This document shows positions 1-61,237 of a stretch of DNA of 61,237 nt, piece by piece. The notes under the pieces were generated by a model. It saw only the letters and a list, made by a program, of their open reading frames with translations, searched no databases and had not been told where the DNA came from. The stretch's first letter is position 1. Each line of letters opens with the position of its first letter. The position numbers and the translations under genes are program-made. Where the stretch lies: IMG/VR virus record IMGVR_UViG_3300042939_000506, positions 1 through 61,237 of that record; one strand, 5' to 3'. The DNA is from a virus (lineage: Duplodnaviria > Caudoviricetes).

Positions 1-182
1 TCGTGAAGCGCCGTCAGCCTGAACACCCACCGCAGCAGTGCTACCGCTGCCGGGAGTGGTTCATCCCCAGGGTGGCCGTAACCGCGTACTGCTCGCCGTC
101 ATGCGCCAACAAGGACGCTTATCAGCGGCGCAAGGAAGGCGGGTGGCGTCCAAAACCAAAATGACGAAATCCGTTGGAACAC

Positions 183-237
183 TTCATATTTCAGCCGCCA
201 TCCCTTAGGATGGTTACAGGCAGGGAACAAGCCCGCC
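183..237 (+). promoter_or_regulatory. SigA-like promoter (TTCATA-17-TAGGAT) plus AGGCAGGG-N5/6-CCCGCC leader hairpin
   Basis: Leader motif at 218-237 matches those at 14131, 36527 and 56083; followed by GGAAGGA RBS and a GTG start. Confidence 0.55.
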
Positions 238-262
238 CATACCCGGAAGGACCCGATCACCA

Positions 263-604
263 GTGGGAAAAATCGACTTCACCGATAACGTGAAGAACCT
301 GCGCGGACAGGACTTCATCGACCAAGTACGCACCATCGCCCTGCTCTCCGCAGGGTCCTACGGCGTGATGACCTGCGGTGCCTGCCGCAAAGAACCGGCC
401 AAGTGGATCGGGATGCAAGCCTGCGGAGCACCCGGCGGCCCGTTCTGCCACACCTGCGTCGACCACCAACGCGACTGGATGAACACCGCCGAAGCCATCG
501 CCGAAGCACAGCCCTACTGCCGCCACTGCGACGAAGACGTGGACCGCAGCCACATCTACGTCGTGGACCTGTATTCACGCATCAACGACAGGATCACGCT
601 GTGA
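263..604 (+). CDS. Hypothetical Cys-rich (zinc-finger-like) protein
   Basis: GGAAGG RBS; three CxxC motifs (CGAC, CHTC, CRHC); GTGA overlap with next gene. Confidence 0.75.
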   Translation: MGKIDFTDNVKNLRGQDFIDQVRTIALLSAGSYGVMTCGACRKEPAKWIGMQACGAPGGPFCHTCVDHQRDWMNTAEAIAEAQPYCRHCDEDVDRSHIYVVDLYSRINDRITL

Positions 605-1461
605 CCCTCAAGAAGATCGACTACATGGAGAACGCCCGATACTGGGGGCTGTCGGCGGTCGGCCAGGAACTGCGCCTGGTCAACAAACCGGTCAGCTACA
701 CCACCAACCTCCCGGCCCGGCAGCGCGACCAGATCAAAGCGTGCTCCGTGCTGGGTCTGACCTACTGGTCCGACCATCCCGGCAAGAGTTGCGTGTGGGC
801 CACCGACTTCCACCGCCGCTGGCATGTGGTCAAGATCGACTACAAGAACCGTGTAGCCGAGCACTACTGCGGCAAAGGGGACGCGCTGGGCTACAAGCAC
901 GGCTCCGACAAGTGCAGCCACACCGGAACCCGCAAGCAGTTCCTGGCCTGCGAAAGCCTGCAGATCGCGGCCATGGAACTGGCGTGCCCCTCCGTCGAAG
1001 ACCACGACCAGTACGCCGAACTGTCCCGTATCTGGCATTCCACGCCGACGTTTTTCGACGGCAAGGACTGGGAACCGCCGCCGGCGAAGTACACCGCCGC
1101 TGAGAAACGGCTCATCAAAGAGCGCAACGAGACCAAGGCCGCTCAGCGTGACGCCGAGATTGACGCCTTGATCGAGGCCAAGACAGCGGAGTACCGATCC
1201 CAGTCTCCCGAGCAGATAGTGCGGCCACCGCGCAAGAAGAAGGTGGTCCGGGCCGTCCTCCGCAAGTCCTCGCTGGGCGAGGTGGTCCCACCGCGCATGA
1301 CCTTGGAGGCCGCTATCGCCATCATCAACTTTGACCCGGAGTTTCTGCAGGACGTTCCCAGTGAGCGGCTTGTCGAGGCACTAGGCGCAACACCCCATGA
1401 CGAGAAGATCAAAGCCGAACTGGCTGCCCGAGGACTGACCCCCGCCAAGGAGGCATCGTGA
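601..1461 (+). CDS. Hypothetical protein
   Basis: Start moved to GTG 601 (GTGA coupling) within the 403..1461 frame; phage-like codon use. Confidence 0.75.
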   Translation: MTLKKIDYMENARYWGLSAVGQELRLVNKPVSYTTNLPARQRDQIKACSVLGLTYWSDHPGKSCVWATDFHRRWHVVKIDYKNRVAEHYCGKGDALGYKHGSDKCSHTGTRKQFLACESLQIAAMELACPSVEDHDQYAELSRIWHSTPTFFDGKDWEPPPAKYTAAEKRLIKERNETKAAQRDAEIDALIEAKTAEYRSQSPEQIVRPPRKKKVVRAVLRKSSLGEVVPPRMTLEAAIAIINFDPEFLQDVPSERLVEALGATPHDEKIKAELAARGLTPAKEAS

Positions 1462-1652
1462 ATCCCATCCAACCGCCCATGACCAACAGGGAGATCGCCC
1501 TGGACTTCGCCATGCGCCTGGCGATCACCGTCGGAGAGTCCAACGGCGCGGCAGTGGTCAAGAACGCCGAGGCGTTCCTGGCCTTCCTCGACGCTGTGCC
1601 AGCCCCCACCGTGCAAGCACGGCCCCTGTCGTTTGTGGGAGCAGTCGAATGA
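1458..1652 (+). CDS. Small hypothetical protein
   Basis: AAGGAGG RBS; GTGA/ATGA coupling on both sides. Confidence 0.7.
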   Translation: MNPIQPPMTNREIALDFAMRLAITVGESNGAAVVKNAEAFLAFLDAVPAPTVQARPLSFVGAVE

Positions 1653-1846
1653 TGCCGAATCAGAGCCCCGACTACATGCGCGGATCATCAGATGCTCTCG
1701 CGGGGATGGCCAACGGTATTTCGGTGCTGCTGAAAAGAGACACCGTTCCCGACTGCTGCCGGAAATACTTGGAAGCTCTGCGTGCCGCAGCCTCAACCGC
1801 ATCCTCGATCAGCGAAGTGGAGGCGATCTGTGCCGAGGGTTCCTGA
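1649..1846 (+). CDS. Small hypothetical protein
   Basis: ATGA coupling; fills the gap before the polymerase. Confidence 0.6.
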   Translation: MMPNQSPDYMRGSSDALAGMANGISVLLKRDTVPDCCRKYLEALRAAASTASSISEVEAICAEGS

Positions 1847-3638
1847 CCGATCCTGGTACGACCCTGTTCTCGACGCCACGCTGCACACCGGAGACAACGC
1901 TGTCTCCAAGGTCAACGACCTTTACTGCAGCCGTCCACGCCGCATAGCCATCGACATCGAGACACCAGGACTGGATCGCAGCTTCGTCATCAACTGTGTC
2001 ACTGCGGCCTGGATCGAGGGCCCCGGAGTTCAGGTGGTGCTGCTGGACCCGGCACGCGACGGTCTGCACCACAACAAGGTGCGCGACATCATGGAACGGG
2101 CAGCGTCGGTGGTGCTGCACAACGCACCCTTCGACATTCCGGCTCTCTACCACCACAACCTCATCACGGCTGCCGAGATCAACCGGGTGACCGACACGTT
2201 GCTGCTGGCACGCATGGCCTGGCCCAACCCGTATGACACAGAGACCGGAAAGCGGGACCTGACCTCGCTGGCCACCCGGCTGCTGGGCATGGAGGACTTC
2301 GACAAAGGCATGACGCTGGCGTTCAAGGCGGCAGGCTTCAAGACCAAGCAGGCCGGGTACGAGGGCATGGACATCGACTCCCCCATCTACCGGCGGGGAG
2401 CCATGGCCGACACCGTGGCCACTCTGCGGCTGGAACCCATCGTCAGGCAGTACGCCAGACAACGGCTCACCGACCATGGCCTGCCCTCCGGGGCGCACAG
2501 CGACCATGAGGCCGACCAGATCATCGCGGTGCAGGAAACGGTCAACCGGGTGATGCTGCGGCGCACCGCACGCGGCATCAACGTCGACTCCGACTACCTG
2601 ACCCGTTACGCCGAACAGGTGGACAGTGATCGCACCAAAGCGCGGGAAACCCTGTCGGCGGCTGGCCTGGACGGCGGTGTCGGTAAATCCGCGGCCCTGG
2701 TCGGCTACCTGGACTCCATCGGGGAACTGCCGCCGAACTGGAAACGCACCGAGACAGGCAAGCTCGCTGCCACCAAGGAACTGCTCACCGGACTGGATCA
2801 TCCGCTGGCCGACGCTCAGCGTCGGCTGGCTGAAACCGACAAGGTGCTGGGCTACCTCGACAAGGTGTACCGGCAATCTCTGGTGACCGGAAGATGCCAC
2901 CCACAGATCGGTGTGCTGGGAGCGAGTCAGACCGGGCGCATGTCCTGCTCTGCACCGGAACTACAGCAGTTTCCGAAGGAAGCGCGGCCCATCCTGATCG
3001 CTGACCATGAACTCGGTCTGTCCAGTATCGACTGGTCCCAGATCGAGCCGGTGACGATGGGGCTGCTGGCACGCGACGAGAAGTTCCTGGCCGACTACGA
3101 AGCCGGTGAGGATCTGTACGGCCCGATCCAGACCGCTGCCGGCATTGACCGGACGCTGGCCAAGGTGGTGCTGCTGGCCACGATGTACGGCCAGGGAATC
3201 ACCGGGCTGGCCAAACGTATCGGCAAGCATGAGAACGACGCCGCCCAGATCCGCCGCCAGATGCTCGACGCGATGCCTGAGTGCAAACGCTGGATGGCCA
3301 ACGTGCAGGCATACGCCGAGCAGTTCGGTGTGGTGATGACAGCGGCAGGACGGGTGCTGCCGGTGGATTCCGGTGGGGCTTTCCGCGCTGTCAACTACGT
3401 CGTGCAGGGCAGCGCCTATGACGTGCTGGCGCACAGCATCTGCGAGGCAGAACGGCAAGGGTTGGGTGACCACATCGTGCTGGCGATGCACGACGAACTG
3501 GTGGTGGACACGGTGGTGGCCGAGGAGGTGCAGCGGATCATGACCACACCGCCGCCCTGGCTGGCCGAATGGGCTGGGCGCACCCCGACACTCAGAACAG
3601 ACCGCGAGGATATGGGACCGACATGGCTAAAGGTGTGA
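1830..3638 (+). CDS. polA: DNA polymerase, family A (3'-5' exonuclease + polymerase)
   Basis: Exo motifs DIETPG and HNAPFD; TGRMS; motif A DWSQIE; motif B KVVLLATMYG; motif C MHDEL; GGAGG before GTG 1830. Confidence 0.95.
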   Translation: MPRVPDRSWYDPVLDATLHTGDNAVSKVNDLYCSRPRRIAIDIETPGLDRSFVINCVTAAWIEGPGVQVVLLDPARDGLHHNKVRDIMERAASVVLHNAPFDIPALYHHNLITAAEINRVTDTLLLARMAWPNPYDTETGKRDLTSLATRLLGMEDFDKGMTLAFKAAGFKTKQAGYEGMDIDSPIYRRGAMADTVATLRLEPIVRQYARQRLTDHGLPSGAHSDHEADQIIAVQETVNRVMLRRTARGINVDSDYLTRYAEQVDSDRTKARETLSAAGLDGGVGKSAALVGYLDSIGELPPNWKRTETGKLAATKELLTGLDHPLADAQRRLAETDKVLGYLDKVYRQSLVTGRCHPQIGVLGASQTGRMSCSAPELQQFPKEARPILIADHELGLSSIDWSQIEPVTMGLLARDEKFLADYEAGEDLYGPIQTAAGIDRTLAKVVLLATMYGQGITGLAKRIGKHENDAAQIRRQMLDAMPECKRWMANVQAYAEQFGVVMTAAGRVLPVDSGGAFRAVNYVVQGSAYDVLAHSICEAERQGLGDHIVLAMHDELVVDTVVAEEVQRIMTTPPPWLAEWAGRTPTLRTDREDMGPTWLKV

Positions 3639-4039
3639 GGCGTGTGCTGGTGACCGGAAGCCGGTCATGGGCAGACAAAGACGTTCTCTGGGACGCGCTG
3701 GATCAACAGCGCGAGCAATACGGGCTGATTGTGGTGGTTCACGGAGGATGCCCCACCGGAGCTGACTGGTTGGCGTGGAAATGGTGCCATGCCCGCGGTG
3801 TGGCCTGCGAGGTCCACACAGCGGATTGGACAACACACGGCAAGGCTGCTGGCCCGCTCCGTAATCAACGGATGGTCGATCTTGGTGCTGACGTGTGCCT
3901 GGCGTTTCCCTTTGGCGAGAGCAAAGGAACGCGGCACTGCATGAAAGCGGCGAAGAAAGCTGGTATTCCGATCAAGGATTACTCGTATCTGCTAGGCATA
4001 CCGATCCCGAATCTTGATGATGACGGAAACCCGCTGTGA
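3623..4039 (+). CDS. SLOG/YspA-like (DUF2493-type) nucleotide-binding protein
   Basis: RVLVTGSRSW, VVHGGCPTGAD, GKAAGPLRNQRM, SKGTRHC motifs; start 3623 or 3635. Confidence 0.85.
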   Translation: MAKGVRRVLVTGSRSWADKDVLWDALDQQREQYGLIVVVHGGCPTGADWLAWKWCHARGVACEVHTADWTTHGKAAGPLRNQRMVDLGADVCLAFPFGESKGTRHCMKAAKKAGIPIKDYSYLLGIPIPNLDDDGNPL

Positions 4040-4407
4040 CCGGTGTAGAGCGGTGGGTACCGGTACCGGTACCGGGCTACCAGATCAGCGACCACGGCAG
4101 AGTGTGGGTCAACGACCGGGTTGTGCACCGCGTCCACACCGGCCCATACCCTGCCCGTGGCAAACTGCTGGCACCACGGAGGGGAAACCAGTACGGGCAT
4201 CTGTGCGTCACCCTCTACAGAGGACCGCTCAAGCAGAAGTGCTACGTCCACCAACTGGTAGCCGAGGCGTTCATCCCCAAGATTGACGGCAAAACGATGG
4301 TGCTGCACGGCCCCCGAGGGGTCACCTGCAACCACGTTGACAACCTGCGGTGGGGCAACGCCTCCGACAACGAACTGGACAAGCGACGCTGGGCGGGCAA
4401 GCCGTGA
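4036..4407 (+). CDS. NUMOD4/HNH homing endonuclease-like protein
   Basis: ERWVPV..YQISDHGRV N-terminus; VHQLVAEAF...VLH...NHVDNLRWG..SDN. Confidence 0.85.
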   Translation: MTGVERWVPVPVPGYQISDHGRVWVNDRVVHRVHTGPYPARGKLLAPRRGNQYGHLCVTLYRGPLKQKCYVHQLVAEAFIPKIDGKTMVLHGPRGVTCNHVDNLRWGNASDNELDKRRWAGKP

Positions 4408-4454
4408 CACGCCCGAACCACACACCGATTTCAGGATCGGTGATGATGATCTAG

Positions 4455-4502
4455 CCACAAAATCGTGGTCGGAAAACAACGTCTGACCACTACATATTGT
4501 GG
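4455..4502 (+). promoter_or_regulatory. Tandem NrdR-box-like operators overlapping a TATTGT -10 hexamer
   Basis: CCACAAAATCGTGGTC (4455) and CCACTACATATTGTGG (4487), 32 bp apart; the second matches acaCwAtATaTwGtg closely. Confidence 0.6.
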
Positions 4503-4692
4503 TGCCGTCTAATGCGTACAGCTTTGTGCTGATACGTCCACACGATCATGTCGGTGCCCGCTGATTAAATGTGCCCACGCACTCAGAGGCGACTCTGAGA
4601 GCAGACCGGCTCCACCCCCGCAGTGCTTCCCCCGGCACTGAGGAGCCGACGACAACCGAACATCATCCCCCGAACGAAAGAGCATTCCCCCG

Positions 4693-7116
4693 ATGCTTGG
4701 CTCAACGCCTATTTCTGCCATTCTCGGCAGCGGTGTCAACAACACCGATCACGCCGCTGTGCGTTCCTTCATCAAGACGGCCTGCGGAGCAGGTCTGTCG
4801 CTGCTGCTGATCTGCCCCGGCAGCAAAATCCCCTTTGACGGTAGAACCGCTAAACAGCGGGTTGCCGATGATCTTGCTGCCCAGGAGGCGGCAAAGCAGG
4901 CTGGACGCCGGGACTGGACCCGCGTCAAGTCTGCATCCGGGCTGGCTTTGGCCAGCCCGGATGCCAAGACGGTGCTCAAGTACCTCGACACCTACATCGC
5001 CAGATTCGGTGAGGACTGCGCGGTCAACCTGGGCGTGGAGGTCGGCGGGTCACGGCTGATCGTGGTGGACTGCGACACCGAGGCCCAACGGCGAGGATTC
5101 CTGCACGCCGCCGAAGCACCGGATGAGTTGCCGCCCACTGTGATCTCTCCCGGCACGCAGGACGCTGACGGCACCTGGATTCACACTCCCGGCAACGGCC
5201 ACTACTGGTTCACGCTGCCCGAGGGTGTGGACCTGCCCGAATCGGTGGGCGCGATGACCTGGGGCGGTGAGGACGGGTTCGCGGTCCTGTGGAACCGCCG
5301 CTACGTCCTGATCCCGCCGTCCACCCGCAAGGAGGGTGCCTACGAACTGCTGGGGCAGGACTACCCGGCCCCGCCGTGGCTGATCGAGGCGATCAACAAG
5401 CACTGCGCCGCCAAATCGGCACGCATGGAAGCCAACCGGACCAAGGACGAGGACCTTGCCGGGGTGATCGACACCTGGGCTGAAACGATCAGCTGGGCCG
5501 ACATTCTGGAACCGCTGGGATGGACCGCCGTACCCAGGCCGGACAACTGCGGCTGCGAGGTGTGGACCGCTCCCGGCGATCATGCCTCGCTCAAGAGCGC
5601 TACAGCCCACGACTCCGGGTGCTCGCTGGGCCGGTACACCGAAACCAACGCTCCGCTGCACATCTGGACCGACCACGACATCGAGCCCTTTGACGGCTAC
5701 GTCGACACCCACGAGTCCAAAACGCTGTCCAAACTGCAGGCGATTGCCTGGGCTTCCTACGGCGGCAGTGTCGGCCAGGCGATGGATGAACTGAATCTCG
5801 GTACCTCCCCGGTGTCGGAGATTGCTGCTGAGGACGGCCTGTCGATCTCCAATCTGCGGGAGGAGCTACCGTCCCTCCCGGCTACGCCCACCCAGCCGAC
5901 AGCAGATCAGCCCACCTCGCCGTTCGACACCGACGACGACGTGGAACCTCGCGTGTTCGACAGTGGTATTCCCGGTGTCCCTGTCATCGCCCCGTTCTCC
6001 CATTGGGCTGACATGCCGCCACCGGAGTTCTGCGTGGAGGGTCTGATTGAGCGTGGTGGCCTGACTGCGCTGATCGGTCCTCCTGGCGTGGGCAAGTCCA
6101 GTGTCGCGCTGGATCTGGCGTGCCACCTGGCGACCGGCAAGCCGTGGCAGGGCCGCAAGGTCATCAAGACGAAAGTGCTTTACATGCCCGGCGAGGGTCA
6201 GGCCGGCGCGGTGGCGCGTGTTCACGCCTGGTGCCACGAACACGGTGTGTCGTTGTCGGAGATTGACGAGAACCTGCTGATCGGTCTGCCGATCATCTTC
6301 ATCAGCGCGGCTGCCGAGAAGTGGGCGTTGGTGATGAACCAGATCAGCCACGAGGGTGTCGGGCTGGTCATCTTCGACACCTTCGCCCGGATGGCTGCCG
6401 AGATCGACGAGAACTCGTCCAGCCACGTCGGCATGGCGGTGCGACGGTTCGACAAGTTGCGCGAGGAAACCAACTGCGGCGTGCTGGTGGTGCATCACAC
6501 CGCCAAGCACAACCCGATGGCGGCTCGTGGGTCCAGTGCGCTGATGGGTGCTCTCTACACCGAGCTTGTTGTCGGTGAGGCGACGTGGACCTTCGACGAA
6601 CTTGGGTTGACCGGTGCCGGGGGCCGGGTGCCCTCGGGCAAGCCGATTCAGTTGAAAGTGACGAAGCAAAAGAACGCGGAGCAGGAGGAGCATCCGATTC
6701 CGTTGTTGATGCGGAACTGCGAGTCCTGGCGTGCCCCGTACATCACCGGGCCTACCGGCAGAACTGATCCCGGTCTGGGAGAGATCGTCATGGCGGCTCC
6801 GGTGGAGGAGCCGACAGTGGAGACCGCGGTGCGTATTGCAGAGTTCTCGGAGCAGTTCCCGGAGCAGGGCATCACCCGTTCTGAGGCGGTGATCGGTGTG
6901 CGGGCCGATTCCTTCACCGCCACTCGCAAGGATGCGTCCAAGGCATGGAAGCAGAAAGTGTCGTTGTCGGTGGATCTGGCCTTGCGGCTGGGTCTGCTGC
7001 AGACGGTCAACGGGTTGCGTACCGGGACGCGGTATGAGCGCGGCCCGGTTGACCCTCAGGCGGCGCGGATGGCTCATGCCACGGCGGTGATGACAGACGG
7101 GATGGACCCGCAGTGA
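4693..7116 (+). CDS. Bifunctional primase-polymerase fused to AAA (RepA-like) helicase
   Basis: N-terminal LIVVDCD and GHYWF prim-pol motifs; Walker A GPPGVGKS; Walker B LVIFDT; VVHHTAK..ARGSSAL. Confidence 0.9.
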   Translation: MLGSTPISAILGSGVNNTDHAAVRSFIKTACGAGLSLLLICPGSKIPFDGRTAKQRVADDLAAQEAAKQAGRRDWTRVKSASGLALASPDAKTVLKYLDTYIARFGEDCAVNLGVEVGGSRLIVVDCDTEAQRRGFLHAAEAPDELPPTVISPGTQDADGTWIHTPGNGHYWFTLPEGVDLPESVGAMTWGGEDGFAVLWNRRYVLIPPSTRKEGAYELLGQDYPAPPWLIEAINKHCAAKSARMEANRTKDEDLAGVIDTWAETISWADILEPLGWTAVPRPDNCGCEVWTAPGDHASLKSATAHDSGCSLGRYTETNAPLHIWTDHDIEPFDGYVDTHESKTLSKLQAIAWASYGGSVGQAMDELNLGTSPVSEIAAEDGLSISNLREELPSLPATPTQPTADQPTSPFDTDDDVEPRVFDSGIPGVPVIAPFSHWADMPPPEFCVEGLIERGGLTALIGPPGVGKSSVALDLACHLATGKPWQGRKVIKTKVLYMPGEGQAGAVARVHAWCHEHGVSLSEIDENLLIGLPIIFISAAAEKWALVMNQISHEGVGLVIFDTFARMAAEIDENSSSHVGMAVRRFDKLREETNCGVLVVHHTAKHNPMAARGSSALMGALYTELVVGEATWTFDELGLTGAGGRVPSGKPIQLKVTKQKNAEQEEHPIPLLMRNCESWRAPYITGPTGRTDPGLGEIVMAAPVEEPTVETAVRIAEFSEQFPEQGITRSEAVIGVRADSFTATRKDASKAWKQKVSLSVDLALRLGLLQTVNGLRTGTRYERGPVDPQAARMAHATAVMTDGMDPQ

Positions 7117-7218
7117 GCGAGGGCTTGTGGTCGACAGGGCTGATCCTGACCGGTTACGGGGTTCTGCTGGTGGTGCTCGTTGCGCTGAACAAAGCTCCGC
7201 CCTGATGCCCCGGCAAAC

Positions 7219-7247
7219 TAGACAATGCCTACCGTGCTCTGTATTGT
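7219..7247 (+). promoter_or_regulatory. SigA-like promoter TAGACA-17-TATTGT
   Basis: Exact 17-bp spacer ATGCCTACCGTGCTCTG, shared class with promoters at 14094, 36490, 56045. Confidence 0.7.
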
Positions 7248-7270
7248 GAGAGGGTAGGCAGCAGCCTATC

Positions 7271-7299
7271 GACAGTGACAGCGACAGTGACAGCGACAG
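7271..7299 (+). repeat. Hexamer tandem repeat (GACAGY)x5
   Basis: gacagt gacagc gacagt gacagc gacag in the helicase leader. Confidence 0.85.
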
Positions 7300-7317
7300 A
7301 AAGAGTGAGGAACGCAG

Positions 7318-9087
7318 ATGAGCGTCCGAACAGGGAATAAGCCCCGTCAACTACGTCCCTATCAGCTTGAGGCGGCAGAAGCCGTCGAGGCTGACTGGGC
7401 AGCCGGACACAAGCGTGTTGGAGTGGTCCTCCCCACCGGGGCTGGCAAATCCACAGTCATCGGCAAGCTGGTGTCCGACGCCTACCATCGCGGCCAGAAA
7501 GTGGTCATGCTCGCCCACCGCGGAGAACTCATCGACCAGATGATCCGCGACCTCAAAGAGGTCGATCCCACCATTCCGAACAGCCACATCGGTGTGGTCA
7601 GAGCCGACCAGAACAATCACCGCGCACCCATCGTCGGGGCCACCCTGCAGACGTTGGCCAAAGCCAATCGTCGCCGGGCTCTGGGCAAGCGCGATGTCAT
7701 CATCTGGGACGAGGTGCACCACGCGCCGGCGTTGGGCTATCACGCCACCTTCACCGAACTGGGTGGCTACGACGACGCCTACATGTGCGGCTTCACAGCC
7801 ACCATGTACCGCGCCGACAACAGCAAGGGCAAAACCGAGCAGATCGGTCTGGGCGACGTGATCCAGAAGATCAGCTACGAACGCAACCTGCGCTGGGCAA
7901 TCGAGGAAGGCTACCTCGTCCCTCCCACCGGGCTGACAGTCAGGATCGGGGAACTCAACGCCCTCAACGAGATCAAGAACGTGGCCGGTGACTTCAACCA
8001 GGCCGACCTCGCTGAGGTGATGGAAGCGGCGGTGGAGTACACCGTCGATGCCATTGAAATGCACGCCAGAGACCGCCGATCCATTGTGTTCGCGGCCAGT
8101 GTGGACGCCTCCAAGCAGATCGCTGATCTGCTCAACAAACGCGGTGTCCTCTCAGCGGTGTCCACCACCGGGGCCATGAGCTACGACGAGAGGCAGCCGG
8201 TCTACCAAGCCTTCCGCGAGGGCAAAGTCGACGTGCTGGTCACCGTCATGGTGCTCACCGAGGGTGCTGACTTCCCCATGTGCGACTGCGTGGTCATGGC
8301 CAGGCCAACCCGCAGCCGGGTCCTGTACTCGCAGATGGTGGGCCGCGCTCTGCGGCTCTACGACGGCAAGCAGGACGCGCTGGTGCTGGACCTGTCCGGC
8401 ACCACCCGCCAGATGCGGCTCATCCACCTGTCCGAACTGGTGCACGGCATGGGCATCGACATCAAAGAGGTCGACGAGAACGGCGAAGAAGCCATCTGCG
8501 AAGTCTGCGAACTGGTGATGAGCGAGTGCACCTGCGAGAAGGAACCCGAGATCCGGGTCAGTTCCAAACGTCAGGGCGTCGTGGACATGGTGACCATCGA
8601 CCTGCTGGCCGACAACGAGTCCGACATCCTGTGGCTGGAAACGCCTGCCGGTGTGCCGTTCATCAGCCTGCCCGACGGCTGGCTGGTGTTCGTCTGGCCC
8701 AAAGACTCCCGCCGGGACCAGTGGGCTGTCGGCTACATGAACACCGCCAAGAAGAACCCCGACAAGACCCCTGTCGGTGGCTGGTACGAGCTGGGTGCTG
8801 ACGGTGATCCGGTCCACTACCCGATGGCCACGGCGATCAAACACGCCCAGCAGTGGGCCGTGGACTCCAAGCTCAAAGTTCCGACCCGGCTGGCTTCCTG
8901 GCGGCGCAGAAGCCTGCCACCGTCGGAAATGCAGTCCGATCTGGCCAAGCGGCTGGGCATCCCCGGATATGCCGGGATGACCAAAGGCCGGTTGCACGAC
9001 GAGATCAGCATCCACTTCGCAGCACGGCTGCTGGACCCGCAGATGCGGGCCATGGACACCACCGACCCTGAGGCGGTGGCTCTGTGA
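7318..9087 (+). CDS. Superfamily 2 DEAD/DEAH-box helicase
   Basis: LRPYQ, PTGAGKS, DEVHH, TAT, LTEGADFP, QMVGRALR. Confidence 0.95.
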   Translation: MSVRTGNKPRQLRPYQLEAAEAVEADWAAGHKRVGVVLPTGAGKSTVIGKLVSDAYHRGQKVVMLAHRGELIDQMIRDLKEVDPTIPNSHIGVVRADQNNHRAPIVGATLQTLAKANRRRALGKRDVIIWDEVHHAPALGYHATFTELGGYDDAYMCGFTATMYRADNSKGKTEQIGLGDVIQKISYERNLRWAIEEGYLVPPTGLTVRIGELNALNEIKNVAGDFNQADLAEVMEAAVEYTVDAIEMHARDRRSIVFAASVDASKQIADLLNKRGVLSAVSTTGAMSYDERQPVYQAFREGKVDVLVTVMVLTEGADFPMCDCVVMARPTRSRVLYSQMVGRALRLYDGKQDALVLDLSGTTRQMRLIHLSELVHGMGIDIKEVDENGEEAICEVCELVMSECTCEKEPEIRVSSKRQGVVDMVTIDLLADNESDILWLETPAGVPFISLPDGWLVFVWPKDSRRDQWAVGYMNTAKKNPDKTPVGGWYELGADGDPVHYPMATAIKHAQQWAVDSKLKVPTRLASWRRRSLPPSEMQSDLAKRLGIPGYAGMTKGRLHDEISIHFAARLLDPQMRAMDTTDPEAVAL

Positions 9088-9251
9088 CTGTCACCGTGAC
9101 CTTCGGCCTCTGCCCGACCTGCGAAATGGCCTACCAGGACACCACTCCGCGCTGGGTGGTCTGCGACAGCCGGGGTGCTGACCGTGGCTGCTACGACGAC
9201 GAAGTTGACGCTCTCAACTACGCCCTACTCGTGACGGAGTTCGGCTGGTGA
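9084..9251 (+). CDS. Small hypothetical protein (55 aa, not in ORF track)
   Basis: GTGA coupling at both ends; MTVTVTFGLCPTCEMAYQDTTPRWVV...EFGW. Confidence 0.6.
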   Translation: MTVTVTFGLCPTCEMAYQDTTPRWVVCDSRGADRGCYDDEVDALNYALLVTEFGW

Positions 9252-10552
9252 CCGGCCTCCCCGACCCCATCACCGATGCCAACGGAATCACCTGGTATCG
9301 ACCCGACTTCGACGGCAAGTCCCCTCCCCCGATCTGGGGCTGGACGTCGCAGACCGAGCAGGCTCATCCGGCCTATCTCGCATCCCCCGAAAGAAAGGCA
9401 CCACCGCCCATGACCGAACTTGATGCCAACGGCATCCCTGACCGCGGTCGGTACACCGACTACAGCAGGTATCCGCTGCCGGCCACCCCGCCTCGGGAGG
9501 ACGTGCAGTTCGACTCCTGGGGCCGCTACAAGCTGCCCTCACCGACCACCGGCAGGCTGACCTCCTACAGCCGCGCCACCACACTGTCCTCCGCGACAGC
9601 CGACCATTTCCATCTCGGTCAGTGGCGCATCCGCTCCAAGGTGCAGGCCGTCCTCGCGGCCCAGCAGCACGCCCTGGCAGTGCAGTCCGGGGACGCCGAC
9701 AACCTCACCGACAACGAAATGGCCATGGCCTGCACGTTCAACGAACTGCAGACCGCCATGACCAACGGGTCCTCGTCGAAGAAGATCAACGACCTCATCG
9801 ACCTCATCGACGACTTCAACGGCGCGGCTGACTCCCGCGAACTGGGCCAGTTCGTCCATGACTGGATCGGGGAGTTGGACATGGGCCGCGCCCTGCTGCA
9901 CCAGCTTCCCGAGCAGGCGCAGCCCTATGCACGCAGCTACCAGGCCGCGTTGCAGAAAGCCGGTCTGATCGCGGTGCCCGAATACGTCGAACGGGTGGTT
10001 CTCAACGACCAGGGCGAGGAGACAGTCGCCGGGCGCATTGACCGGCTGTACTGGCACGTCGAGTCCAAGCGGCTGCTGCTGGGCGACCTCAAGACCTCCA
10101 AGACGCTGGACTTCTCGCTGATGGAGTACGCCATGCAGTTCGCGGTGTACGGCTACGCGACCCTCATGCTGGGGCTGGACGGGCTGACGTGGGAGGAAAT
10201 GCCCAAGATCGACCAGGACTTCTGCGTGGTGGTCCACCTGCCGTCAGATCAGCCTGAACGGGCCTCCGTGGTGCCTTTCGACCTGTTCGCCGGGGGTGAG
10301 GGTCTTATCACCGCCATGCAGGTGCGCCGTCAACGCCGGGAGATCCCCAAGCGGGTCCTCTCCCACACCCTCCCCACGACCGGGGAGGACACCATTCGCT
10401 ATGTCCAAGCGCGGCAAGCGATCCAGAACATCACGAGTGTCGATGACGCCATCGCTGTTCGTGAGCAGTACCAGGACGTCTGGAATGACGACCTGGATGA
10501 GTTCGGAACACAGTGTTTCGGACTTCTCGCCACTACCGATGAGGAGAACTGA
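9248..10552 (+). CDS. PD-(D/E)xK (RecB/Cas4-like) exonuclease
   Basis: GQFVH, VERVV, AGRIDRL, GDLKTS, QFAVY motifs; start may be ATG 9410. Confidence 0.85.
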   Translation: MTGLPDPITDANGITWYRPDFDGKSPPPIWGWTSQTEQAHPAYLASPERKAPPPMTELDANGIPDRGRYTDYSRYPLPATPPREDVQFDSWGRYKLPSPTTGRLTSYSRATTLSSATADHFHLGQWRIRSKVQAVLAAQQHALAVQSGDADNLTDNEMAMACTFNELQTAMTNGSSSKKINDLIDLIDDFNGAADSRELGQFVHDWIGELDMGRALLHQLPEQAQPYARSYQAALQKAGLIAVPEYVERVVLNDQGEETVAGRIDRLYWHVESKRLLLGDLKTSKTLDFSLMEYAMQFAVYGYATLMLGLDGLTWEEMPKIDQDFCVVVHLPSDQPERASVVPFDLFAGGEGLITAMQVRRQRREIPKRVLSHTLPTTGEDTIRYVQARQAIQNITSVDDAIAVREQYQDVWNDDLDEFGTQCFGLLATTDEEN

Positions 10553-10554
10553 CA

Positions 10555-11040
10555 ATGGCGACCAACCCTTTCGACAAGAGCAACGGCACCGCCACCAAGG
10601 CACGCGGTGGTCTGGCGGCGGTGGGCAGCGACGGTGAGCCCACGTCGCTGGACAATTCCGGCAGCCCCTTCGCCATGCCGCCCAGCGGCGGTGGCGGTGA
10701 CTACCGGATCAGCGAGTTCCTCGGGGAACTGCTGCTGATCCAGCCGTTGGAGGAAGTGACGATCAACACCAAGATCGCCCCGGACTCCCCGGCGATCCGC
10801 TGCAACGTCATCCGGCTGGACAACGACAACGAGCAGGTCGACGACCTGCTGGTGTTCCAGGTGGCTTTGCGGAACACGCTCCGCAAGATCATGCGCGGCC
10901 CGAACTCCTGGGTGATCGGGCGGCTGGAACTGGGCGAGGCCAAGAACGGCAAGAGTGCCCCGTACCAGCTGTCGGACAAGCTGACGCAGGAGGAAGTCGA
11001 CAACGCCCGAAAGGTGATGACGCACCTCGGGTTAGGCTGA
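10555..11040 (+). CDS. Conserved replication-region protein, possibly ssDNA-binding
   Basis: GAGGAG RBS; follows the exonuclease; function inferred from position only. Confidence 0.6.
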   Translation: MATNPFDKSNGTATKARGGLAAVGSDGEPTSLDNSGSPFAMPPSGGGGDYRISEFLGELLLIQPLEEVTINTKIAPDSPAIRCNVIRLDNDNEQVDDLLVFQVALRNTLRKIMRGPNSWVIGRLELGEAKNGKSAPYQLSDKLTQEEVDNARKVMTHLGLG

Positions 11041-11082
11041 CGGCTGCCCCTGCTGGTTTAGTCCCCCGCAGCAGGGTCAACG

Positions 11083-11118
11083 ACAAAGCCCCCGGCCCAT
11101 TAGGGCCGGGGGCTTTGT
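11083..11118. terminator. Bidirectional intrinsic terminator
   Basis: ACAAAGCCCCCGGCCC-ATTA-GGGCCGGGGGCTTTGT between converging operons. Confidence 0.9.
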
Positions 11119-11237
11119 GCTGTCATCCCTCGACACTGAACAGCTTAGAGCACAGCCATGGAACATCACCGCATTGGGGTCTGTGTGCCCCGTAGAGCCA
11201 CGATCTTCCCTGGATGGTGTTCTGGTACTTGGCAGCC

Positions 11238-11936
11238 TCAGATGATCGGCAGGACAAGCATCCTGACAAACGCGGAAGCCAGCAGCAGGAACGCCAACGA
11301 CCCCAACGCCAACTGAATCTTCGGCCCGGAGAACTTGGTGGCCACACTCCCGAAGAACAGCACCAACGCGAACATGATCGTCAGCATGGTGTACCGGCTT
11401 GAGGTGGCACCGTAGATGCTGGACTCGGCCAGCAACTCCTCCGCTTTCGCCGCGAACTGTTCGGACTTCTCCTGCCCCGGAGGGATATACGAGTCCAACC
11501 CCATCGGTGTTCCCTTGGGGAGTTTCCCGTTGACCGGGTTGCCGTCCTCGTCCCGCAAGGTTCTCCCGAACCAGGCGTCCTGGGCCTCATCCAGTTCCGG
11601 GGAGAAACGTTCATGGATGAACGCGGCGAAATCATCCCGGCCCAGCAGGACAGCTTTCTGCCACTCGATCCACACGCTGGCATCCACCGAGGTCTGTTCC
11701 GCGCCACGCGCAGCCCACCGGCTTGAGTCCGCACGCAACACCGTGGACTCCGACACCAAACTGGAACCCCTACCGCCCCAACGGGAAGCCTCAAACGAGG
11801 CCCACGTCGCGGAGATCGCGGCCACAGCCATGAGAACGGCCATGATGTTCTCAAACCACCGCTGCCGGCGCTCAGGAACGGTTTCGTCGTGCGTCTTGGG
11901 AGCGGTGCTGAACAGGAACTCGCGGATCGTGGTCAT
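11238..11936 (-). CDS. Membrane protein (one N-terminal and two C-terminal TM segments)
   Basis: Hydrophobic IMAVLMAVAAISATWA and two C-terminal helices; ATG 11936 coupled to upstream stop. Confidence 0.75.
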   Translation of the reverse strand: MTTIREFLFSTAPKTHDETVPERRQRWFENIMAVLMAVAAISATWASFEASRWGGRGSSLVSESTVLRADSSRWAARGAEQTSVDASVWIEWQKAVLLGRDDFAAFIHERFSPELDEAQDAWFGRTLRDEDGNPVNGKLPKGTPMGLDSYIPPGQEKSEQFAAKAEELLAESSIYGATSSRYTMLTIMFALVLFFGSVATKFSGPKIQLALGSLAFLLLASAFVRMLVLPII

Positions 11937-12124
11937 TGTTCGGTGTCCACCTTCGACGCGGCTTCCATCATCTCCCACGCCGCGTCCTTCTCATCCGCGC
12001 TGGCCTGGCAGTGCGCCAAGTGATACACCGCCAGCGCGTCGGAATACACCAGCATCGACTCAAACTCCATCGAGTCGTCGAGGTCGGCGTAGTGCTCGTT
12101 GCAGGCTGCGCACACCACTCTCAT
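11933..12124 (-). CDS. Small hypothetical protein (CxxC...HxxxC)
   Basis: AGGAG RBS, ATGA coupling; MRVVCAACNEHY...HLAHC. Confidence 0.65.
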   Translation of the reverse strand: MRVVCAACNEHYADLDDSMEFESMLVYSDALAVYHLAHCQASADEKDAAWEMMEAASKVDTEQ

Positions 12125-12747
12125 CGCGGGGGTGCTCCTGCGCTGAAGCGCATCATGTAAGACAGCCCGGTCTGAATGACGGTCTTGACCATCATGACGC
12201 CCACAATCGTCCACAGTTCAGCGGAGAAAAGATCAGCGTCCGGGCCGATCAGCATTGCCATCCCCGCGAACACCGCCATTCCGATGTCCAGTGCCGCGCC
12301 CTGGATGAACGTCCTGGTGGTGGCCGGTCCCCCGGAGAACGCCGCCTCAAGGTTGTCGGACTGTTCTTCGACTTCCTCAGCGACTTCTGCTTTGACCATC
12401 TTGGCGATGGCACGCTGCGTTCCGGCCTGCATGGAGTCTTTGTTCTCGACCACCGACTGGGTGATGGCCTGCCGGATGGCTTCGCGCAGTTCGGTGCCGA
12501 TGTCCACCTTGACGGTTTCCCCGGTCTGCGGGTTTCGGGCCACCACCGGAGGCAGATCCGGCTGCATCTGCTGAGCCGGTTGCGAGTATGGCTGCGGATA
12601 TGGCTGCGGGTACGGCTGCCCAGCCGGGGGCACATACGGCGGCACCGGGCTGGGTGTGTAGGTGTAGTTCGGGGGCGGTTGAGGGGGAGGCTGAGCCGGC
12701 GGCTGCCCGTTGGGGTTCTGGGGCGGGTTGTCCCACGGCATTGACAT
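12121..12747 (-). CDS. Probable holin with Pro/Gln-rich N-terminus
   Basis: Directly after lysin; RTFIQG followed by two TM segments. Confidence 0.65.
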   Translation of the reverse strand: MSMPWDNPPQNPNGQPPAQPPPQPPPNYTYTPSPVPPYVPPAGQPYPQPYPQPYSQPAQQMQPDLPPVVARNPQTGETVKVDIGTELREAIRQAITQSVVENKDSMQAGTQRAIAKMVKAEVAEEVEEQSDNLEAAFSGGPATTRTFIQGAALDIGMAVFAGMAMLIGPDADLFSAELWTIVGVMMVKTVIQTGLSYMMRFSAGAPPR

Positions 12748-14066
12748 CAGAAGCTGCCTCGCACGTTCTCGTACAGTTCGCGGGCGTTGATCCCGGCTTT
12801 TTCTGCCAGGGCGAACACCAAAGCCTGCGTGAGCAGACCCTCGGCTCGCAGCGACAGCAGCGTGCCTTCTAAGTCGTCGGCTTGTGAATGATGGAACGGC
12901 CTACCTGTGAGCGGAGTCGGCATCATTGTCGGCGGCGGCTCATGATGCACAGGCGGTGGCTCAGGTGCCGGTTCGTGCACAGGCGGCGGCGGCTCGTGAT
13001 GCACACCCGGTTCGTTGGAGCCGTCCAGCACCGGCAGCGGGTCCACCTTCGCCCCCGGATCGTAACCACGCGGCATATACGACAGATGCAGATGCGCGGC
13101 CACACCACCGTTGGTGCCCTCGTTGGGGTTGATGATGCCGATCTGCTGACCCGCTTGGACTTTCGCACCCACAGTGAGCGCGTGCTCCCGAACGATGTGG
13201 CCGTACTCCCACACCCCGCCACCCTGCGAATCGTCGGAGTCGATGACGAGCCAACCGCACGGGTCCGGGCCGCCGTAACCAGCTGCGGCACCGGAGAAGA
13301 TGACCGTCCCCGACTGCACCGCGAACACCGGGCGGTCCCCAGCACCGCCGTTGAACCCGAAGTCCACCCCGGTGTGGATTGTCCCCCACCGAGGCCCGAA
13401 CGGGCTGGTGACAATCCGATCCGCGGTGACCGGCCAGAACCGGCCCTGAGTTGCAACTGGGGCGGGACCGGGCAGCGCCGGGGCGTGGACGCTGCCGTGG
13501 GGCCGCGCCCAGATGTAACCCTTGCCCGCTGCGAGCAGAACGGTCTGCGCCAAGGTCAGCCAATAGCCCCACTTGCCGGGTGTTGACGGGCCACCGGAGT
13601 CGGTGATCCACACCGCCTGCTGGTTGTCCTCGTCGCTGTATCCATGTGCGCTGACGTAGTGGTAGGTGGTTCCGAAGTTGTAGAAACTCGGTGCCGGGCC
13701 GGAACCTTTGATCGGGAACGGGATGTTGTTCTGCGGGGCGACAAAGTTGATGACCAGGCCGAAACCGGCGTCAACGCTGGTTCGCAGGTTGTTCCAGAAG
13801 GTTTCAACCTCGTCCTGCGTTGGTGGGTCGTTGGGGAGCGACACGGTGATGTAGTCGGCGTTGTGGACGTACTCATTGAGCACACGCTCGATGAGGCCGA
13901 GGTGGTCGGTGCCGCCTTCATGTGTCTGGCACTTTGCGGCCAGAATGTGTTCCTCGACGTGGATGCCCCTGTCCGACAAACACATCTGTGCGCTGGCTGG
14001 ACCACACCAATATCCGGTTTCCTGTGCCGCCAGATCGGCGTTGTACGGAAGGATCTTCTCGGTCAC
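12747..14066 (-). CDS. lysA: Lysin A: C39-like peptidase + M23 peptidase
   Basis: QETGYWCGPAS (C39-like); HTGVDFG, YGH and HLH (M23); HEPPP linker; start reset to GTG 14066. Confidence 0.9.
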   Translation of the reverse strand: MTEKILPYNADLAAQETGYWCGPASAQMCLSDRGIHVEEHILAAKCQTHEGGTDHLGLIERVLNEYVHNADYITVSLPNDPPTQDEVETFWNNLRTSVDAGFGLVINFVAPQNNIPFPIKGSGPAPSFYNFGTTYHYVSAHGYSDEDNQQAVWITDSGGPSTPGKWGYWLTLAQTVLLAAGKGYIWARPHGSVHAPALPGPAPVATQGRFWPVTADRIVTSPFGPRWGTIHTGVDFGFNGGAGDRPVFAVQSGTVIFSGAAAGYGGPDPCGWLVIDSDDSQGGGVWEYGHIVREHALTVGAKVQAGQQIGIINPNEGTNGGVAAHLHLSYMPRGYDPGAKVDPLPVLDGSNEPGVHHEPPPPVHEPAPEPPPVHHEPPPTMMPTPLTGRPFHHSQADDLEGTLLSLRAEGLLTQALVFALAEKAGINARELYENVRGSF

Positions 14067-14093
14067 ACCGCGAGCGTAGAAATCGGCAGTGCA

Positions 14094-14149
14094 TTGAAAA
14101 TGCCTCCGTGTGCCTGTATTGTGTGAGGAGAGGCAGGGATCAGCCCGCC
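14094..14149 (+). promoter_or_regulatory. Promoter TTGAAA-17-TATTGT plus AGGCAGGG...CCCGCC leader
   Basis: Hexamers at 14094 and 14117; leader at 14131. Confidence 0.75.
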
Positions 14150-14171
14150 TCACGTTGGAAGGAACCGACAC

Positions 14172-14579
14172 ATGGCAAGGCCGCAAACAACCCGAGACAT
14201 CGAAATCAAAGATGTCGACTTCGGCGTCATCTACTTCGGGCAGATCGCCACCATGCCGGCGCTGCTCAAGGGATACAGCGTCTTTCTGGAAGCCGTGGAG
14301 AAATCCGGGGCCAGAGTGGAGCAGCGTTACGACGGTGCCCACTTCTACCGGCACCCCACTCAAGCGGAAATGCAGGACCAGCTTCGCGCAGCCCAGGACC
14401 GCTGGGACGAGGGGCAGAAGTATTACGAGACCATCGCCGCGGTAGGGGAAACCGAATACCCCTACCAGTTCAACCAGGCGAAATCCTGGGCCGAACAGGA
14501 GGGTCTGCAGTTCCCGCCTGACCACGACCCCATCACGGCCATCGACGTGGTGATTCGTGACGAGGAGGCTCAGCGATGA
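14172..14579 (+). CDS. Hypothetical protein
   Basis: GGAAGGA RBS; first gene after promoter. Confidence 0.8.
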   Translation: MARPQTTRDIEIKDVDFGVIYFGQIATMPALLKGYSVFLEAVEKSGARVEQRYDGAHFYRHPTQAEMQDQLRAAQDRWDEGQKYYETIAAVGETEYPYQFNQAKSWAEQEGLQFPPDHDPITAIDVVIRDEEAQR

Positions 14580-15121
14580 GCAGCCCCTTCGTCCCTCAGA
14601 CCGAACCATCCATCAGTGACCGGCAGATCAGCTTCCTCACTGACCTGACCCGCAAGTACATGCAGCTCAACGGCCACAGCGCAGAGGAAATCGAGGACGC
14701 GCTGACCGCCACAGGGAACCGCCACATCGCCGGTCTGACCAAAACCGCTGCCAGCGAAGCCATCGACAAGAAACTCGATCAGATCAAGAAAATGGAAAAC
14801 GAACTGGTCGAGGAAGAACAGTCCGTCGACAATCGCATTGACGGGTTCTGGGAACTGGCTGACGGCAGAATCGTCAAGGTTCAGTACGCGGTGCACGGGT
14901 CAGGCCGCGCCTACGGAAAGCTTCTCAATACCGTCAGCGGCGGGTTCGATTACGCCCCCGGTATCGTCAGCGAGGTGCGACGGGATGGTACCCGGCTGAC
15001 TTTGGACCGGGCCAAAGAACTCGGCCACCTCTACGGAATGTGCATCCGCTGCGGGGCCACTCTGACTGACGAGGCCAGCATCGAGGCAGGTATCGGGCCG
15101 GTGTGCGCCACTAAGTTTTAA
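14576..15121 (+). CDS. Protein with C-terminal zinc finger (DUF6011-like)
   Basis: CIRCGATLTDEASIEAGIGPVC. Confidence 0.8.
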   Translation: MSSPFVPQTEPSISDRQISFLTDLTRKYMQLNGHSAEEIEDALTATGNRHIAGLTKTAASEAIDKKLDQIKKMENELVEEEQSVDNRIDGFWELADGRIVKVQYAVHGSGRAYGKLLNTVSGGFDYAPGIVSEVRRDGTRLTLDRAKELGHLYGMCIRCGATLTDEASIEAGIGPVCATKF

Positions 15122-15192
15122 CCCACCGTCAGCCCAGGTGCGGCGCACAGCCGCATCTGGGCTGACACGACCTCCGTGAACAGGAGACACCC

Positions 15193-15564
15193 ATGTCGAA
15201 ACAACCGAGCGACTACGCGCAAGGATGGGGCGAGTTGATTCGCGCCCACCGCGTTTATATCGGGATCAGCCAACGGACGTTGGCCGGGAAGCTGCAGATG
15301 AGCGAACGCAGCCTCTCCGACATCGAAGTGGGCCGGCGAGCCTGCCCACCGGGTTTCCTCAACGCTGTTCAAGAAGTCGCTCAGCAGTTCTACGGTGACG
15401 TGAAGAAAGTCACCGACGCCGCAGACGATGATCTGGTCGCCAGCAGCGGAGGGTGGTTTGAGTTGCCGGTCAGTGCCGACCCGAAACAGGAGTGGACTCG
15501 GGCGGTGGTGGCACGCGCAGCTGTCGAGAACGGCAACATCATGCCGGTGCTAATCGCCACTTAA
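15193..15564 (+). CDS. XRE-family helix-turn-helix protein
   Basis: IRAHRVYIGISQRTLAGKLQMSERSLSDIEVGRR; AGGAG RBS. Confidence 0.85.
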   Translation: MSKQPSDYAQGWGELIRAHRVYIGISQRTLAGKLQMSERSLSDIEVGRRACPPGFLNAVQEVAQQFYGDVKKVTDAADDDLVASSGGWFELPVSADPKQEWTRAVVARAAVENGNIMPVLIAT

Positions 15565-15620
15565 ACACCACCCTTGATCGGTATTCTGCTAGTCGATACC
15601 CCGACTGGCAGGAGACCGTC

Positions 15621-15836
15621 ATGCCCGACACCTCGGACAAGAAACGCAAGATAGCGCGGTATTTGTCCCGATCAGAGGTAGCCGAATACCTGGGGCTGGC
15701 CGGGGTCAAGTCGCTGTCGAGGGTGGAGCTTCCACCCCACGACGCGGAAATCGGCATCTACAAGGGGTGGCTTCCCGCCACCATTGACCGGTGGAACGCC
15801 ACCAGGCCGGGTCGTGGCCGGTGGGGTGCTCGTTAA
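15621..15836 (+). CDS. Small HTH DNA-binding protein (excisionase-like)
   Basis: YLSRSEVAEYLGL...LPPHDA..GWLPATIDRW..RPGRG; AGGAG RBS. Confidence 0.8.
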   Translation: MPDTSDKKRKIARYLSRSEVAEYLGLAGVKSLSRVELPPHDAEIGIYKGWLPATIDRWNATRPGRGRWGAR

Positions 15837-16072
15837 CTTTCAACGGGCGGGACGGAGTTCTCCACTCCGATGGTGTTCTCCGCTTCCCGCAGCACTGCCG
15901 CCAGCGCGTTGGCCCTGGCCTCGTCGGTCGGGTCGTCGACCTGCACTTCCTCCGGGGTGGTTGACCACGCCTCTTTGACTTCCTCGGCGATTTCGGGGTG
16001 CGCGGCGATCACCGCCAGCAGAGCGGCGTGCTTGGCCTGAAGGTCGGCGAAAACCTCGTCATACCGTGCCAT
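15833..16072 (-). CDS. Small hypothetical protein
   Basis: AAGGAG RBS; last gene of tail operon. Confidence 0.7.
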   Translation of the reverse strand: MARYDEVFADLQAKHAALLAVIAAHPEIAEEVKEAWSTTPEEVQVDDPTDEARANALAAVLREAENTIGVENSVPPVES

Positions 16073-16084
16073 TGCTGTTTCTCC

Positions 16085-17869
16085 TTACCACGTCTGTAGT
16101 GCGATTCGTTTCCATTGGTTGTCGGCCACGGCGATGTAGAGCCAGTTGTTGTCGACGGCGTACATTCCCCGCCTGCCAGGATCGTTGTTGCGTACCGGAG
16201 GAACGACACGAGTGCCCGGCACCTGCACTTGCTCGTTCATCCCCTCTTGGTTAATCGCAATCTTGGAGAAGATCGACATTGTGCTGTCGGGACCGCCGGC
16301 GTTGATGGAAGTGCAGACCACATCTCCGCTGGCGAACACCTCAAAGACGTTCGACGGAGGCCCGTTGAGGTAGGGCATACAAGTTATCAGAGACACATCT
16401 TCGGCACCGGGACCCTCGATCCTCGGGCTCAAGGTCATCACGCCGTGCAATGGGGAGGAAATCGACGTTCTGACGATCTTCGGGTTGATGGACAAAGCCT
16501 GCTGAGAAGCGGTTTCGCTGTTGAGGACGCTCTCCTGGCCCAGTGTGATCTTGGTGGTCGGTGTGGCGGCGGCGGTCCAGTTCACCACCATTCCCCCGGT
16601 GGCCGAGATCGTGGGGTTGTTGATTGTCGGGGACTGGATCGTCTTGTTCGACAGTGTGACGATGTTCCCGGCGGTGGCAACCTGATTCGCCGCAACAATC
16701 TGGCTGGTGATGTTGGTATTGCCGGTTGTGGTGGCGTACACGTTGCCGCGCAGGGCAGCAAGTACCAGATGCGAGGTACCCGCCGCCGTGTCGATGCCGT
16801 TCGACGTAATCAACTGCGTGCCACCCTTGCGGGTGCGTGTCACGAACTGTGCGTCACAATCGGCGGTCAAATCGTGCCGGAACCCAATTGCGATCGGTTT
16901 ACCAGACGCGCTACTGAACGGCGAACCCTCAGGATTCAACCACTCCCGCGCATCCAAAATCTGGAAATAACCAGGGTTCCGGCGCGGAGGATCAATACCC
17001 GCCGCGATGTCAGCATCGTTGAAACCAGGATCAGGCACCCGAATCGCAGTGATCTCAGGGCGTCCCAACTCCGGTTCGTCCATCAGGTAGTCCCGCACCC
17101 ACGTTTCAAGGCGAGCCTTGAACACCTGCCACGGCGACACCTTCACGACCTTCGGATTGACCTTCTCCGGGCCGAGCACCAAAATGTCGGTGTCGTCGGT
17201 GATCTCGTCAATCGGCTGCAGTGATCCGGCATCGAAAACGCCGTCAGAACCGTCAGCACCGTCCTTGCCGTCCGCACCGTCAGCACCGTCCTTGCCGTCC
17301 GCACCGTCGGCCCCGTCAGCACCGTCAGCACCGTCCTTGCCGTCCGCACCGTCGGCCCCGTCCTTGCCGGGAGGTCCCGGCGGGCCTGCGACCAGACCCG
17401 CCGCCAGCTGGCCGGGAACCCGCATCACCGTGACCAGATCCACCACCGCCCCGTCCTCGCACGGTGCCTGAAACACAAACGAGGCAATGGAGCCGGGCCG
17501 AGACCCGAACTTGATGTTGTGGAACGACACCTCGTAGAACAGCGGTGTCTCCAACGCCAACAGCGGCGAGTCACCGACCAGGCACACCCCGTCGGGAATG
17601 TCGACACAGCACTCGCAGCAGCCGGGGTGGCGCGGCTTCTTCTTGAGCCGGACCCGACCGTCCTCGTCGATCACACCGGTCACCGGGCTCAGGGCTATAC
17701 CGGCAGGGTTGGGTTCGGCGCTCAACGCTCGGATCAGGTCCCCGTTGGCCAGCATCGGAGAAAACCGGATGGTCCCGGTGATCGGGACCAGCTTGTCCGG
17801 GTCGGTGCAGTTCTCGGCGTTGAGGACGTAGAAATGCCCGACAGCGGTGAAGTGGTGCGGACTAGCCAT
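16085..17869 (-). CDS. Minor tail/tail fibre protein with collagen-like repeat
   Basis: GPPGPPGKDGADG repeats; C-terminal AVDNNWLYIAVADNQWKRIAL; GAGGA RBS before ATG 17869. Confidence 0.8.
   Translation of the reverse strand: MASPHHFTAVGHFYVLNAENCTDPDKLVPITGTIRFSPMLANGDLIRALSAEPNPAGIALSPVTGVIDEDGRVRLKKKPRHPGCCECCVDIPDGVCLVGDSPLLALETPLFYEVSFHNIKFGSRPGSIASFVFQAPCEDGAVVDLVTVMRVPGQLAAGLVAGPPGPPGKDGADGADGKDGADGADGADGADGKDGADGADGKDGADGSDGVFDAGSLQPIDEITDDTDILVLGPEKVNPKVVKVSPWQVFKARLETWVRDYLMDEPELGRPEITAIRVPDPGFNDADIAAGIDPPRRNPGYFQILDAREWLNPEGSPFSSASGKPIAIGFRHDLTADCDAQFVTRTRKGGTQLITSNGIDTAAGTSHLVLAALRGNVYATTTGNTNITSQIVAANQVATAGNIVTLSNKTIQSPTINNPTISATGGMVVNWTAAATPTTKITLGQESVLNSETASQQALSINPKIVRTSISSPLHGVMTLSPRIEGPGAEDVSLITCMPYLNGPPSNVFEVFASGDVVCTSINAGGPDSTMSIFSKIAINQEGMNEQVQVPGTRVVPPVRNNDPGRRGMYAVDNNWLYIAVADNQWKRIALQTW
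17240..17388 (-). repeat. Collagen-like G-X-Y coding repeat
   Basis: Repeated (GADGKD/GADGAD) units with near-identical 9-nt DNA blocks. Confidence 0.9.
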
Positions 17870-18173
17870 TCGATTCCTCTTTCTCAAGCACCGTGCGAAC
17901 ATCAGAAGGCCGGATAAGCTTGGTGCGGTCCTTGAGGACATGCGGGATCGTGCCGTCACCGACGAGCTTCTTCAACCGGTTCATGCTGATACCGGCCACC
18001 ACACCGGGAATGTGAGTCATCGGGATGGCGGTGTCGTCTTCTCCACGGCCCTCCACCCGGTCACCGTGATCTTCGGTGGAGCCTTCCGACCAGGATTTCC
18101 CGGCCAGCAGCAGCTTCGCCAGCGACTCTGGCAGGTCGACGTTGATTTCGCCGTTGGTGATTTCCATAGTCAC
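17862..18173 (-). CDS. Hypothetical protein with possible C-terminal excisionase-type HTH
   Basis: GISMNRLKKLVGDGTIPHV....KLIRPSDV; coupled to neighbours. Confidence 0.6.
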   Translation of the reverse strand: MTMEITNGEINVDLPESLAKLLLAGKSWSEGSTEDHGDRVEGRGEDDTAIPMTHIPGVVAGISMNRLKKLVGDGTIPHVLKDRTKLIRPSDVRTVLEKEESNG

Positions 18174-19066
18174 AGCACTTTCGGTGGAGCAGTGGCATGA
18201 ACGGTGATATGAGCGCTGGAGTAGGCGTTCGCCGGCTGCCCGCCGTGCAAGATGGCGTGCTCGTCGGTGGTGGTGTAGATGAGAACCCGCCGACCGCCGT
18301 TGTCATCAACCTCCCACAGCACCTGCGCGGGGCCGTTGGAGGTGTTGACGAACGTGCGCGAAGGGGTGGTGGGAACATGCACGAATCCGATCCAGCGGCG
18401 GTTGAACCCCGCAGCACCACCCACGTTTATCGAAGCTGCCCCGTTGTTGTCACCGCCCACATGATTGGAGGCAGTACGGTTGCTCATTGTCACCGAATTA
18501 GAGCGGAAAGCATACGTCGGATTACCGTCCTTGCCGGTCAAATCCGTTCCCGTTGTGCAGGTGATAACCACTTCCTGCGGTGTCTGCGAGGGGTCAGGGG
18601 TGATTGTCAGCCAGTAGCCCCGGATGGTTCCGCGAGTACGGTCAGCGGCCACGCTTGCGCTGTTGTACTCCGCAAAGAACGTGCAGTCTTTCCCGCCGTA
18701 AGTGACTTTCATCGTCCAAGTACTGCCGCCTGGAACAATAGGCGGGATCATGTAGGACACGAACACCAGCAGGAAATTGTCGTCCGGGCCGGGGGTGTGC
18801 AAATAACTGACGTTCATCGTTTTCGATGCCGTGATGAGCGAAGCGCCCTCACCAACAACAGGTGTGGGGATTCGGACGTTATCGGGAACCGGAACCAGAT
18901 GGGCGGGTAGCTCCGACTTCTTCACATAGTCCCGCAGGTCGGTTCTGGTGGCACACTCGGCGGCTGGCAGCACGCCCAGAGCGCGGGTCGGCACGGTGAT
19001 CTGCGTCGGATCGCCAGTGCGATTACGGTTTCCGATCATCGGGGCCATCTTGTTGCTTGCAGTCAC
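18170..19066 (-). CDS. Minor tail/virion accessory protein
   Basis: Gly/Thr/Asn-rich, beta-like sequence; GTGA coupling within tail operon. Confidence 0.65.
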   Translation of the reverse strand: MTASNKMAPMIGNRNRTGDPTQITVPTRALGVLPAAECATRTDLRDYVKKSELPAHLVPVPDNVRIPTPVVGEGASLITASKTMNVSYLHTPGPDDNFLLVFVSYMIPPIVPGGSTWTMKVTYGGKDCTFFAEYNSASVAADRTRGTIRGYWLTITPDPSQTPQEVVITCTTGTDLTGKDGNPTYAFRSNSVTMSNRTASNHVGGDNNGAASINVGGAAGFNRRWIGFVHVPTTPSRTFVNTSNGPAQVLWEVDDNGGRRVLIYTTTDEHAILHGGQPANAYSSAHITVHATAPPKVL

Positions 19067-20148
19067 GGTTTCACCCTCCCGTCGATTTCGATGCCCGTCG
19101 CTGCGATCAGCGACTCAAGAACGTCATTGAGCAACCAGAACATCCGCTGGATCGACTCTGCTGTCGCGTTCGGACCGTTCATCGCGTCCAGCAGTTCCTG
19201 GTAAGCGCGCTTGGTCAGATAGTTGTTCAGCACGAACTCGACCACATCGTTGATTGCCTGCCGGGTATTGCCCAGATCGACCTCATATTTATCGGAAAGA
19301 TCATCCAGAGCGGACTTCTCAGCCTTCTTCTCCAACGCCAGATCCGCGTACTGAATCACAGTGCCGACTTGCTGGTCGATGTACTGGGTGTTCAACCGGA
19401 TCTGATTTTGCAAGCCGTCAGTAACCGTCACGTCAGCCTTTTTCGCCAACTCCTGCCCAACCAGCGTCATATCCCCAGCGTGCAAGTCGGTGAGGTTCTG
19501 ATTCTGCTCACCGATATAACCCATCGTGTTAGCAAGCTCGCTGTCCAGCTTGGTTTCCAACGCAGCAATCCGCGCCAGCAACGGGGCCGTCGCCGCCGCC
19601 ACCGCGGCCTCGACAGCCGCCTGGTCGATGGCACCGCCAGAAGCCTCAAGCGCGTCGTCGATGGTGAGAACACGCTTGCCGTTGACGCTCAGATTCCCGC
19701 CCGGAACCTCAATGTCCATGCTCACCGGGTTGGGGTTCGGCCCGGAAGCTGTCAGGTTCAGTGCTTCGATAACAACTTTGGCGTTCGGGCTGGCATCTTT
19801 GACGTTGAGTCGGATGCGTTCCGGCAGCGCGTTCATCTGCGACTGCACCGCCTGGAAGATCATGGGTGCAAGATCGGTGAGCTTTTCCTCAAGAATCGTC
19901 GTCCAGTTCTCCTCGGTCAGCCCGAGCGGGACCTCCGCGACAGCCGCCTCGATGAGGGCGGTGACTGCCGCCGCGTTCAGACCACCACCGGTCTGTAGCC
20001 CTCCTGTCGCCGCCGCGATAAGCTCCGCAACCTGCTCCGCTGTCAAGCCGGGGTTACCAACCACCCGTTTGATCTCGGTGTTCACTACCACCGGAAGCTG
20101 TGTGCCGGGTGCCTTCTCGGTGTTGATGGAGATGAGCTTGTTGGTCAC
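19063..20148 (-). CDS. Virion-associated coiled-coil protein
   Basis: Ala/Leu/Glu-rich helical stretches; position in tail operon. Confidence 0.65.
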   Translation of the reverse strand: MTNKLISINTEKAPGTQLPVVVNTEIKRVVGNPGLTAEQVAELIAAATGGLQTGGGLNAAAVTALIEAAVAEVPLGLTEENWTTILEEKLTDLAPMIFQAVQSQMNALPERIRLNVKDASPNAKVVIEALNLTASGPNPNPVSMDIEVPGGNLSVNGKRVLTIDDALEASGGAIDQAAVEAAVAAATAPLLARIAALETKLDSELANTMGYIGEQNQNLTDLHAGDMTLVGQELAKKADVTVTDGLQNQIRLNTQYIDQQVGTVIQYADLALEKKAEKSALDDLSDKYEVDLGNTRQAINDVVEFVLNNYLTKRAYQELLDAMNGPNATAESIQRMFWLLNDVLESLIAATGIEIDGRVKP

Positions 20149-20156
20149 CGACGCCC

Positions 20157-20882
20157 CTATCCGTACTCGACGTAATCCAGGGCCGCGGAGAATCTGCGTG
20201 GCCCGAGCCCTAACTTTTCCTTAGCCCCGTGCACCCGCAGCCCCAAGCTGCGGTTCCCGGTCCCGGTGGCCACCATGTTCGTCGAGTCGTTCCAGGTCCC
20301 CAGCGACACTCCGTCGCGGAACATGGTGTAGAGCTTGCCCTTCCACTCCAATCGCACGATGTTCCCCGGCGAGTACGCCCCGAACCGGGCGACCACGGTT
20401 TCCTTCAAGCCCTGACGGACGATCAGACCGATCTCTGAGGCGGCCAGCCAGATACCGACCCCGGCGTTGAATCCGGTGTTGGACACCCGCCCGTAGACGT
20501 GCGTCTGATAGTTGATGTCCCCGAGCAGCGTCTTGGTGGAATCGCCCATCGTTGCGACCAACGCCTCGACATAACCGTCCTCGGTGGGCGAGGTGGCCTT
20601 CGCGTAACGCATGTAGGAGATCCGCTCAAACACCCCGGCGGTGAAGTTGTCGGGAATCCCTATCCGGCAGCGGTTGTCGACAACGGAGGCGACGTGATCC
20701 AGAGAGGGGCCGTGATTGACCCAGGAGCCGTCGTCGTCGAGCTCGGCGTCGGGCCGGTTGAAGTCGTCGTACACCTGAACGGCGTTCCAGACGGTGGTGC
20801 GGCCCAGCATGATGCGACTGACGGGCTTGGCCCCCAGCCGAGCAGCAGTGATGGGCTTCGCCCCAAACCGTAGTGTGCTCAC
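20157..20882 (-). CDS. Minor tail protein
   Basis: N-terminal RLGAKPVSRIMLGRTTVW then YDDFNR lectin-like beta domain. Confidence 0.75.
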   Translation of the reverse strand: MSTLRFGAKPITAARLGAKPVSRIMLGRTTVWNAVQVYDDFNRPDAELDDDGSWVNHGPSLDHVASVVDNRCRIGIPDNFTAGVFERISYMRYAKATSPTEDGYVEALVATMGDSTKTLLGDINYQTHVYGRVSNTGFNAGVGIWLAASEIGLIVRQGLKETVVARFGAYSPGNIVRLEWKGKLYTMFRDGVSLGTWNDSTNMVATGTGNRSLGLRVHGAKEKLGLGPRRFSAALDYVEYG

Positions 20883-21295
20883 GTCGTCGAAATGATGTAG
20901 AGCGTGTTCGGGTCAGGCGAGGTTAGCGCCGCGTAGGCGGTGGAGGTGATCGGAACGATCCGCAGCGGCAGGAACGACCCTGCCGGGTCGGCTGCGGTGA
21001 CCACCCCGGTGTTGACCTTGGCCGGCGTCACCGCCTTGTCGGCCAGCTTTCCTGTCGTCACCGCCACATCTTTGATGTCGGCGGTCTCCACCGCCCCGGA
21101 GGCGATCTTGACCGACGTGACCGCACCGTCGTTGATCTTCTCGGTGGTGACGTTCTTGTCCACCAGCTTGGCGGTGGTGATCGTGTTGTTGTTCACCGTG
21201 GACGGTGCGACCTCGGACAGTTCCTGACGAACCTCGGGGGCCAGCCGCTCCCCAACCGGCTTGGAGGGGTCATAGGAAATGAACAGGTCGGCCAT
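20879..21295 (-). CDS. Fibre-like virion protein
   Basis: 10-residue repeats (ITTAKLVDKN/VTTEKINDGA/VTTGKLADKA); C-terminal YAALTSPDPNTLYII. Confidence 0.75.
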   Translation of the reverse strand: MADLFISYDPSKPVGERLAPEVRQELSEVAPSTVNNNTITTAKLVDKNVTTEKINDGAVTSVKIASGAVETADIKDVAVTTGKLADKAVTPAKVNTGVVTAADPAGSFLPLRIVPITSTAYAALTSPDPNTLYIISTT

Positions 21296-21313
21296 GCGGC
21301 CAAGATTAGAGAC

Positions 21314-21658
21314 TCAGAGGGCAACGGCGGCAAAAGCGTCGAACGACGCCTCAACCTCCTCCTGCGAGAAGCCCTGCGGCTGCGCGACGTAATTGTTGCC
21401 GTTCAGTTTTGCGTCCACCATCGGCGAATACAGCTTGTCGAGGAACTGGGAACGCTTGAAGTCGGAATCCTTGGCCCCTTCGTTGGCGATGCTCTCAAGA
21501 ATCGCCATTTCGGTCAGATCCAAAGCCAGGTGCATGTTCGCCAAATCCATCGGAAGGCTGATGCCCGACTGCAGCATCTTGACCCGGATGGTGCGCCAGT
21601 GATGAGCCGTCAGCACGCTTAGCGTGATGACGGCGACGTAGGGCGGGCAGTGCCCCAC
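21314..21658 (-). CDS. Probable tail chaperone T-like segment, possibly reached by -1 frameshift
   Basis: Overlaps the end of 21619..21981 in the -1 frame; no clear RBS of its own. Confidence 0.5.
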   Translation of the reverse strand: MGHCPPYVAVITLSVLTAHHWRTIRVKMLQSGISLPMDLANMHLALDLTEMAILESIANEGAKDSDFKRSQFLDKLYSPMVDAKLNGNNYVAQPQGFSQEEVEASFDAFAAVAL

Positions 21659-21981
21659 GTCGCCACCGCTCTGGCGATCCTATCAATGCTGTCGGCGGGA
21701 GCTTCCCCGGAGATCATTTCGACATAGATGCGTTCCATTTCACCCTCGGCAAGATGGTTACGGACGAACAGCACCAGATAGTCCACGCGGGACGACACCT
21801 CGATCTGAGCGTTCGCGGCCATCGCCAGCGCAGGAATGGCATTGACCATTGGTCGGCGGGCCTTAACGATTCCTACACCTTCGACTTCAAGGTCGTGGAA
21901 CTTGGCCGGGTTTCGTTCCCAGCACTCCCACTGATCGGCGTCACCGATCATGTCGTCCAGCCCAGACGGCGGCTCGTACAC
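21619..21981 (-). CDS. Tail assembly chaperone-like protein (second copy)
   Basis: Aligns by eye with 33740..34135; AGGAGG RBS; ends ARPTSPSSR. Confidence 0.6.
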   Translation of the reverse strand: MYEPPSGLDDMIGDADQWECWERNPAKFHDLEVEGVGIVKARRPMVNAIPALAMAANAQIEVSSRVDYLVLFVRNHLAEGEMERIYVEMISGEAPADSIDRIARAVATWGTARPTSPSSR

Positions 21982-21988
21982 GGCCCTC

Positions 21989-23299
21989 CTAGAGTTGCTG
22001 CGCTCCCGGTATCACGATGCTCACACTGATCGACCAGCTGGCGAAGTAGGCACGCGGCACGGTGGCGAACAGACGCTCCCACGTCGGATTGGGTGGGCTG
22101 TTCAACGACGCCACTGCCAGTGAGACCGACGTTCCGTTACGTTCAGCAACCGCGGTCATGCCGTCCGGCGGTGTCTGCGCCACCGCCGCCGGACCCAAAG
22201 TGAGATCCAGCGGATTGTCCGTTCGGGCGAAGAAACTCGCGCACAGCAGCAGTTGGCCGTTACGGGCGACCGACGGTGCGATGTGCAGTTCACCGTCCTT
22301 TGCCCAGCGGCGGCGGGTGGATGCCACCGCCCACCCCAGACTGCCGACATCACCGCCCACCGACCCGGCGTTACGCAACGCGACCAGGCACACCACTTCC
22401 TCGATGAGGGTGCTGTTCCCGAAGGTGTAGTTCGCTGGTTCCGACGCACCTGCCACCTTGGTAAACACGCGCAGGTGCGACCCACCCAGACCGGCCAGGC
22501 CGTCGTTGACGCTGTGCAGTAACGCCCATCCTGCCGGGGCGGTGATGGCGTTGGAGGTACCGGCGTTGTTACCGCAGATGGCCACCAGAACGTCCCCCGC
22601 CGCCACACCGGTCGGTTTCGTCACGGTGACGGCGGTGTTGATTGCCGTGGCGGTGGTCGGAGTGCCGACGATCTGAGGGACAGGACGCGGCCCCGGTTCG
22701 GTGATCTGCGGAACGGCGAACAGGTCCAGGCGCAGAGCCCCGGCGATCACATTGGACTCGGTGTTGGAGTCTCCACCGTCAATGGGCGTGGACTCCCAGA
22801 ACTCGCTGACGAACCGGACATCGACCTTGGCGGTGATGCTGGCCCCCGGAGCCACGGCAATCCAGCCGGTCAGCTGTGGCATCAACGGAATGGTGGTGGA
22901 GGGTTGCCGCACCTCATGAACACCGAACCCGGTGCCCAGGCTGAGCAACCCGCCCATGCCGGCGTCAGCACCGCCGCCGAACCGGGACACCTCGGTCATG
23001 GTGGGGTTTCCGCTCAGAGCTAAACCGTGATCCATCCGAATGTAGCCGCGTGAGCGGGTCTGCAGAGCCACCGACGAACCGCTCTGTGTGACCAGCCCGT
23101 ACACCTGCTGAGTCAGCGGAGAGTTGTTCGTCCACGTCCGGGTGATGGACTGCAGCAGATCGTTCTTCGCCGCTCCGCCTGTGGTTCCGTAGTTCCTGGC
23201 GGTGGCCTCGACCTCAGCGGAATCCACTCGCCGCAGCTGCATCCACGGTTGCGGAGCCAAAGCCCCGTCAGTGGCGTCGAAATGATTGGGATGGATCAC
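21989..23299 (-). CDS. Minor tail protein
   Basis: Gly/Ala/Thr-rich; TVTKPTGVAAGDVLVA domain; GTGA coupling at 23299. Confidence 0.8.
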   Translation of the reverse strand: MIHPNHFDATDGALAPQPWMQLRRVDSAEVEATARNYGTTGGAAKNDLLQSITRTWTNNSPLTQQVYGLVTQSGSSVALQTRSRGYIRMDHGLALSGNPTMTEVSRFGGGADAGMGGLLSLGTGFGVHEVRQPSTTIPLMPQLTGWIAVAPGASITAKVDVRFVSEFWESTPIDGGDSNTESNVIAGALRLDLFAVPQITEPGPRPVPQIVGTPTTATAINTAVTVTKPTGVAAGDVLVAICGNNAGTSNAITAPAGWALLHSVNDGLAGLGGSHLRVFTKVAGASEPANYTFGNSTLIEEVVCLVALRNAGSVGGDVGSLGWAVASTRRRWAKDGELHIAPSVARNGQLLLCASFFARTDNPLDLTLGPAAVAQTPPDGMTAVAERNGTSVSLAVASLNSPPNPTWERLFATVPRAYFASWSISVSIVIPGAQQL

Positions 23300-23895
23300 T
23301 GCGACCCCACCGGAGTAGCGAAAGCCAGCAGCCGTGTCCACCGGGCGTTGGCCTCCCAGCGCGGGTCGAACTCACTGGGCGTGGTCCACACTCCCGGCGT
23401 CTGAACCGCCGCCAGATACCGGAAATGAAGCACCTGCATCGACGGCACTACACCGACCGGAACCCAGGCGTGGGAGGAGTCGTAGTCGAAGAAGAATCGA
23501 CCGTACTTGAGGTCAGCCGCACTCACCTCAGGCCGGTCCACCTGCATCCTGCCGCCCACAGTGTCCTGCACCACCGAAGGGAACTCCGCGCTGGGGTCCA
23601 ACCCCACCGCCCAGGACCAGGCGTCGTGAATGAGCACCGTGGACGGCGACTGCGCCACCACGGTGCGTGGTGCCCGCAACACCTGAACATGCACGTCCTG
23701 CGGGTCGGGTGAGTTGTTGAACCACGTCAACTCGCCCTCAATGGTGGTCACCGGGTCGGGGCTGCGGGAAATCTCCCCGTCCTTGGTGGCCGTCAGGAAC
23801 CGTTCGGCCACGATTCGCGGAAACCAGTTGCGGCGCATCCCCACAGCCCCCGGTGTGGTCAGCATGTATTCGGCAGTGCAAACCCGCACACTCAC
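23296..23895 (-). CDS. Minor tail protein
   Basis: Similar by eye to neighbouring 23892..24524 (VCTxE, WxNxxP, IxDxWxWA); GTGA coupling. Confidence 0.75.
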   Translation of the reverse strand: MSVRVCTAEYMLTTPGAVGMRRNWFPRIVAERFLTATKDGEISRSPDPVTTIEGELTWFNNSPDPQDVHVQVLRAPRTVVAQSPSTVLIHDAWSWAVGLDPSAEFPSVVQDTVGGRMQVDRPEVSAADLKYGRFFFDYDSSHAWVPVGVVPSMQVLHFRYLAAVQTPGVWTTPSEFDPRWEANARWTRLLAFATPVGSQ

Positions 23896-24524
23896 CCCAC
23901 AACCACCTTTCCCTGCTGCGGAAACACGACCAGCTGAACCCGCGACCACCCCGCCGCCGCTTCATGCTGCGGATTGTTCTTGTTGGCGTTGTCGCTCCAC
24001 GGCGGCGGGGTCCACACATAGCAGCGGTACCGCACGTTGATCCGCTGCCCTGGCGAGACCGGCCCCACCCACTCGTCGGCACACGTCGAACCCGACCACA
24101 CCCACTGCTTGCCGGGGTTGGGCTCAGCGACACTGTTGGTTCCCAGGTCGATGGCACTTCCGGTCTGAGAGTTGAACACTCCGGTCGTCAGCGGGGCTGT
24201 CGGCTCCCGGTCAATCGCCCAGGTCCACCGATCCCGAACCTGAATGGCGTTGGGGTTGCTGACGATCCAGGAGCGGTGCCCCCGAATCACCCGGATCAGC
24301 ACCATCACGTCCACCGGGGCGTCGTTGGTCCACCCGAACGAGGGAATGTCGATGAGCAGCTTTCCCGGCAGTGTCACCGTCGGGGCCAGCTTGCCGTCAC
24401 CGCCGGACTCGGCTTTCACATCAGCGACCAGACGCGGAACCGCCCAGCGGCGTAGCCGCAGCTGGCCGGCGTCGTCGATGTCAAGATGTTCGTCGGTGCA
24501 GACGTTGGGTTCCACCCAGTCCAT
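23892..24524 (-). CDS. Minor tail protein
   Basis: MDWVEPNVCTDEHL start; position after tail-tip genes. Confidence 0.75.
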   Translation of the reverse strand: MDWVEPNVCTDEHLDIDDAGQLRLRRWAVPRLVADVKAESGGDGKLAPTVTLPGKLLIDIPSFGWTNDAPVDVMVLIRVIRGHRSWIVSNPNAIQVRDRWTWAIDREPTAPLTTGVFNSQTGSAIDLGTNSVAEPNPGKQWVWSGSTCADEWVGPVSPGQRINVRYRCYVWTPPPWSDNANKNNPQHEAAAGWSRVQLVVFPQQGKVVVG

Positions 24525-24534
24525 GTGCGGAAGC

Positions 24535-25809
24535 CTACGGACTTCTGGTGTCGGCGACAGTGACCGAATGAACCGAACTGGGTGTGAACTGTCCAAACGC
24601 CCCGAACACTGAACGGCCCCCGAAACCCCACCCCCGATTACCGGCGAGGGGCTGAGTGATCCGGGTGGGATCGTCCCATTCGATCAACACGGTGCTGCCG
24701 CGCAGCACCCGGTAGGAATACGGAGCACGACCAGGATCAGGGTTATCGTCCCCGCACTGCAACGTCAAAGGGACGCCGACCGCAGGTTTGTCGCAGGGCA
24801 CCCGTTGAACGAGTTCTTCGCCGCTGCCCAGGTTGTACCCCAGATGCAGCCGACCCTTACCGCCCACGTCCACGTCCCACCACGCCATCACATACGCCTT
24901 GTGATCGTTGGAGACCCTTCCGAAAACAATGTCGTCAGCAGATTCGGCAAGGGCGATAGTCTGCAACACGCGAGTTCCGGTGACACGGGTGATGGCCTGA
25001 TACGGCGTCGCGGTCTGTGCGTCGGGAGAGTTGACCCGGAAGCATCGAACGTAGTTGGCCAAAATCCCGGTGCGCGGCCAGACCGCCTCACCGCCCTTGA
25101 CCTCATAGGTTCCGTTGCTGTTGTCGGTGTAGATACGCCACCCAGACCCCAGCGGGCCGTCAGTACGCTCAAAGTCATCGCCACCCACGATGCCGTTGAC
25201 CGGCTTGTTCACCAAAGCGAGAAGCTGAGCGATGGACGTGGCCTGCGAAGCTGTGGTCGCCATGAGCAGCGCGAACTGATCGGTGGCGTCATTGGGGCTG
25301 ATCGTGGTGTCCGGCTTGGTGCCGGTCAGGTTCTGAAACAGCGAGTCCAGAAACGCCTGCCACTCCTCGACCTTGAGGAACTCCTTGATGTTCTCCATCA
25401 GAGCGGCGACGTTCTGTTCCAGTTCGGCGTTGAACGCCGCCAGCTGAGTCCCGATGGAGTCGAATATCTGCTGTGGCCCGTCATTGCCGGTGAGAATCGA
25501 GATCAGCGACTCAAAGAACGCCTGCGGCGAGGACAGGTCCAGGCCGGTGGATTGTTGAATCTGATCGACGATGTTGGACGGCTTGACCGGTCGGCTGACC
25601 GTCGCCGGGGTCAAAATCGGGTCGGAAAGCACCACCTTGCTGCCCGGAGTGGTGGCGATCAGATCGCCGCCCCGACTGTTGAGAACCCAATCCCCGACCC
25701 GCACACTCGACGAGGATTCCAATGTCTCCACCCGCCGTTGAATCTCCCGCGCCCACTCGGCGTCGGTGCGGGGAGCGCGGCCCCGCCGGCTTGGAAGCGT
25801 GCTGCTCAT
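24535..25809 (-). CDS. Minor tail protein
   Basis: PRTDAEWARE N-terminus, helical middle, GDDFER beta domain. Confidence 0.8.
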   Translation of the reverse strand: MSSTLPSRRGRAPRTDAEWAREIQRRVETLESSSSVRVGDWVLNSRGGDLIATTPGSKVVLSDPILTPATVSRPVKPSNIVDQIQQSTGLDLSSPQAFFESLISILTGNDGPQQIFDSIGTQLAAFNAELEQNVAALMENIKEFLKVEEWQAFLDSLFQNLTGTKPDTTISPNDATDQFALLMATTASQATSIAQLLALVNKPVNGIVGGDDFERTDGPLGSGWRIYTDNSNGTYEVKGGEAVWPRTGILANYVRCFRVNSPDAQTATPYQAITRVTGTRVLQTIALAESADDIVFGRVSNDHKAYVMAWWDVDVGGKGRLHLGYNLGSGEELVQRVPCDKPAVGVPLTLQCGDDNPDPGRAPYSYRVLRGSTVLIEWDDPTRITQPLAGNRGWGFGGRSVFGAFGQFTPSSVHSVTVADTRSP

Positions 25810-26846
25810 TCGTCGCCACCATTCCTCTCGGTCAGTTCCAGCAACTCGGGAGGATCATCGTCGACAGATTCCAGCGTCACCGAAACCGTCGACCCTTCCT
25901 CAACCATCTCCACCTCGACAGAGTTCAACTCCATCAACGACAGCACTCCGAACGCCTCCACAGTCATACGCACAGACGGCACCAACTGATCCACCCCCAA
26001 AGGGGCTTCCGGGTGCAGCCTCGTCCCAGAATCCACCGTCACCGCCTCCCTCAGCGAGGAGCAGTACCGCAAATACTGCCGCGCCGCCCGGTCGGCGTTG
26101 GAAACCCCGAACAGGGAATCCACGTTGACGATGGTCTGCAGGTTCAACGACCCCAACTTGCGTCGGGCGCGGGAACGGTCATCAGCACCCCGCACCAGCA
26201 CATCGTTGTAGGTACGGGCACCGTCGCGCACCAGCGACAACCCGTCATCAAGAAAATCGTGCTCACCCAGCGCGGCCAGCGGAGTTCTCGGCGCAGGCCC
26301 CAGAACCGGTGTTCCGGCCACCACCGTCCAGGTCAACCCCAACCCGACCAGAGTGTCGAAAATGCTGTCCAGCATCGCCGCGTCAGCTTGAGTGTCGAAA
26401 TTGAACCGGTCAGCCAGCGGGTCCAGTCGCATCACCGGAGTGCTGGACAGACGATGGTTCTCCATCATCGCCACCCACAACTCTCGGGCGATCTCACCTG
26501 GATCGGAGGACTCCCACTGCTTGCTCACCGGGCAGCGGGTGCGGCTCAGCAGAGCCGCCTCATCCCGCGCCGAAACGGTCAACCGGTTACGGGTGTAGGT
26601 GGCCTTCTGCACCGGCCCCCGCCAGTACAGCACCGTCCCGGTGTCGTCCCACACGCTGATCCAGTGCAGCCACGGCAGCACGTCGGGCATCCCGTCGACC
26701 ACCGCCACCTCAACCTCGCAGCGCGACACCTCCGACACTTCCCGGTTCCACGTCAACTCCACAATCTCCGATGGCAGGTACTGATACAGCGGAACACCGG
26801 CAGCGGTGTGCAACGCCACCACCTGGCCGGGAGTTATCAGCATCAC
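25806..26846 (-). CDS. Minor tail protein (baseplate hub-like)
   Basis: Second gene after tape measure; WNREVSEVSRCEV, PWLHWISVW..YWRGPV. Confidence 0.8.
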   Translation of the reverse strand: MMLITPGQVVALHTAAGVPLYQYLPSEIVELTWNREVSEVSRCEVEVAVVDGMPDVLPWLHWISVWDDTGTVLYWRGPVQKATYTRNRLTVSARDEAALLSRTRCPVSKQWESSDPGEIARELWVAMMENHRLSSTPVMRLDPLADRFNFDTQADAAMLDSIFDTLVGLGLTWTVVAGTPVLGPAPRTPLAALGEHDFLDDGLSLVRDGARTYNDVLVRGADDRSRARRKLGSLNLQTIVNVDSLFGVSNADRAARQYLRYCSSLREAVTVDSGTRLHPEAPLGVDQLVPSVRMTVEAFGVLSLMELNSVEVEMVEEGSTVSVTLESVDDDPPELLELTERNGGDE

Positions 26847-28249
26847 GCCTCCCGGTCATGCAGCACCATCGACACCGAGAACTGCGTTCCCGGCGCAGTG
26901 TGCACCACGAAGTCCCAGCAGTCCTGCCGGTCAATCACCGGAGGTCTCCACGGCCCCCCAGTCGGAGTCCCCACCATCCCCACCGGGCGGCGGCGCAGAT
27001 TGTCATACACGCACCAGTACCGACCGCTGATCCCGTCCAAGGTCAGCGTTGTTTCCGGCGGCAACCCCGACACCTGCAACGGAAACCGGGTGGTTTCGCA
27101 GCGAATGTCCTCCGCGCAGGGACGCCAGAACGCCTGCAAACTCACCGGATCAGTGCCGGTGTTGGTGATCGTCACACTGACCGCGGTGTCCCGGCACCTA
27201 AACGGCGCATCCATCGTGGGAACCCGGAACCGGTGCTTGAGCAGACCGCCCACCGGCATACACCCGCCGCACACAGGCGGCGGGGTGGTGATCCGCTCGA
27301 TCTCCTCGGGCACACATTCGGTGGAGAACAGCACCGGCATGTTGTCGCACCACACCGGTTTCTCGCAGCCGGCGGCGTGAACCCAGTTGATCGGCAGTTC
27401 GGTGATCTCATCCCAATCCACGTCAGCGGGGTAGGCGGGAAGATAGGAGTACGGCGACAGCGACTCCATTTCCCAGGACACCTTATAGACGGTGGACTGC
27501 TGGTGGGCACGGCTGTTACCGAAGTACTCCTGTATCTCCGGGGCTTTGGTCAACACCACCCGGTGCAGCTGACGAACCAGAGAATCCGGGTCGGCGGCAC
27601 TGAACTCGGGGTGAGCGTTCAGATAGGTCAGCGTCGCCCCGTCCACACTCGCGGCCTCCCGCAACCGGCAGGTCAGCCAGTTCAGGCCGTGCTGCAGCCC
27701 GGCACCGGTACACCCGACCAGCAACGCCTCAAAGGTCACGGTGCGGGAAGTGTCACGGTGAATCCCCGCCACCGCCCCCGACCCCACCGCCTGAGTGATA
27801 GCTCGCTCAACCGGAGTGGTGTCCAGACCGGTCACCTTGGTCACCCACAGGCCGTGGAACTCCCCCGACTCCGGTACCTCCACGCTGTGCCACGGCGCAA
27901 GCTCAGGCCGGTACAGCGGATCTTTCAGCCACTGCCGCAACCCGGTCCAGGTGTCGTCGTAGCTCACCGTGGCGGTGCATCGGCAGGGCGGTGTCGGCTC
28001 CCAACACTGACCGACCTCCATCAGGCCCGGCCCGAACCGGCGTGACCCTCGGGGCGGGGAGTACAGATCATCCCCGGCAGTTCCGGCAGGAATGGTCGCC
28101 AGGCCGGGCTGCGCGAACACCAGTGAGCAGTCCTGGGTCCCGAACACCTCGGCGTCAGTGCTGGGAGTGACCCGACCCAGATGTGTGGCCAGCCGGGACG
28201 AGTTGGCAAACTCCTCACCGTTGAGGGCGAAGTATCCGCGGAAAGTCAT
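26843..28249 (-). CDS. Minor tail protein (distal-tail position)
   Basis: First gene after tape measure; FRGYFALNGEEFANSSR; Cys-rich. Confidence 0.8.
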   Translation of the reverse strand: MTFRGYFALNGEEFANSSRLATHLGRVTPSTDAEVFGTQDCSLVFAQPGLATIPAGTAGDDLYSPPRGSRRFGPGLMEVGQCWEPTPPCRCTATVSYDDTWTGLRQWLKDPLYRPELAPWHSVEVPESGEFHGLWVTKVTGLDTTPVERAITQAVGSGAVAGIHRDTSRTVTFEALLVGCTGAGLQHGLNWLTCRLREAASVDGATLTYLNAHPEFSAADPDSLVRQLHRVVLTKAPEIQEYFGNSRAHQQSTVYKVSWEMESLSPYSYLPAYPADVDWDEITELPINWVHAAGCEKPVWCDNMPVLFSTECVPEEIERITTPPPVCGGCMPVGGLLKHRFRVPTMDAPFRCRDTAVSVTITNTGTDPVSLQAFWRPCAEDIRCETTRFPLQVSGLPPETTLTLDGISGRYWCVYDNLRRRPVGMVGTPTGGPWRPPVIDRQDCWDFVVHTAPGTQFSVSMVLHDREA

Positions 28250-28257
28250 CGCTGTCC

Positions 28258-31200
28258 TTAGCTCATCAGGGCAAGAAGCCGGTCATGGACAATCCTGCCG
28301 CCCTGCTCGTTTCCGGTCACCGTGAACGGCGCGTGGATGGTTGTGGTGGACGTTGCTCCGGTGGACACCCGACCGGTGGTCAGCGCATCCACCAGACGGT
28401 CAAAGCTGGCGGTCTGAGCCGGGGACAGCACCCGCTCCGGTTTCACGGTGGCTTTCGGCATCAGGCCGGTGCCCCGCGCCACCCCACCCTGATCGAACTT
28501 CATGCCGGGGAACATTCCGGCGAGCACATCGGTGATGGAGGCCAGCACGGCGGAGAACCCGCCCAGAATCCCCGAGAACCCTGCGGTGATCGGGTCGAAC
28601 AGCCGCGCCAACCCCACACCGCCGAACAGGTCGGTGGTCATTCCCGGCAGGTAGGACTGCAACAGTTCACCGATGCCCTGGAACGCCACACTGAACGCCG
28701 CCTGGCCGATCTGCCCCCACACCTCGGCGGCGATGTCCATGGCTGCGTTACCGCCTGCAGTGACCGCATTGCCCACGATGCCGCCGACGATGGAGCCGCC
28801 GGGGAACGCGGCTCCCAGACCAGCCGACAACGCACCCTCACCGGCCTGCAGCAGCGCACTTCCGATGGCCTTGCCAATCGGAATGATGACCTTCTCGATG
28901 ATGTACTTGACCAGCGCGTCGAGCACCAGGCGCAGAATCTTGATGCGTTCGTCGGCGGCGGTCTGAGCACTGGACGTGGAGCGGTCCATCAGACCGGAGG
29001 TGTCGTTACGCAGCCGCCCGGACGCCTCAAACGCCAGGAACTCTCCCCGGAAGTCGCGGAACTCGCCGCTGATCTCGTTGAGAGTGTCACGGGCCTCGAC
29101 GTTGACGCCCAGCACCTTGAGTAGCACACCGATGAGCAGATTGACGATGGCCCCCAGAATCGGGACCTGCGCCACCCCGAAGAACTCGGCACCGACGGTG
29201 GAGGACACGTCCACCCCACCGCCGGTCGCCATGTACCGGACCCCGCCGCTGTTGAGCAGACCGGCCCGGAATCTCTGCATCCCCCCGAACCCGCCCATGG
29301 CGGCGACCTCATTGCGGGTCATCACCCACTCGCCGGGCATCAGCATCGCCGGAACGGAGTCCTTGCCCGGAGTTCCTCCGGTCACTCCACCGCCGCTGGC
29401 GAACCCGGCGACACCAATCACCCCGGCAGCTGCGCTGAGCACCCCACCGACCCCGTTGTTGACTATCGCCCCGCCGCCGCTGCTGTCCCCACTCTTGGGC
29501 AGCGCGGCGACAACCGCCTGAGCGATGATCGGCCCTGCAGACTGGCCGATCCCCTGCCCGATCTTGGTGACAACTTCGCTGGATAGTCCTTCGATGCCGC
29601 CACTGACGCCTGACTCCAAAGTCGGTTCAAGAATGTCGCTGCCCAGCCGTTTGGAAATCTGGTTGAGCACCGACATGACCTGCTCGTGACGGGCCTTGTC
29701 AGCTTGATCCTCGTTGGTTGTCGTGCGGTCCACCAACGCGGAAGTGTTCGACATGATCTGCCCGTTGGCGGTCATCGTCTGCGTGCCCTGCATGATGTTT
29801 TGCGCGGATTGACCGCCGCCCTGACGGGTGAAGTCGGGGACATTGAGACCGGCCATCGCCGCCAACGCCATCGGGTTCTGCTGCTGAATCAACGTCTGGT
29901 AGGGGGTGGACGGCGCGGTCGGTGTCATCTGCTGCGGGAATATCCCGTCAGCAAGACCGCCGACGACGTTGCCCATCAGACCGCCCATCAGCCCTTGAAC
30001 GTCGGCTTGCGTGCCGCCGGCCCCCAGGATCATGTTCCCGAGGATCTTGGTGGGATGCCCGAACGGCAGGTCGTCCAAGCTCATTTCCTTGGCACGACCT
30101 CTGTCGAAGTCCAGCTCGTTCCATTTGCCGGTCTGAGCTTCCCGCAGCCGGGCCTGCTTCTGCGCCCGCTCGCCGGTCGGTCGCATTATTTCGTCCAGCT
30201 TGGCCATCGTGTCGTTGACCTTCTCCTGCAGGTCAACGTGAGCTTCGGTGCCTTCAATGGAGTTCTTGAGAGCTTCGTTGTAGACCGCCAGATCGCTCTG
30301 CAGCCGCTGAACCTCTTTACCGAGACTGATGAGGTCGTCGGTGGCCCTCATCACCGCTTCGTTGTCGATCTGGGTGTAGCCGTAGGTTCCCAGCGTCGGG
30401 TCCTGCATGATCGGGGTGTTCTGGGCGTAGATGTTGTCCTTCATCGACTTGGGCATGGCGGTGCCCAGCACCGCCTGCAGGAACGGTCCCTGCATGGCGT
30501 CGGTGACGGCGACGTGAACGTGATTGCGGTGGGCAGTAGCGCCGTAGTAGCTGTTGGCGTTAACGGGCTGGCCCTTCTTGATGCCGAACCCACCCATGTC
30601 GTCGTTGTAGATCAGTTCCTCGATGTAGGGCATGTAGTTGCGGTAAAGCATCTCGGCGAACGCCCGCATCTGCGGAGTCGAGTCGCTGCCGTTGGACACA
30701 TCGACAGCGTTGCCGGTCGAATGATGACTCGTGGTTTCCCATTCGCGCCCGTACAAGCCTCCTTGCGGAGTGACCTGCAGCCCATAAGCCGTTGACAAAG
30801 CCCCGATCACGTCGAGGGCGTCCTTGGCCCCGTTCGCGTCAGGAATCGCCGCCGGGTTGAACGCGACCGCAGGAGCCGCCGCTGTGGCCCCGTACCCGGC
30901 TTCCGCGGGAAGCGGAAGCCCGGTCATCGGATACCCGGTGCCGGTCGGCATGTTGGTGACGTTGACGTTCAGGTCAGGTCGTCCCGGCCACCCCGGCTGG
31001 TTCTGCACACCACCCATGTCGGCGAACGGGTCGAACACCGGGGCACTTTCCAGGCCGACCTTCTGCCGGGCCTGGTCGATGAGATCCGCAGCCGTGAGTT
31101 CCTTCGGTTCCTTCGGCTTGGGAAGTTTGTTGCCGCGCTCATCCACAGGACTGGGCGGCACCGGAAGGGGGTTCCAGTTCCCCCACGGAGTCGCCGCGTC

Positions 31201-33714
31201 AGAGGGAGGCGTCCAGGGCGGCAACCACCCAGGAGCGTCTATCGCCCCCGCCCCTGTCGGCGGTACCACCGGGGTCAACCCCATGGTGGACCCGTCCACC
31301 GGAATACCTGTGGGTAAAGGACCTGGCTTGGGAAGTTCGGTGACCTCGACCGGAAGTGGTGAGGTCGGGGTGATCGGACCCAACCCGGCTGTCAGCGGCC
31401 CCGACAAATTGTCGGGCTGCGACTTGGGGGCCAAACTGTCCTCGGGAGTGAGAGCCGCTGAACTCTGCGGCTGAGAGCCCGGCAACGGGATGATGTCGGC
31501 AGGGTTGACCGGAACGATGATGTCTTTCAGCGCCCCCTGCAACATCGGATCATCGCTGGCTGACGGTGGAGCGATTCCGTACCGCTCCATGTTCTCTGAA
31601 GTAGCCCAGTCCCCCATGATGGGCACACCGTCCCAGGCGGCATTACCGCCAGGACCGCCAAACAACTCAGCTTTGGTGTCCCCCAAACGCTCCAAAACGC
31701 TCAGGTCCTGACCGTCAAGCTGTTTGGCGATCTTGCTGCCCAGCCACGTCCCGCCGGCAACCAGACCGGCGATAGCGGTGATGGGGAAGAACGCCGCCTT
31801 GATCGCCAACCCCAGCTTCGCCAACGGACCTGCGGCGAACGCCGCCATCGCTGAGGCCATCGCCACCAGGCCGGTACGCACCGCCTGCGGTATCAAAAAC
31901 GCCAGCAGCCCACGAACGACACCGAGAGCGGTGGTCAGAGCCGCTACACCGGAAATGACTTTCCACGCCAGGAAAGCGCCGACCACGGCCTCGATACCGA
32001 ACGGAAGCGCCTCAATGGTCTTGGCGATGAAAGTTAACGCGCTGATAAGTATCGGCAACACCTGCTCGGCTACCGGGGCCAACGCGGCTATAGCCTCACC
32101 GAACGCCCAAGCCAGACCGCCGAGAATCCTCAGGGTGTTGATGCCCTCCCGAATCCACTCAACGATCTTGCCGTTCTCAGAGTTCTTCTTCACGAAATCC
32201 GAGAACTTCTGAGTGATCTTGACCAGCCAGTTGCCGAACTCAGGGAGCAGCTGCGAACCCGTGGCCATCAGCGTGGTGATCGCGTTGACGAACGGGCCTG
32301 CAGCCGGGGCCAGGTTCTTGAACATCTGAACGGTGTTGGCCAGCAGCGTGTTGATGCTTCCCATCGTTTCCGGGGTCAACAACTGCTGAGCGACGTTGCT
32401 CATCACCTGGTTCATCTGCGCGGCGATGCCGGTCATGCCCTGCTGCAGCATCGGTAGGTAGGACTGCACCACTGCGGTGAACATCTGCGGGGCGTCCTTG
32501 AACAACGCCTGTTGAATGGACTGTTGGAACTCCTTGAACTGCGGCCCCATCTGCTGCAACGCCAACGCTGCCTGCTGCGCGTTCGGGGCGAGCTTCTGAA
32601 TCAGCTCGTCGAACTTGTCCAGATCGCCGTCAATCAGCGCACTGACAGTATCGGAGAACCCCATCGTGCCCAGCTTCAAGGTCTGCATCGCCACAGTCGC
32701 CGCGCCGATACCCGCCGGGAGCACCCACAACGCTTTGGACAGCGACCCCAACGCCCCGACCAGGCTGACGGTTGCCAGCGACATGATCGCCACCGCTTCA
32801 GTGGACACGTTCAGCGACAGCCCGGTCACTGACCGCAGAATCTCCCCAGGGACGCCGCGTATTCGTTGGGCCTCGTCCAGTGACTTTTTAAGCTGGCGTT
32901 CCCGCTCCTTCTCCGCTTGCTTGGCGGCGCGTTCAGCGTCCTTGGCCTGACGTTTCGCTGACGCTTCTGCTTCCCGCTCTCGCTTCTTGATCTCGCGGAC
33001 GGACTCGGTGGTTTTATTCTTTTCCTCGCGGATAAAGTCATTGGCTGCCCGCATCAACTCGGAGGATTCATCCCGCAACCCACTGATTACTGTTTTGCGG
33101 TATTTCTCCAGCTGCGCGTTGCGCTGATCCATGGCGTTGGCGTGCTGCTGCTCGCGTAACGCCTCTTTGGTGGCTATCTGATCTCTGAGAGTTTTGATCC
33201 GTTTGAGGGCTTTGGCGTAGTCGGATTCCTCTTTGGTCAGCGCCTTGGCGATTGCCTGCTGTTCTTCCAGCAGCGCGTTACGTTCTTCGGTCAACCGGGC
33301 GATAGTTCTCTCGCGGGTAGCCCGCCGCAAGCTGGTGTCCTTACGAGCGATCTGCGTGTCCAAATCGCTGATGCGTTCCTGTGCTCTGCTTTGCCGTTCC
33401 AGGGACCTGGCGGTTTCCTCGGTGGCCTCCTGCATTTCCTGCTGCTGTTCGGCCAGCTTCCGCATCGTGTTCTCAAACGGCTTGGACTGCTTCTCAACGA
33501 TCTCCACCTGATCGGCGAAAATGTCCAGATCAGCGTTGGCGATCTGCTTGATCGCATAGCCGATAGCGTCGATCTGCTTGTTGACGTTCTTGAGCCGCGG
33601 CTCAGCCCCTTTCCACAGATCATCGGAAAGGACCTTGCGAACCTTTTCAAGGTCGACCTGGTTGAGCTTGATGTCAGCTTCAACCGAGACCTTCCCGACG
33701 TTAGGTGAGGGCAC
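28258..33714 (-). CDS. Tape measure protein
   Basis: 1818 aa, coiled-coil and hydrophobic repeats; FASGG..G.PGKDSVPAMLMPGEWV; internal HSTGNAVD...HRNHVH motif. Confidence 0.95.
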   Translation of the reverse strand: MPSPNVGKVSVEADIKLNQVDLEKVRKVLSDDLWKGAEPRLKNVNKQIDAIGYAIKQIANADLDIFADQVEIVEKQSKPFENTMRKLAEQQQEMQEATEETARSLERQSRAQERISDLDTQIARKDTSLRRATRERTIARLTEERNALLEEQQAIAKALTKEESDYAKALKRIKTLRDQIATKEALREQQHANAMDQRNAQLEKYRKTVISGLRDESSELMRAANDFIREEKNKTTESVREIKKREREAEASAKRQAKDAERAAKQAEKERERQLKKSLDEAQRIRGVPGEILRSVTGLSLNVSTEAVAIMSLATVSLVGALGSLSKALWVLPAGIGAATVAMQTLKLGTMGFSDTVSALIDGDLDKFDELIQKLAPNAQQAALALQQMGPQFKEFQQSIQQALFKDAPQMFTAVVQSYLPMLQQGMTGIAAQMNQVMSNVAQQLLTPETMGSINTLLANTVQMFKNLAPAAGPFVNAITTLMATGSQLLPEFGNWLVKITQKFSDFVKKNSENGKIVEWIREGINTLRILGGLAWAFGEAIAALAPVAEQVLPILISALTFIAKTIEALPFGIEAVVGAFLAWKVISGVAALTTALGVVRGLLAFLIPQAVRTGLVAMASAMAAFAAGPLAKLGLAIKAAFFPITAIAGLVAGGTWLGSKIAKQLDGQDLSVLERLGDTKAELFGGPGGNAAWDGVPIMGDWATSENMERYGIAPPSASDDPMLQGALKDIIVPVNPADIIPLPGSQPQSSAALTPEDSLAPKSQPDNLSGPLTAGLGPITPTSPLPVEVTELPKPGPLPTGIPVDGSTMGLTPVVPPTGAGAIDAPGWLPPWTPPSDAATPWGNWNPLPVPPSPVDERGNKLPKPKEPKELTAADLIDQARQKVGLESAPVFDPFADMGGVQNQPGWPGRPDLNVNVTNMPTGTGYPMTGLPLPAEAGYGATAAAPAVAFNPAAIPDANGAKDALDVIGALSTAYGLQVTPQGGLYGREWETTSHHSTGNAVDVSNGSDSTPQMRAFAEMLYRNYMPYIEELIYNDDMGGFGIKKGQPVNANSYYGATAHRNHVHVAVTDAMQGPFLQAVLGTAMPKSMKDNIYAQNTPIMQDPTLGTYGYTQIDNEAVMRATDDLISLGKEVQRLQSDLAVYNEALKNSIEGTEAHVDLQEKVNDTMAKLDEIMRPTGERAQKQARLREAQTGKWNELDFDRGRAKEMSLDDLPFGHPTKILGNMILGAGGTQADVQGLMGGLMGNVVGGLADGIFPQQMTPTAPSTPYQTLIQQQNPMALAAMAGLNVPDFTRQGGGQSAQNIMQGTQTMTANGQIMSNTSALVDRTTTNEDQADKARHEQVMSVLNQISKRLGSDILEPTLESGVSGGIEGLSSEVVTKIGQGIGQSAGPIIAQAVVAALPKSGDSSGGGAIVNNGVGGVLSAAAGVIGVAGFASGGGVTGGTPGKDSVPAMLMPGEWVMTRNEVAAMGGFGGMQRFRAGLLNSGGVRYMATGGGVDVSSTVGAEFFGVAQVPILGAIVNLLIGVLLKVLGVNVEARDTLNEISGEFRDFRGEFLAFEASGRLRNDTSGLMDRSTSSAQTAADERIKILRLVLDALVKYIIEKVIIPIGKAIGSALLQAGEGALSAGLGAAFPGGSIVGGIVGNAVTAGGNAAMDIAAEVWGQIGQAAFSVAFQGIGELLQSYLPGMTTDLFGGVGLARLFDPITAGFSGILGGFSAVLASITDVLAGMFPGMKFDQGGVARGTGLMPKATVKPERVLSPAQTASFDRLVDALTTGRVSTGATSTTTIHAPFTVTGNEQGGRIVHDRLLALMS

Positions 33715-33739
33715 GCGGAAAGGTTATCGACGGGGAGTG

Positions 33740-34135
33740 CTACTCCTCAGTCGTGACAGCGTTGGTTGTCAGCAAAACGATCTCCCGCATCAGCAGACCG
33801 AGAGTTTCGCTGTCGTAGTCGGTGTCATCACCGTCCATGAGCCGCTGCATCACCCGACCGTAGGAATCCGGGCCGATGTGTTCAACGATGAACAGGCCGG
33901 TCATGTCGTTCTTGACCTCGGTGCTCACGTATTTCGACGAGGCCAGCGAGAACCCGGCCAACGCCTGCTGGGTGGGGGCGCGCACCGCCAGGTTGTCCCC
34001 GGCGAAGTTGATCCGATCATGCTCCCAGTCGGGGTCCAGTTCGTATTCGGGGGAGGTTTCGTCGTTGGTGGCGGGAAGGTTGTCCGGCGTGTCGTCAACG
34101 GTTTCGGACTTGGTGCCGGCGGGGGATTTCGACAT
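33740..34135 (-). CDS. Tail assembly chaperone
   Basis: Immediately upstream of tape measure; GAAAGG RBS; acidic helical protein. Confidence 0.75.
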   Translation of the reverse strand: MSKSPAGTKSETVDDTPDNLPATNDETSPEYELDPDWEHDRINFAGDNLAVRAPTQQALAGFSLASSKYVSTEVKNDMTGLFIVEHIGPDSYGRVMQRLMDGDDTDYDSETLGLLMREIVLLTTNAVTTEE

Positions 34136-34157
34136 GGGGGACCTTTCGGATCGGGGC

Positions 34158-34186
34158 ACAATACAGACTATCGCAGGATTCCTCGA
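34158..34186 (-). promoter_or_regulatory. Promoter TCGAGG-17-TATTGT for chaperone/tape measure
   Basis: Spacer AATCCTGCGATAGTCTG fits the shared AnnCCTnC-N6-CTG pattern; -35 is weak. Confidence 0.5.
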
Positions 34187-34902
34187 CTGCTGATAGCACG
34201 CCGCCGACGGCCCGGAGGAATCATCACTCTGCCGCCGTACTTGGCGACCATCACCGCTGCGGCCCTGTTCAAGAACGGGTTACCGTCCTGGCCGGGGTGA
34301 TCGACATAGGGGACCACCACACTGCGGCCACGAATATCCCCGACACCCCACCGGGCCTTGGTGGTGCGGTATCCCCACATACCGTCCTCTTTGCGATAGC
34401 TGGACAGCGTGGCTTTGCGGTTATTGCTCTTACGCATGTGCGTCTTGGCATCTTCAATGCCGTTGAAGGTGTGGGTCTCGTAGGTCACGATACGGCCCCG
34501 TCGATACTTCCAGTCAAAAGACAGCGCGTTGGCTTTCTTCGCCTGAATCGGGTGCGGTTCGGTGCCCTCATGGACATACCGGGCGTAAGGGGCGATACGG
34601 GAACCGGCGGTGACCGTACCGGAGATACGCCGCCCACCGGGCAGATCCTTGATGGGCTGCGCGTGAATCGACCGCATCAGGCTGCCTTTTCGGCGTGGGC
34701 CGCGAGGACCGCCCCCGGAATACTTTCGGTGATCTTTGGCGACGATCCTGCGCGACACCCGCTCAATGCTCTTGAGCATCTTGCGAAGCTCACGCCGGAA
34801 CAGCGGCGAGCACTTCACCGAAAACTGGCCGTACTCGTCCAGCTGGGTGGACAGCGAGTATTGCAGATTGTTCAGACGACGCTCACGCCTCGTCGTCGAC
34901 AC
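34168..34902 (-). CDS. HK97 gp10-like tail completion/neck protein
   Basis: GSLMRSI, APYARYVHEGTEPHPI, VDHPGQDGNPFL; very basic; start uncertain. Confidence 0.75.
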   Translation of the reverse strand: MSTTRRERRLNNLQYSLSTQLDEYGQFSVKCSPLFRRELRKMLKSIERVSRRIVAKDHRKYSGGGPRGPRRKGSLMRSIHAQPIKDLPGGRRISGTVTAGSRIAPYARYVHEGTEPHPIQAKKANALSFDWKYRRGRIVTYETHTFNGIEDAKTHMRKSNNRKATLSSYRKEDGMWGYRTTKARWGVGDIRGRSVVVPYVDHPGQDGNPFLNRAAAVMVAKYGGRVMIPPGRRRRAISSRGILR

Positions 34903-35197
34903 CGGGTTCCTCGACCGCAAACTCAGGCTCGACACCCTCAACCTCAGGTTCAGGGTTCACGTCCTCGACGCCTTCGACGGGCTCAGCACCGTCAACGTCG
35001 GGATCGGGCTCCACCACCTCGGGGTCAGGCTCGACCAGATCGGGCCGGAACACGATGAACCCGCGGCGTTCCAGGTCGTCGATGTGATCGGTGCGGGTGA
35101 TGAGGGCCTGACGCCCCCGGCGCAGCACACCGACCGCAGGGGTGACACTGCCCTCGATGACCATGGCGGTCGATTTCGCTGACTTCCTGGTAGCCAT
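34883..35197 (-). CDS. Hypothetical virion-region protein with acidic tail
   Basis: AGGAGG RBS before ATG 35197; EP/DP-rich C-terminus. Confidence 0.7.
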   Translation of the reverse strand: MATRKSAKSTAMVIEGSVTPAVGVLRRGRQALITRTDHIDDLERRGFIVFRPDLVEPDPEVVEPDPDVDGAEPVEGVEDVNPEPEVEGVEPEFAVEEPGVDDEA

Positions 35198-35205
35198 GAC
35201 GCCTC

Positions 35206-35709
35206 CTAAACGCTGATATACAGGGTGCTCATCCACGCGATGACCCCACCCTCGGGACCATACGGGTTGATGGTGTCGGCTCCGACCTGATGCTCGCCGT
35301 TCAGGTGACCCGATACCGCGCACTGCATCCGGCTCAACCGCCAACAGTCGTCCAATGACACCGCTGCCTCGTTGGTGTAGGCGTCGAAGTTCGGATCATC
35401 CATGCTGGCGCATCGGGCAACCCCAACCTCGACCACCAGAACCTCCGGTGCCCCGCAGGGCGGGACCACCAGAGAGGCGTCGGGGAAGAACTCGCTGTGA
35501 TAACGGGAAGCCAGCCGGACCCACAGGAACGGCTGATCGCAGTTAACCTCCTCGATGGGGGCACCCTCCCCCGCCAGGAACCACACCCGGTCGCTGCCCC
35601 CGCCCAGCGGTGGACAGTCGGAGGTCGGGGAGAACAGGGCACGCATCACCGCGATGATGGACTGAATGACCGGGCTGGCCGGGTCCTGGCAGGCGGGATT
35701 GTTTCTCAC
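35206..35709 (-). CDS. Tail terminator/head-tail joining protein
   Basis: FLWVRL, EVGVARC, PYGPEGG; GTGA coupling; position. Confidence 0.7.
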   Translation of the reverse strand: MRNNPACQDPASPVIQSIIAVMRALFSPTSDCPPLGGGSDRVWFLAGEGAPIEEVNCDQPFLWVRLASRYHSEFFPDASLVVPPCGAPEVLVVEVGVARCASMDDPNFDAYTNEAAVSLDDCWRLSRMQCAVSGHLNGEHQVGADTINPYGPEGGVIAWMSTLYISV

Positions 35710-36452
35710 AGCACGCTCGGCCCGGACAGGACGTGGTACGGGTTGACCGCGGAGAGCCACAGGTCGATCTCACTCATCCCTGTCTTGCCGTTGGCGTAGA
35801 TGCGGGACGGGTCGAAAACGCGGGACACTCCACGGCTGGTGGTGGCGATGACGTTGCGCGGCAGCCGGCATTGCTCACCGGAACAAGCGGCGATGAACTC
35901 TCGCGCCAACTGACCGACGAAGGTGGCGACCCCATCAGGGACGGGGATGCCTTTCATGTAGGTCACCGACCAGGTTCCGTTCTCCCCCAGCGGCTTGTTG
36001 TAGTTCTGCGGAGGCCACTGTGTACCCACCCGGTAGAGAATGTCGCCTTCCAACGAGTAGTCGCAGGGGTCCAGTACCTCACCGTTTATCGTCACTGTGA
36101 CGATTTCAGCGACCGGGCCAGGCAAATGAACGGTGCGCGGACCCGCTGCTTTGCAGCGTGCCGCGCAGCCGCAGGTGTAATTCACCCACCGCCCGTACTC
36201 GTAGGTCGGAATGTAAGGGGTCACCCGTTGATCGAACGTGGAGCCGGGACGGAACCCTCCGCAGTCCGGGGGCGGGCACGGTCGGACGGTGACCTCGCAG
36301 ACGCCGAACTGACGCCCTGACAGTGCCCACAGCACGTTGACGGCAAGGTCCTCGGCGGCGTTGCGCTCCGCAAGCCGCTGCATGTAGTCAGGATCGTCCT
36401 CGTCGGGGAGCTCGGGAAGGCAGCTGCGGTCGACAGGCCAGTTGCAGGACAT
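35706..36452 (-). CDS. Head-to-tail adaptor
   Basis: LWALSGRQFG.C.VTVRPC, CRLP..V....RGV, GKTG..EIDLWL..VNP. Confidence 0.8.
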   Translation of the reverse strand: MSCNWPVDRSCLPELPDEDDPDYMQRLAERNAAEDLAVNVLWALSGRQFGVCEVTVRPCPPPDCGGFRPGSTFDQRVTPYIPTYEYGRWVNYTCGCAARCKAAGPRTVHLPGPVAEIVTVTINGEVLDPCDYSLEGDILYRVGTQWPPQNYNKPLGENGTWSVTYMKGIPVPDGVATFVGQLAREFIAACSGEQCRLPRNVIATTSRGVSRVFDPSRIYANGKTGMSEIDLWLSAVNPYHVLSGPSVL

Positions 36453-36489
36453 GGCCTGAGATTAGTCGCCAGCGGTGCTGACCTGGGCA

Positions 36490-36545
36490 TTGACTACCCC
36501 TCCGGGGGTCTGTATTCTCATAGGTGAGGCAGGGATACACCCGCC
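36490..36545 (+). promoter_or_regulatory. Promoter TTGACT-17-TATTCT plus AGGCAGGG...CCCGCC leader
   Basis: Hexamers at 36490 and 36513; leader at 36527. Confidence 0.8.
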
Positions 36546-36562
36546 AGGAAGGTAATACCGTC

Positions 36563-36757
36563 ATGTTCAAGGCAGAAAAGACCCTCACGCTGCTGGGGGT
36601 GAGTTCGACAGGCACCAAGCACGGCCTGCTGATCGAAACCTGCACCAACGATGTCCGTTTCACCGTCACCGGGGCCAACGGCAAGCGTCACGCCTCAGTG
36701 ATCCTCGCTGATGCCGATGGCGACGTCATCTCGATGTTCCTGCGGGGTGTGCTGTGA
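36563..36757 (+). CDS. Small hypothetical protein
   Basis: GGAAGG RBS before ATG 36563. Confidence 0.7.
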   Translation: MFKAEKTLTLLGVSSTGTKHGLLIETCTNDVRFTVTGANGKRHASVILADADGDVISMFLRGVL

Positions 36758-37218
36758 CTGAGAGCATCGTGACCACCACCCACAGTGTTGACGAGCTTCA
36801 CCGTCAAATCAACGGTCAAGCCCTGTCCATTGAAACCCTGCGGGGAGAAATCGACAGGATCAAAGCCGACGCCCAGGCCAAGCTCGACGCCCAGGCAGCC
36901 GACTGGAAGAAGCTCAACGAACTTCTCAACCAGTACGCCAACGATGAGGGGCTGTGCGACGCCTACGAGGACAGAATCGACATTTGGAACAGCAGCTTGA
37001 CGCACTTCAAGCTCACAGGCCGACGCAAAGGCTTCGTTGTAAAAGTCCAGGTCAAGCTGCAATACGAGACCGAGATTGAAGTCGATGCCATCAACCGCGA
37101 CAGTGCCAAGGAGAAGATCGACGACCTCGACAGCTACGACCTGCTTGAAGGTCTGTCCATCGGGGACTACGAAGACATCGACTACACCACCCTCAGTGCG
37201 CGGGAGGGGTACCTGTGA
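36754..37218 (+). CDS. Hypothetical protein
   Basis: GTGA coupling; coiled-coil N-terminus, acidic C-terminus. Confidence 0.75.
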   Translation: MTESIVTTTHSVDELHRQINGQALSIETLRGEIDRIKADAQAKLDAQAADWKKLNELLNQYANDEGLCDAYEDRIDIWNSSLTHFKLTGRRKGFVVKVQVKLQYETEIEVDAINRDSAKEKIDDLDSYDLLEGLSIGDYEDIDYTTLSAREGYL

Positions 37219-37409
37219 ACGAGCCGGTCATCCTTTACACCGCCAACAAACAGCGGATGGTGCTGCTCGACGGCGACATGCTGACCATGCGTGTCCAGAC
37301 CCTCGACGGGCACAACCGGGCGGTGGCCAAACTGTCGTGGACTGACGCCGAAATCCTCTACGACACCCTCGGGGTCTGGTTGGGCGTGGACAGGGTGTTC
37401 GACCAATGA
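37215..37409 (+). CDS. Small hypothetical protein
   Basis: GGAGG RBS; coupled on both sides. Confidence 0.65.
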   Translation: MNEPVILYTANKQRMVLLDGDMLTMRVQTLDGHNRAVAKLSWTDAEILYDTLGVWLGVDRVFDQ

Positions 37410-37927
37410 GCGACCTCACCGGGCAAGTGCGGCAGTTCTACCTCGCCCACGACCAGATGATGCGGCTGCGCGCCCAGGACGAGATCAGCCGCCGCGACTG
37501 GGAACACATCACCGACCTCTTGGAGGACATCGCGTGTGTCGCCCACGACATCATTAGCACCACCTGGCCGCAGGACACGGTGCCGGCCACAGAATCGGGC
37601 ACGCTACGAACCCCGCAGATCGACGAAGCCGCCGCCATCGTCGCCGCCTGGCTCGGTGAACGGATGGGGCTGGACGAACCAGCCCCGATAGGCCAGGAGT
37701 TCGCCTACCGGGGTCAGGGTCCGATGCTGGTCTACGACTACGAAGGGCTGTGGTATCCGCAGAAACCCACCCCCGCGCTGATCCTGGAAGGAGGACCGGA
37801 TGACTGGGCGGTCTACGCCGCTGAGGAGTGCCGGGAAAACCTCACCGAGATCGGAGTGTTCAGCGAACCGCTGGCCAGCTTCATCCTGCAGTTCTACCCG
37901 CTACCGACAAGCCAAGTGCCCGGCTGA
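37406..37927 (+). CDS. Hypothetical protein
   Basis: ATGA coupling; ends just before terminator. Confidence 0.75.
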   Translation: MSDLTGQVRQFYLAHDQMMRLRAQDEISRRDWEHITDLLEDIACVAHDIISTTWPQDTVPATESGTLRTPQIDEAAAIVAAWLGERMGLDEPAPIGQEFAYRGQGPMLVYDYEGLWYPQKPTPALILEGGPDDWAVYAAEECRENLTEIGVFSEPLASFILQFYPLPTSQVPG

Positions 37928-37954
37928 TCCCCCGTAATGCCGGTCACCACATAG

Positions 37955-37998
37955 AGAACCGCCCCCGAGACTTCCTTCCCTCGGGGGCGGTTCTTCTT
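37955..37998. terminator. Intrinsic terminator between converging genes
   Basis: AGAACCGCCCCCGAG-N10-CTCGGGGGCGGTTCT then TCTT. Confidence 0.85.
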
Positions 37999-38006
37999 GT
38001 CTGGAT

Positions 38007-38453
38007 TCAGACGGTTTCGTCTTCCTCGTCAACCTCGACGTCCTCGTCGACCTCGACATCCTCGTCGTCCAGATCGACCAGTTCGACCTCATCGTCCTCG
38101 TCGGCCTCCTCGACCGCCGGATCGACGGCCACCTCATCGGGAACGATGTCGTCCAGCTGCTGAGCAATCGCAGCCAGAGCCGACAGATCCACCTGATCGG
38201 CAACCCCGGCGTCCACCAACTGCGACTGCACGTTGCTGGTGGCAGCTTCCAGCTTGGCGACGATCTCGTCCTTGGCCTTGGCCAGCTGAGCGACGAGAGC
38301 GTCGACTACGGCTTGTGTTGACACTTCCAGTCTCCTATCCAGATATGCGGTGTGCGCCTCGGCCACGCGGCGTAAGGCGTGAAAGCTATTCAGTTGTCCC
38401 AGAAGAACGAACAGCACCGCGAGCAGGATGGCTGCGACGGGCAGGACGTTCAT
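38007..38453 (-). CDS. Membrane-anchored coiled-coil protein with very acidic tail
   Basis: N-terminal TM segment; D/E-rich C-terminus; alternative GTG start at 38324 with AGGAGA RBS. Confidence 0.7.
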   Translation of the reverse strand: MNVLPVAAILLAVLFVLLGQLNSFHALRRVAEAHTAYLDRRLEVSTQAVVDALVAQLAKAKDEIVAKLEAATSNVQSQLVDAGVADQVDLSALAAIAQQLDDIVPDEVAVDPAVEEADEDDEVELVDLDDEDVEVDEDVEVDEEDETV

Positions 38454-39256
38454 CAGGTGTCGGTTTGCGCCGGGGCGATAGCAGCAGCCGGGGCGTTCGT
38501 CGGACCACCGAAGTAGTAGGTGGTGCCGGTGAACTTTCCGGTGATGTCCAGCTTGGCCGGACGCGAACCCGGCGTCGGGGGCGGCGGTGCCACCGAAGTG
38601 CGGAACAACGTGAAGTGGGCATCGTCATCCACCGGGGCCAACATCCGACCAGCAGTGCCGGTGGCGTTGGTGGCGGCGACGTTGTACGGACCCCGACCCC
38701 AGTGCGGAATCGGAATGGTGATCCCACTCAGCGTGAACGTCGAGATGCTGGAACTGACCTCGATGTTACCCATGGTGAACTCGCTGGCACCGAACAGCAG
38801 GTAGCCGTAGTTGGTGCCCGTAGTGGGAGCGGTGAAAACTGTGTCGAGCTTCTGCGGCTCGCAGTCCTCATCTGACCGACCGCCGGTCCAGATTTCCAAC
38901 GCGACCCCGTACTGGTCATCGACGCTGGCTGAGTCCTGGAACCCGATGGGGTTGTTGGCGAAGTCGATTACTTGGCTCCATCCGCTGAACAACCCGATCA
39001 GGCCGGTGTTGACGTTGCACAGCTCCAACTCGACGTTGTGGTACTTGCGAGTTGCAGGAGTACGGTCGCTGACGCACACTCGGCCTTCAGCGTTTTCCTG
39101 TTCCAGGTCGTTGGCATCCTTCATCACCGGGGTCAGCCGAACGGAAACGAATCCGTCGGTAACAATCCGGTTGGCGTTGCCCGAGATGGGAAGACCGCAA
39201 CGGTTGATTTTGGTGGCGCGGAGCCGGATGCCCTTGACCACGGGAAAGACGCTCAT
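38453..39256 (-). CDS. Major tail protein
   Basis: VKGIRLRATKINRCG, VTDGFVSV, ALEIWTG, WGRGPYNV; AGGAGG RBS; position. Confidence 0.85.
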   Translation of the reverse strand: MSVFPVVKGIRLRATKINRCGLPISGNANRIVTDGFVSVRLTPVMKDANDLEQENAEGRVCVSDRTPATRKYHNVELELCNVNTGLIGLFSGWSQVIDFANNPIGFQDSASVDDQYGVALEIWTGGRSDEDCEPQKLDTVFTAPTTGTNYGYLLFGASEFTMGNIEVSSSISTFTLSGITIPIPHWGRGPYNVAATNATGTAGRMLAPVDDDAHFTLFRTSVAPPPPTPGSRPAKLDITGKFTGTTYYFGGPTNAPAAAIAPAQTDT

Positions 39257-39328
39257 GCGCCACTACCTCCTGCTTGTTCCTCTGTCGTTGTTGAGGCCAT
39301 GCCCCTAGTCAAGAGCACCGCCGTGCAA

Positions 39329-40066
39329 TCAACTCGCCGCCTGAATGGCGGCGAGAATGTCGGACTTCTTGGTGGCCGCACCCAGGTCGATGCTGTTGTC
39401 GGCGGCGTACTGCTTGAGGTCGGCCACCGTCCACGTCATATCCGGGGCTGCGGCCCCACGCGGAACGCTGGTCACCACTCCGCTGGGCGGGGTCTGACGC
39501 GGCGCGTCCAGCGTGATGTGCTCGGTGGTCGGAGGCCGCTTGACCGCCGGGGAATGGATGGTCGTCGGCTCCACATAGTCGATGACCCCATCGGCAGCCA
39601 CACCCGAACCGTCACCAGGGGTGACTGGGAGGTCGTAGAGGCCGTACTTCTCCACCGAACCGTGAATGGGGGTGACTATCCGGTTGTCCGGCTTGGACCC
39701 GCTGACGGTGGTTGAGGGGCCGGGAATGGCCATCACCGCAGACGCCGGGGTGGCACCGCTGTAGTGGTTGCGGATGGTGGGCTGCTCCGGGCGTGCCCCG
39801 GCCATCCCCACGTCCTGCAGCACCTGGGCGAACCCGGTGTCACCGTAGGCCAGCGGCCCGGTACCCGTCGCCCCGTCGATGAGGCCGGCGGCAACAGCGT
39901 CAGCCTCAGGCATCGTGTACCTGGCGCGAGGGCCAACGCGGGTCTCCTTGGTCACCTTCGACCCGGCCTGCCGCAGCTTCTCCAAGGCAGGACCGCGCAG
40001 GGACTTGTTGATGAAGTCGACGGTGGCGAAACCGTCCTCCACAACTGCTTCGATTCCAGCGGGCAT
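39329..40066 (-). CDS. Virion-region protein with C-terminal HeH-like motif
   Basis: WTVADLKQYAADNSIDLGAATKKSDILAAI. Confidence 0.7.
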   Translation of the reverse strand: MPAGIEAVVEDGFATVDFINKSLRGPALEKLRQAGSKVTKETRVGPRARYTMPEADAVAAGLIDGATGTGPLAYGDTGFAQVLQDVGMAGARPEQPTIRNHYSGATPASAVMAIPGPSTTVSGSKPDNRIVTPIHGSVEKYGLYDLPVTPGDGSGVAADGVIDYVEPTTIHSPAVKRPPTTEHITLDAPRQTPPSGVVTSVPRGAAAPDMTWTVADLKQYAADNSIDLGAATKKSDILAAIQAAS

Positions 40067-40075
40067 GATGTTCTC

Positions 40076-40960
40076 CTATCCAACCTTGACCGCTGCCACA
40101 GCGGCCTCGTAGGCAATAGCCATCGACCGTTCAGCGATGGCGATGTACTGGTTGAGTTCCAACTTGATGGCGTCCCGAACAGCCATGGGGCCGCGCCACC
40201 CGAACAGCTGTGTGGTGGCGACGATGGTGTCCCCCAACGGGTCGGCGTACCCACCCCCGAACACCCAGGTGTGGCCCAACGGGCTGCGACCATTCAGGTT
40301 CAGCCGGGATTCGGCCAGGTAGGCAGCCCATTTCGGGCTGGCGTGCAGGTAACCCATCAACCCGACCTTGGCCAGGGCTACCTCAAGCTCCGACACCGCA
40401 GCCGTGACAGAGGTGACTGGCACAGCTGTCGGGGCGTCAGCCAGCAGCCGCGCAGCCACCGAAGTCTCCACCGACACCTGCTCGGTCAACGTCATCACAT
40501 GAATGGCACGCTGACGAACCTCGGCGCGGCTGGTCCCGGTCATGTCGCCGCACTGGTTGTGGTCATAGGCGTAGACGGTGATCGGCTCCACGTCGAAGAT
40601 CACCGCGTCGGGACGCTCTTTGATCTTGGTGGCCGCTGACGCCGAATCCGGTGCATCACACCAGTCCTCGTCCCACACACCGAACTGGCCGTCCACCCCG
40701 ATGTTCTGCTGACGGACCTGCAGACCGTCGAGAAAACGCAGAGGCAGAGTGCCGTCCTGCAGCCAGGTCACCGCATCGAACAACCCCCGCGGAGCAGGAA
40801 CCAGCGGCGGATCGAACAACGAGGTCCACCGATCACCGCCCCCAGCACGAACGTCGTACAAACCGTCGTTGTGAGGTTGGCCGGCGTCGTCGTAGAGACC
40901 GTCACCCACAGGTTCGGTGTGCGGCGGGTAGAGCTTGCTCAGCTTCTCCGGTGCGGTCAT
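40076..40960 (-). CDS. Capsid-associated protein
   Basis: Follows major capsid gene; GAGGA RBS; SPLGHTWVFGGGY. Confidence 0.7.
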   Translation of the reverse strand: MTAPEKLSKLYPPHTEPVGDGLYDDAGQPHNDGLYDVRAGGGDRWTSLFDPPLVPAPRGLFDAVTWLQDGTLPLRFLDGLQVRQQNIGVDGQFGVWDEDWCDAPDSASAATKIKERPDAVIFDVEPITVYAYDHNQCGDMTGTSRAEVRQRAIHVMTLTEQVSVETSVAARLLADAPTAVPVTSVTAAVSELEVALAKVGLMGYLHASPKWAAYLAESRLNLNGRSPLGHTWVFGGGYADPLGDTIVATTQLFGWRGPMAVRDAIKLELNQYIAIAERSMAIAYEAAVAAVKVG

Positions 40961-40986
40961 ATCCTCGTGTCCCTTCTCAAGAGCGG

Positions 40987-41033
40987 AAGGCGAGCGGTGT
41001 GAGCGGCCTCAAAGTGCCCACACCGCTCGCCTT
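40987..41033 (-). terminator. Hairpin downstream of major capsid gene
   Basis: AAGGCGAGCGGTGTG...CACACCGCTCGCCTT, 15-bp stem. Confidence 0.75.
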
Positions 41034-41054
41034 GTCTCTGGCAGTCGCGCTCGG

Positions 41055-42698
41055 TCAGGAGCAGGTGATCTCGACCGGAGCCCCGTACCCGCCGGTCGGG
41101 CAGATCGGGATTTCGACGTTCAGCGAGTGGTTGCACCGCTTACCAACAGCAATCGCGTCCTCGGTGAAGAACTCGGTGTAGCGGTTGATTTGCAACTGTT
41201 CCTTCGGGTAGAGCACCCCGACCTCGATGATGTTGCTCAGCGACCGGAACCACGTCCCCGCCGGGTAGAGCAGCACGTTGACCTTGCTCGGCCACTTCAT
41301 CGTGTCCAGGTGGCCCGGCTCGCCCACACCACGGGTCTGCCAGTCACCGACGAACTGCAGCGAGATGTTGCGAGCGTTGAGCCAGCCGCTGATCTCACCG
41401 TCACCCACGGCCAGGTTGTTGCGACCCTGCATGAGTGCCAGGTCGGCGCGCAGAACCTCATGCAACCAGTTCGGGGCGACGCCCTCGATGGTGGCACTGC
41501 GGCTCAACCCACGGTTGAGGCGCAGGTTGGTCGCCATCAGAGCAATCGAGTTGAGCACCGAGGAGGTCGCGTTGACCTGATCGGTGGTGATCTTCTTCGG
41601 CGTGGAACCGGCCACCATGTCGAGGATGGTGCGGCGGCTCAGAGCGCGGAAGTGCTCCTGAGTCAGCGACCGCAGGAACCACTCGATGGATTCCGGCCAG
41701 CCCTGCCGCTGCAGGATGCCTGCCTCCACGCAGTAGCCCACGGCGTTGAGCCGCATTTCGACGAACTCATCCGGGCAGGGAATCTCGACGCAGTGCTTGA
41801 CGGCGGTCGGGTGACCGTCGGCGTCGACTGCTTCCAGTTCCGGCTCGGTGAAGAAGAACTCGTAGCTCTCAAAGATCGCCGAGAGGTCCGGCTCCACCGG
41901 CCAGCGGATGCCGCCACGGTTGATGGCGATTTCCGGCAGGCTGATGAGGTCGGTGGCCTCGGGCACGTCGCAGAACGTGTAAATCTGCTCCGACGGGGCG
42001 CACCAGCCACCGGCAGCGGTGAGAGCCTGAGCGGTCACCTTGCCGTATCCGGGGATCTCGGAGGTGGCCCGCTCGATCTCCCGCACCAGTTCGTGGCTGT
42101 CGTTGACCACGGTCATCTGCCGGGACAACTGGGCCAGGCCGCGGGCGGCCATTGAACGGACATCGGAGCGGTTGGGGCGAACCCGTGCGCTGTGACCGCG
42201 CACCGAGTCGATGGCCAGGCCCATTTCCTTGAACCCGATCTTGCCGGAACGGTAGCCCGGCGCACCGGGAACCATTTCCCAGCCGGGACCGGTGTCCTCG
42301 GCGGGAGTGTCGGTTTCCCCGGCCCCGGCGAACACCACCGGAGCGGTGGATGCGGCGATAGGCTCGGCAACATCGTCGCCGCTGTACCTCTCGTCCTCGG
42401 TTTCCTCCACGGTGGACTCCTCGACGACCGGTTCGGCGGTGGCGGTCTTGGACCGTTCGATGACCTCGGCCACAGCGGCGCGGTGAGCGTCGGCTTCAGC
42501 TTCGGCGTCCGCAAGCGCGGAGTTGATGGTGTCCACTGCGTCGAGCAGAGAGTTCAGGTACTCCACGTCGGAGTCGCCCAGATTCTCGTCGCTCTCGTAG
42601 CGGCGCTGGATTTCGGTGATTTCGGCGGCTGCCTTCTCACGCAGCGAGGTCAGTTCCTCGGAAGTGATCGGCAACTCGTCCGGTAGCTGGAAGGTCAC
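41055..42698 (-). CDS. Major capsid protein with N-terminal scaffold-like region
   Basis: Acidic coiled-coil N-terminus; ALTAAGGWCAPSE..Y; DLISLPEI...RGGIRW; AGGAG RBS. Confidence 0.9.
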   Translation of the reverse strand: MTFQLPDELPITSEELTSLREKAAAEITEIQRRYESDENLGDSDVEYLNSLLDAVDTINSALADAEAEADAHRAAVAEVIERSKTATAEPVVEESTVEETEDERYSGDDVAEPIAASTAPVVFAGAGETDTPAEDTGPGWEMVPGAPGYRSGKIGFKEMGLAIDSVRGHSARVRPNRSDVRSMAARGLAQLSRQMTVVNDSHELVREIERATSEIPGYGKVTAQALTAAGGWCAPSEQIYTFCDVPEATDLISLPEIAINRGGIRWPVEPDLSAIFESYEFFFTEPELEAVDADGHPTAVKHCVEIPCPDEFVEMRLNAVGYCVEAGILQRQGWPESIEWFLRSLTQEHFRALSRRTILDMVAGSTPKKITTDQVNATSSVLNSIALMATNLRLNRGLSRSATIEGVAPNWLHEVLRADLALMQGRNNLAVGDGEISGWLNARNISLQFVGDWQTRGVGEPGHLDTMKWPSKVNVLLYPAGTWFRSLSNIIEVGVLYPKEQLQINRYTEFFTEDAIAVGKRCNHSLNVEIPICPTGGYGAPVEITCS

Positions 42699-43003
42699 TG
42701 CGACTCCTGTTCGCGTCTATAGCCCGGTACAACCTGTCGTTGATCGCTTCCCGGCCCGTAGCCAGATCAGAAGCTCTCGCAGTTGCCGACAGTAAGTACA
42801 GGCCGTGCAGCGGTCAGAGAAGTTTGGTGAAAACGCCACCGAAAGGAGGGAAAGGGGTCACGATGGAAAGTGCCACCGGGTATCAGGGGCGACGGGCCTC
42901 ATCCCCCGACAAGACCCGCCGCCCCTGTGCAGCCGGTTCCCCATCCCCCGACAGGGAGGGCTGCGGCTCTGTGAGCCTCGTCAGAGGCTACCACACATTT
43001 GCT

Positions 43004-43040
43004 GCTCCCCCGGATGGACTCGAACCATCAACCGCCCGGT
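43004..43040 (-). mobile_element. attP: attP core: copy of the 3' half of a host tRNA (Asn-like)
   Basis: Minus strand ACCGGGCGGTT-GATGG-TTCGAGT-CCATC-CGGGGGA-G gives T-arm, acceptor 3' strand and discriminator G; no 5' half; next to integrase. Confidence 0.85.
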
Positions 43041-43093
43041 GTGCAGTTGTCAGTCCGTCAACCAGCAGTGTCGGGGGGATAGGACCAATAAAC

Positions 43094-44047
43094 ATGAAGC
43101 GGAAACTAACGAACACCGAGTTTGCTACAAACAGGCAACGATCACTGAAACTTGTTGTGGAAGAAATCAGCGGCAGTGTAATTAATTCAGACGTGCCCAG
43201 ACCCCGCACACACAAACAGAAGTACCTGCTACCACCTGATTGGGAATCCGCCGTCACCGGCTGGATGGTGTGGCTGGCCGCCAGCGGGATGCCCAAAACC
43301 ACCCAACGAACTCGACGCGGACATGTACGAAAAACCGCACGCATGACAACAACCCGTCATCCCCGCGACGTCACCACCGCAATGCTGGTGTCTGTCTGCA
43401 GCGAGGAAAACTGGTCCAACGAACACCGACGGGGAGTTCGCCGTTCACTGATGGCGTTCTTTGAGTGGGCCACCGCACAAGGACTGGTCCCTCACAACCC
43501 CGCCGAGAAGCTGCCCCGCGTTCCTTCCGGCACCCCAAACCCTCGACCCGTACCCAACCCCATGTGGAAACAGATACTCATGGCCGCGCCACCCCGCGAA
43601 AAGATGATGATGCGGCTGGCCGGCGAAGTGGGGATGCGGAGAGCCGAAGTCGCCTGCTGTCACCGCGACGACCTCATCGAAGACCTGTGCGGATGGTCGC
43701 TCATCATCCACGGCAAGGGCAACAAACAACGCATGATCCCTATCCACAACAGGCTGGCCCGCGACATCATGGACTTCTGCGGCCACGGCTACCTGTTCCC
43801 CGGCCAGGACAACGGCCACCTAGCCGCCATGACAGTCGGCAAGCTCGTCGGAGACCTCATGCCACCGGGCTGGTCAATGCACAAACTGCGGCACCGATTC
43901 GCCACCAGAAGTCTTGCCGCCGGGGGCGACCTGCTGGTGGTGCGCGACCTGCTCGGTCACACCAGCGTGGCAACCACCCAGCTTTACACCGCCTCGGTTC
44001 CCGAGAAGATGCGCCGGATCACCGACCTACTCGCTCAGGAGGACTGA
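43094..44047 (+). CDS. int: Tyrosine integrase (short type)
   Basis: GMRRAEV, GKGNKQR, HKLRHRFA, LLGHTS, TTQLYT catalytic set; start could be 42863, 43094 or 43193. Confidence 0.92.
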   Translation: MKRKLTNTEFATNRQRSLKLVVEEISGSVINSDVPRPRTHKQKYLLPPDWESAVTGWMVWLAASGMPKTTQRTRRGHVRKTARMTTTRHPRDVTTAMLVSVCSEENWSNEHRRGVRRSLMAFFEWATAQGLVPHNPAEKLPRVPSGTPNPRPVPNPMWKQILMAAPPREKMMMRLAGEVGMRRAEVACCHRDDLIEDLCGWSLIIHGKGNKQRMIPIHNRLARDIMDFCGHGYLFPGQDNGHLAAMTVGKLVGDLMPPGWSMHKLRHRFATRSLAAGGDLLVVRDLLGHTSVATTQLYTASVPEKMRRITDLLAQED

Positions 44048-44334
44048 CCCAACTCCGGGCACAGATACTTGACAGCCAGAGCGGCGAACTCGTCACTGTC
44101 AGCCGCCGATTCCGGGCGGTCCAACCGGCTCAACACCTCCCGCAGCACGCGGTCAGTCAGATCACCGCTGGCCTCGGTACGCATCACGCACACCGTGTAG
44201 CCGTTACGCAGAGCCTCAGTTCGGTCGGTGTAACCCAACACCGCCACCGCATCCAGAAAGGAGCGGTCATCAGCAGCGGCTGTCGGGGCCAGATACAACG
44301 ACCCCAGCAGCGCACCGATCACAACCCAGATCAC
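44035..44334 (-). CDS. DUF732-like secreted protein
   Basis: Signal peptide then ADDRSFLDAV..GYTVC...AVKYLCP. Confidence 0.8.
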   Translation of the reverse strand: MIWVVIGALLGSLYLAPTAAADDRSFLDAVAVLGYTDRTEALRNGYTVCVMRTEASGDLTDRVLREVLSRLDRPESAADSDEFAALAVKYLCPELGQSS

Positions 44335-44534
44335 TGCGATTTCCGGGTCTGAGTTTCAGTTCGCACTGTGCCACCCCCAGCAGCCCGAACCTCAGCCTTA
44401 GCCTCGATCTGGGACAGAAACGGTGGCATGTTGGCAGGCGGCACCGTCGTACCATCCGGCAGAGTCACCCGATACCCAGTGATCTCATAGCCGGAAGCGT
44501 GGGCGCGAGCCCGCTTGGAGCAGCCGCACCCCAT
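44331..44534 (-). CDS. Small conserved capsid-region protein
   Basis: MGCGC start, GYRVTLPDG, EVRAAGGGTVR. Confidence 0.75.
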   Translation of the reverse strand: MGCGCSKRARAHASGYEITGYRVTLPDGTTVPPANMPPFLSQIEAKAEVRAAGGGTVRTETQTRKSQ

Positions 44535-45950
44535 CTACTTGACAGGCTTGTAGGTGCGCGGATCAGCCGGTTTCACCGGCCCGCGAGGATTGGCATGAGT
44601 AGTGACACCCGGCTTGTTCTTGGCCATGGTCAAAAGGTAAGCCACACGGGTGCGAGGAGCTGTCGGCACAGGAGGCTTACCCACTGTCTTCTCCGCCCGG
44701 CAGATTGCCTCCAAAGTCGCCACCGCCAGGTCCTGACGCCGGGATTCTTCCATCAGCGCCTCCAAGACTGCTTCCTTGATCTGAGTGCGCGTCAGGCCGG
44801 TGTGCTTGTGTCCCGGCTTGACCACCGGACCCACCGACGCCACCAACGCCAACGGCTGACCCTGATCGTCGTCACGGCCCCGCGCTGAGAACCCAGGAGT
44901 ATTGACAGCCAAAGCCGCCACCAGATCCAAACCCTGCCCCAGGTTTCGCCAGTCACCGGACAGCGGTGAAGAGACACCCTGCTCGACCTGATCCGGTGTG
45001 GCCCACGGTGCCGGAACACCGGAGAACCACACACCGTGCGAGTCCTCCCCGACCCGGACAAGCGCGAAACACGTCCCGGTGTTGTCGTAGTGCGCGGCTG
45101 CCGGCGCTGCCCCTAGCCGAGGGTCGGCGTGACCTGTCCCCACCGTCAGCCGACCAACCGGCAGCCGCTGCCCGTTGTCCAGCCTGATCGCCGGGCTGGT
45201 GTGGAAATGCGTGTAGTCGCTCGGTGAGCGGGGCACCATCACGCACTCGGTCTGCACGCTGCGGTGGCACTGACCGAACACCGCCAGGTGACCGTAGATA
45301 CGCCCATCGACACCCATCGTCGGCATCGTGGGGCCAGTCAAGTTCGGGTTCTCAAAGAGCCGATGGTCATAGACCTTGGGCCGGAACTCCTCGGCGGCGC
45401 TGGCCACCAACGCCACCTCACGCGGCTCCCGCTGATCGTTGAGAGACAGCTTGGTATCGCCGAACGCGGCTGTGGCCACCAACGTGGTGCCGATCAACTC
45501 AGCTTTGGTGAACGTCATGAACATCGGCGTGTCTGGGGAAGCGTCCTCGGCCAATTCCACCCCGGAGGAGTCGGTGAACACCCATTCCGCGGATGCCAGA
45601 TCAACACTGGGGCTGGACACCCCGTGCGCCAGTTCGTTGGCAGCTTCGTCAGCCTCGGCGGTGTTGAGCAGATACCCGGACGCCACCACAGTGCCGCCGT
45701 TGAGGGCGGCGCTCTCAATGACCCCGACGGTGTAGGAGTCGGAGTGGCCTTCCTTGGACTGCTTGCACCACATCAGCGGCAACGGGAAGCTGCGGAAACT
45801 CAAGTCGATGCTCTGTGCCAGCATCCTGCCGTCACTGGTGGGCTGTCCCACCAACGCGATCACCGCGTTGGTGAAGGTGCGGAAGGTCTCGCCCTCCTGC
45901 TCCGTCACTTCCCCCAAAGTCGACTCAAAATCGCTCATGGTGTCAGTCAT
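44535..45950 (-). CDS. Capsid maturation protease
   Basis: TSDGR, PLPLMW..GH...VGVI, PSVD, TLVATAAF, LSGDWR; downstream of portal. Confidence 0.85.
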   Translation of the reverse strand: MTDTMSDFESTLGEVTEQEGETFRTFTNAVIALVGQPTSDGRMLAQSIDLSFRSFPLPLMWCKQSKEGHSDSYTVGVIESAALNGGTVVASGYLLNTAEADEAANELAHGVSSPSVDLASAEWVFTDSSGVELAEDASPDTPMFMTFTKAELIGTTLVATAAFGDTKLSLNDQREPREVALVASAAEEFRPKVYDHRLFENPNLTGPTMPTMGVDGRIYGHLAVFGQCHRSVQTECVMVPRSPSDYTHFHTSPAIRLDNGQRLPVGRLTVGTGHADPRLGAAPAAAHYDNTGTCFALVRVGEDSHGVWFSGVPAPWATPDQVEQGVSSPLSGDWRNLGQGLDLVAALAVNTPGFSARGRDDDQGQPLALVASVGPVVKPGHKHTGLTRTQIKEAVLEALMEESRRQDLAVATLEAICRAEKTVGKPPVPTAPRTRVAYLLTMAKNKPGVTTHANPRGPVKPADPRTYKPVK

Positions 45951-45990
45951 TGCGTCCTCCAATCCGCTGCCACGGTATCGACCGGCGGTG

Positions 45991-47838
45991 CTATACAGTG
46001 ACCACCTGAGCGGTCATCTGTCGGCGAACCTCCCGGCGCACCTGATCCCGAACTTCCTCAATGTCCAGACCGACCAGAGCCAACGTGTCGGCTTCCAGCG
46101 CGTCGTCCCAGCCCTTGATGAGTTCGGGAATGTCATCAGTGTTTACCGGCTCCATCACCCGGTGGAAATGTTGCGGCTTCAAGCCGCGCAACCTGTCATT
46201 GTCGGCGCGGGTGCGCCGGCGTTTACCGGCAAGCTCCAACGCACGCGACACCATCACCTCGATGATGGCCTGACTCGCCTCCCGTTTGCCCACATCTTGC
46301 CTGCGGCCACGATTGCCCTGGTTCTCTCCGGGTTTAAGTTTGTCGGTCACCGGGCGGCTGCCTCTGTTGGTGTCATCTGACCGCCCCGGCTTGGCATTGA
46401 CCCCGTTCGGTGGTGGTGGAGGTTCGATGGGATCGGGTACCGCGGCCTGGACTTTGGTGTCTAGCAGCGGCAAGAACGTGTGGAACAGCGACGGGTCCTT
46501 GGACACCTGATCCTGCGCCCACACCCGCCACCCGTCCAAGCTGGCGAAGTCATAACCCGCATCCGCATCCAGGTTCAAGTAGGAGCGATACGCGGCGGCA
46601 TTGATGACACCACGGTCATAAGCGTCAGTGGCGGTGTCGGTGTTGTCCGGGTCAGACGTCAACAAACTGGCGTCGTACCAGACGATGTACTTGGTGGGGT
46701 CGATCCCCTCCCGTTCCAGAACATTGCGGAAAACCTGATCGGTGATCGCCGCACACAGGTTCTCCATCACCGGAGCAATATGAATCTGAACGTCGGTGTC
46801 AGCGATCTGCCACGCCGACCAGTGATTCGTTGAGGACCCCAACCCCAACATCCGTTCCGGGGACACATCAAGGCCCATCGCCAAGCGGTGGATCGCGTCA
46901 TTACGCAACTTGATGGCGGTGTCAGTGATCTCGTTGTCGAACTTCAGGTGCGACACCTTGCTAATCATCTCGCCGGGAACACTGGCGAAAATGGGGATCA
47001 TCGCCGCGAACGACTCGTCGTCCTCGTACGCAACCTTGGCGACGTTGAACAGAAGCTCCTGTAGCTCCTGCACCGCGGGCAGACCGGTCAACCCCATACC
47101 GCCGGGCTGGCCGGCGGCAACCGGACCGGCGGCGCGGGGCAAGCTCATCTCCTGCGGAACGAACACAATGCCGTTACCGATCAGCCGGGACTTCCCGGCG
47201 TTGGCGATGGTCTTGGTGGTTCGGACGATTTCGTACAGATCGTCCAGACAGGCCCGCACCGGGGAGTCGGCGTCCTGAGCGGTGCGGGGGTGGGAGTTCC
47301 ACACCCGGAAGATCACATCGACACCCGGACGCAGATCATGATCGCTGCCATCGGGCAGCATCACGGTGACTTCCTGACCTTTCTTGCGGATCTCGTCGCG
47401 GGAGAACGCGAACCATTTTTCCGAACCGTCAGGCTGAACCAGGATGGCGACCCACACCTCGCCGGGGATCGTCAAACATTCCACAGCCCGTTTGATGAGC
47501 TGCCCTACGGTCAGCTGGGAACCACCGCCGATGGCTTTGACGATGGCATCCACCCGCGGGTTGGTGGTTTTACCGGTCGGCAGCCCCGAAGGGTCAAGTT
47601 CGGACGCCACCAACCGCACCCGGCTGCACGAATTGGAACGCCACCCGACGTAGTACCGCAACTCCCCGACCTGATCCATCAGGTTCCACGCTTCGGTCTG
47701 CCACCCGGTACGGCCTGACAGTGACACCGAGTTCTTGAACGTCGCCTGCGGGTTCTCAATGGGTGCGCTCGCCGCGACCAGAGCACCCGGCACGGAACCC
47801 CGCCGACGCCGAACTATTCGCAGATCAGGAGCCGCCAC
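45991..47838 (-). CDS. Portal protein
   Basis: WQTEAW...VGELRYYVGWR, RVWNSHP...ADSP, RLAMGLDVSPERMLG..NHWSAW. Confidence 0.92.
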   Translation of the reverse strand: MAAPDLRIVRRRRGSVPGALVAASAPIENPQATFKNSVSLSGRTGWQTEAWNLMDQVGELRYYVGWRSNSCSRVRLVASELDPSGLPTGKTTNPRVDAIVKAIGGGSQLTVGQLIKRAVECLTIPGEVWVAILVQPDGSEKWFAFSRDEIRKKGQEVTVMLPDGSDHDLRPGVDVIFRVWNSHPRTAQDADSPVRACLDDLYEIVRTTKTIANAGKSRLIGNGIVFVPQEMSLPRAAGPVAAGQPGGMGLTGLPAVQELQELLFNVAKVAYEDDESFAAMIPIFASVPGEMISKVSHLKFDNEITDTAIKLRNDAIHRLAMGLDVSPERMLGLGSSTNHWSAWQIADTDVQIHIAPVMENLCAAITDQVFRNVLEREGIDPTKYIVWYDASLLTSDPDNTDTATDAYDRGVINAAAYRSYLNLDADAGYDFASLDGWRVWAQDQVSKDPSLFHTFLPLLDTKVQAAVPDPIEPPPPPNGVNAKPGRSDDTNRGSRPVTDKLKPGENQGNRGRRQDVGKREASQAIIEVMVSRALELAGKRRRTRADNDRLRGLKPQHFHRVMEPVNTDDIPELIKGWDDALEADTLALVGLDIEEVRDQVRREVRRQMTAQVVTV

Positions 47839-47863
47839 GCTGTCACGTTATCCAAGGGTGGTG

Positions 47864-48193
47864 CTAGTCGGTTTCTACACGTTCGTACTCGATGTCGTCC
47901 TCGTTGTAGAGCGGGGCGAACATACCCACCAGCTGCGAGCAGGCCAGACCCAGCGGAATCAGTGACCACCACGGCCACGCCAGGAAGCTGACCACCGGAA
48001 TCGCCAGCAGCAGCGAGAACCACATGCCGACACACCACGGGCAGCCCAGAAACTCCACCAGCGTTGATGCCGGGCCGTATTTGCGGGCGGCACGGATGCG
48101 GATGGGATCAAGGATGGTGTCGGCGTTGACCAGCCGGGTCAAACGCATGACAGCCAGAACATAGATAGCGAGAACGAGCACGGTTGAGGCCAT
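47864..48193 (-). CDS. DUF1360-like membrane protein
   Basis: LAVMRLTRLVNADTILDPIR, LGCPWCVGMW. Confidence 0.85.
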   Translation of the reverse strand: MASTVLVLAIYVLAVMRLTRLVNADTILDPIRIRAARKYGPASTLVEFLGCPWCVGMWFSLLLAIPVVSFLAWPWWSLIPLGLACSQLVGMFAPLYNEDDIEYERVETD

Positions 48194-48248
48194 GACAGCA
48201 CTGTTTCGCACCGGGGTGCAGAACACCTCCGATCCGTAGGCTTTGTGT

Positions 48249-48713
48249 GTGACCGACACCCTGCACACCACCCGCAATCTGCAGATACAGTTCTGGGTTC
48301 CCGGCACACCGAAACCGCAGGGCTCCAAACGGGCTTTCCAGCACCCGCACACCAAACGCATCGTGATGACCGAAGCGTCCGGGGATGCCCTGCGGCTGTG
48401 GCGGCAGGACGTGAAGATGTTCGCCCATCACGCCATGGACAGCAGAACGCCGTGGGGACCTCCCACCGGCATCTACCTGTCCATCGGGTTTGTGCTGCAC
48501 CGCCCGGTGGCCACACCCAAAACGAAACCGACACCGTTGGCGGTGAAAGTTCCCGACCTGGACAAGCTGACCCGCGGAGTCTGTGACGCCCTGACCGGAA
48601 CCGTCTACAGCGACGATTCCCAGATCGTGTCGTTCAACGTCTGGAAACGCATCGCCGAACGCGACGAGCCCACCGGGGCGCACATCACCGTGGAAACCCT
48701 CGACCTCGCCTAG
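48249..48713 (+). CDS. rusA: RusA-like Holliday junction resolvase
   Basis: VPGTPKPQGSKR; PDLDKLTRGVCDALTG.VYSDDSQIV. Confidence 0.9.
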   Translation: MTDTLHTTRNLQIQFWVPGTPKPQGSKRAFQHPHTKRIVMTEASGDALRLWRQDVKMFAHHAMDSRTPWGPPTGIYLSIGFVLHRPVATPKTKPTPLAVKVPDLDKLTRGVCDALTGTVYSDDSQIVSFNVWKRIAERDEPTGAHITVETLDLA

Positions 48714-48722
48714 AATCAGGCG

Positions 48723-48842
48723 ATGGCTGCTGACGAGTTCCCGGTGGATTCCGAGGTGTTCACCCTGCCCGACGGAACGGTGATTATCGGGCGCGACGAG
48801 TATGAGGCAGAGATGGTGCGTCAGGTGTTCAGAACACCGTGA
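48723..48842 (+). CDS. Possible 39-aa protein
   Basis: MAADEFPVDSEVFTLPDGTVIIGRDEYEAEMVRQVFRTP fills the gap; weak RBS. Confidence 0.35.
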   Translation: MAADEFPVDSEVFTLPDGTVIIGRDEYEAEMVRQVFRTP

Positions 48843-49197
48843 CGTGAATGTGGTCGTAGTGATACGCCACCTGCCACAACGTGTAGCTGACCCCGAACCG
48901 GTCAGACTGGCTGAGAATGTCAGCGTGGATCGCGTTACCCAGACCGGTGTTGTTGCCCACCATGATGTCGATGGCCCGGCCTGACGGGTGATCGGGCAGC
49001 GGATCGGAGCGCACACCGCCGATGGACTGCACACCCGGATAGGTGTTGCGAATGTAGTCGGCCAACGCCCAAGCGTTGGGAACCAGACCGTAACCACCGA
49101 CCAGAGGGACAGCCCGCGCTGACCCTGTTGACAGCGGCAGCATGGCTCCCGCGATGATCGAGGACAGGCCCAAACGAATGAAGGTTTGTCGATTCAT
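48829..49197 (-). CDS. Secreted zinc DD-peptidase-fold protein (putative peptidoglycan peptidase)
   Basis: Signal peptide MNRQTFIRLGL..ARA; DHPSGRAIDIM and HYDHIH. Confidence 0.75.
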   Translation of the reverse strand: MNRQTFIRLGLSSIIAGAMLPLSTGSARAVPLVGGYGLVPNAWALADYIRNTYPGVQSIGGVRSDPLPDHPSGRAIDIMVGNNTGLGNAIHADILSQSDRFGVSYTLWQVAYHYDHIHVTVF

Positions 49198-49229
49198 CCG
49201 GGCGACGCTAGGAAACCGGGATGAATCCG

Positions 49230-50930
49230 TTACCGGCTGGTGACCGGCAAACCCCCACGTCCGTCGGTAACTTTCCTGGTCAACCATCCCGGCGTGTCGC
49301 GGCCTCCACGATGCAGAGGAGAGGCGTAATTTGCCATCCCCGCCCCCAGCTTGTCCAGGCGGTCATGAGCGATCACCGCCGCGCTCACCCTGTCCGGGCA
49401 GTGCTGCCCAGCCTGCCAGTCGGCAGCCTGGTCGATGAACACGCTCATGATGTGCGGCACCACGCGGGCACGTTTGGTTTCCAATGCCTGCCGCAGACCG
49501 GCAGCCCTCCCCACCGGATCACCGCCGGCAGTCCACTTCACCGTCATGAACGGCGGTGTCGGGGACAGCGCACGCTGCTCGACCTCCGACAGGGACTTGC
49601 CTGTCGCCAGCTTCTCCCGCGCCTTCTTGTGCATCGCCCCGTAGGCGTGCTTGACCACCGCCGCATAGGTGGTGAACGTGGCGAAACCTTCCAGAGCGAT
49701 CTCCCTGGCTCCCAACCGCAAAGCCAGATCGACAGCCTTCTGCGCCCACTGCTCGGAGGTGTAAAGCCCAGACACGTCGTCGGTGAACACGATGGAACCG
49801 TCCCCACCCAGGACCGCACCCAGGATGCCGGTCTCATCCCCCTCACCGGAGTCGGCGGGATCAACCCCCACCACAGCGGCGACCGGGTAGTCGGGGAACG
49901 GAACCGGAGGATCGAACCAGGCACGCTCAAAGAGCCCACCGGCAGGGTTGGTCGGCATCCCCTGGTACAGCGCGTACCAGACACGCTCACCGACCTGGCG
50001 GCGGGTCTGCTCAAACTCCTGCTTGCTGCGTCGGCGAGCCGACACCATCACCGTGCCCGGTTTCCGGTTCAGCGCGTCCGGCACACCCTTCTCCGAGATC
50101 GCCGGAATGTTCAGGTAACGCCAGGTGCGCTGCTCCTTGGGCAGTTCGGCCTCAGCCGCCATCACCTTTCCGGCCAGATCCTCCGGGTGCCAGCGAGTCT
50201 GAATGAGGATCATCGACGCTTCCGGCGACAGGCGGGTCATGGCCACCGACGCCATCCACATGTCCACCTTCTCCCGGTGAGTCATGGAGTCGGCTTCCTG
50301 CATGTTCTTGTACGGGTCGTCGATGATGAACAAGTCGGCGGGACGCCCGGTGATCGCCGACCCCAGGCCGACGGCCACCAGACCGCCTTTCGCGTTGTCG
50401 ATGCGCCAGGCGTCAATACGGCGGGACTTGGAGGACAGTTTCAACCCCAGCTTGTCCTCGACGCGAGCCCCGGTCATCGGGTCGATCACGTCGGTGCCGT
50501 GCGCCTCGATCACCGACCGGCAGTTGGTGGAGTGGGTGTGCGCCAGATCGTCGCCGTAGGAGGCCAGAATGATGCGTCGGTTCGGGTTCAACTGCCAGGC
50601 CCGGATCGGAGTCCACACCGCGCACAGAGTGGACTTGCCTTCCTGCGGTGGCATCGTGACGAGCAGGTTGTGGCGAGGCTTGCTCAGCGTCTGCTCGATG
50701 GCATCCGCGATGGTCTGCAGGGCCGGGGTGATGTGGAAGTCGGGATCAACAGCGGCGGCGATCTCGGCGGCGTTGCGGTACTGGGTGCGGATACGTTCGC
50801 GGGTCGCCGCGGATTCCAGGTACGCCAGAATCGCGGCTTTCTGCTCCGGGGGCCAGCCTTTCGTTTCCTCGTAGATCCGGGCGACTTGATCGCTGGAAAA
50901 GGTGCCGTCTAGCGGCGGTAATGAGGCCAT
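49230..50930 (-). CDS. terL: Terminase large subunit
   Basis: MPPQEGKS, FIIDDPYK, IQTRWHPEDL, ALYQG, VGVDPA, PDRVSA. Confidence 0.95.
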   Translation of the reverse strand: MASLPPLDGTFSSDQVARIYEETKGWPPEQKAAILAYLESAATRERIRTQYRNAAEIAAAVDPDFHITPALQTIADAIEQTLSKPRHNLLVTMPPQEGKSTLCAVWTPIRAWQLNPNRRIILASYGDDLAHTHSTNCRSVIEAHGTDVIDPMTGARVEDKLGLKLSSKSRRIDAWRIDNAKGGLVAVGLGSAITGRPADLFIIDDPYKNMQEADSMTHREKVDMWMASVAMTRLSPEASMILIQTRWHPEDLAGKVMAAEAELPKEQRTWRYLNIPAISEKGVPDALNRKPGTVMVSARRRSKQEFEQTRRQVGERVWYALYQGMPTNPAGGLFERAWFDPPVPFPDYPVAAVVGVDPADSGEGDETGILGAVLGGDGSIVFTDDVSGLYTSEQWAQKAVDLALRLGAREIALEGFATFTTYAAVVKHAYGAMHKKAREKLATGKSLSEVEQRALSPTPPFMTVKWTAGGDPVGRAAGLRQALETKRARVVPHIMSVFIDQAADWQAGQHCPDRVSAAVIAHDRLDKLGAGMANYASPLHRGGRDTPGWLTRKVTDGRGGLPVTSR

Positions 50931-51010
50931 AAGACACAGGCTAGGGATACACCGTGCCAAACCGGGAGTTGATAAAATACCTCCACAAGACTGCATTATG
51001 AAAGGGCACG

Positions 51011-51463
51011 ATGGGACTGTCGAACTACAACGGATTCTCAGGCAAACTCCGCGAAGCCAGCCTGCGCCGCGTCCACAAACTCTGGGCCAGCGGCGAAGTA
51101 CCCCGCCCTGTCAAATGCGATGCCTGCTACCAAACCGAAGGCACCATCCACGGCCACAGCGAGGACTACAGCAACGACCACATCCACCTGCCGCTGTGCA
51201 TCACTTGTCACCTGCTGCTGCACATGCGCTGGCAGATGCCGAACATGTGGGAGGACTACAAGCTCGCCGTCCGGTCAGGATTCCGTGGCCGGCCCCTGGA
51301 ACAGAAGAACGCCCTCTACGTCATCAAGAACATCTACCCCGACGAAATGTACCAAGACGCAAACTACATCAACGACGAACGCTCAGCCACCGTCCTCGAC
51401 ATGATCTGCCCGATCAAGTTCATCCACCCCAACTCCATCGGATTGGGAGGAAACGATGACTGA
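51011..51463 (+). CDS. HNH-like zinc-binding protein
   Basis: CDAC...HGHSEDYS...LCITCH; GAAAGG RBS. Confidence 0.75.
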   Translation: MGLSNYNGFSGKLREASLRRVHKLWASGEVPRPVKCDACYQTEGTIHGHSEDYSNDHIHLPLCITCHLLLHMRWQMPNMWEDYKLAVRSGFRGRPLEQKNALYVIKNIYPDEMYQDANYINDERSATVLDMICPIKFIHPNSIGLGGNDD

Positions 51464-51671
51464 CCTACGCACCCGTATCGCCGCCATCCTTTCTTCCAAA
51501 GAGGTTGTCCTCGACGGTGACTACATCAACCGGGAGTGCGCTTGGCTACTGGCCGACGCGGTGATCCAAGAACTAGGGCTGCAAACACACCTGGCGAAAC
51601 GCATCATCAACGGAAAGCCGGATCAACGTGTGCGCCGCCATGTGACGGATTGGGAGATTGTCAATGAGTGA
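51456..51671 (+). CDS. Small hypothetical protein (paralog of next gene)
   Basis: DLRTRIAA...LADAVIQELGL...HVTDW. Confidence 0.7.
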   Translation: MTDLRTRIAAILSSKEVVLDGDYINRECAWLLADAVIQELGLQTHLAKRIINGKPDQRVRRHVTDWEIVNE

Positions 51672-51846
51672 CCTCCGTGAGCGGATCGCCGCCGCTGTTG
51701 TGGAGAAGCTGTCCAAACGGCGGGATGGGCGCGTGGAGTTCTCGCCTTATGACGTGGCCGACGCGGTGATCGCGGAACTGGGTTTACGCCAAGAAACCGT
51801 TGGCCTCATCCACCGCTGGGTCACCGACTGGAAGGCCGACGAATGA
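51664..51846 (+). CDS. Small hypothetical protein (paralog of previous gene)
   Basis: DLRERIAA...VADAVIAELGL...WVTDW. Confidence 0.7.
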   Translation: MSDLRERIAAAVVEKLSKRRDGRVEFSPYDVADAVIAELGLRQETVGLIHRWVTDWKADE

Positions 51847-52490
51847 CCGCGCAACTGGAACTGTTCACTCCCGCCCAACTCACACCCGCAGGCCCGGCCT
51901 ACGAACGCGAACGGTACTGGGGTATCGCCATTTGCCACCCCGGCGGCTGGGGACGAGACACCGACGAACCCACCGACACCTGCCGCCCCACCCTCCTGTC
52001 ACTGGACATGCGCTGCAACTGCTGGAACCGCCGCGGCGAAGAACGCTGCCAGTGCGTCGGCTACTACCTGTTTCGGGGTTCCTGCCGGGGGTGCAGCTGG
52101 TACGGCCCCGCCCGCACCAGCGAAGACGCCGCCGTCTACGACACCCACGACCACTGCTACCCCGGCTGGCGAGAACTGCCCGTCATCATCGGCCCCATCC
52201 CCGAAACCGGCAGCGGCAAAAAAGGCACAAGCATCGACTCCTTCATCGCCCGGCTGGAATCCATCGGCTACCCGCCAGGATGGATACAGGCCGGTGGACC
52301 CATCCGCGAACGCCGACAACAAGGCGGCACCCGCGCCCACACCGTCCACACCGGATACGGCAACTACACCATCTGCGGAGAAGTGGTCGGCTGCTGCCTG
52401 AGCATCGGCATGAACAGCTGCGAAGGACTGGACCGCTGCCTCACCGGCAGATGCACGCCCTACGAGTTCCCCGATCAGGAAATCGAGTAG
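51843..52490 (+). CDS. Cys/His-rich hypothetical protein (DUF6349-like)
   Basis: CRGCSWYGPAR.SEDAAV.D.HDHCYPGWRELP; GPIRERR..GTRA. Confidence 0.7.
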   Translation: MTAQLELFTPAQLTPAGPAYERERYWGIAICHPGGWGRDTDEPTDTCRPTLLSLDMRCNCWNRRGEERCQCVGYYLFRGSCRGCSWYGPARTSEDAAVYDTHDHCYPGWRELPVIIGPIPETGSGKKGTSIDSFIARLESIGYPPGWIQAGGPIRERRQQGGTRAHTVHTGYGNYTICGEVVGCCLSIGMNSCEGLDRCLTGRCTPYEFPDQEIE

Positions 52491-52858
52491 ACCAGCCGCG
52501 AAGCACCATGCTGCGTCGGACCCCGGTCCTCAAACCCGGCCCGTAACGCCCAGCGTTTGTCCCACGACAGAATCTCCACTTCCTTGAACCGGGCACTGAC
52601 CGCGTACTGCAGGCACGCCTGAGACACCTCGTCCCCCAACCCCATTCCGCGGAAATCCGGCCTCACCCAGACAGCCCGAATCCGGGCCTTCGTCGAACTC
52701 ACCGGAGCCACCCCCGCAAAACCGGTGATCCGGCCCTTGGAGTTGACCGTCTTGAACCACACGCAATCCTTCACCTGGGTCACGTTCACCCGCTCCTTCG
52801 CCGCAAGAGCGGCGAAAGGAGCGATCTCCTTCCAGGTGGCCCTCTCCACCGCCATCAT
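52475..52858 (-). CDS. GNAT-family acetyltransferase
   Basis: RIRAVWVRPDFRGMGLG (motif A), RAGF. Confidence 0.88.
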   Translation of the reverse strand: MMAVERATWKEIAPFAALAAKERVNVTQVKDCVWFKTVNSKGRITGFAGVAPVSSTKARIRAVWVRPDFRGMGLGDEVSQACLQYAVSARFKEVEILSWDKRWALRAGFEDRGPTQHGASRLVYSIS

Positions 52859-53400
52859 TCCGCCTTCGGATACCAAGCTTGCGAATACGCCCACTTGTTG
52901 ATGCTGCGGGCACTGAACACGCCCTCCTGGGCGAGCAGATCCACTTCCTCCTTGGTGCCGCCGATCTCGGCGGCGATCACATCACGCGCCACACCGTGCT
53001 CTTCGATCAGCTCCCGCACAATTGCGCTCATCTCCACCGCGATATGCGACCCCTTGGCCCGGTTGATCCGAATCGTCATCAACATCGCCGTGGGCCGGTC
53101 CACATCTAGCACCGCCACCGGAACCCGGCCCTTCCAACGAGCCCGGATTCGATCACTGTCCTGACTCAACCGCCATCGGTGAAACCCGTCGATGATGAGC
53201 CGGTCGGGGTTGACCAGCAACGGCTGCAACCACCCGGTAGACAGCACGCTCCGCTCAAGCAACCGCAACTCTGCAGCGTGCACCCGGTTCGGATTCCAGG
53301 TGTTGGGGTCGAGGGTGTCTGCCGGCACCCATCGGATGTGGTCAACGGGATCTCCCTCCGCAGCATCCAAACGGGGCAACCCCGCCGCGTTCACCGTCAC
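52855..53400 (-). CDS. IbrB-like ParB/sulfiredoxin-fold protein
   Basis: DPVDHIRWV..LDPNTWNPN, GWLQP, IIDGFHRW, TIRINRAKGSH. Confidence 0.88.
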   Translation of the reverse strand: MTVNAAGLPRLDAAEGDPVDHIRWVPADTLDPNTWNPNRVHAAELRLLERSVLSTGWLQPLLVNPDRLIIDGFHRWRLSQDSDRIRARWKGRVPVAVLDVDRPTAMLMTIRINRAKGSHIAVEMSAIVRELIEEHGVARDVIAAEIGGTKEEVDLLAQEGVFSARSINKWAYSQAWYPKAE

Positions 53401-54491
53401 GACGCCTTCTCCTTACGGGCCTGCTGCTGAGCAACACTGAGCGCGGTGATTGCTCGCTTATAAGCACCCGCCATGAACTGACCCAACACGTAATCCGGCG
53501 GGTACGAGTCGGGGGTTTCCACCGCCTTGGACCGCACATGACCCAACTCTTTGAGAGCCTTGGCACGCTGCACCTCGTCGTCGATGGTGTCCTCCACCCA
53601 CGCCTGCACCCCGTCATAGGACTGCCCGTACCGGGCGAACATGCCCGCCCGGTCCAGTTCGTGGTAGTACCGCTCCTGCACCGCCATTTCGGGGAACAAC
53701 TGCAGCAACTGGTCGTAGAACACCGGGGCGTAAGCCCTGGTGTTACCCAGCCGTTTAGCCCGCTCCGCGTGCAGCGGGGTCGACACCCGCAACGGCTCCT
53801 TGCTCAGCAGCTGCGAGTCATAGATCGGGCAGTAGCGGATGTCCCGGTCATAGAAGTACCGGAACACATCGTTCTCCTGCCAGTCGAAAATCGGCTTGGC
53901 GGTCATCACCCGCTTCTCGGCGGTGGTGTTGATGTAGTTCTCCGTCAGCTTCGCGGTCATCGCCCGAAACCGCATCAGCGACTCCGCGGCCCGGACCCCC
54001 GTCACGATGGCGACCTTGCCCTTCTCGTCACGGGCAGCCAGAGTGTCCATCGTGTACTGATCCAGCACCAGACGCCGATCCAAACACAGCTTCTCGGAGG
54101 TCAACGCGAAATCGGGGATCGGGCGCAGATGAGGTCGATCCGGGTCCCACTGGATATAGCGGGTCGAGGTCCCCAGAATGTACTTCGTCGATTCCAGCGG
54201 CACGCAGTACCACCGCATGTCGATCCAGTCCTTGCGGCGGTACTCGTCAACGAAATCCACCACCGCGTCCGGTATCAACTCCTCATCGCGGAACACCACC
54301 TTCACCGGGCGGCGGTCCCCCCGCTCCAACGCCACCTCACGCGCCAGATGCAACGTCACCAGCGAGTCCTTACCCCCGGAGAACGCCACCAGCACCGAAT
54401 CGAACACGTCGTAGATGTGGTGCATCCGCTTGACCGCCTCGGTCAGCACATCAGAGTCGATGAACCCCTTCACATGCTTGATCCGTTTCAC
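53397..54491 (-). CDS. IbrA-like PAPS reductase-family (PP-loop) protein
   Basis: VAFSGGKDSL PP-loop, FRDEE, GVRAAESLMR, PIFDWQENDV. Confidence 0.9.
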   Translation of the reverse strand: MKRIKHVKGFIDSDVLTEAVKRMHHIYDVFDSVLVAFSGGKDSLVTLHLAREVALERGDRRPVKVVFRDEELIPDAVVDFVDEYRRKDWIDMRWYCVPLESTKYILGTSTRYIQWDPDRPHLRPIPDFALTSEKLCLDRRLVLDQYTMDTLAARDEKGKVAIVTGVRAAESLMRFRAMTAKLTENYINTTAEKRVMTAKPIFDWQENDVFRYFYDRDIRYCPIYDSQLLSKEPLRVSTPLHAERAKRLGNTRAYAPVFYDQLLQLFPEMAVQERYYHELDRAGMFARYGQSYDGVQAWVEDTIDDEVQRAKALKELGHVRSKAVETPDSYPPDYVLGQFMAGAYKRAITALSVAQQQARKEKAS

Positions 54492-54625
54492 GGCAAACGG
54501 CCCTCATCGACCAGGTGCTGCACGATCCGGCAGGACAGCGCATAGGACTCAGCCGGCGTTCCGTAGGCGTGTTCAAGGAAATACATGTCGACCACGACCT
54601 GCACCGCCCGGATCGTGTCGAGCAT
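54488..54625 (-). CDS. 45-aa hypothetical protein (not in ORF track)
   Basis: MLDTIRAVQVVVDMYFLEHAYGTPAESYALSCRIVQHLVDEGRLP; GTGA coupling to IbrA-like gene. Confidence 0.5.
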   Translation of the reverse strand: MLDTIRAVQVVVDMYFLEHAYGTPAESYALSCRIVQHLVDEGRLP

Positions 54626-54642
54626 GTCATCGACCCCGCCCA

Positions 54643-55302
54643 TCACATCACCGACGCGATGTAGTCACACAGACGTTGCGGCATTGTGGAGTCGGGGTCC
54701 TTGCGCTTCAACCAGCCGATGAAGTCGGTCCACACCTTCTTCTGCTTCTCATCGTCGAACACGATGGAGTAGCTGATGATTGACTGGCCGCGGTTGTTGA
54801 TCGGTTCCTCGTCATCATCGTCACCGGACAAATCGTCAATGTCCACGGTCACCGGCTCAGGCACCGACAGCAGCGCATCCAGATCCTCGGCGGTGTAGCC
54901 CAAACCGGTCAGATCGTCGGACACGTCAGAAAGCAGCGAAGCCAACTCCTTGTTGTCGTAACGGCCCTTCTCAGCGGTGCGGTTATCAGCCAGGACGATG
55001 CGTGCCGCCTGGTCCTCATCCACATCGACCCAATGCACCAGGATCGCGTTCCACCGCTCATCCTCAGGGTGGCGTTGCGCCAGCTGACGGAACGCTTTCA
55101 ACGTGTGGTTACCCGCCAGAACCTCAAACCGCCGCCCGGTGTGCGTCCCGATATTGGCCACAATCGGGCGGTACTGGCCGTGAGCCTTGAGGCTCGCGGC
55201 CACCGCCCCCACATTCCCCCGGCGCGGGTTACGACCGTAAATCCGCAGCGCCGACGGTGCCACAGACGAGGTTGTTTCCGGTGTCACATCGGTGTCAGCC
55301 AT
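54643..55302 (-). CDS. ParB-like protein
   Basis: RNPRRGNV..SLKAHGQYRPI, EVLAGNHT, RIVLADNR. Confidence 0.9.
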   Translation of the reverse strand: MADTDVTPETTSSVAPSALRIYGRNPRRGNVGAVAASLKAHGQYRPIVANIGTHTGRRFEVLAGNHTLKAFRQLAQRHPEDERWNAILVHWVDVDEDQAARIVLADNRTAEKGRYDNKELASLLSDVSDDLTGLGYTAEDLDALLSVPEPVTVDIDDLSGDDDDEEPINNRGQSIISYSIVFDDEKQKKVWTDFIGWLKRKDPDSTMPQRLCDYIASVM

Positions 55303-55979
55303 CAGACCCGGCTCCCCTCGGTCTCATTCAGGTGGGAAACCACCCGTTCGGCCAACGTCAAATCCGGGTCCGGGTACTGGTCCTTCAACCACTTCACAAA
55401 CGCGAACCACATCTCCTGCTGCGGCTCGTCGTCGAAGGTGATCGTGAAGCTGATCGCTGACTCCGACGCCGGCCCCAACACCGGAGGTTCCAACTCCGGG
55501 TCCTCCTCAGGAGGCTCGACATCCGGGGCGGCGGGACGGTCCAACGTCGCTTCCAGAGCATCCAGGTCAGCGTCGGAATACCCGGTGCCGGTGGTGCCGA
55601 CCTCACCCAGCAGCGCGACCAGAGTGTCGGTGTCGAACTCACCGGCATCGAAGCTGCGGTTGTCCACCAGCACGATGCGGGTGGCCATGTCGTCATCCAC
55701 ATCGACCCAATGCACCGCCACATGAGCCCACCGCTGATCGAACGGGTTCTGCTCAGCCAGGTCGCGGAACGCCTTCAGCGTGTGGTTTCCGGCCAGCACT
55801 TCATTCGGTCTGCCGGTGTGCGTCCCGATGTTGACTACCAGCGGCTTGAACTGGCCGTTGGCTTTCAGGGAACCGGCTATCGCATCGACATCCCCGATGC
55901 GGGCGTTGCGGTGAAACACCGACAGTTCTGATGGTTTGACGAGCGTCGTGGTGCCGACAAGCGGCGAGGTTGAGGCCAT
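55302..55979 (-). CDS. ParB-like protein (paralog)
   Basis: RNARIGDV..SLKANGQFKPL, EVLAGNHT, RIVLVDNR; start reset to ATG 55979. Confidence 0.9.
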   Translation of the reverse strand: MASTSPLVGTTTLVKPSELSVFHRNARIGDVDAIAGSLKANGQFKPLVVNIGTHTGRPNEVLAGNHTLKAFRDLAEQNPFDQRWAHVAVHWVDVDDDMATRIVLVDNRSFDAGEFDTDTLVALLGEVGTTGTGYSDADLDALEATLDRPAAPDVEPPEEDPELEPPVLGPASESAISFTITFDDEPQQEMWFAFVKWLKDQYPDPDLTLAERVVSHLNETEGSRV

Positions 55980-56044
55980 AACGCAGACGGTAGGAGGGGA
56001 CCGTGCAGGGCCATCAGGGACAAAGACACACCACAACGAAACCC

Positions 56045-56101
56045 TAGACAATACCTGCGGGAGTCTGTATTATCAACAGACCAGGCAGGGAAACACCCGC
56101 C
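56045..56101 (+). promoter_or_regulatory. Promoter TAGACA-17-TATTAT plus AGGCAGGG...CCCGCC leader
   Basis: Hexamers at 56045 and 56068; leader at 56083; GAAAGGA RBS follows. Confidence 0.8.
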
Positions 56102-56119
56102 AGAAAGGAAAACCTTCGC

Positions 56120-56629
56120 ATGTCCTCTCCACCCACACTGCTCAACGAGACACTGAGCGAGGCGCGTAAAACCTTCCTCCACGAACTGTTCACCACCGCC
56201 CTGGAAGGCGGAATCGGGTACTGGTCACAGTGCAGCGAATACCACTGGGCACTTCCCGACATCGCCACTGGCCCCGCCGAGGACATCGACGGCTTCTACG
56301 CCATCATCCATCCCGTCGAAGGCGGCTGGGGTGTGTTCGGAGATCCTGACGGCACCGTCGGAGACTGCGACGAGGACAAGCAGCCCCTACGCATTGACCT
56401 CCCCGTCATCCACCGCGGAGCCCGGCTGATGAGCCTCTACGTCCAGGGACTCGTTGACGGCAAAGGCCAGCCCGTTCCCCTCGACCAGATCAAACCCTGG
56501 CGCGAGGACCACTACCACTGGCAGTACGTCACCGCCTACAACACCAACGGCAAAGACGGCGACTACGACGCCGACACCGCCGACATGATCGTGCAGTGGG
56601 GCCTGTTCGGAGAGGTGGTCTACGGATGA
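56120..56629 (+). CDS. Hypothetical protein
   Basis: TALEGGIGYW and DADTADMIVQWGLFGEVVYG; strong RBS. Confidence 0.8.
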   Translation: MSSPPTLLNETLSEARKTFLHELFTTALEGGIGYWSQCSEYHWALPDIATGPAEDIDGFYAIIHPVEGGWGVFGDPDGTVGDCDEDKQPLRIDLPVIHRGARLMSLYVQGLVDGKGQPVPLDQIKPWREDHYHWQYVTAYNTNGKDGDYDADTADMIVQWGLFGEVVYG

Positions 56630-56982
56630 CCAACAGCGGATACACCACCCTCGGCGAGATCAAACGCGCCAACGCCGCCGCCGGATACTTCTGGTGGAGC
56701 ACCACCACCGTCAAGACCTACCGACCCAAACTGGAATCGGCCATCTACGTCGAACAGCCCCGCGAGGACTACCCCAAAGGCTCCCGGTCCTGGGTCGAAT
56801 CCACCCGCGACTACACCGGAGATAGCCGCGAATACAAACTCGTCAGATTCAACTGCGAAAACGGCGACGTGTCCTACATCCGCGACGGCGACAGAAACAT
56901 CTGCCGATTCCCCACCCGACGCGCAGCCCTCGACGAACTGCGCGACATCGTTTTGGAGGTACAACAATGTTCGACCATGTGA
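56626..56982 (+). CDS. Hypothetical protein
   Basis: TTLGEIKRANAAAGYFWW; ATGA coupling. Confidence 0.75.
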   Translation: MTNSGYTTLGEIKRANAAAGYFWWSTTTVKTYRPKLESAIYVEQPREDYPKGSRSWVESTRDYTGDSREYKLVRFNCENGDVSYIRDGDRNICRFPTRRAALDELRDIVLEVQQCSTM

Positions 56983-57350
56983 GAGTCGCCAGCGTCGGTG
57001 AGGGCGACAACAACGCCTGGCAAAAGTACTACGTCAGCATCTTCAACGACGGCACCATTCGGATGCACTGCGAAACCCGCACCCGCACCATGATGTTCTC
57101 CGACACCTTCGTCGACCCGGACATCTGCCGCAAAGTCGGGGAGGCACTCATCCTCGCCTCTGTGCTGCACCCGAAAATCACACAACGCTTCACCGAAGCG
57201 GCCAGTGCGATGAGCAGAGTCTCTCAGCAAGCAGAGGACGACATCATCGACCTGCTGGTCGCCACCCGCGCCCTGTTCGACGAAGCTGAGAACGCCCCCT
57301 GCGATGAACTCGTCGAGGAATGGCACGGAAAGGCCGAAAGCAATGGGTAA
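56967..57350 (+). CDS. Hypothetical protein
   Basis: GGAGG RBS. Confidence 0.75.
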   Translation: MFDHVRVASVGEGDNNAWQKYYVSIFNDGTIRMHCETRTRTMMFSDTFVDPDICRKVGEALILASVLHPKITQRFTEAASAMSRVSQQAEDDIIDLLVATRALFDEAENAPCDELVEEWHGKAESNG

Positions 57351-57636
57351 CCCCAGCCCGAACCCCACCGTGCACACCGACGCCCAGCGGCGGCTCGTCC
57401 AAACCCTCTACCGCATGAGATACGGGCCGCTGATGGGAGTCACTCCCAACTGGGAGGACGACATCGTGACCTTCCTCAACGACGTCATCATCTGGCTCGA
57501 CGCGCTCAACGACAAACTCGTCATCGTCGCTGAAACCACCACAAACATGCAGACCGAACTCGACAGGTTCCGTCAGCAGCAGCAGGCCGTCAGGGACTTC
57601 CTCGGTCTGCCCAACCCGAAGAAAGGCCCCGCGTGA
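57343..57636 (+). CDS. Hypothetical protein
   Basis: ATG 57343 overlapping upstream stop; C-terminal coiled coil. Confidence 0.7.
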   Translation: MGNPSPNPTVHTDAQRRLVQTLYRMRYGPLMGVTPNWEDDIVTFLNDVIIWLDALNDKLVIVAETTTNMQTELDRFRQQQQAVRDFLGLPNPKKGPA

Positions 57637-57821
57637 TCCTCACCGGAACCCTCGAAAAAACACAACCCGACGGCACCATCCTGACCGTCGACTGGATGAT
57701 CGACACCGACAAAGCAGAACTGGTCCAGGTCGGTGGTGAGGGCCAACTGGAACTGACCGACATCGACCTCATCGCACAGATGCTGGAACTCGACCTCGAC
57801 GACGACGAGCCGGCACCATGA
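57633..57821 (+). CDS. Small acidic hypothetical protein
   Basis: GAAAGG RBS; GTGA coupling. Confidence 0.65.
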   Translation: MILTGTLEKTQPDGTILTVDWMIDTDKAELVQVGGEGQLELTDIDLIAQMLELDLDDDEPAP

Positions 57822-58057
57822 CGGTTTACGGATACGTGTTCTGGTTCTTCACAACCATCCTCATCCTCAGCTTCATCGCCGGATACATTCACGCCGACTA
57901 CTACAACGAAAAACAAGAACCCATCGACCACAACACGCTGACCTACTGCGAAGGCTGCGGCTGCCGCCACAAACTCATGTATATGAACTGGCGCAGAGAC
58001 AAATACCGCTGCATTATCTGCTGCCACGACTACGACCCAGGACCACGCCTGTCCTGA
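57818..58057 (+). CDS. Small membrane protein with CxxC motifs
   Basis: N-terminal TM segment; CEGC and CIIC. Confidence 0.65.
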   Translation: MTVYGYVFWFFTTILILSFIAGYIHADYYNEKQEPIDHNTLTYCEGCGCRHKLMYMNWRRDKYRCIICCHDYDPGPRLS

Positions 58058-58213
58058 CAAACTAGCGGAAGGCGCGTCAAACCGGGGTGTTTTCATCCTT
58101 TCTGACCGGCAAAGCGTGCCCAGGACTCTCACTCACAGACGAGGCACAGCTGCGCGCCTTCCGCACCCATCACCGTGACAAAACGTGACACCCCGAACTG
58201 TCACATCAAAAGA

Positions 58214-58759
58214 TCACTGTGACGAAACCGCCACAACCCCCGGCCACACCACCACAAACCCCTGAGCATCCCGATACCGCTGCTGACGGCGGCGATGACA
58301 CTCCCGGCAGAACTCCTTGCCGTTGTGCACATACACGTTGTACCCCTGCATCGGGGACCCACACCGGCCACACGACCGCACCCCGGTGATATGAGCATCC
58401 AACAGCCTGTCCAATTTCGACTTCGTTCTAACCAACTCTGAGGACAACTCCTCCACCGTTTTCGCCAACTGCCGGGCCTCACTCTTGGCCAGGCGCAACT
58501 CGTTGGCGAAGTTGGCCGACTCCGACTGCATCTGCGAACACACCCGCGTCATATCCTCAGCCCGAATCGACCTGACCAACCTCAGGCTGCAACCCATCCG
58601 ATCCGCAATATCCTCGGCAGTCAGACCAGCCAGAGTCAAACCGGCGACGACCCAACAGCGATCCGACACCCCCAACTGAGACATCTTCCTGCCCGAACCC
58701 GCCAGCACCGACGGAACAAGCTGAGCATCAGGAAACCACCGAACCCGATCATCACCCAC
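58214..58759 (-). CDS. HTH DNA-binding protein with coiled coil and C-terminal zinc ribbon
   Basis: GLTAEDIADRMGCSLRLVRSI; CGRCG...CRECH. Confidence 0.8.
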   Translation of the reverse strand: MGDDRVRWFPDAQLVPSVLAGSGRKMSQLGVSDRCWVVAGLTLAGLTAEDIADRMGCSLRLVRSIRAEDMTRVCSQMQSESANFANELRLAKSEARQLAKTVEELSSELVRTKSKLDRLLDAHITGVRSCGRCGSPMQGYNVYVHNGKEFCRECHRRRQQRYRDAQGFVVVWPGVVAVSSQ

Positions 58760-59036
58760 CCGCCCAGAATAACAATGGCGTAACCACTCTGCGTTATCGA
58801 ATTAGCTGAACCCGGCAAAAAACTCGGGGAAAATAACGAAGGCGGGAGGCATTGTCGTTTTCCGATTTCACCGAAAAACTGCGGGTCGGGCGACTGCTGT
58901 GGTTCCCGAGAACAGTGGCTCCCTGGGGACAGGGTTCTGGCCTACTGTGGTCAGTGTGAGTGAGTTCAGGTTTGCCAGTCCCCTGCCTGGGGACACCTGT
59001 CTTCTGCTGTCTCACACCCCACTGAGAGGTTTTACT

Positions 59037-59555
59037 ATGTCCAACTTCATCTCCCAGACCACTGTTGCTCCTTACAGGGCTCATGTGGCCTCTGTCATCT
59101 GCCCTGCCTATGGGTGGGACTTCCTGCAGGTGGCCACCACCACTGACACCCTTACCAAAGATGGTGAGGTGGTCACTCTGGTCTGGGGTGCCAACAAGCT
59201 GCTGAGCTTCTCCTCCACTGCAGGGTTGGTGGTTGATGGTCAAGCCCCCTGCAAATTGCAGAAACTGACCAACCTGCTGGCAGGTTCCAAAGTCATGGGA
59301 GAGACTCCAGATTCCATCTGGGCCAGCCTGCCTGCTGGCCACCCTGCCAAGTTGGGGGCTAAGGCAGCACTGAGGGCCAAAGCTGCAGAGATCCTGGTGG
59401 ACATGCTGCCTGCAACCTCAGCTGTTGATGCTGAGATTGCCAAGCTGGAGACTCCTGCTCCTGCCAAGAAGGCTCCTGCCAAGAAGGCTCCTGCCAGCAG
59501 GAAGGCAGGCAGCAAGGTGGTTGCTGCCACCACCCTGGAGGACATGGGCTTCTAG
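59037..59555 (+). CDS. 172-aa hypothetical protein with PAKKA (histone H1/HupB-like) tail
   Basis: GAGAGG RBS at 59024, ATG 59037; PAPAKKAPAKKAPASRK; only three Arg, all AGG. Confidence 0.8.
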   Translation: MSNFISQTTVAPYRAHVASVICPAYGWDFLQVATTTDTLTKDGEVVTLVWGANKLLSFSSTAGLVVDGQAPCKLQKLTNLLAGSKVMGETPDSIWASLPAGHPAKLGAKAALRAKAAEILVDMLPATSAVDAEIAKLETPAPAKKAPAKKAPASRKAGSKVVAATTLEDMGF

Positions 59556-59569
59556 CCTCACCTCCCAGC

Positions 59570-59597
59570 AGCCCCACCCCCACTGGGGGTGGGGCTT
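59570..59597 (+). terminator. Hairpin after the CpG-free gene
   Basis: AGCCCCACCCCC-ACT-GGGGGTGGGGCT; short U tail. Confidence 0.7.
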
Positions 59598-59727
59598 GCT
59601 GCTGTCTGCAGCAGGAGCCGGCTGCACCCACGAACACGGAGGCGGGGGACGAGAGCGGGTGCCGGCGGCGGGGGCGGTGGCGGGACGCCACCCGGACGGA
59701 ACGACACCCGGCCCCGGCGCGGTCGGT

Positions 59728-59763
59728 CGGGCGGTCGCCCGGGCGGTCGCCCGGGCGGTCGCT
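59728..59763 (+). repeat. 12-bp tandem repeat x3
   Basis: CGGGCGGTCGCC CGGGCGGTCGCC CGGGCGGTCGCT. Confidence 0.9.
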
Positions 59764-59888
59764 CCGCCCCACGCCCCGCCACTCGCACGACCGTCCGGTC
59801 GGTGTCGGGGTGGGTGTGCCGCGGTGTCGGGGCGGGGTCGGGCGGGGTCGGTGACGGCCTCCCACGCCCCTCCATCCGCAAACGAACA

Positions 59889-59988
59889 AAGTCGAGGAAA
59901 GGCGCCCCGAAACCTACCGTGACCTGGCCGTTCCCACTAGGCTGGCCTTAGGCCAGCAACCAAGCGGGCCTGAACGAGAGGAAACGAG
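59889..59988 (+). repeat. About 100-bp promoter/RBS repeat, copy 1
   Basis: AAGTCGAGGAAAG..ACCTACCGTGACCTG..TAGGCTGGCCTTAGGCCAGCAACCAAGCGGGCCTGAACGAGAGGAAACG. Confidence 0.9.
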
Positions 59989-60246
59989 ATGAGCGGATCA
60001 CAGCCGTTGTGGGTCGTGGAGGCCCGTGCCCAACGTGCCTTCGACATGGCGGTGCGGCTGATGCGTCAGGGCGACAAGGAGACGGCCACAACGTGGCTGC
60101 TCGAATGGTGCGACCTGCACGACCGGGTGAAGGCGTTGAAGGCCGAGGAGGAAGCGGCCAGCAAGCGGCGGCGCAAGCAGTTCGCCCTGGCCGCTCAGAT
60201 CGGGCGGTGGCAGAGCGAGCAGAACGAGGAGGTGACGGGCAGCTGA
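59989..60246 (+). CDS. Small helical hypothetical protein
   Basis: GAGAGGAA RBS inside the repeat. Confidence 0.75.
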   Translation: MSGSQPLWVVEARAQRAFDMAVRLMRQGDKETATTWLLEWCDLHDRVKALKAEEEAASKRRRKQFALAAQIGRWQSEQNEEVTGS

Positions 60247-60312
60247 CGTGGTGAGCGTCCCCTCCGGGGGACGCCACCCCACCCGCCACTGACCGACCGC
60301 CCCGCAAACACG

Positions 60313-60413
60313 GAAGTCGAGGAAAGTCGCCCCGGCACCTACCGTGACCTGCACGTTCCCAGTAGGCTGGCCTTAGGCCAGCAACCAAGCGGGCCTGAAC
60401 GAGAGGAAACGGA
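60313..60413 (+). repeat. About 100-bp promoter/RBS repeat, copy 2
   Basis: Near-identical to copy 1; the TAGGCT...GAGAGGAAACG part is identical. Confidence 0.9.
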
Positions 60414-60641
60414 ATGATCGAGATCACCCGGAGGAGCCCGCTCAGTGGCGACCTCCACACGATGACCATCGACGCCACCAACGAGCAGTTGACGGCGTTC
60501 CTGTCGGGCGTGAAGGTGCAGGACGCCTTCCCGCAGGTGAGCCCGGAGGAGCGTGAGTTCATCCTGACCGGGATCACCCCCGCCGAGTGGGAAGCGATGT
60601 TCGACGGGTCCAGCGAGGTTGAAGTGGACTTCGCGGAATGA
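60414..60641 (+). CDS. Small conserved phage hypothetical protein
   Basis: RRSPLSG..HTMTID; VQDAFPQVSPEEREFILTGITPAEW; RBS inside repeat. Confidence 0.8.
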   Translation: MIEITRRSPLSGDLHTMTIDATNEQLTAFLSGVKVQDAFPQVSPEEREFILTGITPAEWEAMFDGSSEVEVDFAE

Positions 60642-60804
60642 CAGCGGCCTGGCGGGAGGGGTTGCGGTCAACCCCTCCCGAGGAACTGCTGCGGCGAGCA
60701 GCCACCCGACGGAAGATCGCCCAGGCGATGGAGGAGCGTGGCCAGCCCGGTGCCGCGGCCTGGCAGCGTCGGCGGGCAGACGAGGAGGTGGCGGCGGCTC
60801 AGTG

Positions 60805-60959
60805 ACGGTGAGCGTCCCTCCGGGGACGCCACCCCACCCGACGCCGACCGACCGCACGAAGTCGGAACAAGTCGCCCGTCTGACTACCGGAAACCTGCCG
60901 TGACCTGGGATGATGGTGTTGGCCAGGAAGAAGCCGGGCCTAAACGAGAGGAAACGAGA
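60805..60959 (+). repeat. Hairpin plus diverged promoter/RBS repeat, copy 3
   Basis: GGTGAGCGTCCC..GGGACGCCACCCCACCCG matches 60250-60285; ACCTGCCGTGACCTG; GGGCCTAAACGAGAGGAAACGAG. Confidence 0.8.
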
Positions 60960-61175
60960 ATGACGGAGAATACCGTGACGTTGACCAAGAGCCAGGCCAA
61001 GGCTCTTGCCGAGGTGATTCGGTCTGAGGTCGAGCGTGACGCCCTGCTCGGCTGGATCGACAAGGTCGTTGCCTCCGGCCTGATCCCGTCCAAGACGGTC
61101 GTCCACTACGACCTGGGCGTGCTGCCCGGTGAGGAGTACGAGGACATCGTTTGGGACGAGGAGGACGAGGACTGA
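60960..61175 (+). CDS. Small acidic hypothetical protein (71 aa)
   Basis: RBS inside repeat; ends GEEYEDIVWDEEDED; followed by hairpin GTGCCGGCCCACC..GGTGGGTCGGCAC. Confidence 0.75.
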   Translation: MTENTVTLTKSQAKALAEVIRSEVERDALLGWIDKVVASGLIPSKTVVHYDLGVLPGEEYEDIVWDEEDED

Positions 61176-61237
61176 CGTCCTCTGACGTGCCGGCCCACCT
61201 GCGGGTGGGTCGGCACGCCACCCGACCGCCCGAACGA

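Follow-up and report, generated by a model that had tools for sequence, protein, structure and literature searches.

The six minus-strand genes at 52475-55979 of the window (the whole 61,237-nucleotide stretch analysed, from an uncultured phage of high-GC bacteria) encode a coupled set of PP-loop, ParB-like and GNAT proteins. We tentatively propose, at slightly less than even odds (about 0.45), that this enzyme set covalently modifies the phage DNA by a route other than Dnd-type sulfur insertion. Sequence comparison places the six genes, in all appearance, within a widespread phage cassette of the IbrA/IbrB type.

Organisation of the cassette

The cassette, taken from the ORF list, and its surroundings are as follows.

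56048..56076, minus strand: promoter-like site TTGATA-17-TATTGT, 5' of ParB1 (consensus match only)
55302-55979, minus strand: ParB1, 225 aa from ATG, ParB N-domain-like with a small conserved C-terminal domain
54643-55302, minus strand: ParB2, 219 aa, paralogue of ParB1
54488-54646, minus strand: 52-aa ORF, with a 4-nt overlap on either side
53397-54491, minus strand: IbrA-like PP-loop ATP pyrophosphatase of PAPS-reductase fold (predicted), 364 aa (PF01507, phrog_2302)
52855-53400, minus strand: IbrB-like ParB/Srx-fold partner, 181 aa (phrog_2159)
52475-52858, minus strand: GNAT acyltransferase, 127 aa (PF00583), its ATG lying inside the ATGA overlap with the IbrB stop codon
51011-52490, plus strand: four genes between terminase and cassette (HNH-like, 71 aa, 62 aa, DUF6349)
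49230-50996, minus strand: terminase

The first-pass annotation had described six closely coupled genes in the order ParB-ParB-small ORF-IbrA-IbrB-GNAT, and both coordinates and families confirm this, with junctions from ParB1 to GNAT that overlap by 1, 4, 4, 4 and 4 nt. The divergent genes are 140 bp apart, and in this gap the promoter-like site upstream of ParB1 is placed back to back with one on the plus strand (56045-56073), but the number of such sites (3 in 9.2 kb versus 1.8 +/- 1.5 in shuffles) is no better than chance. The cassette may be a self-contained, translationally coupled operon, transcribed leftward from this divergent promoter region near 56050. It had also been placed upstream of, and co-oriented with, the terminase. 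The co-orientation holds but a shared operon does not, because the four opposite-strand genes, the last of which (DUF6349) overlaps the end of the GNAT gene by 16 nt, separate the two, and the terminase has a promoter-like site of its own in between.

The IbrA-like enzyme and its predicted partner

The PP-loop enzyme matches PF01507 at 9.9e-18 and phrog_2302 at 5e-127. Its SGGKDS motif is invariant in 21/21 IbrA-like sequences, as are many Arg, Lys, Asp and Trp positions, and given this invariant PP-loop the adenylation chemistry suggested for it earlier is a fair reading. The structural model (mean pLDDT 85.7) predicts a fold of the PAPS-reductase/adenylyltransferase type, the nearest folds being the FAD synthase PAPS domain, TtuA/NcsA, CysD, CysH and TilS. 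PP-loop enzymes also act on tRNA, small molecules, sulfate or FMN, all of them covered by these nearest folds, which speaks against a DNA target. The helical C-terminal domain matched no known family, and the match between the enzyme and the canonical phage family phrog_424 is confined to the PP-loop domain. DUF3440, the domain of true IbrA, was found in 0 of the 21 family members and nowhere in this genome, whereas control genomes gave matches; 'IbrA' is therefore a loose label for the window enzyme. A search for a fused form that could name a substrate found none, which is weak evidence.

The IbrB-like protein matches phrog_2159 at 5e-79 and scores 24.9 bits with ParB_N, just below the cut-off of 26.3. 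Its motifs NPN, DGFHR, RxNRAKGxH and the C-terminal YSxxWYP are invariant in all 20 sequences compared. Modelling suggests that the IbrA-like and IbrB-like proteins bind each other: three runs of the complex gave ipSAE values of 0.79, 0.79 and 0.80, and the best of 3 controls gave 0.23, although ipSAE is the model's own confidence and not a measurement of binding. In a benchmark, 58 of 80 solved complexes and 2 of 110 mismatched pairs attained the ipSAE mark; these counts apply only roughly here, as own alignments were used for the pair. The runs share at least 93% of contacts, with a partner pLDDT of at least 77, and the predicted interface sets IbrB residues 160-181 against IbrA residues 4-18 and 178-228, which would dock the YSxxWYP tail on the IbrA-like enzyme. 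No solved complex resembling the pair was found, as judged by sequence. In 28/28 related loci (2 GenBank phages and 26 IMG/VR loci, 33-72% GC) the IbrA-like gene is flanked upstream by a ParB1/2-like gene and downstream by an IbrB-like gene.

GNAT, ParB1, ParB2 and the 52-aa ORF

The GNAT protein matches PF00583 at 4e-9 (37.2 bits versus a cut-off of 20.7). Relatives lie directly 3' of IbrB in three other lineages, represented by loci L020 and L026 and by phage Kovu; the window and L020 proteins are 28% identical over their full length, and the L026 gene occupies the matching slot. In a search of 50,697 phage records the sole match was Kovu gp8, directly after ParB/PAPS/ParB genes, and three of five longer IbrB relatives (P0004-P0006) are IbrB-GNAT fusions. 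The earlier grouping of GNAT with the PP-loop/ParB pair is thus borne out by conserved position and by natural fusion, and the gene belongs to the cassette.

ParB1 and ParB2, about 49% identical to each other, match phrog_723 at 5.5e-63 and 3e-61, respectively, and phrog_498, the ParB domain of phage DNA methyltransferases, at 1e-17 and 6.5e-26; neither has a Pfam match at E<=0.01. This type of ParB also matches PADLOC MTase_II (2.9e-6). The ParB2 model (mean pLDDT 83.7) matches the N-domains of ParB, Noc and KorB in the PDB with TMq of about 0.48. Both window ParBs carry Thr at the position of the Arg of G-H-G-R in low-GC relatives, and nucleotide binding may therefore be lost. The 52-aa ORF has no relatives in the 28 related loci by tblastn, and its sole Pfam match, DUF5946 (E=0.009), is under the cut-off.

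Proposed function

The core of the cassette would be a two-protein enzyme in which the PP-loop ATP pyrophosphatase activates a substrate oxygen as an AMP ester, while the ParB/Srx-fold partner is held to it by the invariant tail. This partner may also recruit the GNAT, which has its own gene in the window but is joined to IbrB as a fusion protein in other phages. ParB1 and ParB2 belong to the ParB type found fused to DNA methyltransferases in phages, and their most likely role would be to bring the enzymes to DNA. The outcome would be an ATP- and acyl-CoA-dependent covalent modification of base or backbone, made during replication or before packaging, which would blunt host nucleases. We infer virion DNA as the substrate from indirect pointers, namely the methyltransferase-module matches of ParB1 and ParB2, an annotated methyltransferase in the GNAT slot of prophi79-1 and the precedent of ParB-family proteins that partner DNA-modifying enzymes (DndB, DpdB). 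The chemistry and the biological role are likewise inferred.

Alternative explanations

The first-pass annotation had linked the cassette to a CG-free gene 3 kb away, in a system where the cassette marks CG on packaged DNA and the CG-free unit is left unmarked, for example to be read first after entry. The CG-free stretch (58907-59619, 712 bp) is real and under selection. It holds 0 CG and 63 GC dinucleotides; no other CG-free gap in the genome exceeds 46 bp. The stretch takes in an ORF, the 129 bp preceding its ATG and a terminator-like hairpin. In L029, a relative at 95% identity, the CG-free stretch measures 707 bp; 86 of 706 aligned positions differ between the two stretches, and none of these differences creates a CG. 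One contig of run X2 joins cassette and CG-free unit without a difference, and Pfam scans of 30 other ORFs gave no other candidate DNA-modifying enzyme. However, a relative of the CG-free protein occurs in 0 of the 28 cassette loci, the longest CG-free run in the high-GC loci among them is 99 bp and lies in a promoter gap, and in Kovu, with the same ParB/PP-loop/ParB/GNAT order, no run in the complete genome of 60,393 bp is longer than 115 bp. Nor is CG depleted, the observed/expected ratio being 1.03 in the genome and 1.11 in the cassette. The proposed link is unsupported because cassette-bearing relatives lack such a stretch; we regard a two-part system as very unlikely, and prefer to take the CG-free transcription unit (58908-59619) for a phenomenon separate from the cassette. 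We give still less credence to phosphorothioation of the phage DNA by the PAPS-reductase-like enzyme in the manner of Dnd, Ssp or BREX type 4. There are weak DndC matches (PDLC02661/2 at about 1e-6, TIGR03183 at 8.9e-6) and a BrxP match at 3.1e-10 over the N-terminal 70 residues only, and the available part of one source describes DndB as a ParB-family protein (PMC10853773). The suggested kinship with DndC and SspD is not supported: TIGR03183 reaches 24.8 bits where its cut-off is 290.4, and in place of the distinctive cysteine pair of DndC (PMC10853773) the window family has a single near-invariant cysteine, C221, which is Ala in L026. The lack of a conserved cysteine pair and the wide shortfall from the DndC cut-off make Dnd-like sulfur transfer unlikely. 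Pfam finds no cysteine desulfurase, DndD or DndE among 40 window ORFs, although a desulfurase could come from the host.

A role in packaging, with one or more of the ParB-like proteins replacing the small terminase in pac-site recognition and the enzymes processing DNA ends, seems to us improbable. No small-terminase gene is recognisable beside the large terminase of the window, whose neighbours are on the other strand; the IbrB-like gene of Phayeta adjoins a terminase gene with no small subunit annotated there; and 12 of the 28 loci have a window-like terminase downstream of their cassette. Against this, Kovu has an annotated small terminase plus the full cassette, opposite-strand genes part cassette from terminase in both the window and prophi79-1, and a strongly conserved ATP-activating enzyme with an acetyltransferase would not be expected of a small terminase. 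Unlikely too, but to be taken more seriously, is a regulatory or non-DNA role: the pair might activate late or prophage genes through ParB-like DNA binding, as suggested by the name IbrAB, or PP-loop enzyme and GNAT might modify tRNA, other RNA, protein or a small molecule. Late activators often occur just ahead of the late genes, and the cassette occupies such a boundary; enzymes of tRNA (TtuA, NcsA and TilS) are found among the nearest folds; and the fold matches of ParB2 include KorB, which regulates transcription and has a ParB fold. The invariant catalytic PP-loop and attached GNAT nevertheless favour an enzyme pathway over a pure DNA-binding switch, three to four ParB-fold DNA-type proteins per cassette point to DNA, and Pfam and domain searches recognised no tRNA-binding domain in the cassette.

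Comparison with known systems

The closest named cassettes are in cultured actinophages that share the order ParB, (small ORF), PP-loop enzyme, ParB: Mycobacterium phage Phayeta and relatives (genes 1-4), prophi79-1 (genes 92-97) and Arthrobacter phage Kovu (genes 5-8). These are annotated as ParB-like, PAPS reductase-like and ParB-like, and are known from such domain-name annotation only. Mycobacteriophage proteins are 62-75% (IbrA-like) and 78-83% (IbrB-like) identical to those of the window; for Kovu the values are 54% and 64%. The Phayeta cassette, which adjoins the terminase, has a single ParB and lacks GNAT; prophi79-1 has the doubled ParB of the window, with an annotated methyltransferase in place of GNAT; Kovu has GNAT directly after IbrB, as in the window, with its small terminase annotated between GNAT and the large terminase.

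The CG-free unit has its own parallel in phage T5 and relatives, which have site-free first-entry DNA. In both cases a short word is excluded locally by selection and occurs at its normal rate elsewhere in the genome; unlike in T5, the word here is the dinucleotide CG and the stretch a single transcription unit.

To our knowledge, activation of prophage genes is the only phenotype published for IbrA/IbrB. E. coli IbrA/IbrB (ECOR-9 island) and their K-12 paralogues YbdN/YbdM resemble the window in pairing a PAPS-reductase-type PP-loop gene with a ParB-like gene, but YbdN and IbrA have DUF3440 and are set apart from the window family by this domain model. The accessible text of one study describes YbdN/YbdM as a PAPS-reductase-type PP-loop protein and a ParB-like nuclease-domain protein, and places ybdNM, itself without an assigned function, among metabolic genes (PMC9068703). 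DndB and DpdB are ParB-superfamily partners of DNA-modifying enzymes, each working beside its enzyme (DndC, itself a PAPS-reductase-type PP-loop protein, and DpdA), as set out in the available portions of two sources (PMC10853773, PMC12839542). The window cassette differs from DndB/DndC in lacking the cysteine pair, with DndA, DndD and DndE not found, and from DpdB/DpdA in lacking a transglycosylase; its likeness to the Dnd and Dpd systems is one of logic, not of membership.

Genome setting and gene organisation

The window, an entire virus record, is 61,237 bp long with a GC content of 62.6%. Gordonia and Mycobacterium phages have similar capsid and terminase genes: the capsid gene shares about 80% identity with its Gordonia phage counterparts, and the terminase region has 72% DNA identity with Mycobacterium phage prophi79-1. 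Other genes encode a family A DNA polymerase, a primase-polymerase/helicase, an SF2 helicase and a lysin. The six coupled genes reported by the first-pass annotation at 52475-55979 were all found, on the minus strand and with overlaps of 1-4 nt. The five junctions overlap by 1, 4, 4, 4 and 4 nt and are of the TGATG, GTGA and ATGA types.

Features of the cassette and the adjoining terminase region
55302-55979, minus strand: ParB1, 225 aa; phrog_723 at about 1e-61 to 1e-63
54643-55302, minus strand: ParB2, 219 aa; phrog_723 at about 1e-61 to 1e-63
54488-54646, minus strand: small ORF, 52 aa
53397-54491, minus strand: PP-loop enzyme (IbrA-like), 364 aa; PF01507 at 9.9e-18, phrog_2302 at 5e-127
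52855-53400, minus strand: IbrB-like protein, 181 aa; phrog_2159 at 5e-79
52475-52858, minus strand: GNAT, 127 aa; PF00583 at 4e-9
51011-52490, plus strand: wedge of four genes: one for an HNH-like protein (150 aa), two small ORFs (71 aa, 62 aa) and one for a protein with DUF6349 (PF19876, 1.4e-32)
51023-50995, minus strand: promoter-like site of the terminase, TCGACA-17-CATAAT, 10 of 12 match, ending at the first base of the listed ORF
49230-50996, minus strand: large terminase, same orientation as the cassette

The cassette and the large terminase are co-oriented, as had been noted earlier, but they are not joined, since the four plus-strand genes lie between them. The DUF6349 gene converges on the GNAT gene and their ends overlap by 16 nt. 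An HNH gene also adjoins the terminase of prophi79-1, again on the opposite strand. Upstream of the cassette the coding strand switches to plus at 56120, so that the cassette starts in a 140-bp divergent gap, which contains back-to-back promoter-like sites. Because the promoter-like site of the terminase reaches the first base of the listed ORF, the real start is probably a later ATG, for example one 22 codons in. All of these promoter-like sites are hints, as the scan found 3 compared with 1.8 +/- 1.5 in shuffled sequences.

Distribution and conserved core

Relatives of the PP-loop enzyme were detected by tblastn in 225 of 50,697 phage records (85 with at least 80% coverage), and the hosts of these phages include Flavobacterium, Mycobacterium, Streptococcus, Arthrobacter and Bacillus. 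We compared 28 loci with GC contents of 33-72%, from the GenBank phages prophi79-1 and Phayeta and from 26 IMG/VR sequences. The PP-loop gene is flanked in every one of the 28 by a ParB1/2-like gene just upstream and an IbrB-like gene just downstream; the core of the cassette is thus ParB, PP-loop enzyme and IbrB-like protein, and the other genes are accessory. The doubled ParB occurs only in seven loci, those of the prophi79-1-like group, and in one further locus (L012). None of the 28 loci has a relative of the 52-aa ORF, and small ORFs are variably present at its position. A terminase of the window type lies downstream of the cassette in 12 loci.

This kind of cassette is already annotated in GenBank phages, and the window copy is a further member of a known, uncharacterised kind. 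A literature search of main texts found no published chemistry or mechanism for an IbrA/IbrB-type pair; the papers covered included PMC4490671, PMC8813620, PMC8092301, PMC12839542, PMC10853773 and PMC9068703. Such pairs are among the commonest enzyme sets of tailed phages without known chemistry. Cultured carriers of the Kovu and Phayeta type exist, so the question can be tested directly.

The PP-loop enzyme

The enzyme alignment contained 21 of 27 usable sequences, after five near-duplicates of loci L003/L005 and one of L018 had been dropped; the two GenBank loci were left out. The PP-loop SGGKDS is invariant in all 21, as are many Arg, Lys, Asp, Trp and Tyr positions. The only near-invariant cysteine is C221, which is replaced by Ala in one of the 21 (L026). 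PF01507 matches every family member and scores 65.2 bits on the window enzyme against a cut-off of 22.5. Structure prediction, which the first-pass annotation had suggested as a check, gave a PAPS-reductase-type fold for residues 1 to about 230 (model pLDDT 85.7). The nearest solved folds are the FAD synthase PAPS domain, TtuA/NcsA, CysD, CysH and TilS, at 11-17% identity, and the helical C-terminal third of the model has no match among solved structures. A PDB sequence search returned no solved close relative (best E 0.0098), and no longer, fused form of the enzyme was found, which is weak evidence.

All NCBIfam models were missed widely. For CysH, TIGR02057 gave 25.6 bits (cut-off 254), TIGR00434 24.5 bits (cut-off 165) and TIGR02055 16.6 bits (cut-off 235), so that 'PAPS reductase' names the fold and not the function. 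PADLOC returned only weak matches, to BrxP, DndC and MTase_II.

The IbrB-like partner and the modelled complex

The IbrB-like proteins are 45-83% identical across the whole GC range of the loci, and four motifs do not vary in any of the 20 sequences: NPN, DGFHR, RxNRAKGxH and YSxxWYP, the last at the C-terminus. The window protein, assigned to phrog_2159, scores 24.9 bits with the ParB N-terminal domain PF02195 (cut-off 26.3) and matches ParB chains in the PDB at E=0.002-0.04.

Three model runs of the IbrA-IbrB complex reached ipSAE values of 0.79, 0.79 and 0.80, compared with 0.23 for the best of three controls; ipSAE is the model's own confidence and not a measurement of binding. Solved complexes attained this ipSAE mark in 58 of 80 cases and mismatched pairs in 2 of 110; the counts are rough because our own alignments were used. 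At least 93% of contacts agree between runs, and the partner pLDDT is at least 77. The predicted interface joins IbrB residues 160-181, including the invariant YSxxWYP tail, to IbrA residues 4-18 and 178-228, among them several invariant residues. No similar complex was found among solved structures, judged by sequence. The modelling supports binding between the IbrA-like and IbrB-like proteins, and the predicted contact through an invariant tail offers a usable handle on the pair.

ParB1 and ParB2

ParB1 and ParB2 are about 49% identical. The ParB2 model (pLDDT 83.7) has the ParB N-domain fold, matching the N-domains of ParB, Noc and KorB with E values down to 9e-7 and a TMq of about 0.48; a PDB sequence search found no solved close relative of ParB2. 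At the G-x-x-R nucleotide box of CTP-binding, partition-type ParB, low-GC relatives have G-H-G-R, whereas both window proteins and their close relatives have G-N-H-T and so lack the box Arg. Pfam ParB_N does not match either protein at E<=0.01. Their matches to phrog_498 (1e-17 and 6.5e-26) and to PADLOC MTase_II (2.9e-6) place them, by profile, with the ParB type that is fused to phage DNA methyltransferases.

The upstream ParB-type proteins also have in common a small conserved C-terminal domain, I.Y.I.FD...Q..W..F...LK..YPD..T.AER, in which F182, Q187 and L198 are invariant in 19 sequences from phages of 33-72% GC. It matched no solved structure.

The GNAT gene and its relatives

The GNAT protein matches PF00583 (Acetyltransf_1) at 37.2 bits against a cut-off of 20.7, and its start codon and the stop codon of IbrB overlap as ATGA. 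Of the 50,697 phage records, only that of Arthrobacter phage Kovu contains a relative, gp8 (32% identity), and the gene order there is ParB (gp5), PAPS-reductase-like (gp6), ParB (gp7), acetyltransferase (gp8), small terminase (gp9) and large terminase (gp10). Six ORFs directly 3' of IbrB in other loci were scanned and two proved to be GNATs, one (L020) 28% identical over its full length and the other (L026) a weaker match. Of five longer IbrB relatives, three have IbrB and GNAT fused in this same order; one of these (P0004) has 57% identity to the window IbrB in its IbrB portion, and its GNAT portion resembles the window GNAT at E=8e-7. Such gene fusion is strong evidence for a shared pathway and ties an acyl-CoA-using step to it. 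On these sequence comparisons the GNAT belongs to the cassette set, in agreement with the first-pass annotation. Elsewhere the slot is taken by an annotated methyltransferase (prophi79-1) or a further ParB_N protein (L028). A weak GNAT relative in another locus (L030) was taken as unrelated because no cassette lies nearby.

In the circularly permuted Kovu genome (PQ184785.1), genes 96-98 are annotated as gamma-glutamyl cyclotransferase, amidoligase and glutamine amidotransferase, and they just precede a double-ParB protein (gp1) and the cassette. This arrangement hints that a wider pathway of amide formation surrounds this core.

The CG-free unit

In the 712 bp between 58907 and 59619 there are no CG dinucleotides compared with 63 GC dinucleotides, at 59% GC, and the next longest gap of this kind in the genome measures 46 bp; no other dinucleotide has a comparable outlier gap in the window genome. 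The unit consists of 129 bp of upstream sequence, a 172-codon ORF running from an ATG at 59037 to a stop at 59555 and, after the stop, a terminator-like hairpin. The encoded protein ends in AKKAP repeats. A 3.2-kb locus (L029) is 95% identical to the right end of the window and has likewise stayed CG-free, over 707 bp. Within the stretch 86 of 706 positions (12.2%) differ between the two, against 17 of 326 (5.2%) outside, and none of the differences creates a CG, from which we infer that selection maintains the CG-free state. The L029-type allele recurs in contigs of three sequencing runs (X7, X13 and X18), and in a contig of a fourth (X2) the cassette and the CG-free gene are contiguous. Relatives of the protein were limited to two proteins (P0002 and P0003) and L029; there was no match in the phage records, viral_contigs or metagenome_contigs, no Pfam or PHROG family and no usable match in the Atlas. 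A literature listing on CpG avoidance in phages had no entry on a single CG-free gene. The unit shows, in clean form, selection against a dinucleotide acting on one gene of a high-GC phage, and it merits separate study.

Directly after the unit, 59620-59870 is about 76% GC with short tandem repeats, including 4.1 copies of CCCGGGCGGTCG at 59713-59762, and the change in composition at 59619/59620 is abrupt. A 107-nt element follows in three direct copies (59889-59995, 60314-60420 and 60859-60965), at spacings of 425 and 545 nt. Their identities to the first copy are 100%, 92% and 62%, and a small plus-strand ORF follows each. The copies may be repeated regulatory or start-associated sequences.

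The first-pass annotation linked the unit to the cassette, as a gene exempt from a CG modifier encoded about 3 kb away. If true, this would place a modifier and a modification-exempt gene in one phage. It keeps a small probability because relatives of this phage may mark other motifs. However, CG levels are normal in the window genome and in the cassette itself, relatives of the CG-free protein occur in no cassette locus, and in high-GC cassette loci no CG-free run exceeds 99 bp, that one lying in a promoter gap. Kovu, whose cassette includes the GNAT, nowhere in its complete genome goes more than 115 bp without CG. We therefore consider such a system improbable. A more specific version, in which the GNAT-bearing cassette would write a bulky, ATP- and acyl-CoA-dependent mark at CG and leave only the CG-free unit unmarked and readable at entry, is a very long shot. 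The comparisons give the link no support, and we consider a host-side or RNA-level reader of CG the likelier cause of the CG-free unit.

Proposed function and comparison with known systems

An ATP-activating enzyme always accompanies a ParB/Srx-fold protein in these loci and is modelled to bind it. We propose, with a probability of about 45%, that the cassette modifies DNA by AMP-activation chemistry. The enzyme would activate an oxygen on a base or the backbone with AMP, followed by displacement; the ParB/Srx-fold partner would also recruit an acyl-CoA-type transferase, with further ParB-fold proteins alongside, and acyl transfer would be added in the GNAT-bearing forms. DNA is the suggested substrate because phages fuse ParB proteins of the ParB1/ParB2 type to DNA methyltransferases, because the accessory slot can hold a methyltransferase, and because DndB and DpdB are known ParB-family partners of DNA-modifying enzymes, as described in PMC10853773 and PMC12839542.

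A regulatory role, or one acting on tRNA, protein or a small molecule, is a lesser possibility. A role as a packaging helper is weakened by the separate small terminase of Kovu and by the opposite-strand genes between cassette and terminase in the window, and we think it unlikely. Dnd-like phosphorothioation, to which a relationship with DndC and SspD had pointed, is the most improbable of all. The DndC model TIGR03183 scores 24.8 bits against a cut-off of 290.4, and DndC has a specific cysteine pair (PMC10853773), whereas the window family has its single near-invariant C221. Sulfur insertion by the cassette is unlikely because the conserved cysteines are missing, and the lack of Dnd-like sulfur-transfer cysteines narrows the possible chemistry.

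New here are a model of how IbrA and IbrB make contact, the fusions of IbrB with GNAT, the arguments against sulfur chemistry and a comparative test of the CG link, with a negative result. E. coli IbrA/YbdN has DUF3440 as a second domain, but this domain (PF11922) was found in none of the 21 enzyme family members at E<=0.1 and is absent from the window genome, in a search that was positive in three control genomes. The name IbrA, as applied to the window enzyme from its sequence, therefore denotes likeness of architecture and neighbourhood and not strict membership: what it has in common with IbrA/YbdN is the PF01507 PP-loop domain and a ParB-like partner encoded alongside.

Follow-up and report, generated by a model that had tools for sequence, protein, structure and literature searches.

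A block without CG dinucleotides spanning a predicted transcription unit in the CG-rich genome of a lake phage: a possible countermeasure to a CG-directed host factor

Organization of the locus

The window analysed in this study, i.e. the whole stretch of 61,237 nucleotides, is the 61-kb genome of a lake phage of the mycobacteriophage-like (cluster-B-like) type, whose relatives infect Mycobacterium, Gordonia and Tsukamurella. CG is absent throughout positions 58909..59618 of this genome (710 nt, 59.3% G+C). The features of the block and of its surroundings are listed below.

58214..58759, minus strand: gene of an HTH/zinc-ribbon DNA-binding protein, the divergent neighbour (phrog_928, E 4e-62)
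58760..58908, no strand: upstream portion of the divergent intergenic region, with normal CG (15 vs 10.5 expected)
58909..59036, plus strand: CG-free leader of 128 nt (0 CG vs 10.4 expected)
59037..59555, plus strand: CG-free ORF encoding a protein of 172 aa, P0001 (0 CG vs 44.2 expected)
59457..59501, plus strand: 15-nt repeat in 3 copies encoding the (A)PAKKA-type tail
59556..59618, plus strand: CG-free 3' part (0 CG vs 7.8 expected)
59567..59600, plus strand: terminator-type hairpin lacking CG, about 15 bp long and interrupted by one bulge (-53.4 kcal/mol, z -3.1)
59619..59888, no strand: abutting non-coding stretch of 270 bp (49 CG, 80% G+C)
59889..61237, plus strand: array of small monocistronic genes, with normal CG in all of them

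The phrog_928 gene is the sole neighbour conserved with relatives of the phage, and its protein matches 524 phage records, mostly of Mycobacterium phages. Within the leader, TACTGT (58943-58948) is the only -10-like hexamer of the TANNNT type; a promoter scan of the leader region found no sigma-70 consensus promoter, and an Rfam scan returned nothing at the gathering score. The leader fold is about as stable as that of shuffled sequences (z -0.13). A ribosome binding site, GAGAGG (59024-59029), is located 7 nt ahead of the ATG, and sites of this type are common to the ORF of the block and the neighbouring genes. The block begins 34 nt ahead of the -10-like hexamer and ends some 18 nt beyond the hairpin, and the ATG lies 128 nt from its 5' limit. 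These limits correspond roughly to the contact range of RNA polymerase. We infer that the block comprises one entire monocistronic transcription unit, the 5' end and promoter of which are putative. This agrees with the anatomy (leader, RBS, ORF and hairpin) proposed in an earlier note on the same DNA, made from the letters and their open reading frames. The same note described an all-GC hairpin stem lacking CG; the stem indeed contains no CG, but it includes A-T pairs and a 1-nt bulge.

The stretch abutting the block (59619..59888) is the genome's maximum for both CG density and G+C content at this length (270 bp), about 4.6 SD above the mean, and contains tandem repeats of 12, 10 and 6 nt. 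Further downstream, each gene of the array has a copy of a 107-nt repeat ahead of it (at 59889, 60314 and 60859) and a hairpin after it.

Extent and statistics of the CG depletion

The last CG before the block is found at 58907/58908 and the next one at 59619/59620, which gives a gap of 712 bp; the second-longest of the 6158 CG-to-CG gaps across the window measures 46 bp. From its own C and G content the block would be expected to contain 62.4 CG, as against none observed, and mononucleotide shuffles of the block (n=20,000) averaged 62.4 and never fell below 42. For CG, an exponential model predicts 10^-27.3 gaps at least as long as the one observed, while the same statistic amounts to 10^-3.4 or more for the longest gaps of the other 15 dinucleotides. 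The observed/expected ratio of CG for the whole window is 1.03 (6159 vs 5996), and none of the 700-bp windows off the block has a ratio below 0.80. The motif is therefore avoided below the expectation from composition in the block at 58909-59618 only, and not genome-wide. Thus, the absence of CG over 710 bp and the several tens of CG expected there, both put forward in the earlier note, were borne out, and the sliding-window analysis it had proposed confined the depletion to the block.

The codon count gave the same picture as had been reported from the letters. All three Arg codons of the ORF are AGG, and the NCG and CGN codons, which represent 9.7% and 5.5% of all codons in this phage, are absent. 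Furthermore, no codon junction forms CG (0 vs 15.7 expected). This expectation was obtained by shuffling the gene's own synonymous codons among their positions 20,000 times; the shuffled ORFs contained a mean of 15.7 and a minimum of 7 CG, and in no case (0/20,000) was zero reached. The removal of CG also alters the whole dinucleotide spectrum of the block.

Presence in independent samples and a second allele

The stretch is present in 24 runs of 24 studies (2016-2024), 13 of which contain at least half of the sampled words; no RNA run was found among the 24. The edges of the block were checked in contigs of four of these runs (X4, X5, X11 and X14), all of them free of a possible-source flag; bridging contigs had 31 nt or more on each side of the edge. 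The left edge was bridged in three of the four (X4, X5 and X11), the X14 contig reaching only 15 nt leftward, and the right edge in all four; one X4 contig (58867-59795, 0 differences) covers both edges. Since both edges are bridged by contigs from independent lake runs, the block is not a chimera, the possibility for which a boundary check had been advised. The copy number of the 15-nt repeat varies in other runs (joint 59496->59462 in X5 and X14), and a 1-nt indel polymorphism was detected at position 59730 in X4 and X5.

A search of genome_contigs revealed a second allele, L003, in which 707 bp at the corresponding position lack CG. Its identity with the sequence analysed here is 240/244 in the flanks, 125/127 in the leader and 441/516 in the ORF. 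The dS of the ORF amounts to 0.67-0.97 over codons 26-128 and to 0 over the last 45 codons, and values just outside the ORF interior range from 0 to about 0.02; the interior is clearly a recombinant tract. The hairpin stem is kept in L003, with changes close to the loop, and the first CG 3' of the hairpin occurs at 16-17 nt (18-19 nt in this phage).

Among the 397 possible synonymous single changes, 117 create CG, and about 15 CG would be expected to arise from 83 random substitutions; simulations without any CG were not obtained (0/5000). The two alleles show conservation of the CG-free state and, because L003 lacks CG despite an ORF dS of about 0.7-1.0, they indicate that the selection against CG is long-standing. 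A CG-free homologue persisting despite divergence is what the earlier note had suggested looking for. Taken together, the missing junction CGs, the CG-free non-coding parts and the diverged but CG-free L003 show that the target of this selection is the nucleic acid rather than codon use, in agreement with the same note.

Lineage specificity of the CG-free state

Megablast and tblastn searches with the block against 50,697 phage records gave no match. Searches with the protein or with alignments A1/A3 revealed no related locus in viral_contigs and metagenome_contigs, no match was found to a 26-nt word of the leader in viral_contigs, and none was obtained by tblastn with P0009 and P0019. A profile search of the fetched records identified gp65 of the Mycobacterium prophage prophiGD79-1 as a syntenic, distant homologue (E 6e-13). 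The CG content of its gene is normal (38 vs 52 expected), and the largest CG gap in the whole prophiGD79-1 genome is 99 bp. In the loci surrounding the phrog_928 homologue, the largest CG gaps are 92 bp in prophiGD79-1, 48 bp in Evaa, and 52 and 63 bp in two IMG/VR contigs. A marginal family match (13.8 bits; tblastn E 8e-4), to which little weight is given, was observed for Evaa gp81 (61 CG vs 50 expected).

The comparison with gp65, which is one distant homologue, shows the CG-free trait to be specific to the lineage of this phage. As gp65 is syntenic and CG-normal, and the RBS GAGAGG is of the local type, the CG-free unit most probably represents a derived state and not one of foreign origin.

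Protein P0001 and its family

In P0001, an orphan N-domain (about 125 aa) is followed by a Lys/Ala/Pro linker and by a ..E-D-M-G-F peptide that is conserved at the C-terminus and may resemble the tails of SSB or of ribosomal stalk proteins. The protein is net basic (15 K and 3 R vs 8 D and 6 E). It gave no match in Pfam (E <= 0.1), PHROGs, PADLOC, NCBIfam or PDB sequence profiles, including the anti-defence and anti-restriction families described in these databases. The features of the ESM Atlas contained nothing usable and the structural neighbours in the Atlas were all under the bar, the only structural lead being a low-confidence Atlas model (pLDDT 0.58).

The family comprises 18 representatives among 1.84 billion proteins, and P0003/P0004 are homologues at 54% identity. 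Three of the 18 are fusions carrying a C-terminal module that we presume to be nuclease-like from its D..E-A-K motif. One of the fusions, P0010, matches mREase_IV of PADLOC (E 1.9e-5) and residues 238-347 of ScoMcrA (E 2e-4), and this region lies mostly inside the SRA-like domain by the limits given in the relevant part of PMC6224610. P0001 itself contains neither an SRA-like nor a nuclease-like module. It looks DNA-associated, and would be at most a standalone copy of the N-terminal module of type IV-restriction-like nucleases.

All ten standalone homologues that were looked up reside on contigs of 647-1346 nt. These short contigs are only a weak hint of a mobile cassette and were not used as evidence of mobility, because assemblies break at the Lys/Ala/Pro repeat, which many organisms share. 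The standalone family members are Arg-poor and Lys-rich. Family-wide CG avoidance, considered on the basis of this composition, was dropped as an explanation, since gp65 is as Lys-rich (20 K, 6 R) and has normal CG.

Avoidance of palindromes and the PAPS-reductase/ParB/GNAT cluster

CG-containing hexamer palindromes are strongly avoided genome-wide, two examples being CGGCCG (0 vs 41.6 expected) and ATCGAT (0 vs 21.8). Fourteen hexamer palindromes with an expectation of at least 6.8 are absent, as compared with none of the 2210 non-palindromic hexamers with an expectation of at least 10. The summed palindromes number 333 vs 988 expected in this phage and 1270 vs 1563 in prophiGD79-1. We conclude that the lineage is under strong pressure from sequence-directed nucleases.

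Matches to PF01507 (PAPS-reductase-like), PF02195 (ParB) and PF00583 (GNAT) were detected at 52475-54491, and the genome encodes two more ParB-like genes. A scan of 38 window ORFs gave no match to a DNA methyltransferase family. The prophage prophiGD79-1 carries a PAPS-reductase homologue (75% identical) as well as ParB-like genes. The link between the CG-free unit and an IbrA/IbrB/GNAT cassette, drawn in the earlier note, is consequently not supported: a CG-normal homologue, gp65, occurs beside the same PAPS-reductase/ParB cassette, in a single comparison with a distant relative.

Possible function of the CG-free unit

Escape from a CG-directed host defence, the second of the two options offered in the earlier note, is in our opinion the best reading inferred from these data, and the unit may tentatively be regarded, with somewhat less than even confidence, as a CG-proof cassette whose product counters a CG-directed host factor. 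According to this proposal, selection would have recoded a self-contained expression cassette, located in a putatively early, non-structural region, to a CG-free form, whose limits lie about 130 nt ahead of the start codon and about 18 nt beyond the terminator hairpin. The host activity would need CG for nucleic-acid recognition, and the unit would keep functioning in its presence. On DNA, the agent could be a nuclease, an enzyme modifying bases or the backbone, or a roadblock protein, possibly methyl-CG-directed as in type IV restriction; on mRNA, an endoribonuclease is a candidate. Within this reading we consider it marginally better than an even chance that the protected molecule is DNA, promoter included, and marginally worse than even that it is mRNA. 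The countermeasure encoded by the unit would be the reason why it must stay functional. The principle would be that of an engineered mRNA devoid of target sites, still translated when a sequence-specific RNase has removed the other transcripts, or of an anti-restriction gene residing in DNA without targets. Its product may compete with or poison type IV-restriction-like nucleases sharing its N-domain, and the conserved C-terminal peptide may be of a docking type.

It should be mentioned that a CG-directed DNA nuclease would destroy the CG-rich remainder of the genome (6159 CG) regardless, which weighs against the reading. If DNA is the target, a reversible action (binding or marking) would thus be more coherent than cleavage, since these other CGs would be cut anyway. 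We know of no CG-specific nuclease, RNase or binder in bacteria, and neither such an activity nor a naturally CG-free phage gene was found in the main texts of the literature searched.

A bolder form of the proposal, which is possible though doubtful, is that some freshwater actinobacteria have an immune or regulatory activity reading bare CG in DNA or RNA (a prokaryotic analogue of the CpG-directed restriction exerted by ZAP, an RNase that cuts at CG in abortive infection, or an enzyme marking DNA at CG). The CG-free 'single-protein-production' cassette of the phage would then stay expressible while all else is attacked, and would encode the standalone N-terminal module of the very nuclease that it neutralises. 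The abutting CG-densest stretch could be part of this device, either by acting as a sink or by providing a cut site from which the cassette is released intact.

Four other biological explanations were considered. An unlikely one is that the CG-directed agent is the phage's own, i.e. P0001 or a partner, which would bind or cut DNA or RNA containing CG so as to shut off the host or coat DNA, the gene being target-free so that its production continues. This would follow the same logic as the ACA-free mRNA precedent discussed below; the tail of P0001 is of the DNA-binding type (Lys/Ala/Pro repeats), the N-domain shared with the nuclease fusions is maybe their targeting module, and the CG-densest stretch of the genome, which the gene adjoins, could be a loading site. 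However, the remaining CG-rich genes of the phage would be targets as well, the homologue in prophiGD79-1 is not exempt, and the 172-aa protein has no nuclease domain.

It is more unlikely still that CG is avoided as an intrinsic property of a very highly expressed mRNA, tuning its stability, structure or translation (e.g. by evading the preference of a housekeeping RNase) with no dedicated defence involved. No other phage gene is depleted in CG (the lowest observed/expected ratio elsewhere is 0.80), the avoidance is absolute rather than graded, and the leader fold is no stabler than its shuffles. NCG and CGN codons are normally favoured in high-G+C actinobacterial genes, and they are frequent in this phage (see above). 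The monocistronic structure with its strong terminal hairpin, together with the change of the entire dinucleotide spectrum that accompanies CG removal, nevertheless fits such an explanation.

The first option of the earlier note, a pioneer gene that would be the only unit readable by the host RNA polymerase on incoming virion DNA modified at CG, is improbable. It draws on the PAPS-reductase-like, ParB_N and GNAT cluster, to which no function is assigned (PAPS-reductase-like phage proteins are likened to DndC in a passage of PMC8092301), and on the inclusion of promoter-proximal DNA as well as the transcript in the block. The results obtained do not support it. The strong genome-wide avoidance of CG palindromes argues against CG-modified virion DNA, because a protective CG modification would make such avoidance needless; the CG sites seem instead to be exposed to restriction. 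Moreover, no methyltransferase was detected in the ORFs scanned, prophiGD79-1 combines the same cassette with a CG-normal homologue, and the polymerase and primase genes, which would be needed next, are CG-rich.

Passive import, in which recombination brought in the cassette and, in a separate event, the divergent ORF interior from entirely CG-free genomes without selection on CG in this phage, is quite improbable. The ORF interior is recombinant (dS 0.7-1.0, as against 0 to about 0.02 in its surroundings) and the standalone homologues looked up were all found on short contigs, but the leader and 3' part lack CG even though they have a recent ancestry in common with the CG-rich flanks, the homologue in a related prophage occupies the syntenic position, and the RBS is local in type. 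An organism or phage that has 59% G+C but no CG at all is not known to us, and the literature searched contained none.

An artefact (an assembly chimera, a spike-in or synthetic CpG-free construct, or eukaryotic contamination), although suggested by a codon and dinucleotide pattern that looks vertebrate-like or synthetic, has a negligible probability and is refuted as far as the contigs show by the bridged edges, the recovery from 24 studies, the two natural alleles and the protein family, and the bacterial RBS and hairpin of the unit.

The absolute exclusion of a dinucleotide from one transcription unit, maintained while synonymous sites diverged almost to saturation, is a very clear mark of selection at the nucleic-acid level. 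Under the preferred reading, i.e. a countermeasure to a CG-directed host factor, it would imply a so far undescribed bacterial CG-reading activity, for which the 172-aa protein and its nuclease-fused relatives could serve as bait. If this is confirmed, phages would be able to shield single key genes through recoding, and motif-free islands in motif-rich phage genomes may provide a simple scan for counter-defence genes and for the specificity of uncharacterised defences.

Comparison with known systems

The block resembles the avoidance of restriction sites by phages in that a short self-complementary word has been removed by selection on nucleic acid regardless of coding, and the same genome displays the classical palindrome form of this avoidance to an extreme degree. 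In contrast to the classical form, the word is only 2 bp long and is absent absolutely, from one 710-bp unit in an otherwise CG-normal genome, and the block has no known cognate enzyme.

In MazF-producing cells, ACA-free transcripts are still translated, as stated in the part of PMC5408214 consulted. Similarly, a transcript without any copy of a short motif would alone survive a motif-directed RNase; the ACA-less mRNAs are, however, engineered and lack a 3-nt motif, whereas the case described here is natural and concerns a dinucleotide, within predicted transcript limits. The RNase-toxin specificities given in that part of PMC5408214 do not include the CG dinucleotide, the nearest being that of MazF-mt7 (U^CGCU).

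A link to type IV methyl-directed restriction enzymes of the ScoMcrA/SRA type is given by the N-domain of the phage protein, which heads the fusion proteins of the family (the SRA-like part of ScoMcrA and mREase_IV being matched by P0010), but the phage protein is devoid of the SRA-like and nuclease-like modules.

The HupB-like nucleoid proteins of actinobacteria bear PAKKA-type tails. P0001 has a comparable Lys/Ala/Pro (A-P-A-K-K type) repeat tail, but no HU-type fold (no Pfam match, E <= 0.1).

T7 ocr and T4 arn are small early anti-restriction genes, whose products are needed before or despite a nucleic-acid-directed defence. In the reading proposed here, the CG-free unit would likewise be a small gene whose product must precede or withstand a defence, although P0001 has no sequence or family relation to these proteins. 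An acidic DNA-mimic composition is the mark of the Ocr/ArdA/Arn type; it was not found in P0001 (18 K+R vs 14 D+E), which, being net basic, is not an acidic DNA mimic. To our knowledge, the ocr and arn genes are not motif-free in this manner.

Because the host factor of the ZAP/KHNYN system reads CG as foreign, the virus eliminates CG from its sequence, coding or non-coding. CG is missing from both kinds of sequence in the phage unit as well; the suppression is eukaryotic, graded and genome-wide in the former, and bacterial, absolute and limited to a single gene in the latter. The CpG suppression of vertebrate RNA viruses and their CpG-directed restriction by ZAP/KHNYN are treated in the parts of PMC5659819 and PMC11670115 consulted. 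If the proposed reading is confirmed, the CpG-based discrimination of self from non-self found in vertebrates would extend to the arms race between phages and bacteria.

Size and anatomy of the CG-free unit

The window (61,237 bp, 62.6% G+C, estimated completeness about 90%) contains 6159 CG dinucleotides versus 5996 expected, which is a normal number. CG is nevertheless missing from a single gap of 712 bp, flanked by CG at 58907/58908 and at 59619/59620, while the second-longest gap is 46 bp. The enclosed block retains 59.3% G+C. From its base composition 62.4 CG would be expected, and none is present (the lowest count in 20,000 shuffles of the block was 42). Under an exponential model a CG gap of this length is expected 10^-27 times; for the other 15 dinucleotides of the window, no longest gap was rarer than 10^-3.4. 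The latter value belongs to the longest AA-free stretch (402 bp, 12349-12750), which is mildly unusual. Within the block TG, CA, CT and AG are in excess, since C cannot precede G.

Table. Parts of the CG-free unit (58909-59618)
Leader, 128 nt: 0 CG versus 10.4 expected
Ribosome-binding site GAGAGG, 7 nt 5' of the ATG: type matches that of the neighbouring small genes
ORF, 59037-59555, 172 codons: 0 CG versus 44.2 expected
Hairpin, 59567-59600, about 15 bp: -53.4 kcal/mol for the 101-nt context (z = -3.1)
CG-free bases after the hairpin, 18 nt: 0 CG versus 7.8 expected for the whole 3' part

The ORF uses AGG for all three Arg residues and lacks NCG codons, whereas in 22 other genes of the phage NCG and CGN account for 9.7% and 5.5% of codons, respectively. 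Moreover, no codon junction creates CG, despite the presence of 59 codons with a final C and 70 with an initial G. When the ORF's own synonymous codons were re-dealt among their positions (20,000 trials), a mean of 15.7 CG and a minimum of 7 were obtained. The earlier note had described a complete unit without CG and had placed the constraint on the nucleic acid rather than on codon choice. The gap, codon, junction and part-by-part counts bear out the description, and the codon shuffle and the contrast in codon usage, together with the absence of CG from junctions and non-coding parts, confirm the deduction.

The adjoining 270 bp (59619-59888) constitute the most CG-dense and most G+C-rich stretch of this length in the genome (80% G+C; 49 CG versus a genome mean of 27.0, SD 4.7). 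It contains G-runs and tandem repeats with units of 12, 10 and 6 nt (about 4, 3 and 4 copies, respectively). Two runs show a 1-nt indel polymorphism at 59730, from which we judge the stretch to be non-coding. We estimate the chance of its adjacency to the block, by position alone, at about 1 in 100 (2 of about 227 non-overlapping windows). Further downstream (59889-61237), as well as at positions 1200-3178 of the contig L003 described below, small monocistronic genes are arrayed in series. Upstream of each lies one copy of a 107-nt repeat (the copies being 92% and 62% identical), and a conserved hairpin follows each gene. With its -10-like hexamer (TAGGCT), small hairpin and RBS, the 107-nt element looks like a repeated promoter/leader module.

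Occurrence in lake metagenomes

Among lake or freshwater metagenomes dated 2016-2024, 24 listed runs (24 studies) contain the stretch, and at least half of the sampled words were found in 13 of these runs. The possibility that the block is an artefact, raised in the earlier note as a chimera, was checked on contigs of four runs, none of them among the 3 runs flagged as possible sources of the window. Contigs bridged the right edge in all four and the left edge in three (in the fourth they extend just 15 nt past it), and a single 929-nt contig covers both edges with 0 differences. No joint skipping the block was reported in the four runs, and the identical protein is recorded on 9 contigs. The block is thus real.

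A diverged allele that also lacks CG

A second allele was found on L003, a contig of 3178 bp. L003 is assigned to a Flavobacteriales MAG but, given its near-identity to the actinophage-like genome, is probably a mis-binned phage piece. The unit occupies the same place, with a CG gap of 707 bp (the next-longest being 37 bp). The left flank (240/244 identical positions) and the leader (125/127) are nearly identical to those of the window, while the ORF is identical at 441 of 516 positions and carries two 3-nt indels; it is CG-free despite this divergence. Nei-Gojobori estimates vary strongly along the ORF: dS 0.97 and dN 0.42 for codons 26-66 (highly variable at the protein level too), dS 0.67 and dN 0.05 for codons 67-128, and dS 0 for the last 45 codons. 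Positions 59051-59416 thus form a tract with dS of 0.67-0.97 within a backbone of about 98% identity, a contrast which indicates that recombination has swapped the interior of the ORF for that of an allele which diverged long ago and which is CG-free as well.

Such an outcome is not expected by chance: 117 of the 397 possible synonymous single changes of the window ORF create CG, and 83 random substitutions placed on the window sequence yielded about 15 CG, with zero CG in 0 of 5000 simulations under any of three transition biases. These comparisons, with conservation known from two alleles, show that selection against CG is long-standing and that the lack of CG is no remnant.

The encoded protein and its family

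The product (P0001) had no match in Pfam, PHROGs, PADLOC, NCBIfam or PDB, and its Atlas model was of low confidence (pLDDT 0.58), with structural neighbours under the bar. A word-based search revealed two relatives (86% and 54% identity), and a HMMER profile search of 1.84 billion representatives gave 18 proteins at E <= 0.001, 7 of them at <= 1e-10. The family shares a domain of about 120 aa. In most stand-alone members this domain continues into an Ala/Pro/Lys linker, and the protein ends with a short, conserved peptide. In P0001 the linker is encoded by three copies of a 15-nt repeat (59457-59501), giving a PAKKA-type tail, which is common among actinobacterial DNA-binding proteins. This repeat varies in copy number in other runs, as seen in X5 and X14 from a joint that jumps back by 35. 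Depth over it rises to 38-769, since similar repeats occur in unrelated lake organisms, whose contigs pile up there.

In three relatives (P0007, P0010 and P0011, on contigs of 22-89 kb) the N-terminal domain precedes a fused C-terminal module. This module carries a D..E-A-K motif, which we take to be PD-(D/E)xK-like; one cluster member of these fusion proteins bears a Planctomycetia MAG name. The middle region of P0010 matches PADLOC 'mREase_IV' (E 1.9e-5) and residues 238-347 of ScoMcrA (E 2e-4). By the domain limits given in PMC6224610 (SBD 91-260, SBD-SRA 91-442), this range falls mostly within the SRA-like domain. The fusion architecture and the PAKKA-type tail suggest that P0001 is a stand-alone copy of the N-terminal module of type IV-restriction-like nucleases with a DNA-binding-type tail, and the cellular fusions may represent an undescribed type IV restriction architecture.

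The phage and its relatives

The genome encodes a family A DNA polymerase, primase-polymerase/helicase, helicase, exonuclease, lysin, tape measure, major tail protein and terminase. The closest terminase matches are those of the Mycobacterium prophage prophiGD79-1 (67%), and of cluster-B-type mycobacteriophages and Gordonia phage Evaa (about 62%). The divergently transcribed neighbour of the unit (58214-58759, minus strand), the phrog_928 DNA-binding protein, matched homologues in 524 records; Mycobacterium phages account for 496 of these. It is the only gene conserved at the loci of four relatives, where no CG gap exceeded 92 bp.

The earlier note had linked the CG-free unit to an IbrA/IbrB/GNAT cassette, present in the window as a PAPS-reductase-like, ParB_N and GNAT gene cluster followed by two further ParB-like genes. 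prophiGD79-1 has three ParB-like genes as well as a PAPS-reductase homologue with 75% identity. Its member of the P0001 family, identified by a profile search of the retrieved records, is gp65 (E 6.4e-13), two genes away from the phrog_928 homologue in the same divergent orientation. gp65 has 38 CG versus 52 expected, and no CG gap in the whole prophage exceeds 99 bp. Normal CG content in homologs from cassette-bearing phages is a result that the earlier note itself had named as a refutation. The link is thus not supported, although gp65 is a remote homologue, and CG-freeness is derived within the lake lineage, being a property of neither the family nor cassette-bearing phages. The cluster is syntenic between 52475-56051 and MW584153.1 63025-67224, and an annotated methyltransferase (gp98) of prophiGD79-1 takes the position of the GNAT acetyltransferase.

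Loss of palindromic sites

Fourteen hexamer palindromes, including CGGCCG, TGATCA, CGCGCG, ATCGAT, TCCGGA, AGATCT and GGATCC, are wholly absent from the window (expectations 6.8-41.6), and CGATCG (1 versus 35 expected) and CCCGGG (2 versus 51) are nearly so; none of 2210 non-palindromic hexamers with an expectation of at least 10 is absent. All 64 palindromes together sum to 333 versus 988 expected, compared with 1270 versus 1563 in prophiGD79-1. The totals in sequences of relatives were 85 versus 269 (L007), 160 versus 315 (L005) and 411 versus 533 (L006). A few palindromes are tolerated (CTGCAG, TGGCCA, CAGCTG), and the CG-free block contains only these. The overall depletion indicates that the lake lineage, which is under heavy pressure from sequence-directed nucleases, escapes them by losing sites.

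Many of the lost palindromes contain CG, so the CG sites of the phage are probably not protectively modified. This, and the absence of a DNA methyltransferase match among the 38 window ORFs scanned, argues against the proposal of the earlier note that virion DNA is modified at CG and that the unit is a pioneer gene.

Possible role of the CG-free unit

A complete unit has been kept CG-free over the long term by selection on nucleic acid, in one lineage of an otherwise CG-normal phage group. Tentatively, and with somewhat less than even confidence, we propose that its product counters a CG-reading activity, for which reason the unit would have to stay usable while that activity operates. Less probably, the CG-directed agent may be borne by the phage itself, which spares its own unit; the absence of CG may reflect an intrinsic property of the mRNA; or the unit may have been passively imported from CG-free donors.

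If the product is a countermeasure, the protected molecule could be DNA or RNA, with DNA barely ahead; the strand cannot discriminate between them, because CG is its own reverse complement. DNA fits the limits of the block slightly better, since the block extends from 34 nt 5' of the sole TANNNT hexamer to about 18 nt past the hairpin, roughly the DNA with which RNA polymerase has to make contact. The tie of the protein family to DNA nucleases would also be consistent with a target of this kind. With DNA as the target, reversible action (binding or marking) would be more sensible than cleavage, as the other 6159 CGs of the genome would be cut anyway.

A literature search, mainly at the level of abstracts, returned no description of a phage with absolute, unit-limited dinucleotide exclusion, or of a bacterial activity that reads CG. 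There is a substantial chance that the unit marks something categorically new. Site avoidance and site-free transcripts are, as ideas, already known. An RNA target would be logically clean: a CG-cutting RNase would inflict reversible damage, and an RNase-proof inhibitor mRNA would rescue the infection. Such an mRNA would resemble the ACA-free transcripts which, according to PMC5408214, remain translated in MazF-producing cells.
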